27,201 bases of DNA. Origin: Gaiellales bacterium (GTDB taxonomy: Bacteria; Actinomycetota; Thermoleophilia; Gaiellales; JAICJC01). The DNA is taken from NCBI GenBank assembly GCA_036273355.1, contig DASUHV010000245.1, forward strand, positions 1-27,201, in the 5' to 3' direction. Positions 1 to 27,201 of the stretch are shown here, one piece after another; the stretch's first letter is position 1; each line of letters starts with the position of its first letter. Both the position numbers and the translations under genes were made by a program. The notes beneath the pieces were generated by a model that saw nothing but the letters and a program-made list of their open reading frames with translations, searched no databases and was not told the origin of the DNA.

Positions 1-2
1 CC

Positions 3-1046
3 GGCCCCGACCCGGCCGGCGCCACCCCGCTCGACCGCTGGATGCGGGCGCTCACCCAGTCGCTTGTGGCCGAGTGCCGGGCGGCGCTGGACAGCTACGA
101 CTCGCCGCGGCTGGTGCGCGCGGTGGAGGCGTTCGTGGAGGACCTCTCCAACTGGTACGTGCGCGCGTCGCGGCAGCGGTTCTGGAAGTCGGGCGACGCC
201 GACGACAAGCGCGCCGCTTACGAGACGCTCTGGTACGCCCTCGTGCAGCTGCTGCGCTGCGTGGCGCCGGTGATGCCGTTCCTCGCGGACGATCTGTGGC
301 AGAACCTGGTGCGGGGAGCCTGTGCCGAGGCGCCCGAGAGCGTGCACCTGTCCTCGTATCCCGAGGTGAATGCGGCCCTCACCGACGACGCGCTGATGGC
401 CGCGATGGCGAGCGTGCGCGCGGTGGTGCGGCTCGGGCATCAGGCGCGCAACGACGCCGGTGTCAAGCTGCGCCAGCCGCTTGCGGAGGTGATCGTCGCC
501 ACCGACGACGCCACCCGGCGCGACCAGGTCGGCCGCCATGTCGATCTGATCGCCGCCGAGCTGGGGGTGAAGGCGGTGCGCCTGGCGACGTCGGCGGAGG
601 AGTTCGCCGAGGTCGAGGTGATGCCGCTGCTGAAGGTGCTGGGCCCGCGCTACGGACGCGACCTGGGCATGATCCGCGGCCTCCTGCGCGAGGGTGATTT
701 CAGCCTCAAGGACGGACACGTTGAGGTGGGGGAGTGGCGCCTCGAGCCGGGCGAGTTCGAGCTGCGAACGCGCGCCCGCGACGGCTTCGCGGTGCAGGAC
801 GGCGACGGCTTCGCGGTCGCCCTCGACACCGAGATCACCCCGGAGCTGGAGCTGGAAGGCGGGGCCCGCGACCTGATCCGCGCCATCAACATGATGCGCC
901 AGGAGGCAGGGCTTGAGGTGGTCGACCGGATCCGGCTGACGCACCCGCCGGGCGCCGTCTGGGACGCGCACGGCGACTGGATCGCGGCCGAGACGCTGAC
1001 GGTGGAGCGTCAGGTCGGCGAGAGCCTCGCCGTGGAACGCGCCTGA
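3..1046 (+). CDS. ileS: Isoleucyl-tRNA synthetase (type 2), C-terminal part; 5'-truncated by the window
   Basis: Frame is open from base 3 (GPDPAGATPLDRW...). Class Ia anticodon-binding motifs LDRW and DLSNWYVRASRQRFW...APVMPFLAD. Long C-terminal extension (ELEGGARDLIRAINMMRQEAGLEVVDRI) with no zinc finger, typical of IleRS type 2. Confidence 0.92.
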   Translation, partial: GPDPAGATPLDRWMRALTQSLVAECRAALDSYDSPRLVRAVEAFVEDLSNWYVRASRQRFWKSGDADDKRAAYETLWYALVQLLRCVAPVMPFLADDLWQNLVRGACAEAPESVHLSSYPEVNAALTDDALMAAMASVRAVVRLGHQARNDAGVKLRQPLAEVIVATDDATRRDQVGRHVDLIAAELGVKAVRLATSAEEFAEVEVMPLLKVLGPRYGRDLGMIRGLLREGDFSLKDGHVEVGEWRLEPGEFELRTRARDGFAVQDGDGFAVALDTEITPELELEGGARDLIRAINMMRQEAGLEVVDRIRLTHPPGAVWDAHGDWIAAETLTVERQVGESLAVERA

Positions 1047-2035
1047 TGCGGCTGCTGATCCTGGGCGGCACGGTGTTCCTGGGCCGCCACGCCTCCGAGC
1101 AGGCGCTCGAGCGCGGCCACGAGCTGACGCTGTTCACCCGCGGCCAGTCCAACGCCGGGCTGTTCCCCGAGGCGGAGCACGTGCACGGCGACCGTGACGG
1201 CGGCCTCGCTCGGCTGGCTGGGCGCGAGTTCGATGCCGTGATCGACACCAGCGGCTACTTCCCGCGTGTGGTCGCCGACTCGGCGCGGCTGCTGGCACCC
1301 ACGTGCGGCCACTACACGTTCGTCTCCAGCGTCTCCGTGTACGACCAGAACGGCGGTGCCGGCAGCGAGGTGGACGGGCCGGTCGGCACGATCGAGGACG
1401 CCACGATCGAGGAGATCACCGAGACCAGCTACGGCCCGCTGAAGGCGCTCTGCGAGCAGGCCGTCGAGCACGAGTTCGGCGACCGTTCGCTGGTGGTGCG
1501 GCCGGGCCTGATCGTGGGGCCCGACGATCCCACCGACCGCTTCACCTACTGGCCGGCGCGGATCGCGGAGGGCGGCACGGTGCTGGCTCCGGGCGACCCC
1601 GGCGCGCGCACGCAGGTGATCGACGTGCGCGACCTGGCCGGCTGGATGGTGGCGATGGCCGAGCGCGGTGCCAACGGGCGCTTCAACGCGGTCGGCCCGG
1701 CGCAGCCGCTCACGATCGGCGCTCTGCTCGACCGTTGCAACGCGGTCTCCGGGGCAGGCGCGGACATCGTCTGGGCCGACAACCAGGCCCTGCTCGACCG
1801 CGAGGTCGAGCCGTGGAGCGACCTGCCGTTGTGGCTGGGCGGCGATCCCGAGCTGGAGTGGATGGACTGCGTCGACCCGGGGCCGGCGGTTGCGGCCGGG
1901 CTCAGTCTCCGGCCGATCGACGAGACGATCGCCGACACCCTGGCCTGGCACCGCGCCAACCGCGACGCGCCGGGACGGGCCGGCTTCCGCATGTCCCGCG
2001 AGCGCGAGGCGGCGCTGCTGGCCGAGCTGGCCTGA
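1046..2035 (+). CDS. NAD-dependent epimerase/dehydratase family protein (atypical SDR, isoflavone-reductase-like)
   Basis: N-terminal Rossmann motif LILGGTVFLG, YGPLKALCE (YxxxK), RPGLIVGP and DVRDLA. Start overlaps the ileS stop (TGATG). Confidence 0.88.
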   Translation: MRLLILGGTVFLGRHASEQALERGHELTLFTRGQSNAGLFPEAEHVHGDRDGGLARLAGREFDAVIDTSGYFPRVVADSARLLAPTCGHYTFVSSVSVYDQNGGAGSEVDGPVGTIEDATIEEITETSYGPLKALCEQAVEHEFGDRSLVVRPGLIVGPDDPTDRFTYWPARIAEGGTVLAPGDPGARTQVIDVRDLAGWMVAMAERGANGRFNAVGPAQPLTIGALLDRCNAVSGAGADIVWADNQALLDREVEPWSDLPLWLGGDPELEWMDCVDPGPAVAAGLSLRPIDETIADTLAWHRANRDAPGRAGFRMSREREAALLAELA

Positions 2036-2055
2036 GCGATCTCGCCGGCGGCCCG

Positions 2056-2997
2056 TCAGCCGACGGCGCGGCGCAGCTCGAGCGGCAACGAGAAATGGAC
2101 GTTCTCGTTGACCAGCTCGTGTGACTCCACCTGCGTGGCACCGAGCTCGCGGAAGTAGTCGACCACCCGCTCCACCAGCGACTCCGGAGCCGAGGCGCCG
2201 GAGGTGATGCCGACCGTGTCCACGCCCTCCAGCCACGCCGGCTCGATCGAGGACTCGTCGTCGATCAGGTACGACGCCACGCCCATCTCGCGGGTGACGT
2301 CGACCAGCCGGTTCGAGTTCGACGAGTTGCGCGAGCCGATCACCAGCACCAGGTCGACCTCCGCGGCCAGCTCCTTGACCGCGTTCTGGCGATTCTGGGT
2401 GGCGTAGCAGATGTCGTCCTTCTTGGGCCCGACGATGGCCGGGAAGCGCTGGCGCAGCGCCGCGATGATCTCGACCGTCTCGTCCACCGAGAGCGTCGTC
2501 TGCGTGATGAAGGCGACCCGCTGCGGGTCGGGGATGTCCAGGTCCGCGATCTCCTCGACCGTCCCGATCAGCCGGATCGCGTCGGGCGCCTCGCCCATCG
2601 TGCCGACCACCTCTTCGTGGCCCTCGTGGCCGATCAGCACGATCGTGTAGCCGTCGGCCGCGAACCGCTTGGCCTCGACGTGCACCTTGGTCACCAGCGG
2701 GCAGGTGGCGTCCAGCACCTGCAGCCCGCGGCTGCGGCTGTTCTCATACACCTCGGGCGCGACGCCGTGGGCCGACAGCACCACCACGGCACCCGCCGGC
2801 ACGTCCAGCTCGGAGTCGACGAACACGGCACCGCGGTCGGCCAGCTCCTGGACGACGTGCCAGTTGTGCACGATCTCCTTGCGCACGTAGACGGGAGCGC
2901 CGAAGTGGTCGAGCGCGCGCTCCACCGTGTCGACGGCGCGGTCGACGCCGGCGCAGTAGCCGCGCGGCGACGCGAGCACGAGGCGGGTCGGAGTCAC
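2056..2997 (-). CDS. ispH: 4-hydroxy-3-methylbut-2-enyl diphosphate reductase (IspH/LytB)
   Basis: Three Fe-S cysteine motifs (PRGYCAGV, DATCPLVTKVH, DDICYATQNRQ), plus EIVHN, SAHG and SSNSNRL. Confidence 0.97.
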   Translation of the reverse strand: MTPTRLVLASPRGYCAGVDRAVDTVERALDHFGAPVYVRKEIVHNWHVVQELADRGAVFVDSELDVPAGAVVVLSAHGVAPEVYENSRSRGLQVLDATCPLVTKVHVEAKRFAADGYTIVLIGHEGHEEVVGTMGEAPDAIRLIGTVEEIADLDIPDPQRVAFITQTTLSVDETVEIIAALRQRFPAIVGPKKDDICYATQNRQNAVKELAAEVDLVLVIGSRNSSNSNRLVDVTREMGVASYLIDDESSIEPAWLEGVDTVGITSGASAPESLVERVVDYFRELGATQVESHELVNENVHFSLPLELRRAVG

Positions 2998-3048
2998 GAG
3001 CTGATGGTAGATGAATCACCCATCGAGCGGCTGCGGCCGCGCAGCAGC

Positions 3049-3549
3049 TCAGCGGTGGGCGAAGTCGACCGTCCAGACCACGGCGTTGCTGTGGCCCAGG
3101 AAGCGGCCGCTGCGGCGGCCGACGCCGACCCATCCCCAGCTGCGCGAGAGCAGGTTGGCGCGGTGCTCGGGGCTCGCCAGCCACATCCTGACGGTGGCCC
3201 GGGGCGAGCCGTACGTACCGGTACCCCACGCCAGGTTCTCGCCCGCACCCCACGATCCGATCGTCGTGAATCCCGAGTTCACGACCCGGCGGTAGAGCGT
3301 CGAGCCGGTGGGGCTCGTGTGCGCGAAGTAGTCGCGGTTGACCATGTCGTTGGAGTGGTTCTGCGCGGCGGTTCGCAGGCCGGGCGCGATGTGCAGCGCA
3401 CGCAGGCCGTGGTCGCGCCGCACCTGGTTGATCTCCAGGAACAGCCGCCAGCGATAGGTCTTGTTGGTGGTGGCGGAGGCAGGCCCGGCCACCGTCAGCG
3501 CAAGTACGACGGCCAGCAGCAGCGACCAAGTGAGTGCCCGTAGCTTCAT
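3049..3549 (-). CDS. Secreted CAP (SCP/YkwD-like) domain protein
   Basis: Signal peptide MKLRALTWSLLLAVVLALTVAGPASA (ATG at 3549 preferred over 3561). CAP motifs INQVR, AAQNHSNDM...YFAH, GENLAWG, WLASPEHRANLL and VGVG. Confidence 0.9.
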   Translation of the reverse strand: MKLRALTWSLLLAVVLALTVAGPASATTNKTYRWRLFLEINQVRRDHGLRALHIAPGLRTAAQNHSNDMVNRDYFAHTSPTGSTLYRRVVNSGFTTIGSWGAGENLAWGTGTYGSPRATVRMWLASPEHRANLLSRSWGWVGVGRRSGRFLGHSNAVVWTVDFAHR

Positions 3550-3611
3550 TACCGATCTCATCGGCCGAACGGCAGCCGCGATTAAGTCAGAACTCTGTAA
3601 ACATGTGCCGA

Positions 3612-4214
3612 ATGGGGCTGGGATACCGCAGAGCGACGCTCGACGATCTGCCCGCGCTGACCGACGTGATGACCACCGCGTTCATCGCCGACCCGGCCTG
3701 GGGGCCGTACTCGTTCCCCGACGATGCCCGGCGCGAGCAGCAGTCGTCCGCGTTCTGGGAGCAGGGGCTGCGCGCGGCCCTGCGCTTCCCCTGGACGCTG
3801 GTCACGCCCGGCTGCGAGGCGGCCGCGGTCTGGATCCCGCCCGGGGAGCCGGAGATGACGCCCGGCCAGGAGCGTGAGATGGAGGCGCTCACCGAGCGGA
3901 TGCTGGGCGCCGAGCAGACCGCCCTGGTGATGGACATCTTCACGCGACTGGAGGCCGTGCACCCGCACGATCCTCCGCACTTCTACCTGAGCCTGCTCGG
4001 CACTCACCGTGATCACCGCGGAGCCGGCATCGGCATCGCCCTACTGGCGGACACGCTCGCGCTGATCGACGCGGAGGGCATGCCGACGTACCTCGAGTCG
4101 ACCAACCCGGCCAACGACGCCCGCTACATGCGCCAGGGCTACCGGCCGGTGGAGCAGGTGACGCTGGCCAACGGCCACCGGATCACGACCATGTGGCGCG
4201 ACGCCCCAACCTAA
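3612..4214 (+). CDS. GNAT family N-acetyltransferase
   Basis: Contains FYLSLLGTHRDHRGAGIG (acetyl-CoA motif A) and TYLESTNPANDARYMRQGY. Start is uncertain (3603 or 3612). Confidence 0.85.
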   Translation: MGLGYRRATLDDLPALTDVMTTAFIADPAWGPYSFPDDARREQQSSAFWEQGLRAALRFPWTLVTPGCEAAAVWIPPGEPEMTPGQEREMEALTERMLGAEQTALVMDIFTRLEAVHPHDPPHFYLSLLGTHRDHRGAGIGIALLADTLALIDAEGMPTYLESTNPANDARYMRQGYRPVEQVTLANGHRITTMWRDAPT

Positions 4215-4297
4215 GCTGTGGGCGAGGGCGGGTCGGGGTGCGGCGGCGCGGGCGGGTTCGGCTCGTCCGGCTGTGGTGGGTTGGGGTGCTCGGCCAT
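4211..4297 (-). CDS. Putative 28-aa proline-rich small protein (MAEHPNPPQPDEPNPPAPPHPDPPSPTA)
   Basis: AAAGGAG Shine-Dalgarno 6 nt before the ATG at 4297. TAG at 4213-4211 overlaps the convergent GNAT stop. SigF/SigB-like promoter upstream. Too short for the supplied ORF track. Confidence 0.55.
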   Translation of the reverse strand: MAEHPNPPQPDEPNPPAPPHPDPPSPTA

Positions 4298-4326
4298 GGT
4301 GCGCTCCTTTGTCGTTGCTGTGGGCG

Positions 4327-4352
4327 GTACCCGCGCGCGGGCGCTCGTAACC
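4327..4352 (-). promoter_or_regulatory. Candidate SigF/SigB-type (general stress) promoter GGTTA-N15-GGGTAC
   Basis: The minus strand reads GGTTA (4352-4348), 15 nt, then GGGTAC (4332-4327), 16 nt upstream of the RBS of the small ORF. It resembles actinobacterial SigF/SigB consensus (GTTT-N15-17-GGGTA). Confidence 0.45.
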
Positions 4353-4423
4353 GCGGCCGCGGCCATGCTCGAGTCAGCTTCCTCACCACCCCAGGACCTG
4401 CCGCGCCACCGGCGGCTCGGCCG

Positions 4424-4461
4424 TGCTATCTTTGGTCCGCCTAACCCTTAGGTCACCCTAA
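4424..4461 (+). promoter_or_regulatory. Extended -10 (TGcTATCTT) overlapped by tandem TTAGG-N4-CCTAA palindromes; candidate DtxR/MntR-family operators
   Basis: Perfect TTAGG-tcac-CCTAA at 4448-4461 and a degenerate TTtGG-tccg-CCTAA at 4431-4444. TGnTATCTT at 4424-4432. All lie directly upstream of the ZIP gene. Confidence 0.6.
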
Positions 4462-4482
4462 GACGATGACGGAGAGAACCGG

Positions 4483-5340
4483 ATGAGCTCGACGCACGTG
4501 GCGATCCTGGGAGCGATCGCCGGCTTTACGATCTACCTGGGCTTGCCGCTGGGCCGCGTGCGCGGGCTTTCCGTCCGCACCCGTGGCATCCTCTCGATGC
4601 TCGCTGCGGGCATCCTCCTGTTCATCTTCTGGGACGTGCTCACCGCTTCCCACGACATCCTCGAGGGGAGCCTCGCCCAGGCCAAGGCCGGCGACGGCTG
4701 GAGCACCTTCGTGGCGCAGTTCGTGATGGCCGCCGTCGGCTTCGCGGTCGGTGCCTTCGGGCTGGCCTGGCTGGAGCGGACCGTGATGCGTCTCCGCCCG
4801 CGCGCGCCGATGGCGGGCGGCAGCGCCGGGGCCGCGGTGATCGGCGGCGCGGTTCCCAGGACCGCCGATCTGGCGGCAGACGCGCGTCGCGCCTCGCTGA
4901 CGATGGGCATGCTGATCGCCGGCGCGATCGGCCTGCACAACTTCTCCGAGGGCCTCGCGATCGGCGTCTCCGCGCGTGCCGGTGAGATCGGGCTGGCGAC
5001 CACGCTGATCGTCGGCTTCGCCATCCACAACGCCACCGAGGGGTTCGGCATCGTCGGCCCGCTGAACGGCGTCATCCCCAGCTGGAAGTGGATCGGCCTG
5101 GCCGGCCTGATCGGCGGCGGCCCCACGTTCGTGGGCACGCTGGTCGGCTACCAGGTGTCGTCGCCCGCCCTCGAGATCTGCTTCTACACGCTGGCCGCAG
5201 GCGCCATCCTGTACGTGGTCGGCCAGCTGTGGACGACCGCGCAGCGCAAGCTGTCCACCGATCTGATCCTGGCGGCGCTCGTCGTCGGCTATCTGATCGG
5301 TCTCTCGTCCGACCTGATCATCACGTACGGCGGGGGCTGA
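4483..5340 (+). CDS. ZIP (ZupT/GufA) family divalent metal transporter
   Basis: Multiple TM segments. Metal-site motifs GLHNFSEGLAIG (TM4) and AIHNATEGFG (TM5). RBS-like GGAGAG upstream. Confidence 0.92.
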   Translation: MSSTHVAILGAIAGFTIYLGLPLGRVRGLSVRTRGILSMLAAGILLFIFWDVLTASHDILEGSLAQAKAGDGWSTFVAQFVMAAVGFAVGAFGLAWLERTVMRLRPRAPMAGGSAGAAVIGGAVPRTADLAADARRASLTMGMLIAGAIGLHNFSEGLAIGVSARAGEIGLATTLIVGFAIHNATEGFGIVGPLNGVIPSWKWIGLAGLIGGGPTFVGTLVGYQVSSPALEICFYTLAAGAILYVVGQLWTTAQRKLSTDLILAALVVGYLIGLSSDLIITYGGG

Positions 5341-5391
5341 GCGCCTCCACGGGACGGCCGCGAGGTCCGGGCTCCGTGGGACAATCGCCCC

Positions 5392-7317
5392 GTGACGATA
5401 TGGATCCGCCGGGCGGCGCTGGCCGCCCTGCTCGTCGTGCCGTTCGCGCCCGTCTCCACGGCGGCTGCCGCCTCGACCGACGAGGCGGCACTGGCGGCCC
5501 GGTTCGCGCCGGTCGTGCGCCTGGTCAACCAGCCCGAGACCTGCGGCCCGGGCGCGCCATACGTGCCGATCGACGTGAACCTGCTGTTCGACGAACCGAC
5601 CGTTGCGCTGCGCGGGCCGTGGGGCCCGAACGACCTGGTCAAGGTCGCGCCCAGCGCCGACGACCTGGCCGGCGGGCTGTACGACTACCACCTGGACTTT
5701 CCGGGGAACGCCCTCGACCCCGGATGCACCTACCTGGACTGGTCGCGGCGCCTCAACCAGGGCCACCCGCCGACGGTCTACGCGCACGTCGCCACCGACC
5801 CGAGCTACCCGGGGGAGCTGGCGCTCCAGTACTGGATGTTCTACGTCTTCAACGACTGGAACAACCTGCACGAGGGCGACTGGGAGATGATCCAGCTCAA
5901 CTTCCACGCCCCCGACGCAGCCCAGGCGCTGCACCAGACGCCGTCCGAGGTCGGCTACAGCCAGCACGAGGGAGCGGAGCGGTCGGCGTGGGATGACCCC
6001 AAGCTGCAGCTCGTGGGCGGGACGCATCCGGTGGTGTACCCGGCCGACGGATCGCACGCGAACTTCTACGACGAGGCCCTGTACCTGGGCGCGTCCGGAT
6101 CGCAGGGGGTGGGATGCGACGACACCCGGAACGCGGGCCTGGTCACCCACCCGGCCGTGCAGACGATCCCCAACGACCCGTCGCAGGCGGCCGCAGGGTT
6201 TCCCTGGATCGGGTTCCAGGGCCGCTGGGGTGAGCAGCAGCCGGCCTTCTTCAACGGGCCCACCGGCCCCAACCTGAAGGAGCAGTGGACGGAGCCGATC
6301 CGCTGGTCGCAGAGCTGGCGCGACCGCGCCTACGCCGTGCCTGCCGGCGGAGCCGCGGGGACGCGCACCACCGACTTCTTCTGCGGGGCCATGGCCGGCG
6401 GCTCGCGGCTGCTGTGGCGGGCGGTCAGCGACCCGTGGCCGACCATCGCGGTCGTGCTGGCCGCGCTGGCCCTTGTCGTGTACGGCCTCAGGCGGGCCAC
6501 CTGGCGTCCGACAGCGCCGTTGCGGCTGGCGCACCGGCGGGCATGGGGCCAGATCCTTTCGGCCGCGGCCCGTATGTACGCCTCCCGGCTGCGCCTGTTC
6601 ATCGGGATCGGCGTGCTGATCCTGCCTGTCACGCTGGTGATCACGATCCTGCAGGCGATCGTTCTGCACGCATCCAGCCTGTTCGGCGTCGAGGTCGACG
6701 GCGAGGCGGCCGGCGCCTTCGTGCTGGTGGTGGTGGCGATCGGCACGGCGCTGACGCTGCTGGGGCTCGGAGTCATGCAGGCGGCGACGGCGCTGGCGAT
6801 GATCGAGCTCGACGAGGGCCGGACGGTGCGCCCGATCCGCGCCTACCGGATGGCGCTGCGGCGGCTGTGGCCGGTGCTGGGTGCGATCGTGATCGCGGTC
6901 GTGGTGATCTCGGTGATGATCCCGTTCCTGTTCCTGATCCCGGTCGCGATCTGGCTGGCGGTGCGCTGGGCGCTGGTGGTACCGGTGGTCGTGCTTGAGG
7001 GTCTCGGCCCGCTGGCGGCGATCCGGCGCAGCAGCCGGCTCGTGCGCGGGGACTGGCTGAAGGTGGGGTCGCTGACGATCGTCAGCGCCGGCATCACGCT
7101 GGCGCTCGGTCCGCTGATCGGGACGGCGCTGATCGTTCTGACCAGCGTGCCGCTGGGGCTGCTGAACCTGATCGCCGGCGTCGTCTACATGCTGACGATG
7201 CCGTTCATCGCGCTCACCACCATGTACGTGTACCTGGACACCCGGGTCGGCGAGGAGCGGCGGCCGCCGCCCGACCCGAGCCGGCTGCCGGCCCAGATCG
7301 AGCTGTCGGCCGGATAG
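5392..7317 (+). CDS. Exported Vps62-like domain fused to a C-terminal multi-pass membrane domain
   Basis: Signal peptide. Motifs QYWMFYVFND..LHEGDWE, YSQH, VYPADGSHANFY, FQGRWG and GPTGP as in Vps62-like proteins (recognised by eye). About 6-7 hydrophobic segments after residue ~345, including EGLGPLAAIRRSSRLVRGDW. Confidence 0.7.
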   Translation: MTIWIRRAALAALLVVPFAPVSTAAAASTDEAALAARFAPVVRLVNQPETCGPGAPYVPIDVNLLFDEPTVALRGPWGPNDLVKVAPSADDLAGGLYDYHLDFPGNALDPGCTYLDWSRRLNQGHPPTVYAHVATDPSYPGELALQYWMFYVFNDWNNLHEGDWEMIQLNFHAPDAAQALHQTPSEVGYSQHEGAERSAWDDPKLQLVGGTHPVVYPADGSHANFYDEALYLGASGSQGVGCDDTRNAGLVTHPAVQTIPNDPSQAAAGFPWIGFQGRWGEQQPAFFNGPTGPNLKEQWTEPIRWSQSWRDRAYAVPAGGAAGTRTTDFFCGAMAGGSRLLWRAVSDPWPTIAVVLAALALVVYGLRRATWRPTAPLRLAHRRAWGQILSAAARMYASRLRLFIGIGVLILPVTLVITILQAIVLHASSLFGVEVDGEAAGAFVLVVVAIGTALTLLGLGVMQAATALAMIELDEGRTVRPIRAYRMALRRLWPVLGAIVIAVVVISVMIPFLFLIPVAIWLAVRWALVVPVVVLEGLGPLAAIRRSSRLVRGDWLKVGSLTIVSAGITLALGPLIGTALIVLTSVPLGLLNLIAGVVYMLTMPFIALTTMYVYLDTRVGEERRPPPDPSRLPAQIELSAG

Positions 7318-7334
7318 GCAACCGCCGGGCCGGG

Positions 7335-7351
7335 TCATCCGGTTCGGATGA
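7335..7351. promoter_or_regulatory. Perfect 7-3-7 palindrome TCATCCG-gtt-CGGATGA, candidate regulator site
   Basis: Directly visible, 54 bp upstream of the ATG at 7406. No U-tract follows, so it is not an intrinsic terminator. Confidence 0.45.
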
Positions 7352-7405
7352 GGAGCGCAGCCGGTCGCCCTGCCATCGTCAGGTCACCTACGACAAGGAG
7401 TACGG

Positions 7406-7789
7406 ATGAGCTCGAGGGAGTTGAAACTAAGCGGCTGGTGGACGTTCGCAGCGATCCTGCTGGCGATCTCCGGCACCCTGAACGTGATCTGGGGCATCTC
7501 GGCGATCGGCCACTCGCACTTCTTCACGCAGAACGCCCACTACGTCACGGGCAATCTCCGCGCCTGGGGATGGATCACAGTGATCCTTGGTGCGCTTGAG
7601 CTGGTCGCCGCCGGGTCGCTGTTCGGCGGCGGCGAGTTCGGGCGCTGGTTCGGGATCTTCGCGGCGGCGTTCACGTCGATCGCCGCGCTGCTGTCGATCC
7701 CCGCCTACCCGTTCTGGTCGATCTGCGTCTTCGCGATCTCGATCATCATCATCTACGAGCTGGAGCGGGGCCCGACCCGACCCGCCTAG
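7406..7789 (+). CDS. Small four-TM actinobacterial membrane protein (DUF7144-like)
   Basis: AAGGAG RBS. Sequence SGWWTFAAILLAISGTLNVIWGISAI...WGWITVILG...GRWFGI...IPAYPFWS matches the family pattern by eye. Confidence 0.75.
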   Translation: MSSRELKLSGWWTFAAILLAISGTLNVIWGISAIGHSHFFTQNAHYVTGNLRAWGWITVILGALELVAAGSLFGGGEFGRWFGIFAAAFTSIAALLSIPAYPFWSICVFAISIIIIYELERGPTRPA

Positions 7790-7804
7790 CACCACCCGGA
7801 TCGT

Positions 7805-8788
7805 CTACCGCATGGCGAAGCGGAACAGCCTGCCATCGCGCGGGCCGTTGCTGGCCAGCCACAGCGTGGTGTTGGTGCCGCGGCCGACCGTGGGCAGGAA
7901 GTCCGCAGGAAGCGGCGTGCTGCCGAGCACGCGACCGGTTCCGGGATCGATCTGCACGATCAGGCTGTGCCGCCGCTCGGTGTTCGTGACCACCCAGATG
8001 CGGCCGCTCGCGGCCAGCGCCAGCACCGGGATGCCGTGGCCGAGCGCGATCGGCGCGCCGTCGGCGCCGCCCGCGGGGTGGACGCGCTGCAGGTAGCCGA
8101 GGTCGGCTCCCGCCGCCGAGGTCGCGGACTGGGTGACCCAGACCGATCCGGCGGCGACGACCGGCGCGCCGTTCACGGGGGTGAGCCCGGCCTTCGGTAG
8201 CCGGCTGGGTCCGACCGAGACGAGATGGCGGTGGCCGGCGGGTGAGACGACGAACAGCTTCTGGTGTGCCGCGATCCACGATCCGCCGACGCCGGGCGTT
8301 CCCGCGAGCTGCCTGGCGACGGCCGGGCGGAGCTTCGACGCGGGGACTCGCTGGACGTGGTGACCCGTGAGCTTCCAGGTGCGGCTTCCGGAGCGGATGT
8401 AGTACGACGAGCCGCGCGCCGCCAGCGTGATGCCAAGGCCGGCACGGGCGTGGATGACCGCGTGCGGGAGGCTGTGCCTCGCCGGCCCCAGCGTCGCGCG
8501 GTGCTCGACCAGGCGGATCAGTCCTCCTTCACGGGCAAGGCTCGCGACCAGCAGCGTGTGGCCGTGCTTGATGATGGCCACGGCGCCGGGCGCAGGGACG
8601 CTCCTGGCTACGACCAGGCGAAACGGCCGTGCAGACGGCGGCGTCACCGCCACGGGCGGCGGAGCGTGGCTGGAGCGGGTATCGCGCGCGATCACGACGA
8701 CCGCCACCACCGCGACCGCCAGCGCGATCACGGAGACCCACCGGCTCACCGGCCCGAACTTCTGGACAGGTCGAACGACGCTCTGCAA
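7805..8788 (-). CDS. Membrane-anchored or secreted hypothetical protein with beta-propeller-like C-terminus
   Basis: The translation MQSVVRPVQKF... reads from TTG at 8788 on the MINUS strand to TAG at 7807-7805; the supplied track labels it + in error. N-terminal TM segment, blade-like repeats (GSVWVT, GRIWVVT, QIDPGTGRVLG, LWLAS) and a GGGGGAGGG RBS. Confidence 0.7.
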   Translation of the reverse strand: MQSVVRPVQKFGPVSRWVSVIALAVAVVAVVVIARDTRSSHAPPPVAVTPPSARPFRLVVARSVPAPGAVAIIKHGHTLLVASLAREGGLIRLVEHRATLGPARHSLPHAVIHARAGLGITLAARGSSYYIRSGSRTWKLTGHHVQRVPASKLRPAVARQLAGTPGVGGSWIAAHQKLFVVSPAGHRHLVSVGPSRLPKAGLTPVNGAPVVAAGSVWVTQSATSAAGADLGYLQRVHPAGGADGAPIALGHGIPVLALAASGRIWVVTNTERRHSLIVQIDPGTGRVLGSTPLPADFLPTVGRGTNTTLWLASNGPRDGRLFRFAMR

Positions 8789-8899
8789 CCGACCCTCCCC
8801 CTCGGCAAATCCCCTGCTCAGGCACCATTATCGGGCATCTGGCGCCAGAGGGAAGCCCCCTCATGAAAACGAGCGATGACGTTGCGATAGCGTGCGGCC

Positions 8900-9715
8900 G
8901 TGAGGTACGGAATCATCCTCCCGGGCGGCACGGCGACCCAGCAGCTCGCGCAGGCTGAAGCGGCCGAGCAGGCCGGGTGGGACGGCGTGTTTGTGTGGGA
9001 AGCCGCCTACGGCGTCGATGCCTGGACGCTGCTCGCGGCGATCGCGGCGCGCACCGAGCGGGTGCGGCTGGGGACGATGCTGACGCCGTTGCCGTGGCGT
9101 CGGCCGTGGAAGGTCGCAAGCCAGGTGGTGACGCTCGACCAGATCTCGCAGGGACGTGCGGTGCTGGCGGTCGGCCTGGGAGCGGTCGCCACCGACCTGC
9201 CCGACACGGGGGAGCAGGTGGGCCTGCGTGAACGGGCCGACATGATGGACGAGGGCATCGATCTGATCCGCGCCCTGTGGGACGGCCGCGGGCACTTCCA
9301 GGGGTCGCACTACACCTACTCGTGCGACCGCGACGACCTGATCCGGGTCGGGCGGCCGGTACAGGAGCGGATCCCGATCTGGGTGGTCGGAGTGTGGCCG
9401 CGGCCGCGATCGATGCGGCGGGTGCTGCGCTGCGACGGCATCATCCCCCAGTACTCGGGCGAGGGCGGCCCGCAGGAGCTACGCCATCTGCGCGAGTGGC
9501 TGGCACAGCGCGGGACGGCGGAGACGTTCGACGTGCTTTCCGAGGGCGAGACGCCGGCCGGCGATGCCGAGCAGGCGGCTGCGATCGTGCGGCCGTGGCG
9601 GGATGCCGGTGCGACCTGGTGGATGGAGACGCGCTGGGAGATGCCGCACGACTCGGCCGGGCGGATGCGCGAGGTGGAGGAGCGGATTGCGGCCGGGCCG
9701 CCGTCGCAGTCGTAG
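8900..9715 (+). CDS. LLM-class (luciferase-like) flavin-dependent oxidoreductase
   Basis: AEQAGWDGVFVWE, DAWTLLAAIAARTERVRLGT, LDQISQGRAVLAVGLG and IPIWV. TAGCGT -10 lies 6 nt before the GTG. Confidence 0.9.
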   Translation: MRYGIILPGGTATQQLAQAEAAEQAGWDGVFVWEAAYGVDAWTLLAAIAARTERVRLGTMLTPLPWRRPWKVASQVVTLDQISQGRAVLAVGLGAVATDLPDTGEQVGLRERADMMDEGIDLIRALWDGRGHFQGSHYTYSCDRDDLIRVGRPVQERIPIWVVGVWPRPRSMRRVLRCDGIIPQYSGEGGPQELRHLREWLAQRGTAETFDVLSEGETPAGDAEQAAAIVRPWRDAGATWWMETRWEMPHDSAGRMREVEERIAAGPPSQS

Positions 9716-9768
9716 CCGCGATCTCCTTGACACAGGCCTAGTGGACGGCTAACGACTGGCGGTAGGGA

Positions 9769-11880
9769 TCACACTTGCTGCGAGATCGGCTTGACGACCT
9801 CGTCAAGCGATCCGAGCCGCTCGATCAGGATCGCCAGCAGGTCGGTGTCGACCAGCCACGTGTCGTCGTGGCTGACGATGCGCAGGTCGACGTCGTGGCC
9901 CTCGCCACGTCCGATCGCGTCCCGGTCGGGCCGCCTGGGTGGCTCGAGCTCGCTCGTGGATCGCAGCACGATGACACCGCGGGACGCGCGATCCTGATCG
10001 GTGGGTGGTGGTGGGTGGCGCAGCGAGACCCGCATCAGCGCCGATCCGTCGTCTTCGAGCAGCGGGTACGGGCCGCCGACTCCCCAGCCGACGACGGGCT
10101 TAAGCATCGTGTGCAGCCAGAGCATCTGTTGGTAGCGCTCTGCGCCGCCGCACGGCTTGACGACACTCGGGGTGAAAAGTGTCCCAAGGTCGGGCGCGGG
10201 TGATCGTCGCATGATCGCGCGCATCAGATCGGCGCACACCCGGTGTATGCCGATCTGTCGTCGACGCTCGTCGGGTGAGATCCGGCGTTGCTGCTCGATG
10301 CGGTGCCTGCCGTCCGGCGTGAGGAGCAGGTCGATCCGCCGTCGTTCGTGGTCGCGGGCGTGCTCGACGTGGGCTGCCAGATCAGTCCCCGATTCGAGAC
10401 GGATCTCGGACAGGCCGCAGCCCCGCGCTTCCACCGAGACGGTGGTGGCGCCCAGCCGTGCCAATGCGAGCCACTCGTCGTCCGCGTGCCTGGCCAGGAA
10501 CTCGACCGGCTCGCCGTCGACAATGATCGTCGCCGGCTGCCAGTCGTCGATCAGCGTCGCTTCGCGTGGGTCTTCGTAGCTCGTCAGTGAAAGGTTGTGG
10601 CGTCTCTCGACCAGCCCGTCGCGAGAGGAGCGAACCGTCACCAGACGCTGGTCGTCCTCGTCCCCAAATGTGAGGTCGAGGCCGGACGGGATGCCACCGC
10701 GGCCAGAGCTGCCACCGACGCCCGTGGCCAGCATGCCGGCCAGGCCGTACAGGTCGAACCGAAGCGCCGCGGCGACGGCGACCCAGCGAGTGAGATGAGG
10801 CATCTCCGCCGGATCCTCGGACCAATCCTCGTAGTCGGTCGCTTCGATCCAGCCCGGCGGAGCCTCCTCGGCATCACCCAGGACAAGCATGCGAAGCTCA
10901 CCGTCCGCACCTGTCCCAAACCACATCTCAGACGAAGCCAGACACTGCCAACGCTCAACTTCGCCGACACCAAACGCGACGGCGACGCACGTCCGGTCTC
11001 CGTCGGGCCAGCGGACGGCCCGTACCTCCACAGGCCACGTTACCCAGCTTCGAACCATCTCCACGGCCGGCGCCGCCCGATCAAACTCGACGGCGCCGGC
11101 CTCACGCACATCGTTCATGTACACCACGGTTACGAGGCCGTCCGCCGCCAGTGACAGCCAGGCGTTCTGACGCGCCGCGGTGATGTCCAGTTCACGATCT
11201 ATCCAGGGCTCGGAATTGCCCCACAGATCCCTCTCAAGCCACAGATGCCGGCGGTCGTTCAACACCGCCTGATACCCAGCCTCGTCAAACACGACCTCAG
11301 TCCTCACAGCAACAACCTTGGGCGCCTCCACCAGCAGCCGGACCAACCGACCACTGTTCGACAAGCCGAATGCGGCCGTGCATCCGTCCAGCCCAACCCA
11401 ACGGGCAACCTCGTCATCGGACACGCGCAGCTGATACCGCGACACCGCCAGGTCATGCTCGACGAGGGCCGAGCACGTCAGCGGCCAGCCCATCGGCACG
11501 CTGATCTCATCACCCGACGTCTCGAGCGATGCCGGAGGGTGCTCGACCACGCCCGGCTCGCACCCACGAACCCGCAGCGAATCGACCTCATTTTCCACCG
11601 AGGTCGACACGAAGCCCACTCCGGGGCCAATCGGCCATTGCCGGGCGTCGAGCCACTTTGCGGGCGAGGCCGTTCGCAACTCGAACCCATCAGCATACGG
11701 ATCCACTACAAACCCTCCCGCGGGGAAGCGCAGCACCACCTCAACCAACTCGCCGACCTCAGACACGAAAAAGAGCCTACGTGACCCCAGAGCGACGGAC
11801 ATCCAGTCGCGTCCACACCGCGTCCGAAAGTGGATGCCGTCGTCTGCCCGCCGATCTGGACGCAACAATGGGGTACGCAT
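9769..11880 (-). CDS. 703-aa hypothetical protein with an internal ~150-aa duplication
   Basis: Long ORF with strong AAGGAGGAG RBS just before the ATG at 11880. Atypical, more AT-rich codon usage. Residues 131-184 align ungapped with 281-334. No family recognised. Confidence 0.7.
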   Translation of the reverse strand: MRTPLLRPDRRADDGIHFRTRCGRDWMSVALGSRRLFFVSEVGELVEVVLRFPAGGFVVDPYADGFELRTASPAKWLDARQWPIGPGVGFVSTSVENEVDSLRVRGCEPGVVEHPPASLETSGDEISVPMGWPLTCSALVEHDLAVSRYQLRVSDDEVARWVGLDGCTAAFGLSNSGRLVRLLVEAPKVVAVRTEVVFDEAGYQAVLNDRRHLWLERDLWGNSEPWIDRELDITAARQNAWLSLAADGLVTVVYMNDVREAGAVEFDRAAPAVEMVRSWVTWPVEVRAVRWPDGDRTCVAVAFGVGEVERWQCLASSEMWFGTGADGELRMLVLGDAEEAPPGWIEATDYEDWSEDPAEMPHLTRWVAVAAALRFDLYGLAGMLATGVGGSSGRGGIPSGLDLTFGDEDDQRLVTVRSSRDGLVERRHNLSLTSYEDPREATLIDDWQPATIIVDGEPVEFLARHADDEWLALARLGATTVSVEARGCGLSEIRLESGTDLAAHVEHARDHERRRIDLLLTPDGRHRIEQQRRISPDERRRQIGIHRVCADLMRAIMRRSPAPDLGTLFTPSVVKPCGGAERYQQMLWLHTMLKPVVGWGVGGPYPLLEDDGSALMRVSLRHPPPPTDQDRASRGVIVLRSTSELEPPRRPDRDAIGRGEGHDVDLRIVSHDDTWLVDTDLLAILIERLGSLDEVVKPISQQV

Positions 11881-11901
11881 GGCTCCTCCTTGGTCTGAAG
11901 C

Positions 11902-12324
11902 TTGAAACCCGCTGGCGCTTTGCGGGAACGGCGGTGGCTGTTGCTCGGCCTGCTAGCGGTAACCGTGGTCGTGATCGCGGTGCCCGTCGCGTGGTTGCAT
12001 ACTCGGCCGACTCCGCTGCACGATTGCATGATCGGTCTCGGCCTCGGAGACAGCCGCATGGATTACGCCACGCGCTTTAGCTGCCAGCGAACCACCCAGG
12101 CCATCAACCGGGGAGGTTGGGAGGCTCGCTCGCTGCCAACCACCGCGTCCGTGAAGGGATTCCAGATCTCGTGCCGGCTCCACTACACGAAGGACGGCGA
12201 CACACTGATCGTGTACCGCCGCCACTCGGACGCCCTCGGATACGAGTTCTGCAAGAACATGGCAGCTATCGGGTGGGTCGTCGACTATCTACCGCCCTAC
12301 ACGCTGCAGAGCAGTTCAAACTGA
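11902..12324 (+). CDS. Small hypothetical exported or membrane-anchored protein
   Basis: Basic N-terminus followed by a hydrophobic stretch (WLLLGLLAVTVVVIAVPVAWL), then a domain with four cysteines. TTG start with no clear RBS, so the start is uncertain. Confidence 0.5.
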   Translation: MKPAGALRERRWLLLGLLAVTVVVIAVPVAWLHTRPTPLHDCMIGLGLGDSRMDYATRFSCQRTTQAINRGGWEARSLPTTASVKGFQISCRLHYTKDGDTLIVYRRHSDALGYEFCKNMAAIGWVVDYLPPYTLQSSSN

Positions 12325-12374
12325 TTGTTCCGGAGGCGATTCCGCTCGTCCGCTGGCTCCCGTATGGTCGATTC

Positions 12375-12893
12375 GTGAGCACCCGCCTCCGACTTCTCAC
12401 GGCGTTGGCCATCCTTCTGTTGAGTACTGCCTGCTCGCACTCTTCAGCCGCCACGCAGCCCAAGACGATCACTCCCGCCGAGAGGCAGGCCAGGTGGCAC
12501 AACATGAAGCTGGCCTTGGAGACCTATAACAATGTGGTCCAGAGCACCCGAGATGACTTCAAGTACTGCGAACTGCTCAGCGGTACAAACGCGAACCAGT
12601 GCTTCGCGACCACCCTTCAGCCCCTGCATGCCTCCCTGGTACGGGTGAATATCGCCATGCAAGCACTTGTTGAGGGGGCGACGTCGACCGGTACATGCGT
12701 CTCCTATCTGCATGAAACGATCAAGCGGGGGAACGCCGTCGCGAACGGCTACGAGAAGGTGATACAGGCACTCTCGGAAAGCGACGACGCCAAAGCCGCC
12801 GTCCTGCGACTTAGAGGTCTTGCCCAGCCGAGCAAGTGGTGGCGCCAGGATACGGCCGCGATGGCCACCACCTGTGGAACTCCCGGGAAGTAG
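12375..12893 (+). CDS. Putative lipoprotein
   Basis: From GTG at 12375: STRLRLLTALAILLLSTAC is a lipoprotein signal with lipobox. The mature part is predicted helical with four further cysteines. The stop is 5 bp from the tRNA 3' end. Confidence 0.65.
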   Translation: MSTRLRLLTALAILLLSTACSHSSAATQPKTITPAERQARWHNMKLALETYNNVVQSTRDDFKYCELLSGTNANQCFATTLQPLHASLVRVNIAMQALVEGATSTGTCVSYLHETIKRGNAVANGYEKVIQALSESDDAKAAVLRLRGLAQPSKWWRQDTAAMATTCGTPGK

Positions 12894-12898
12894 AGAGA

Positions 12899-12969
12899 AG
12901 CGGGCGAGGAGAATCGAACTCCCGTCTTGAGCTTGGAAGGCTCTTGCTCTGCCATTGAGCTACGCCCGC
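12899..12969 (-). tRNA. tRNA-Gly (anticodon TCC)
   Basis: Minus strand reads GCGGGCG TA GCTC AATGGCA GAGC A AGAGC CT-TCC-AA GCTCA AGAC GGGAG TTCGATT CTCCT CGCCCGC T, a complete cloverleaf. CCA is not encoded. TACTAT -10 at 12986-12981. Confidence 0.96.
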
Positions 12970-13048
12970 GCGGCCTGGACATAGTACCGCCGTAAGGGCG
13001 GCCGGTCCGCCCGGTCGCCGGCGGGGTGCGGGCTACCATGAGCACCCG

Positions 13049-15178
13049 ATGGAGCGCCTGATCCTGCGCAGCGCAGCGGTCTGCACGCGCCGCCCGTGGT
13101 GGGTGGTGGCGATCTGGATCGTGCTGCTGGCCGCCGCCCTGCCGTTCTCCGGCAAGGCCCAGGGCGTGCTCTCCTCCGGCGGCTTTGACGTCCCCGGCTC
13201 GCAGTCGCAGCAGGCGATCGACTACCTCAACAACCAGCCCGGCCGCGGCGCCTACTCGTTCTCGTTCCTGGTCGACGCCCCCACCGCCGCGGCCGCCCAG
13301 GCACGGGTCGCCCAGGTGCGCGCGCGGGTGGCCGCGCGCTACCCCGAGATCCACTTCACGACCGTGCCCGAGGAATCGCCTGACGGCAGCACCATCTCGT
13401 TCGTCGGCTTCGCGTCGGTCGACCAGAACCGCTCGCTCACGATCTCCCGCGACCTGAAGACCCTGGTGCAGCGCACCGACCCGCCGGTGCGCACCTTCCT
13501 GCTGGGCCCGTCCGCCAACTACGCGACCTTCCAGGACATCACCGAGCAGGGCCTGCAGCGCGCCGAGCTGCTGTCCTCGCCGGTGATCCTGATCGTGCTG
13601 CTGGTGCTGTTCGGCGCCGTCGTGGCGATGCTGGTGCCGGCCGCGCTGGGGGCGCTGTCGGTGCTGATCACCTTCGCCCTCGTCTACCTGGTCGCCTCGC
13701 ACACGGAGGTGTCGGTCTACGCGACCACGATGGTGACCATGATCGGCATCGGCGTCGCCGTGGACTACTCGATGTTCATCCTCGCCCGGTTCCGCGAGGA
13801 GCTGCTGGCCGGTGCCCCCACCGATCGGGCGGTTGCGACCGCGATGGCCACGTCTGGCACGGCCGTGGCGTTCTCAGGCATGACCGTGATCGTCTCGCTG
13901 GCCTCGATCTGGATCGTGCCCGTGCGCGCGGTGCAGTCGATGGCGCTGGCCGCGATCATGGTGGTGACCATTGCCGTGCTGGCGGCCATGACGCTGCTAC
14001 CCGCGGTGCTGATGCTGCTCGGCCCGCGCATCAACGCGCTGCGCATCCCCGGCCGCAGGGAGCGACCCGGCCGCGAGGGCTTCTGGATGCGCTGGACGCG
14101 CGGCGTCATGCGCCGTCCGCTGCTGTCCGCGCTGGGCGCCGCCACGCTGCTGATCGTGCTGTCGCTGCCCGCGTTGTCGATGGTGACCGCCAACCGGTCG
14201 CTCGAGCAGCTGCCCTCGTCCACCGATGTCAGAGTCGGCAACGCGATCCTGACCAAGCAGATCACCGGCCCCGGCCAGGGCCGCGAGGGTGCGCTCACGA
14301 TCCTGGTGCGCCCCCAGGACGCCGGCGGCTCCAGCCCGGCCGCCGTCGCCGCGGAGCTGCGCGCCCGGCTGGCCCGCGATCCCCTGGTCCAGGCCGCGAC
14401 GGTGGAGCCGGCGGGTCCCAGCCAGATCGTGGTCGGGCTGCTGCGGGTCGACCCCGAGTCCAGCAAGGCGGTCGACGTGCTCGTGCCGCGCGTGCGCTCC
14501 TGGGTCGGCGGCCGCGGGCTGGTGAGCGGCCTGTCTGCCTTCAACCACGACCTCAACACCGAGGTCGGTGACGACCTCTGGAAGGTGATGGCGCTGGTGC
14601 TGGGGCTGTCCTACCTGGTGCTGCTGATGCTGCTTCGCTCCGTGCTGCTGCCGCTGAAGGCGGTGATCATGAATCTGCTCTCGATCGGCGCCTCGTACGG
14701 GGTGATCGTGGCCGTCTTCCAGTGGGGCTGGTTCGACTGGACCGGCTACCACGCGCTGGGCCACATCAACACGCTGAACCCGGCGCTGATCCTGGCCATC
14801 ACCTTTGGCCTGGCGATGGACTACGAGGTGTTCCTGCTGTCGCGGATCCGCGAGCGCTACGAGGCCACCGGCGACAACACGCGGGCCGTCGCCGAGGGGC
14901 TTGCGTCGAGCGCCCGCACCATTACCTCGGCCGCGGCCATCATGACCATCGTGTTCGCGAGCTTCGTGCTCACCGGGGTGCCTGCGATCAAGGAGATCGG
15001 GCTGGGCCTGGCCGTCGCGATCGCCGTCGACGCCACCATCACGCGGCTGGTGCTGGTGCCGTCCACCATGCGGTTGCTCGGCCAGTGGAACTGGTGGCTG
15101 CCGGGCTGGCTCGACCGCCGCCTGCCGCACATGGCGCACGGCGCGCCGCGACGGGTCGCTTCGGAGACCGGCGACTAG
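13049..15178 (+). CDS. MMPL family (RND superfamily) transporter
   Basis: Two MMPL repeats with GIGVAVDYSMFILARFREE and FGLAMDYEVFLLSRIRE, plus DATITRLVLVPSTMRLLGQWNWWLP. Confidence 0.94.
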   Translation: MERLILRSAAVCTRRPWWVVAIWIVLLAAALPFSGKAQGVLSSGGFDVPGSQSQQAIDYLNNQPGRGAYSFSFLVDAPTAAAAQARVAQVRARVAARYPEIHFTTVPEESPDGSTISFVGFASVDQNRSLTISRDLKTLVQRTDPPVRTFLLGPSANYATFQDITEQGLQRAELLSSPVILIVLLVLFGAVVAMLVPAALGALSVLITFALVYLVASHTEVSVYATTMVTMIGIGVAVDYSMFILARFREELLAGAPTDRAVATAMATSGTAVAFSGMTVIVSLASIWIVPVRAVQSMALAAIMVVTIAVLAAMTLLPAVLMLLGPRINALRIPGRRERPGREGFWMRWTRGVMRRPLLSALGAATLLIVLSLPALSMVTANRSLEQLPSSTDVRVGNAILTKQITGPGQGREGALTILVRPQDAGGSSPAAVAAELRARLARDPLVQAATVEPAGPSQIVVGLLRVDPESSKAVDVLVPRVRSWVGGRGLVSGLSAFNHDLNTEVGDDLWKVMALVLGLSYLVLLMLLRSVLLPLKAVIMNLLSIGASYGVIVAVFQWGWFDWTGYHALGHINTLNPALILAITFGLAMDYEVFLLSRIRERYEATGDNTRAVAEGLASSARTITSAAAIMTIVFASFVLTGVPAIKEIGLGLAVAIAVDATITRLVLVPSTMRLLGQWNWWLPGWLDRRLPHMAHGAPRRVASETGD

Positions 15179-15186
15179 CGGATTGA

Positions 15187-15353
15187 AGATGGTTGATTCC
15201 ACGAGCTGCGCGGCGCCGGACTGGTCTGGCACACGCTGAACGCCGCGATCGTCCTTGCCCAGGACATGCCCAGCCTGTGCTGCGGACGCTCACGACGTTC
15301 AACCCGCGCCATTCTGCGCCCAGCATCCACGCATCCCGTGAAATCAACCATCT
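15187..15353 (-). repeat. 167-bp palindromic element with terminal inverted repeats (copy 1 of a MITE/REPIN-like family)
   Basis: AGATGGTTGATTCCACG at 15187-15203 versus CGTGAAATCAACCATCT at 15337-15353. Nearly the whole element pairs as one hairpin. Same termini as the element at 25321-25520. Confidence 0.8.
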
Positions 15354-15428
15354 GCTCCGTCCGACCCCCCTGCGATGCTTCTTTGTCCGGCCCGTAAGGT
15401 CGGCGCAGGCGGAAAGGACGGTCCTCAC

Positions 15429-16712
15429 ATGCTCTGGTTGATAGTCGGAATCGTGATCGGAATGGTTGTCGCCCTGGCGGCGCTGCGCCCGCGCCTGGCC
15501 GAGGTCGGCGTGTTGCGGCGCGAACGCGACACCTACGCGAATGAGGCGTCGCGGCTGGAGGGCCGCCTGGAGAGCGAGCGGGCGATGGCCGAGGACCGGT
15601 TCAAGGCGCTGTCGGCCGACGCGCTGAAGCAGAACAACGAGCAGTTCCTGACGCTGGCCAAGCAGGCCCTGGGCACGTATCAGAGCGAGGCCAAGGGCGA
15701 GCTCGAGAAGCGCGAGCAGGCGGTCCAGCAGCTGGTGGCGCCGATCTCGGAACAGCTCAAGCTGGTGGACACGCGTCTGGAGCGGCTCGACCGGGACCGC
15801 GTCCAGAGCTCCAGCGTGCTGCAGCAACAGCTGCGCACGATGGTCGAGTCGCAGGAGCGTCTGCGCGGCGAGACCGGAGCGCTGGTGGCGGCCCTGCGCA
15901 AGCCCCAGGCGCGTGGCCGCTGGGGGGAGATGCAGCTGCGAAACGTGGTCGAGATGGCCGGCATGGTCGGCTACTGCGACTTCGCCGAGCAGGTGACGGT
16001 CCGCGACGACGACCGCACCCTGCGCCCCGACCTGGTCGTGAACATGCCCGGCGGCAAGAAGGTGGTGGTCGACGCCAAGGCGCCGCTGCAGGCCTTCCTG
16101 GATGCCTACGACGCCACCGGTGACGTCGACCGCGACCGGCATCTGGCCGAGCACGCGCGGCTGCTGCGCGACCACGTCCGCAAGCTGTCGGCGCGCAGCT
16201 ACTGGGCGCAGTTCCCGGAGGCGCCCGACTTCGTGATCCTGTTCCTGCCCGGCGAGCACTTCTACAACGCGGCGCTCGAGGCCGACCCCACGCTGATCCA
16301 GCAGGGCGTCGAGCAGAAGGTGCTGATCGCCACGCCCACCACCCTGATCGCGCTGCTGCGCGCCGTGCACTACGGCTGGCAGCAGGAGAAGGTGGCCGAG
16401 AACGCGCGCGAGATCAGCGAGCTGGGCCGCGAGCTGCACTCGCGGCTGGGCACGGTCGCCGGCCACGTGAACGCGCTCGGCAAGCGGCTGGGCAGCGCGG
16501 TGGACGCCTACAACTCGGCGGTCGGATCGCTGGAGACGCGGGTGCTGGTCAGCGCCCGTCGCTTCACCGAGCACAGCGTGGTCGGCGAGGACAAGCAGAT
16601 CCAGATGCTGGAGCCGGTCGACCGCGTGCCGCGTTCGCCGCAGGCACCCGAGCTGGCGGCGGTCAACGACGACGAGGTGGTCGAGGCCCCGCGCACGCTG
16701 GGCGCCGCCTGA
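15429..16712 (+). CDS. rmuC: DNA recombination protein RmuC
   Basis: N-terminal TM, coiled coil, ARGRWGEMQLRNVVE, LRPDLVVNMPGGKKVVVDAKAP, YWAQF...PDFVILFLPGE and ATPTTLIALLRAV. GGAAAGGA RBS before the ATG at 15429. Confidence 0.95.
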   Translation: MLWLIVGIVIGMVVALAALRPRLAEVGVLRRERDTYANEASRLEGRLESERAMAEDRFKALSADALKQNNEQFLTLAKQALGTYQSEAKGELEKREQAVQQLVAPISEQLKLVDTRLERLDRDRVQSSSVLQQQLRTMVESQERLRGETGALVAALRKPQARGRWGEMQLRNVVEMAGMVGYCDFAEQVTVRDDDRTLRPDLVVNMPGGKKVVVDAKAPLQAFLDAYDATGDVDRDRHLAEHARLLRDHVRKLSARSYWAQFPEAPDFVILFLPGEHFYNAALEADPTLIQQGVEQKVLIATPTTLIALLRAVHYGWQQEKVAENAREISELGRELHSRLGTVAGHVNALGKRLGSAVDAYNSAVGSLETRVLVSARRFTEHSVVGEDKQIQMLEPVDRVPRSPQAPELAAVNDDEVVEAPRTLGAA

Positions 16713-16716
16713 CCGG

Positions 16717-17295
16717 TCAGACCGGGGCGGGCGGGCGAGCCAGACCGGCCACCGTCCGCTCGAGCATCGCCCGCAGCGGCCCTTCCGCAAACCCCTCTTG
16801 CGGGACCGAGAGCTGCGTCAGCAGCGCCCCCTCGATCAGGTTGCTGAGGATCTCGGCAGCCTGGCCGGGATCGGGCAGCCCGGCGCTCCCCGCCAGCGAC
16901 TCGATGCCGGCCAGGTAGGCCTGGTTCCAGCGCTCGGCCAGCGGCCGCAGCTCGGGCCGCCGCCCCGCCTCCAGCACCAGCTCGTACTGCGCCGCCAGCG
17001 GCGCCTGGTCGTCGTCGCAGATGGCCGCCACCAGGCTCAGCAACCGGCCCACGAGCTGCGCAGGATCGGCCGGGCCGGGCGGTGCCGACTCCCGCCGCAC
17101 CGCCGCGATCGAGCGATCGATCGCCAGCTCCAGCGCCTCGTGCACGAGCGCGTCCTTCGACGCGAAGTGGTACGTGGTCGAGGCAAGCGGCACGCCCGCC
17201 TCGGCGGCCACCGCCCGGTGCGTGGCCGCGTCCGCGCCGCGGGCGGCGATCACCCGCAGCGTCGCCTCCAGGATCACCGCCCGGCGATCACTCAC
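16717..17295 (-). CDS. TetR family transcriptional regulator (YbjK/RcdA-like)
   Basis: HTH RRAVILEATLRVIAARGADAATHRAVAAEAGVPLASTTYHFASKDAL. The GTG start overlaps the upstream oxidase stop (GTGA). Confidence 0.92.
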   Translation of the reverse strand: MSDRRAVILEATLRVIAARGADAATHRAVAAEAGVPLASTTYHFASKDALVHEALELAIDRSIAAVRRESAPPGPADPAQLVGRLLSLVAAICDDDQAPLAAQYELVLEAGRRPELRPLAERWNQAYLAGIESLAGSAGLPDPGQAAEILSNLIEGALLTQLSVPQEGFAEGPLRAMLERTVAGLARPPAPV

Positions 17296-18578
17296 GGCCC
17301 GGTCTGGCGAAGCCAGGCGCCGGCCCGCAGACCCGACTCGATCGCTCCGTCGATGAAGCCCGACCAGCCCGCGGCAAGGTCGGAGCCGGCCAGCAGCACC
17401 GGCCCTTCCGGCCGCCGCATCTCGTCGTAGTAGCGGCTGTACCAGCCCGGCCGGTGGATCGCCCAGGTGCCACGCGAGAACTCGTCGACCAGCCAGTCGT
17501 GGGCCGACGCGTCGAGCGCCCTGTAGCCGGGGATGATGTGATCGAGGTCGTCCTGCACGCGGGGCAGGTCGGTCGCGTCGTTCAGCGCGGCGTCGTAGCC
17601 GAAGCCGATCATCACCTGCGTTCCGTCGTCGTTCATGAACTCGGTGTCGAGGTAGCCGAACGGGTGTCCCGGCCGGATCGCGTTCTGGGAGATCGGCTCG
17701 CCGTCGGCGTGGATGAAGATCTTGATCCCGCGCGACGCCTGGCCCAGGGCGATCCCCTCCAGCTTCAGCTCCGACAGCGCCGGTTCGAACTCGATGGCCG
17801 CGAGCGTGTTCAGCGGCACGGCCACCACCGCCCGCGCCGTCGGCAGCAGCTCGCCTGCGCGCGTCTCCACCTCGACGCCGTCGCCGCGCCGTCGCACCGC
17901 CGCGACCGGCGTGGACAGCCGCGTCTCGTACGCCGCGCCGCGGGCGATCGCCTCCAGCAGCCCGCGGGTGCCCGTGGTCAGCGTCACCCGCCCGCCCGTG
18001 TACTGGGTCAGCGCCAGGCTGTAGCCGGAGAGCGCGTGCCAGCGAAGCACGCTGGCGGCGCCCGCCTCGTCCAGCGGGCCGTGGGCCAGCGACTCCAGCT
18101 CGGCCCACAGCACCTCGCGGTGCTCGTCGTCGAGGTCGAGCTCGTCCACCCGCTGAGCGATCGTCAATCGGTCGATCCGCGCCAGCTGGTCGATCGCCAG
18201 GGTCGGGTCGTGCGGGTTCGGCAGCGACCGCTCGACCCCGTCCACGAACTGCAGCCAGCCGCGGTTGGCGATCGCGTCGCGCTCGGCGATCGTCCCGGTA
18301 CGCCGCTCCTCGCCCACGTACCAGGCGGTCGCATCGGGGTCGCCCGACAGCTCGACGGTCAGCCCGGCGCGGGTGATCTCGGAGAACGTGTGGGGCTGGT
18401 GCCAGTGCACCCAGCCGCCGCCGTACTCGATCTGGTGGCCGTTCCAGGGAGCCGTCCAGGTGCGGCCGCCCAGCCGGTCGCGTCCCTCGAGCAGCAGCAC
18501 GCTGCGACCGTCCCTCGCCGCCCCACGGGCGGCGGTGACCCCGGCGAATCCACCGCCGACCACGACCACATCGTGCAT
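17292..18578 (-). CDS. Flavin monoamine oxidase family protein
   Basis: VVVVGGGFAG...LLEGRDRLGGRTWT, GGGWVH, DWLVDEFSRGTW and LLAGSDLAAGWSGFIDGAIESG. AGGGAG RBS before the ATG at 18578. Confidence 0.92.
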   Translation of the reverse strand: MHDVVVVGGGFAGVTAARGAARDGRSVLLLEGRDRLGGRTWTAPWNGHQIEYGGGWVHWHQPHTFSEITRAGLTVELSGDPDATAWYVGEERRTGTIAERDAIANRGWLQFVDGVERSLPNPHDPTLAIDQLARIDRLTIAQRVDELDLDDEHREVLWAELESLAHGPLDEAGAASVLRWHALSGYSLALTQYTGGRVTLTTGTRGLLEAIARGAAYETRLSTPVAAVRRRGDGVEVETRAGELLPTARAVVAVPLNTLAAIEFEPALSELKLEGIALGQASRGIKIFIHADGEPISQNAIRPGHPFGYLDTEFMNDDGTQVMIGFGYDAALNDATDLPRVQDDLDHIIPGYRALDASAHDWLVDEFSRGTWAIHRPGWYSRYYDEMRRPEGPVLLAGSDLAAGWSGFIDGAIESGLRAGAWLRQTGP

Positions 18579-18609
18579 CGCCCGCTCCCTTGTTCCTGGA
18601 GTAACCGCT

Positions 18610-18629
18610 ACTGGTACAAATGTACCAGT
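18610..18629. promoter_or_regulatory. Perfect 9-2-9 palindrome ACTGGTACA-aa-TGTACCAGT; candidate operator of the adjacent TetR
   Basis: Directly visible, 31 bp upstream of the amine oxidase start. AT-rich compared with its surroundings. Confidence 0.75.
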
Positions 18630-18633
18630 TCGG

Positions 18634-20031
18634 TCAGTGCGGCGGCATGACCGGCGACAGCAGGGCCGTGCGGCAGGCACGCGTGCCGTGGGTGTCCTCG
18701 TGGACGTCGGCGCTCTCCAGCACCCGCACGATCGCCCGGGAGGCGATGAACCGCAGCGGCTCGGGCTCCCAGCGGCGGCTGCGGTGACCGACCCAGGGCA
18801 GCGTGGTCAGGTCGGTGTCGCGCCCCAGCACCAGGTCGGCAAGCGTGCGGCCGCCGATGTTGGCGGCGACCACGCCGTGGCCGGAGTAGCCGCCGGCGTA
18901 GCCGAGGCCGGTGCCGGGGTTGAAGTGGACGGCCATGCTCCAGTCCCGCGGCACCGCCAGCGGGCCACCCCAGTGGTGCGTGATGGCCGCATCAGCAGCG
19001 GCCGGGAAGTGGTGGCGGAGCACCCGCTCCAGGCGCGCCCGCACCGAGTCGGAGCGCTCGTTCTGCTCGCTGATGGGGTGGCGCAGCTGGTAGGGAGCGC
19101 CGCGGCCGCCGATCGCGATCCGGCCGTCGGCGGTCCGCTGCGCGTAGAAGAACAGGTGGTGGCGGTCCCCGATCAAGAGGCCGTCCCGCCAGCCCAGCTC
19201 GTCCCAGACCTCGGGCGGCAGCGGCTCGGTCGCGATCATCAGCGAGTACAGCGGCAGGTAGCGCAGCGACTGTCCCGGCAGCTGGGTGGTGTAGGACTCG
19301 GTCGCGCGCAGCACCGTGGTCGCGCGCAGCTCTCCGCCGGGGCAGCGAACGCGGCCGGAGGCGAGCTCCAGCGCCGGCGTGCGCTCGTGGATGACCACGC
19401 CCAGCCGCTCGCAGGCCTCGGCCAGGCCGCGGACCAACCGGGCCGGGTCGATGCGGGCGCCGTGCGGCGAGTACACGGCCGCGATCCGCCCGTCGACCCG
19501 CGCGTACGCGTCGGCCTGCTCGGGCGTCAGCGTCTGCCAGTCCTGCTCGGTGGCGCCCAGCGCCCGCGCCGAGCGCTCGCTATCCGCCAGCCGTTGCTCC
19601 TGCGGTGGGCTGGTGGCGACCATCAGCCAGCCTGCTTTCAAGTAGCCGCATTCGATGCCCTCCTGCTCGATCACGCGTCCGATCTCGTCGACGGTCGTCT
19701 GCGTCTCACGCTGGGCGCGTACGACGGCGTCCTGCCCGTGGCTGCGGCGGTAGAGCTTGGCGCTGCCGGACAGGCCGGATGAGACCCAGCCGCCGTTGCG
19801 GCCGGACGGGCCGTACCCGGCGATCTCGCTCTCGACCACGGTCACGCGCAGGTCGGGCTGGTGCCGCTTCAGGTAGTACGCCGACCACAGGCCGGTGAAC
19901 CCGGCGCCCACGATCGCGACGTCACAGTCGGCCGACGCCTCCAGCGAGCGCCGCGGCGTCAGCGACCCCGGCAGGCCGTCCAGCCACAGGCTGCGCGCGC
20001 GGTATCGGGCTTCGAAGGGGTCGGCTGGCAC
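18634..20031 (-). CDS. FAD-dependent oxidoreductase, DAO/PuuB (gamma-glutamylputrescine oxidase-like) family
   Basis: SLWLD, DVAIVGAGFTGLWSAYYL, GYGPSGRNGG, ATEPL, HHWGGPL and GYSGHGV. GTG at 20031 chosen because TAGACT (-10) lies 8 nt upstream. Confidence 0.9.
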   Translation of the reverse strand: MPADPFEARYRARSLWLDGLPGSLTPRRSLEASADCDVAIVGAGFTGLWSAYYLKRHQPDLRVTVVESEIAGYGPSGRNGGWVSSGLSGSAKLYRRSHGQDAVVRAQRETQTTVDEIGRVIEQEGIECGYLKAGWLMVATSPPQEQRLADSERSARALGATEQDWQTLTPEQADAYARVDGRIAAVYSPHGARIDPARLVRGLAEACERLGVVIHERTPALELASGRVRCPGGELRATTVLRATESYTTQLPGQSLRYLPLYSLMIATEPLPPEVWDELGWRDGLLIGDRHHLFFYAQRTADGRIAIGGRGAPYQLRHPISEQNERSDSVRARLERVLRHHFPAAADAAITHHWGGPLAVPRDWSMAVHFNPGTGLGYAGGYSGHGVVAANIGGRTLADLVLGRDTDLTTLPWVGHRSRRWEPEPLRFIASRAIVRVLESADVHEDTHGTRACRTALLSPVMPPH

Positions 20032-20140
20032 GGCGGGTGAGTCTAGCGAGCGGCCGTGCACGGCCGGTCAGTTGCAGATCTGGCTCGAGCGCCCGGAACC
20101 GGATGACGTGACCGTGGGCGTCCTCATCTAGCATCGGGCC

Positions 20141-21097
20141 ATGGATCTTCCGCCCGGATACCGGCTGCGGGCGCCTGTGATCGAGGACGGCCCTGCGATC
20201 GCCGACATGCTGAACGAGGAGACGGTGGCGCTGACCGGAGTCCCGGTTGCCAGCGTGGAGTGGGTCACGACCGCCTGGACGGCACCCGGCGCCAGGGTCG
20301 ACCGCGACTTCGGCGTCATCACCGACAGCGGCGGGGCGATCGCCGGGTACTTCATGATCGACTTCGAGCCGCCCCAGACCACCATGACGGTGATCGGTGC
20401 CGTGGCCCTGTCGCACCACAACCGCGGAATCGGCTCGGCCATCATCCAGGAGGTCGAGCGGCGCGGCCGGGACCGGGCCGCCGGTCGCGAGGACATCACC
20501 CTCCGGATGGGGGTGCTGGCGGGCGAGCCACGGGTGGCGGCGCTGCTGACCGCCCACGGATTCCGCGAGGTGCGGGTGTTCTGGTCGATGTCGCTCCGGT
20601 TCGACGGCCCGCCGCCGCCCCCGGCCGACGTTCCGGGGATCGACGTCCGCACGTTCGTCCCCGGCCAGGAGCGGGAGGTCTACGCGTGCGCGGCCGCGGC
20701 GTTCGAGGATCACTGGGGCGACGGGTTCCCGTCCGAGCAGTCGTGGCTGCATCGCACCGTCTACGCCAGCGACACCTTTGATCCCGAGCTGTGGTACCTG
20801 GCCTGGGAGGGCGAGCGGCTGGTGGGCTTGCTGCTGGCCGCCGCCGACTCCGAGGAGGATCCCGAGCTCGGGTACGTCGCCTGGCTGGGCGTGCGCCGCG
20901 AGGCCCGCGGCCGCGGCCTCGGCGAGGCGCTGCTGCGCCGCAGCTTCGTGAAGTTTCACGAGCTCGGAAAACTGGGCGCGCAGCTGGTGGTCGACAGCGA
21001 GTCGAGCACCGGCGCCAACCGGCTGTACGAGCGCGTTGGCATGACCGCACAGCCACGCTTCGCCAACTGGGACCGTTCGCTGCTGCCCGCAGACTGA
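20141..21097 (+). CDS. Tandem two-domain GNAT acetyltransferase (MshD-like architecture)
   Basis: Two acetyl-CoA motifs (HHNRGIGSA and LGVRREARGRGLGEALLRRSF), plus VDSESSTGANRLYERVGM. TAGCAT -10 lies 6 nt before the ATG. Confidence 0.88.
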   Translation: MDLPPGYRLRAPVIEDGPAIADMLNEETVALTGVPVASVEWVTTAWTAPGARVDRDFGVITDSGGAIAGYFMIDFEPPQTTMTVIGAVALSHHNRGIGSAIIQEVERRGRDRAAGREDITLRMGVLAGEPRVAALLTAHGFREVRVFWSMSLRFDGPPPPPADVPGIDVRTFVPGQEREVYACAAAAFEDHWGDGFPSEQSWLHRTVYASDTFDPELWYLAWEGERLVGLLLAAADSEEDPELGYVAWLGVRREARGRGLGEALLRRSFVKFHELGKLGAQLVVDSESSTGANRLYERVGMTAQPRFANWDRSLLPAD

Positions 21098-21270
21098 CCG
21101 ATTCCGGCCGGCCGTGAGCACCCGTACACGGGTAGGCGGTGCCCCCCAGATGGGGGATGCGTCACGTCGTTGGGGGATGCCAGGATGGTTCTGCAGGGGG
21201 ACGAGGAGGACGGGTCACAACCGATCTCCCTGTGAGGCCGAGGGTCGGCCGCAACGGAAGGGGTCTTCCA

Positions 21271-22761
21271 GTGAATCTCCAACGCGTCTGTGTGCTCGTC
21301 GCTGCGCTGCTTGCGTGGCTCGTGTTCACCGCCACGGCGTCTGCCAACCCGCTGCCGGCGGCCGGTATCTACCAGGTCTGGGCCAACGATTCCGGCGCCA
21401 CCGCACCCTATGTGCGCGGTGGCCAGATCACGCTCGACTGGGCCACCATCGAGCCCCAGCGCAAGACCTTCAACTGGAGCTCGCTGGACTCCGAGCTGAA
21501 GTACTACGCCTCGATCGGCAAGGTCGCGACCGTGCAGGTCAACTCGACCACCAAGCCGGCCTGGCTCTGGAACGTGGTCGCGCGCTGCGGCACGGTGCAG
21601 AAGCAGGCGGCCCCACAGTACTGGGATCCCGCCTACATGACGGTGCAGACCGAGCTGGTGTCGGCGCTGGCGGCGCACCTCAAGGCCTCGCCGTATGAGT
21701 CCACCGTCGCCCTGGTGCGGTCCGCTCCCAACGCGATCGGCACCGAGCTGACCGACCTGCCCGCGGGCTACACGTGCACGGCCACGCCCTCAGGCCACAA
21801 GGTCAAGACGCTCTGGTCGAAGGACGTGCGCAACGCCTACTACTACAACGTCATGAACCTGTACCGGCTGCAGATGCTGCCGCAGATCCCGGTGGCGCTG
21901 AGGGCGCAGGTGTGGACGCAGTGGCCGGGGCACTGCCCGATGGATTGGCTGGGCACCGGCGGCGCCATGATCATGGGCACCGGCTCGGATATCGATCCGC
22001 AACCGATACGCGACGCGTTCGACCTGTTCGCCTACAACCAGGTGCGGATGGGCAGCAGCAACGCCTACTGGGAGCCGATCAGCTACGCCGGCAAGAACAA
22101 CCTCGTCAGCTGGAACTACTGGCGGATCCTGCTGGAGCTGGACAAGGGCGTGCGATCCATCGCTGTCTACGGCAACGTGCTCAGCCAGGGGCAGACGAAC
22201 CCGGAGTTCCGGGCCGCCTTCGACTTCGCGAATGCGTACGCGGGCCATCAGTGGGATCCGGCCGGATCACCGGGCGCATGGGTGGCCCTGCGGCAGGGAA
22301 CGGGCCGTATGGCCGGCAACTTCACCTGGTTCATGACGCAGCTGAACCCGTCCACCACGTCGGTGCCGGTCGACAGCAACGCCGGCGCGTCGATGATCGG
22401 GCCGGCCACGCAGCGCTTCGGCCGATACGCACGCCAGATCACGGGCGGCACATCCACGAACACCATGAGCTTCGCTCTCGATCCGACCTTCCGGACCGAC
22501 CTGGCGTCGTCGCTGACCACGCTGCGTGTCACGTACCTGGACACCGGCACCGGCAGCTTCAACGTCAGCTGGGGCACCGATCCCACCCAGACGGTGACGA
22601 TCACCAAGACCAACACCGGCAGCTGGCAGACGACGCAGATCCCGGTTGCCGGGATCGACTACACGGGCGGCCTTGCGGGGGGCGCCGACATCTCCGTGTC
22701 CGAGCTGGGCAGCGACTCCACCGACTTCCAGATGGTGGAGGTTGCGGTGGCAGGGCGCTGA
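21271..22761 (+). CDS. Secreted glycoside-hydrolase-like protein (beta-galactosidase/clan A-like barrel plus C-terminal beta-sandwich)
   Basis: GTG at 21271 with GGAAGGGG RBS. Signal peptide ending ATASA. LDWATIEPQRKTFNWSSLD and PQYWDPAY as in GH42/GH35-like barrels. C-terminal LRVTYLDTGTG...TKTNTGSWQT is CBM-like. Confidence 0.65.
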   Translation: MNLQRVCVLVAALLAWLVFTATASANPLPAAGIYQVWANDSGATAPYVRGGQITLDWATIEPQRKTFNWSSLDSELKYYASIGKVATVQVNSTTKPAWLWNVVARCGTVQKQAAPQYWDPAYMTVQTELVSALAAHLKASPYESTVALVRSAPNAIGTELTDLPAGYTCTATPSGHKVKTLWSKDVRNAYYYNVMNLYRLQMLPQIPVALRAQVWTQWPGHCPMDWLGTGGAMIMGTGSDIDPQPIRDAFDLFAYNQVRMGSSNAYWEPISYAGKNNLVSWNYWRILLELDKGVRSIAVYGNVLSQGQTNPEFRAAFDFANAYAGHQWDPAGSPGAWVALRQGTGRMAGNFTWFMTQLNPSTTSVPVDSNAGASMIGPATQRFGRYARQITGGTSTNTMSFALDPTFRTDLASSLTTLRVTYLDTGTGSFNVSWGTDPTQTVTITKTNTGSWQTTQIPVAGIDYTGGLAGGADISVSELGSDSTDFQMVEVAVAGR

Positions 22762-22790
22762 TCGGCCCGTTCTGCGCGTAATATGTGCGA

Positions 22791-23123
22791 ATGAACACTG
22801 GTGAGCAGCGCGAGCTGCGGCAGTGGGCCGATCAGCTGTGCGAGGTCGATGACCCGGAACGGCGTGCGATGGGCCGGGCGATCGCGATGCTGCTCGACCG
22901 CATCGAGGAGCTCGAGAAGGAGCTGTCGGCGGCGCCGCAGGCGGCCCCGAACGGTGACTTCGAGCCCAACGGCGAGCCGTCGTGGCCCGAGCAGCCGGAC
23001 GTGGTCGCGCCGTCGAGGAGCCTGGCCGAGCCCATCAGCGTCGGCGAGGACACCCAGCAGCTGAGCCTTCGCGACCGACTGCGCCACGCAGCCGACAACC
23101 TCCGTGAGCGCGGCGAGCGCTGA
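22791..23123 (+). CDS. Hypothetical protein (110 aa)
   Basis: TAATAT -10 exactly 6 nt before the ATG at 22791. High-GC codon bias. Short coiled-coil (LLDRIEELEKEL). Confidence 0.7.
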   Translation: MNTGEQRELRQWADQLCEVDDPERRAMGRAIAMLLDRIEELEKELSAAPQAAPNGDFEPNGEPSWPEQPDVVAPSRSLAEPISVGEDTQQLSLRDRLRHAADNLRERGER

Positions 23124-23183
23124 ACGGCCCGCCGGGTACCGGTACCGCTAGCTGCCGGCCCCTGAGGCTCGTAAAGTCGAAGG

Positions 23184-24122
23184 GTGACCGTACGTGGCTC
23201 CGATGCGGTACCTGCGAACGATGCTGCCTGGGATCAGGCGGCCGACGACGCGTTCCACCAGGCGTTGCCGACGATCCTGGACGAGGTGTTCGGCGAGCAC
23301 CGGCTGGATCAGCTGGTGACTGCCATCTGCGACGGTGGCGAGGAGCTCGTGCCGGAGGTCACCCTGCGTCTCGAGGGCTTCGACGTGCGCTGTCTGGCCG
23401 GGCGCATCTTCGATTCGCCCGGTGCGGCTCCACCCGAGGACGACGAGAGCTTCGCGCTGCTCGATCTGCGACCCGGGCAGATGGCCGTGCGCATCCCGAT
23501 GTCGAGCTCCGGCGTGCACCTCGCCGACCTGGTGGCGGTGCGCGAGGGCGGAGCCTGGATCGGCGCCCAGCACCGCGGCCAGCTGCGCCTCTTCGCAGAC
23601 ATGGTGGCGCCGCTCCTGTACGCGCAGCTCGAGCGCGACGAGCTGCGCCGGGCGGCGCTCACCGACCAGCTCACGGGCCTCGCCAACCGGCGCGCGCTCG
23701 ACCATGTGCTGGAGCAGATGTGCTCCCAGCAGGCGCACCTGTGCATGCTGTTGCTGGACGTGGACGGGCTGAAGGAGGTGAACGACGCCATCGGCTATGC
23801 GCAGGGCGACCACCTGATCAGCACGCTGGCCCGCTCGATCACGGAGTCGATCGCGCCGCGTCACATCGCGGCCCGCATGGGCGGTGACGAGTTCATCGTG
23901 ATCATGCCCGACACCACGCGCAAGCAGGCCCGGAAACGGGCCAAGAAGATCGCGCGGCGGTTCGAGAAGCAGCCGCTGCATCCGCGCGTGTTCGAGATCA
24001 GCGGCGGCGTCTCGATGGGCGTGATCGAGGCCAAGCCGGGGGAGGGGCCGCTGGAGCTGGTGCGGCGGGCCGCGCGCTCGATGCGCGTCAACAAGCGCCG
24101 GCGCCGCACCGACCGCGGCTGA
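23184..24122 (+). CDS. Diguanylate cyclase (GGDEF domain) with N-terminal sensory-like region
   Basis: LTDQLTGLANRRAL, LLDVDGLKEVNDAIGYAQGD, ARMGGDEF and SMGV. Intact GGDEF; no RxxD I-site (RHIA at that position). Confidence 0.92.
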   Translation: MTVRGSDAVPANDAAWDQAADDAFHQALPTILDEVFGEHRLDQLVTAICDGGEELVPEVTLRLEGFDVRCLAGRIFDSPGAAPPEDDESFALLDLRPGQMAVRIPMSSSGVHLADLVAVREGGAWIGAQHRGQLRLFADMVAPLLYAQLERDELRRAALTDQLTGLANRRALDHVLEQMCSQQAHLCMLLLDVDGLKEVNDAIGYAQGDHLISTLARSITESIAPRHIAARMGGDEFIVIMPDTTRKQARKRAKKIARRFEKQPLHPRVFEISGGVSMGVIEAKPGEGPLELVRRAARSMRVNKRRRRTDRG

Positions 24123-24188
24123 GCGATCTCACGAAACCGGGGTTGGCCGCGTTGTAGTCGTGTTCGCCAACCACCGGAGGGATACCGC

Positions 24189-24653
24189 ATGCCAGCCTTC
24201 ACAGTCAGCCCGCTGCCCGCCTCGCAGGTCGACCAGGCCCGGAGCGCCGCGCTCGCCGACGGCACCGCCGTCGAGGTGACAAGCAACGACGATGCCCCGT
24301 TCCCGGTGCGCTGCTGCCTGCACGACGCCACCGCCGATGAGGGCGTGCTGCTGCTGTCCATGCAGCCGCGGAGCGGCGATAGCCCATACGCCGCGCCCGG
24401 GCCGGTCTACATCCACCGTGACCGCTGTGCCGGCTACAGCCGCGAGGGCGAGGTGCCGCAGATCCTGCGCGGGCGCACCCTGTCGCTGCGGGGGTACACG
24501 GACGAGCACATGATCACCGGCACGGCCGTCGTCGCCGGCGAGGACGTCGAGCGCGCCGCGCAGCAGCTGCTCGAGGTGCCCGGGACTGCGTACTTGTTCG
24601 TGCACTTCGCCGGCCCCGGATGCTACGCGTGTCGCATCGATCCGGCCGCCTGA
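24189..24653 (+). CDS. DUF1203 domain-containing protein
   Basis: FPVRCCLHDA, YAAPGPVYIH, LSLRGY and YLFVHFAGPGCYACRID. GGAGG RBS. Confidence 0.85.
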   Translation: MPAFTVSPLPASQVDQARSAALADGTAVEVTSNDDAPFPVRCCLHDATADEGVLLLSMQPRSGDSPYAAPGPVYIHRDRCAGYSREGEVPQILRGRTLSLRGYTDEHMITGTAVVAGEDVERAAQQLLEVPGTAYLFVHFAGPGCYACRIDPAA

Positions 24654-24698
24654 AGGCGGTGCTAGCCGGGCTTAGCCGCATTCCGCTAGTCTCGTCAC

Positions 24699-25325
24699 AT
24701 GAGCTATCGAGTTGTGTGCATATCGCGTGACGTGGGTGCCGGTGGCGAGGACGTGGGCCGTGCGGTCGCGTCGCAGCTGGGCTTCCGGTACGTGGATGAG
24801 GAGATCGTGCGGAGGGTCGCCGAGGAATCGGGGCTCGACCACGCCAGGGTGGCTGGAGCCGAGGAACGGCGAGGGCTGGTCGCGCGCCTGCTGGACGCGG
24901 TCGAGCAGTCGGCCGCCGGACTGCCCGAGCCGTACATGTACGCGGCCGACGTGCAGCTGCCGGCCGCTCCGGGTGAGGACGTCCGCGAGCTGATCCGCGA
25001 GGCGGTGCGACAGACGGCCGACGAGGGCGACGTCGTGATCGTGGCCCACGCTGCGTCGCACGTGCTGGCCGGCCGCACTGAGGCGCTGCGGGTGTGGGTG
25101 ACCGGGTCGCCCCACGCGTGCGCCGAGCGGCTGGTCGCCACCGCCGGGGTGGATGCCAGGCGCGCCGGCGAGCTGGTTGAGGGCGGGCGCAAGGCGCGCG
25201 CCGACTACCTGCGCCGGTTCCACGACGTCAAGCAGGAGCTGCCCAGCCAGTACGACGTGGTGCTGAGCACCGATGCGCTGAGCGTGGACGACGCGGCCGC
25301 CGCCGTGGTCATGCTGGCTAGATGA
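24699..25325 (+). CDS. Cytidylate kinase-like family protein
   Basis: CISRDVGAGGEDVGRAVASQLGFRYVDEEIV P-loop-like start, GDVVIVAHAA, and YDVVLST. TAGTCT -10 lies 6 nt before the ATG. The stop codon lies inside the repeat terminus. Confidence 0.85.
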   Translation: MSYRVVCISRDVGAGGEDVGRAVASQLGFRYVDEEIVRRVAEESGLDHARVAGAEERRGLVARLLDAVEQSAAGLPEPYMYAADVQLPAAPGEDVRELIREAVRQTADEGDVVIVAHAASHVLAGRTEALRVWVTGSPHACAERLVATAGVDARRAGELVEGGRKARADYLRRFHDVKQELPSQYDVVLSTDALSVDDAAAAVVMLAR

Positions 25326-25520
25326 TTGATTCCACGTCCCCGCGCGCCTGACCGTCCGTACTGCTGGTGGGTGCGTGTGGCTGCGGTGCTGCGGTCGGGA
25401 AGCGTGCGCATCGCAGCGTCCTCGGTCGGGCCGATATTCCCGATATCGGCCCTCCCTCGATCCTGGCGCTGCTTGCTTACCGACCGCTCAGGACATCACG
25501 GCGACGTGGAATCAATTATC
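25321..25520. repeat. 200-bp element with terminal inverted repeats and nested stems (copy 2 of a MITE/REPIN-like family)
   Basis: GATGATTGATTCCACGTC at 25321-25338 versus GACGTGGAATCAATTATC at 25503-25520 (17/18). Internal stems of 5, 13, 8 and 10 bp. Termini match the element at 15187-15353. Confidence 0.8.
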
Positions 25521-25527
25521 AAGCCCT

Positions 25528-26091
25528 TCAACAGCGCGGCAGGTAGCCGCCGCGCACGGTCGCGGCGAACGCCTTCCCGCCGGCGCTGTAGCCGACCACG
25601 AGCGGTTGGCGCAGCGCCGGCACCTGCACGGGCCGGTGCGTCAGGCAGCCGCGGGCGCGGAAATGGAAGTCGATCTGGAGCGTCGCGCGCGGCGGCAGGC
25701 GCAGGTCGAACGGCTGGGTTGACTGCCGCTGGGGCGGCCCGAAGGTGGCGCCGCTGCGGCTGATCCGCTTGATCGCGATGTCATCGACGTGCCCGCCCCT
25801 CGGCAGCAGCACCGACGTGACCGTGATGGGATGGTCGCCCGCGTTCTGAACGTCGGCGAAAGCCAGGTGCAGGGTGTGGTCGGCAGGCGCTGACAGGTAG
25901 GTCGCGCCGAGGCTCGTGAACGCGACCGGGCCGGTCTGGTCGGGAATCGGCGTGGACGGCGGGACTGCCGGTGTGACCTGCCCCGGCGAGACCAGCAGGA
26001 TCACGGTCGCCGCCAGCGCCACCAGCGCCGCCGCGGCCGGCGAAACCGGCCCGGCGGGGCGACTGCTGCGCGGTGCGGCAACTGCACTCAT
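25528..26091 (-). CDS. Hypothetical membrane-anchored or secreted protein with Ig-like beta domain
   Basis: Hydrophobic segment AAAALVALAATVILLVS, then a Pro-rich linker and a beta-rich region (VQNAGDHPITVTSV). TATGGT -10 lies 7 nt before the ATG at 26091. Confidence 0.65.
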   Translation of the reverse strand: MSAVAAPRSSRPAGPVSPAAAALVALAATVILLVSPGQVTPAVPPSTPIPDQTGPVAFTSLGATYLSAPADHTLHLAFADVQNAGDHPITVTSVLLPRGGHVDDIAIKRISRSGATFGPPQRQSTQPFDLRLPPRATLQIDFHFRARGCLTHRPVQVPALRQPLVVGYSAGGKAFAATVRGGYLPRC

Positions 26092-26141
26092 GATAAGCAC
26101 CATACGCCGAACGCGAGCGTGGATCGGCCTACCATGCCAGG

Positions 26142-27047
26142 ATGCTCGCGGGCACACACGGGATGGATCTGGGCGGCGGCTGGACGACGGCCGGCGTGAT
26201 CGTGACGGCGTTCGTGGCCGCCTGGCTGATATCGCGCGCGTCGGGGATCGTGGCCGAGTTCGCGGTGCGCAGGTACGAGCGCCGCCAGCTCGGCGACGAG
26301 GCGGCGCCGGCCGACACCGGCGTGCTGGTGCGCCTGAACCGGCGCGAGACCATGATCTCGCTGGTTCGCACCAGCATCCGCTACCTGGCGTACGGGTTCG
26401 CGATCGCGATCTCGATCGGCCAGCTGCTGGGCTGGACGAAGAGCACCGCGATCGCCGGCGCCTCGCTGCTGGTGGTGCTGATCGGGTTCGCGGGCCAGCG
26501 CTTCCTGACCGACCTGGTCGCGGGCCTGCTGATGTTCTTCGAGGGCTGGTTCTCGGTCGGCGACACGATCGTGATCGAGCCGCTCGACCTGTCGGGGGTG
26601 GTGGAGGAGGTGTCGCTGCGCTCGACCACGCTGCGGGCCGTCACCGGCGAGACGATCCGGGTCAACAACTCCCAGATCTTCGGCGCCCGGATCCTGCCCA
26701 GCGGCGCCCGCGAGGTCGAGATCGAGCTGTTCGTGACCGACAGCGACGAGGCTCGGCGGCTGGTCGAGGACGTGGCCCAGATCGTGCCGGCCGGCCCCAC
26801 CCGGTTCGTGCGCCGCCCGGTCGTGGTGGAGCTGGAGGCGCTGGACGTGCAGCTGACGCGGATGCTGATCAGCGCCACGGTCGCCCATGGCCGCGAGTGG
26901 CTGGTCAACGACTTCCTGCCGGACATCCTCAAGGAGCGGGCGCCGGAGGGGCTGATCGCCCACGGGCCGGTGGTGATGTTCGTCGATGACCGCGCCACCC
27001 GCCGGTTCGCGCGGTCGGTGCCGGCGTCGTCGCGGCAGCCGCGGTAG
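26142..27047 (+). CDS. MscS-family small-conductance mechanosensitive channel
   Basis: TM segments, then IGFAGQRFLTDLVAGLLMFFEGWFSVGDTI, GVVEEVSLRSTTLRAVTGETIRVNNSQI. TACCAT -10 lies 6 nt before the ATG. Confidence 0.92.
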   Translation: MLAGTHGMDLGGGWTTAGVIVTAFVAAWLISRASGIVAEFAVRRYERRQLGDEAAPADTGVLVRLNRRETMISLVRTSIRYLAYGFAIAISIGQLLGWTKSTAIAGASLLVVLIGFAGQRFLTDLVAGLLMFFEGWFSVGDTIVIEPLDLSGVVEEVSLRSTTLRAVTGETIRVNNSQIFGARILPSGAREVEIELFVTDSDEARRLVEDVAQIVPAGPTRFVRRPVVVELEALDVQLTRMLISATVAHGREWLVNDFLPDILKERAPEGLIAHGPVVMFVDDRATRRFARSVPASSRQPR

Positions 27048-27065
27048 CCCCGCGGAATCGAGGAT

Positions 27066-27200
27066 CTAGTCGTAGTCGATCGCGCCCGCCGCCTCGGTCT
27101 GGGTGAACTTCACCTTCGGGCAGGTGTGCAGCGGCGCGGTCCAGGGCTTCAGCGGGTGCTGGAACTGGAACGCCGATCGCAGCGAGTTGACCTTCCGCTC
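27066..27200 (-). CDS. C-terminal 44 aa of an unidentified protein (5'-truncated by the window)
   Basis: Open frame ERKVNSLRSAFQFQHPLKPWTAPLHTCPKVKFTQTEAAGAIDYD-stop with strong GC3 bias. TAG at 27068-27066. Confidence 0.65.
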   Translation of the reverse strand, partial: ERKVNSLRSAFQFQHPLKPWTAPLHTCPKVKFTQTEAAGAIDYD

Positions 27201-27201
27201 G

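Follow-up and report, generated by a model that had tools for sequence, protein, structure and literature searches.

The Correia or NEMIS elements of Neisseria are MITEs of 100-160 bp with long terminal repeats and a TA duplication, and they are transcribed together with adjacent genes, forming hairpins that influence mRNA processing, their cleavage by RNase III having been documented. A preference for CTAG targets with duplication of TA is known from IS630 / Tc1-mariner elements and MITEs, while REP/REPIN repeats are extragenic hairpins that sit directly past stop codons and are moved by RAYT, an HUH enzyme, with no target duplication. Two further systems come closest to the family that I will discuss here. 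The Cardinium endosymbiont cOegib carries an IS982-derived MITE of ~240 bp, and its parental element, ISCca4, is described as intact in the same genome (PMC9769881). The bcr1 repeat of the Bacillus cereus group, treated in a paper that also reviews the Correia/NEMIS elements, is MITE-like, ~155 bp long and unconserved in position among strains, with an RNA-level structure held by compensatory base changes, 5-bp direct repeats and a cruciform of two stem-loops, and the available portion of that paper reports no partner IS (PMC3184786).

The window analyzed here is a 27,201-bp stretch of a draft genome of a Gaiellales bacterium (contig DASUHV010000245.1), and it contains two intergenic stretches that are very probably MITEs bearing the 16-bp ends of an IS982-family element, targeting CTAG and, in the class of ~165 bp, possessing a hairpin that is probably selected on one strand. 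Like the cOegib MITE, they are short, transposase-less, multicopy and bounded by IS982-family inverted repeats; unlike that MITE, which derives from an ISCca4 still intact in its genome, the Thermoleophilia interiors and IS are alike over the 16-19 bp ends only, the cognate IS was not found in the present genus, and the host is not an endosymbiont but a free-living actinobacterium of soils. A conserved rod structure characterizes the present family and is not reported for the cOegib MITE in the accessible text (PMC9769881). With bcr1 the family has in common a MITE-like character, a similar size, a variable position and a structure with compensatory changes, but it forms one continuous rod and duplicates TA within CTAG, and its IS982-type partner has been identified. 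Short MITE size, terminal repeats and TA duplication recall the Correia/NEMIS elements, whereas the two are unrelated in sequence and in host phylum, and their transposase families may differ; similarly, the CTAG target and duplicated TA recall IS630 / Tc1-mariner, although the partner transposase in this case fits the IS982 model and not DDE_3. A literature search found no paper on the present family and none linking MITEs with Solirubrobacter.

Table 1. Positions of the two elements, their parts and the adjoining stop codons in the window
Feature	Position	Strand	Remarks
MMPL gene stop (TAG)	15176..15178	+	9 nt upstream of element 1
Element 1	15188..15352	-	MITE copy, ~166-bp subfamily, 165 bp; folds well on the minus strand of the window
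Element 1, terminal inverted repeat	15188..15203	+	GATGGTTGATTCCACG; consensus match
Element 1, terminal inverted repeat	15337..15352	-	GATGGTTGATTTCACG (read inward); consensus match
Element 2	25321..25520	.	MITE copy, 200-bp subfamily; convergent genes either side
Element 2, terminal inverted repeat	25321..25336	+	Consensus match; contains TGA at 25323-25325
Element 2, apical hairpin, perfect	25429..25451	+	10-bp stem, 3-nt loop
Element 2, terminal inverted repeat	25505..25520	-	GATAATTGATTCCACG (read inward); consensus match
Stop (TGA) of converging 209-aa ORF	25528..25530	-	Lies 8 nt past element 2

All four termini in the window (Table 1) match GATRRTTGATTYCACG without mismatch, where shuffles give a chance expectation of 0.01, and their GC content is 50% in a genome of 70.9%. 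An earlier note on this DNA had already pointed to shared inverted ends, to AT-rich termini and to the possibility of many copies genome-wide, and on all three counts it was right; its limits for element 1 (15187 and 15353) included one extra A/T pair, the true ends being 15188 and 15352. Across the 2.5-Mb draft genome, which is 82% complete, the 16-bp termini occur 38 times (none in the control), corresponding to about 17-20 elements, with 15 pairs of termini at ≤3 mismatches falling into size classes of 166, 200 and 37-51 bp and one additional copy (C80:4713-4878) contributed by a model-based census. Termini lacking a partner have either decayed or been truncated by the end of a contig, and no transposase begins at any of them. 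Family-wide, lengths range from 37 to 225 bp, the short derivatives of 37-51 bp consisting of the two ends alone; the element is present in 15 of 16 congeners, and the flanks of the 43 loci examined are mutually unrelated.

The two window copies represent two subfamilies, of about 166 and 200 bp, each with homologous copies elsewhere: element 1 aligns at 89% identity with the reference copy C263:9784-9949, and element 2 at 95% with a copy in the same genome (G000:C217:5394-5603), with more in G014, G003, G015 and G013. At least two subfamilies have the same ends in common, and the note's description of unrelated interiors stands for the pair in the window, which show no similarity beyond the ends, but not as freedom to vary within the genome, since each subfamily has its homologous copies. 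Over the family as a whole the interiors differ greatly, drifting down to 50-60% identity in the class of about 165 bp. The GC content shows no codon-position pattern (0.64/0.65/0.70), and a coding mini-gene, an idea prompted by the TAG/ATG ends and the usual lengths of 166 and 163, was rejected on finding no codon periodicity, unconserved peptides and both strands equally open.

Mobility is documented by orthologous empty sites in congeners for both window copies: site 1 is empty in G010, G011, G012 and G007, with flanks 94-98% identical, and at site 2 the insertion is lacking from G010, G011 and G012 and present in G014, with G005 carrying another element that hit the same CTAG independently. 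Together with the copy number and the conserved ends, these sites bear out the note's picture of a dispersed, non-autonomous mobile family. Site 1 does not give a tidy picture: G005 (flanks 92% identical) shares the insertion, closer relatives do not have it, and the exact target there is unreadable because the empty sites are variable and the junction bases of the window's genome (G000) differ from those of G005. The insertion target is CTAG, with TA duplicated: TA adjoins 110 of 178 termini and CTA adjoins 87 of them, and every one of the five full-length copies reads CTA before and TAG after the element. Longer or variable duplications past TA were sought and none was consistent, TCA...TCA being seen 3 times. 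The note saw no target-site duplication, which is correct for the two window copies, whose flanks have decayed to AA/TG (element 1) and TA/AA (element 2), and incorrect for the family; an intact TA is missing on one side of both and of many others.

Since the element starts with G and finishes with C, both junctions read TAG, and a gene hit at its stop codon retains a stop; the terminal repeat also supplies TGA in other frames. The 49 genes that run into a terminus all end within ~9 nt of the boundary, and for 29 of them the stop is the TA/G junction itself. The reported position of both elements at plus-strand stops was accurate: element 1 begins just past the MMPL stop and is flanked by the co-directional plus-strand genes MMPL and RmuC, and the upstream Cytidylate_kin2 gene now terminates at the TGA inside element 2, at a site where the genomes with an empty site have two convergent stops just 4 nt apart. 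Mechanistically, insertion at CTAG duplicates TA, and the TAG stop of a gene is often restored from that TA and the element's first G.

No transposase lies within the window, as the note had stated. Related genomes (other Thermoleophilia) possess an element of 985-992 bp, 1111 bp in one copy, with the same 16-bp ends, and its full-length copies (L087:6704-7688 and four others, 985-1111 bp) carry one 289-aa ORF that scores 157.4 bits against NF033520 (IS982 family transposase, cut-off 130) and 62 bits against Pfam DDE_Tnp_1. The plus-strand repeat of element 1 is identical to the ends of the full-length copy on L087. The transposase flanked by these ends is accordingly a DDE enzyme of the IS982 family and not a RAYT; an IS630-type partner, suggested by the TA/CTAG target, was dismissed because a search of the genome for DDE_3 (PF13358) gave nothing. 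Similarity between MITE and IS ends after 16-19 bp at each end, and the interior is not the product of an internal deletion of the IS; MITE and IS have the ends alone in common and the MITE would be cross-mobilized, presumably by the IS982-type DDE transposase acting in trans. The cognate transposase was not found in the window's genome (82% complete) or in 16 congeners, most of them incomplete MAGs, although several are >90% complete in 20-30 contigs; an IS982-type element in G015 has ends that differ from those of the family. With no cognate transposase found in the genus, it is the shared ends that argue for mobilization by an IS982-type enzyme, and the longer, variable duplications described for IS982 elements count against it. 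The sub-terminal CCACG-N-CGTGG was also considered as a marker of orientation relative to the transposase gene and gave no discrimination (24 versus 18 copies).

Taken in full, the two elements are more stably folded than their shuffles (z = -4.2 for element 1 and -6.8 for element 2); the plus-strand interiors, which the note saw folding back on themselves, give only z = -1.2 and -2.7 once the terminal repeats are removed. In the class of about 165 bp the whole element is one long rod-like hairpin maintained by compensatory substitutions: 92.9% of cells are paired (76.9% in shuffles, 35-38% with slid partners), 263 cells are changed on both sides (81 and 43-65, respectively) and the covariation score is 0.445 (0.165 and 0.05-0.09), a pooled model alignment, A2, having been left out of the pair counts because it mixes both strands. 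The conserved fold proposed by the note is thus well shown by covariation in this class only. One strand folds better in 42 of 43 copies, by a mean of -26.8 kcal/mol, and the asymmetry was replicated in 30 further copies; the better strand owes its greater stability to G·U pairs and purine-rich mismatches. The helices contain 157 G·U cells and 20 A·C cells, the whole arms 333 G·T and 111 A·C, and purine·purine mismatches (430) exceed pyrimidine·pyrimidine ones (58), on the same strand throughout. Some G·U pairs occupy fixed positions, such as columns 24-162, which are UG in 30 of 40 sequences. Element 1 folds best on the minus strand, with an MFE of -112.9 versus -71.1 kcal/mol, and is recovered there at 136 bits (54 on the plus strand) by R1, a covariance model built in this analysis; element 2 is slightly asymmetric (-110.3 versus -104.7 kcal/mol). 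Neighboring gene starts favor the 5' side of the strand that folds well by 30 to 10, and between co-directional genes this strand runs antisense 23 times and sense 5 times. Transcription-linked mutation bias is an unlikely source of the asymmetry, as the sense-oriented copies L144 and L121 are equally asymmetric. The G·U bias, taken with a strand that is rarely sense for the downstream gene, points to single-strand selection, and selection on that strand as RNA would be the most likely cause of its stability; the orientation may reflect the purging of insertions that would place a very stable hairpin into the transcript of the downstream gene.

How far this argument can be carried is where the readings diverge. 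One of them makes the rod a functional, strand-specific RNA gene with the MITE ends as its vehicle, selected directly by the host or by the element, in the role of an antisense or insulator RNA, a small RNA processed by RNase III or a regulator of the IS982-type transposase. Covariation that holds across subfamilies of 50-60% identity speaks for it, as do the excess of G·U over A·C cells, the confinement of purine-rich mismatches to one strand, the G·U pairs conserved at fixed positions and the retention of the structure in genomes without the transposase. I nevertheless regard it as doubtful, for the termini show no promoter on inspection by eye, the 200-bp subfamily is barely asymmetric, and in most co-directional contexts the well-folding strand runs antisense to its neighbors, which leaves transcription of that strand unexplained. 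A search of Rfam gave no family at gathering score, the sole permissive match being mir-H2, a chance hit of 26.7 bits versus 92. RNA-library contigs do span both junctions, yet they are unstranded and may be DNA carry-over, so that neither strand nor level is shown, and their depth peaks over the termini represent many copies from many organisms.

If instead the hairpin were kept at the DNA level alone, as a cruciform or single-strand hairpin that joins the ends for transposition or as arms copied by repair, the covariation would be uninformative about RNA. The element is a nearly perfect palindrome over its full length, palindromes are able to homogenize their arms, and derivatives of the two ends alone exist, so DNA-level processes might also keep the arms matched; as the entire explanation, though, this is improbable, given that a duplex constraint is blind to G·T versus A·C, which differ markedly in both arms and helices, that the purine·purine excess always falls on one strand, and that DDE transposases of the IS4/IS5-like type act on double-stranded DNA. 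Movement by a RAYT (HUH/Y1) transposase, as for REP/REPIN repeats, would suit the hairpin fold and the location directly 3' of stop codons, and the genome does encode three Y1_Tnp proteins, but the contigs of those three genes lack any terminus at ≤3 mismatches, identical ends bound a DDE IS982-type element with its own transposase, TA is duplicated, and the elements are 4-8 times REP length, making this reading very unlikely indeed. Least credible, to the point of being negligible, is an origin as immobile intergenic DNA fixed since an ancestor, for instance terminators or operators: gene-end location and folding are what one would expect of it, and it is refuted by the empty orthologous sites between nearly identical flanks, by unrelated flanks at 43 of 43 loci and by the CTAG that was hit independently by two different elements.

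The mobile MITE family with IS982-type ends is real but of a fairly ordinary kind among bacterial repeats, with no earlier paper found on the family itself. Its hosts, the Thermoleophilia (Gaiellales, Solirubrobacterales), are abundant and little-studied soil actinobacteria, and the family accounts for the recurring odd AT-rich hairpins at their gene ends that would otherwise be flagged as novel RNA or regulatory sites, with R1 available as a tool for masking and annotating them. Targeting of CTAG combined with rebuilding of the stop provides a route for a mobile element to spread in a compact 71%-GC genome while leaving genes unbroken. It is possible, if rather less than probable, that the ~165-nt rod is a strand-specific functional RNA carried as MITE cargo across the class Thermoleophilia and selected even where the transposase has been lost, and if true, the rod might act at gene ends, either insulating transcription in one direction or serving as an antisense RNA, or might regulate the IS982-type transposase. 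Covariation, one-strand G·U bias and orientation bias co-occur here in genomes in which no partner transposase was found, which makes the family a tractable system in which to ask whether selection acts on MITE hairpins as RNA, a question raised before for bcr1, ERIC and Correia elements.

The pattern GATRRTTGATTYCACG was matched four times in the window, where dinucleotide-preserving shuffles give 0.01 matches, and the resulting terminus pairs enclose elements of 165 bp (element 1) and 200 bp (element 2), so that the inverted ends which the earlier note had ascribed to both are present at 4/4 termini. Element 1 follows the TAG of an MMPL gene after 9 nt and has an RmuC gene downstream, and element 2 separates a Cytidylate_kin2 gene from a convergent ORF of 209 aa. 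Immediately upstream of the MMPL gene there is also a tRNA gene (window 12899-12969, minus strand; Rfam RF00005, 68 bits).

Termini of the two window elements
Feature	First terminus	Second terminus	Basis
GATRRTTGATTYCACG termini, element 1	15188-15203 (+)	15337-15352 (-)	pattern match in window
GATRRTTGATTYCACG termini, element 2	25321-25336 (+)	25505-25520 (-)	pattern match in window

The draft genome G000 (2.5 Mb, 348 contigs, 70.9% GC, 82% completeness), in which the window is contig C245, holds additional paired copies, as had been thought possible: allowing up to 2 mismatches, 38 termini were counted (0 with a reversed-pattern control). They form 15 inverted pairs: ten measure 164-166 bp, one measures 155 bp and two measure 200 bp, and three at 37-51 bp are short derivatives consisting of hardly more than both ends. 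A covariance-model census added one copy with diverged ends (C80:4713-4878), and two more are truncated at contig ends. At G000:C5:9724-9739, CTA precedes a remnant of 16 bp, GATGGTTGATTCCATC, which looks like a fusion of the outermost pieces of both ends and adjoins a tRNA-like gene, judged by eye, on the opposite strand. Element 1 is a member of the ~166-bp subfamily, reversed on the plus strand, and element 2 belongs to a 200-bp subfamily, with 95% identity to C217:5394-5603 and many further copies in congeners. The interiors had been called unrelated, and comparing the two window elements indeed found no similarity past the ends, but each has subfamily kin elsewhere, and they appear unrelated because one member of each subfamily happens to be present. 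The terminus occurs in 15/16 congeners and 20/24 genomes of the family, is patchy across the class (49/151 genomes, with bursts in a few lineages), and within the public genome collection is matched exactly mostly in Solirubrobacterales, Gaiellales, Thermoleophilaceae, Conexibacter and Patulibacter MAGs; the RmuC neighbour has its nearest relatives, at 96-99% identity, in soil MAGs that carry the label Gaiellales or Thermoleophilia.

The earlier note saw no target-site duplication, but one does exist at the level of the family. In a set of 178 termini drawn from 119 public loci, the outside triplet is CTA at 87 and ends in TA at 110, and all five full-length copies lie between CTA and TAG. Insertion therefore occurs at CTAG and duplicates TA, and flanks that have decayed show chiefly transition products (TG, CA). 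Among 148 termini inspected, 49 adjoin an ORF of high third-position GC, and every one of these ORFs ends within ~9 nt of the boundary, 29 at a TAG made of the duplicated TA and the first G of the element, by which a gene hit in its TAG stop stays terminated, and 12 at a TGA within the terminal repeat. Three copies (G000:C120:1501-1666, L057:2176-2341, L081:4867-5031) are flanked by TCA on both sides rather than by CTA and TAG, which may come from a 3-bp duplication that occurs now and then, or from a TGA stop in convergent orientation. Head-to-tail pairs with a 2-nt gap (L059:2125-2287 and 2290-2453; G125:C5:75531-75693 and 75696-75858) look as if the second copy had entered the duplicated TA of the first.

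Empty sites, proposed earlier as a check, are present in relatives for both elements. The position of element 1 is empty in G010, G011, G012 and G007, with flanks 94-98% identical, and holds a copy with an internal deletion in G005; in G010 (L159, orthologous to window 15179-15187) a 14-bp tandem duplication of CGGATCCGGCTCAG type sits exactly there. The position of element 2 is empty in G010, G011 and G012, where it reads GGGCCTAGCCG and the convergent stops are just 4 nt apart, and G014 carries the same 200-bp element as the window, in which the Cytidylate_kin2 gene has lost 7 bp and now stops at a TGA inside the repeat. At the identical CTAG, G005 (L178) has another, longer element with a 166-bp-type interior, an independent insertion. 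This site, CCTAGCC between two convergent genes (window 25321), looks like an insertion hot spot; in G004 (L179) it holds an unrelated ~80-bp insert without recognisable ends.

The search for a DDE transposase flanked by the same ends was also successful, since these 16-bp ends recur 985-1111 bp apart at five loci, and at L087:6704-7688 they enclose a single ORF of 289 aa that matches the IS982 family transposase model NCBIfam NF033520 (157.4 bits, cut-off 130) and Pfam DDE_Tnp_1. Deletion derivation of the MITEs from this IS is ruled out, as the two have only the outer 16-19 bp at each end in common. The enzyme was detected in only 4/41 relatives and not found in the 82% complete genome of the window, and most MITE-rich genomes, several of them assemblies of 20-30 contigs, gave no cognate enzyme. 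The curated IS982 family model finds a gene in 1/17 genomes of the genus (G015). This other IS982-family element (L153, G015:C92:1-2139) encodes a transposase with 38% identity and has ends different from those of the MITE (GAGGCTTGATGTGGG...), yet it too lies between CTA and TAG, so that insertion at CTAG with duplication of TA may be characteristic of this IS982 clade. Three Y1_Tnp (IS200/RAYT-like) genes in the genome of the window (C88:11763-12092, C260:3686-4009, C163:2333-2659) have no MITE termini near them and may have REP-type repeats of their own.

The element is not coding and has no match in Rfam, which had been proposed for searching. The claim of self-folding interiors stood for the whole units, which beat shuffles at z = -4.2 (element 1) and -6.8 (element 2), but less so for the plus-strand interiors stripped of terminal repeats (only -1.2 and -2.7). 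The structure set comprised 43 copies, 155-177 bp long, whose loci are unrelated; groups from other genomes have just 50-68% identity to the window type and keep length and one continuous rod, so in this size class the fold is conserved while the interior diverges, as had been suggested. When 40 copies were aligned by MAFFT alone, 29/45 consensus pairs proved to be maintained via two-sided changes. Paired cells reach 92.9% (76.9% in shuffles, 35-38% with slid partners), cells changed on both sides number 263 (81; 43-65), and the covariation score is 0.445 (0.165; 0.05-0.09). A purine-rich AGGACGC stands on both rod arms in several subfamilies (columns ~62-72 and 113-121 of the copy alignment A1) without pairing, a direct repeat within an otherwise inverted-repeat element.

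Furthermore, one strand folds better in 42/43 copies, by 26.8 kcal/mol on average (for element 1 the window minus strand, -112.9 versus -71.1 kcal/mol), and 30 more copies from four other genomes repeat this with a mean of 33 kcal/mol. Whole arms contain 333 G·T facings versus 111 A·C, and 430 purine·purine mismatches versus 58 pyrimidine·pyrimidine; within helices of the consensus, 157 cells are G·U and 20 are A·C, G·U being commoner in 39/40 sequences. A constraint acting on the duplex could not yield such a bias, which points to selection on one strand and a single-stranded selected molecule, for which RNA is the simplest candidate. Soil and root metatranscriptome contigs, unstranded and possibly from DNA carry-over, span the junction of gene and element on each side (15086-15216 and 15323-15472). 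The 200-bp class has little strand asymmetry and lies nearly always between convergent genes. Flank coding strands were read from GC periodicity, a method that recovers those genes of the window which Pfam confirms. On this basis a gene 3' end adjoins the 3' side of the well-folding strand in 51/61 cases, and gene ends and starts are about equally frequent at its 5' side; with three duplicated loci excluded, 30 gene starts lie on the 5' side versus 10 on the other (p ~0.002). Between co-directional genes the antisense orientation of this strand prevails over the sense one by 23 to 5 (p ~0.001). The strand is thus seldom within the sense transcript of a downstream gene, and the bias suggests that insertions placing so stable a hairpin (-110 to -140 kcal/mol) before a gene would be removed.

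PMC9769881 describes an IS982-derived MITE in a Cardinium endosymbiont, sharing the IS982 link, and PMC3184786 gives bcr1 as an example of MITE-like repeats with RNA structure preserved by compensatory changes, like the present ~165-bp class; the family therefore belongs to a known kind, here a MITE with IS982-type ends, and the literature search brought up no publication about elements of this sort in the lineage. Three features take it beyond a routine MITE: a partner undetected in most hosts, an orientation bias and a strong one-strand bias.

Follow-up and report, generated by a model that had tools for sequence, protein, structure and literature searches.

A dispersed palindromic repeat family of Gaiellales whose pairing is conserved on one strand

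A palindromic repeat of ~166 nt, situated between two genes of an uncultured Gaiellales bacterium, is one copy of a dispersed family (family A) whose members all fold better on one and the same strand. Our preferred reading, which we hold with about even confidence, is that the hairpin is a non-autonomous MITE/REPIN-like mobile repeat that propagates or persists by way of a single-stranded hairpin, most likely of ssDNA. Dispersed hairpin repeats (REP, REPIN, MITE, and ERIC-like) are common, but their mode of movement and the physical form that is selected have rarely been shown. Family A offers a clean readout, obtained from sequence only, which points to a single-stranded life stage and is independent of the local direction of transcription or replication. 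The family departs from each of the known families compared here in a defining feature and is an undescribed mobile hairpin family of Gaiellales; our literature search found no paper describing repeats of Gaiellales.

The hairpin and its locus

The window (the whole 27,201-nt stretch of DNA that was analysed) is part of a 2.5-Mb Gaiellales MAG, G000, with 348 contigs and 71% G+C. The family A copy occupies positions 15187..15353, and its assignment draws on folding, on other copies, and on the empty site in six congeneric species. The G-rich, well-folding strand of its conserved core, GATGG...CCATC (15188-15352), is the minus strand of the window. The core is bounded by a left terminal inverted repeat, GATGGTTGATTCCACG (15188..15203), for which the family consensus is GATGRTTGATTCCAC, and by a right terminal inverted repeat, CGTGAAATCAACCATC (15337..15352). 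The original prediction had described four ungapped paired segments, nine of whose mismatches become wobbles on the minus strand. Our recount was identical, with 23/27, 4/5, 21/28, and 6/7 Watson-Crick pairs (54 in total), and the mismatches on the plus strand comprised nine C-A, zero G-T, and four others. Both strands of the 167 nt were then folded as RNA and compared with dinucleotide shuffles, and the energies differed as had been predicted: the plus strand reached -72.7 kcal/mol (z = -4.2), and the minus strand was far stronger at -114.5 kcal/mol (z = -12.5). The minus-strand fold is a single continuous rod with nearly all bases paired. The hairpin is real and its strand bias is far beyond chance.

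Upstream of the element lies a putative MMPL-type gene (13049..15178, plus strand), the TAG stop codon of which (15176-15178) is 8 nt before the element. Downstream lies a putative rmuC-like gene (15375..16712, plus strand); both genes were delimited from the ORF list and codon-position GC, and both names are those of the original prediction. The insertion parts the MMPL stop codon from the upstream region of the rmuC-like gene. In six congeneric species the same site is without the element, with flanks 94-98% identical to the window, and in one further species (G005) the site is filled by an element that has lost internal sequence and whose junction bases are not the same. From these comparisons the window copy is a recent insertion.

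In the window, the strand that folds well is the antisense strand of both neighbouring genes, and one proposal had been an independent minus-strand small-RNA gene antisense to MMPL or rmuC transcripts. We regard such a gene as highly improbable, as the element is missing from the locus in six close relatives and the same sequence recurs at about 10-20 unrelated loci per genome in both orientations. The antisense partnership is thus not supported for this dispersed mobile repeat, and the orientation relative to genes is near random over the 90 copies examined across the family. A gene for a ~170-nt small RNA fares no better, as neither a promoter-like nor a terminator-like signal was found in or beside the element, the stem of which includes the first and the last bases. 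An Rfam search with relaxed thresholds returned no matching family, the best hit being a sub-threshold microRNA-hairpin look-alike (26.7 vs 92 bits). For annotators, such rods in Gaiellales genomes are mobile DNA at gene ends and not locus-specific small-RNA genes.

Distribution and architecture of family A

A BLAST search of 60 relatives found family A in 12 of the 16 species of the genus and in three of the four species of one sister genus, and did not find it in the other four families searched. In a scan of named genome records, the hosts were uncultured soil MAGs labelled Gaiellales, Thermoleophilia, Actinomycetes, or Solirubrobacterales; being uncultured, they limit experiments for now. 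Exact 20-mer matches in MAGs of Planctomycetota, Pirellulaceae, and Vicinamibacterales were discarded, as their number was about that expected by chance and the rest of the element was absent. G000 carries ~11 full-length copies, two copies cut by contig ends, and four internally deleted or truncated copies. About 80 further copies were gathered from relatives, and 90 copies from 14 species were examined. A pattern built on the termini gave 22-43 matches in each of four MAGs (three from the genus, one from the sister genus), equivalent to about 10-20 elements per genome, and only seven in a second sister-genus MAG (G028).

Conservation extends over a core of 166 nt, whose 16-nt terminal inverted repeats (consensus GATGRTTGATTCCAC) are conserved in all copies. 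Family A is a palindromic rod over its whole length and is polymorphic between close species. With its terminal inverted repeats, its small size, its lack of coding capacity, and its many dispersed copies, it has the traits of MITEs. When ~38 sites that are filled in relatives were compared with G000, most were empty in G000, three held full orthologous copies, and a few held stubs. Four orthologous pairs were 96.0% conserved vs 93.9% for their largely coding flanks, which hints at some constraint on resident copies too. In G000, a full copy (C267:125-291) and a 48-nt deleted copy (C221:9545-9592) have an identical right flank and different left flanks, which could reflect strain heterogeneity of the MAG or recombination between copies.

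One folded strand is conserved across copies

The wobble and strand bias of the window copy was sought in the other copies and proved to be family-wide, with 90/90 copies from 14 species folding better on the strand that matches the minus strand of the window. With RNA parameters the 90 copies average -110.0 vs -75.6 kcal/mol (median difference 35), with DNA parameters -54.1 vs -39.1 kcal/mol, and the smallest strand difference in any copy is 12 kcal/mol. The consensus rod derived from an alignment of 61 copies has 58 pairs, and 97.1% of its cells are paired on the favoured strand vs 84.6% on the other. Covariation across homologous copies was found: compensatory double changes occur in 25 of the 58 pairs, a level of pairing and covariation that was reached by 0/500 column shuffles, and slid controls were only 35-42% paired. 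Complete compensatory switches, from G-C to A-U, are frequent deep within the element. On the favoured strand, the 61 aligned copies contain 458 G-U cells vs 18 A-C cells. Even where position 5 of the terminal repeat varies between G and A, the outcome on this strand is G-U and never A-C.

Such an excess could come from a biased supply of mutations or from a filter acting on them, and the frequency of the variants separates the two. Variants seen in a single copy are balanced (12 G-U-type vs 14 A-C-type), those in two to three copies are mostly G-U (12 vs 2), and those in four or more copies are exclusively so (18 vs 0); shared variants overall thus number 30 G-U vs 2 A-C, in a class that includes both variants multiplied by transposition and those passed down in orthologous copies. 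An alignment of 87 sequences gave the same trend across frequency classes. As the single-copy variants are symmetric and the shared ones are nearly all G-U, the bias does not come from mutation but from a filter in favour of a single folded strand. A tree-based count placed 100 G-U-type vs 23 A-C-type events on terminal branches of a poorly resolved tree, and because of that poor resolution we relied on the frequency classes instead. The orientation of the element relative to the GC skew of its flanks is 48:42 over 90 copies, which is not significant. Since copies lie in both orientations to skew and to genes, a mutation bias linked to replication or transcription cannot yield a single polarity.

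Selection on a single-stranded form corresponding to the minus strand of the window, which the original prediction had proposed for this one copy, is therefore supported across the family by the 97.1% pairing, the 458 vs 18 cells, and the 25 compensatory pairs. We propose that, in a phase of its life that matters to selection, the element would be a folded G-rich single strand. New mutations would strike the pairing of both strands equally, and as the variants shared between copies are only those compatible with the favoured strand, a lineage whose fold is lost would fail to multiply or persist. Comparing the wobble asymmetry of single-copy and shared variants is a simple test that can be applied to other repeat families.

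Insertion sites, junctions and deletions

At most of the empty sites that could be aligned cleanly, the point of insertion is marked by a TA, which is often part of CTAG; this accounts for the position of copies on stop codons, and insertion near stop codons and TA is typical of family A. These targets are also those of a conventional MITE that moves as double-stranded DNA through a DDE transposase (IS630/Tc1-like or IS5-like, with TA/CTAG as target). By this alternative the palindrome and the wobble bias would be inherited from a founder or produced by hairpin-templated repair, and nothing would be selected as a single strand. The small, non-coding, dispersed nature of the element, termini that are common to at least three interior families, and the little asymmetry of one of these, family B (described below), agree with it. 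We nevertheless consider it distinctly unlikely, beginning with the junctions. TA stands directly beside the left end in 44/90 copies and beside the right end in equally many (44/90), yet only 12/90 copies have it on both sides vs ~21.5 if the ends were independent, so that the ends are anticorrelated and a regular TA target-site duplication was not found among the 90 copies. Variants at the level of subfamilies, and not those of the founder alone, are G-U-only in many cases (30 vs 2), whereas the single-copy ones are symmetric, and full compensatory changes are frequent deep inside the element, where a transposase binding the terminal repeats sets no constraint. Finally, the search described below did not find a parent IS in five MAGs or at 18 DDE loci.

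TA is present at exactly one end in 64/90 copies, and which end this is bears no relation to the strand that folds (32 left, 32 right). Where only one end has an extra A or T, that end carries the full TA in 45/49 cases, and the other end adjoins arbitrary sequence. One comparison (locus L076 vs G000) shows a clean insertion of the exact core 3' of CTA with zero duplication, and other filled/empty pairs have one to three variable bases at the non-TA junction, to which we found no fit of one clean junction rule. Junction bases differ even between orthologous copies in different species. Such asymmetric junctions do not resemble the cut-and-paste products of a DDE enzyme with a TA duplication. 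The side of the TA-bearing end relative to GC skew is 27:37, which is not significant.

G000 also holds a series of nested internal deletions centred on the hairpin. A 56-nt stub (C166:2909-2964) retains both tips, as does a 14-nt stub on C187 opposite L077; a 51-nt stub lies at C221:9543-9593, and a stub of ~10 nt on C76, opposite L048, is mostly the right end. Nested deletions of this kind match what palindrome instability at the DNA level produces, and the series suggests that the palindrome is lost through hairpin-mediated deletion, not precise excision. At the site orthologous to window positions 15179-15360, some of the 'empty' loci carry short palindromes exactly at the place of the element: the empty site L118 (G010) has GGATCC within a 14-nt tandem duplication and L121 (G011) has AGATCT, and two other species have nothing there. 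The palindromes of G010 and G011 could be footprints of fused element tips.

Search for a mobilising enzyme

RAYT-like Y1 (HUH) genes were the first class of candidate partners, with three in G000 and some in all 16 species of the genus. They were rejected, as each of the three in G000 is flanked by a REP-like family of its own, and family A termini are absent within 2.5 kb of all three. The gene at C260:3650-4372 (L236) is flanked by ~40-nt inverted repeat copies, the one at C88:11697-12437 (L232) has a ~145-nt repeat upstream, and the one at C163:2099-2695 (L237) is surrounded by a repeat of ~27-40 nt that occurs at >30 loci. The three loci resemble classical REP/REPIN-RAYT systems, of which this small genome would then contain three. 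Among the Y1 matches listed for G007, G011, G012, and G024, matches and family A termini are at least about 10 kb apart. A GTAG-type tetranucleotide is absent 5' of the hairpin foot of family A, where YTA stands at about half of the ends and the rest are variable.

DDE transposases were searched likewise. Family A termini are absent from 18 DDE loci of the genus and family (DDE_3, DDE_Tnp_1, and DDE_Tnp_1_3; IS630, IS4/IS5, and IS982 type). Pairs of termini at an IS-sized spacing of 0.4-4 kb were not found in five good MAGs, a result to be read with the tendency of MAGs to lose insertion sequences. All genomes compared are MAGs, and assemblies of this kind often miss insertion sequences. An IS982-like DDE transposase ORF of 287 aa (G015:C92:1037-1900, L268) is present in a species rich in family B, and the termini of the element were not found within the 2.1 kb examined at this locus.

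Comparison with known mobile elements

In function the closest analogues look to be REPINs, with IS200/IS605 elements also close, and the architecture looks MITE-like. REPINs are inverted REP doublets that are mobilised in trans by RAYT / TnpA-REP Y1 HUH transposases (Bertels and Rainey 2011, PMC3116915; Ton-Hoang et al. 2012, PMC3333891). Like REPINs, family A is a short non-coding dispersed repeat that forms one long hairpin with frequent compensatory changes and is kept across related species. REPINs are also thought to act as ssDNA, and their putative excision intermediates have been reported to be asymmetric (PMC3116915), which recalls the one-sided TA of family A. TnpA-REP genes reportedly always occur next to REPs of their own (PMC3333891), and by this standard family A falls outside the REPIN-RAYT systems. 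Unlike REPINs, family A has neither a cognate flanking RAYT nor a GTAG-type tetranucleotide at its foot, and its continuous 166-nt rod, with 16-nt termini common to several interiors, is more MITE-like.

Bacterial MITEs with TA or CTAG targets, for example the pneumococcal RUP, are thought to be mobilised by IS630/Tc1-mariner-type transposases. Family A resembles them in its terminal inverted repeats, in a size of 100-250 bp without an ORF, in having several interiors for one set of termini, in inserting at TA/CTAG next to stop codons, and in forming a long hairpin when single-stranded. It differs in that a regular TA duplication is missing (12/90) and no parent IS was found in the MAGs and at the loci searched, and in that the pairing of its interior is conserved over the entire length and on one strand only, whereas double-stranded cut-and-paste needs no such pairing.

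The transposition of IS200/IS605 elements is strand-specific, the top strand alone being recognised (PMC3333891). Family A shares with them a strand-specific ssDNA form (as we read it), the lack of target duplication, and a short target at one end only. IS200/IS605 elements, however, use two different small subterminal hairpins, whereas family A is one whole-length rod; its TA end is independent of the folding strand, without an orientation bias to GC skew, and no Y1 gene carrying family A ends was found. A simple IS608-like model, in which the folding strand is transposed with its target 5', does not predict this independence of the TA end.

DNA or RNA as the selected strand

We favour ssDNA over RNA as the selected form. 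By this reading the single-stranded form would be an ssDNA hairpin that is recognised or generated during mobilisation or replication and may be handled by strand-specific enzymes, as are REPINs or IS200/IS605-type elements. The nested deletions, the one-sided and non-duplicative junctions, and the survival of the rod under DNA parameters lean towards a form at the DNA level. Of the two molecules offered by the original prediction, an independent small RNA or an ssDNA transposition intermediate, it is thus the second that appears viable and that we prefer, and the small-RNA gene finds no support.

RNA could still be the selected strand in another way, if it arose by read-through or from outside promoters and the hairpin RNA served the host (as a processing or stability signal, or as a target of dsRNA-binding) or the element itself (in its own mobilisation or control). 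G-U wobbles are a classic signature of RNA, RNA parameters give the widest energy gap (-110 vs -76), the covariation is strong, and orthologous copies are conserved at least as much as their flanks. The independence of the TA-bearing end from the folding strand and the little asymmetry of family B are likewise compatible with RNA. G-T in DNA is, moreover, less stable than G-U in RNA, so that the signature fits RNA at least equally, and this counts against our preferred reading. Most of the G-U pairs stand alone, and DNA energy parameters leave 89% of the consensus pairs intact, so that pairing does not decide between RNA and DNA.

Four soil and root metatranscriptome runs contain short contigs that bridge 15086-15216 and 15323-15472 and so join the unique flanks to the ends of the element; as contigs they tell nothing of strand, ends, or level and may stem from DNA carry-over, and although they are in line with an RNA, they are not evidence of transcription. 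A selected RNA seems to us doubtful overall. Against it stand the promoter and terminator searches that returned nothing, a stem that runs from the first to the last base, the absence of bias among single-copy mutations, and the lack of an Rfam match. The orientation to genes is near random: in tandem gene contexts 24 copies are sense vs 16 antisense, and transcription from genes that end at an element would cover the weak strand in 44 cases and the strong strand in 33 over the 90 copies, so that read-through could yield the folding RNA from only about half of them. Two simpler models were dropped on the same counts. Among the copies of G000 the weak strand seemed to be co-directional with neighbouring genes, as would be expected if strong hairpins were avoided in mRNA, but this co-orientation fails over 90 copies; the antisense model was abandoned for want of an orientation bias in the same set.

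Elements with the same termini

The GATGRTTGATTCCAC termini bound at least three interior families, namely family A, a 200-nt family B, and a 223-nt form. The window itself holds a family B element of 200 nt (25321..25520), with the same termini and an unrelated multi-stem interior, which folds to -110.3 kcal/mol on the plus strand and -104.7 kcal/mol on the minus strand, with nearly no strand asymmetry. Family B is present in 11 of the 16 species of the genus and is commonest in exactly the species in which family A was not detected (G003, G015, and G013). Dozens of family B copies are seen in G003 and G015. Its mean energies are -101.6 vs -108.2 kcal/mol, and the sign of the difference is inconsistent in 5/21 copies. 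This weak and inconsistent asymmetry counts against the ssDNA reading of family A, since the machinery is presumably the same. Both families would be accommodated if folding were required of at least one strand, to bring the ends together; wobbles fixed on one strand would then make a lineage depend on that strand, and later changes would have to respect it. This would amount to a symmetry-breaking ratchet.

A broader proposal is that all families with GATGRTTGATTCCAC termini would be moved by an unrecognised mechanism, acting on a whole-length single-stranded hairpin (DNA or RNA), inserting beside TA without duplication, and relying on an enzyme outside both the RAYT-type Y1 and the DDE transposases. 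We consider this unlikely.

The 223-nt variant consists of family A positions 37-167 plus other sequence between the same termini, and was observed at G007:C2:172206-172428, at G007:C15:402027-402249, and at five similar loci (L146, L176, L195, L196, and L198). Many solo left ends were also encountered (L135-L214, e.g., L147, L156, L175, L179, L183, and L210), in which 20-40 nt of the terminus are followed by unrelated sequence. In a Pfam scan around 12 of these ends, the seven ORFs beside them were housekeeping genes or unmatched, with zero transposases. The solo left ends adjoin housekeeping genes such as upp, uvrA, and recN-like, MFS, and HtrA-like genes, and TA precedes 12/13 of them vs about half of the ends of full copies.
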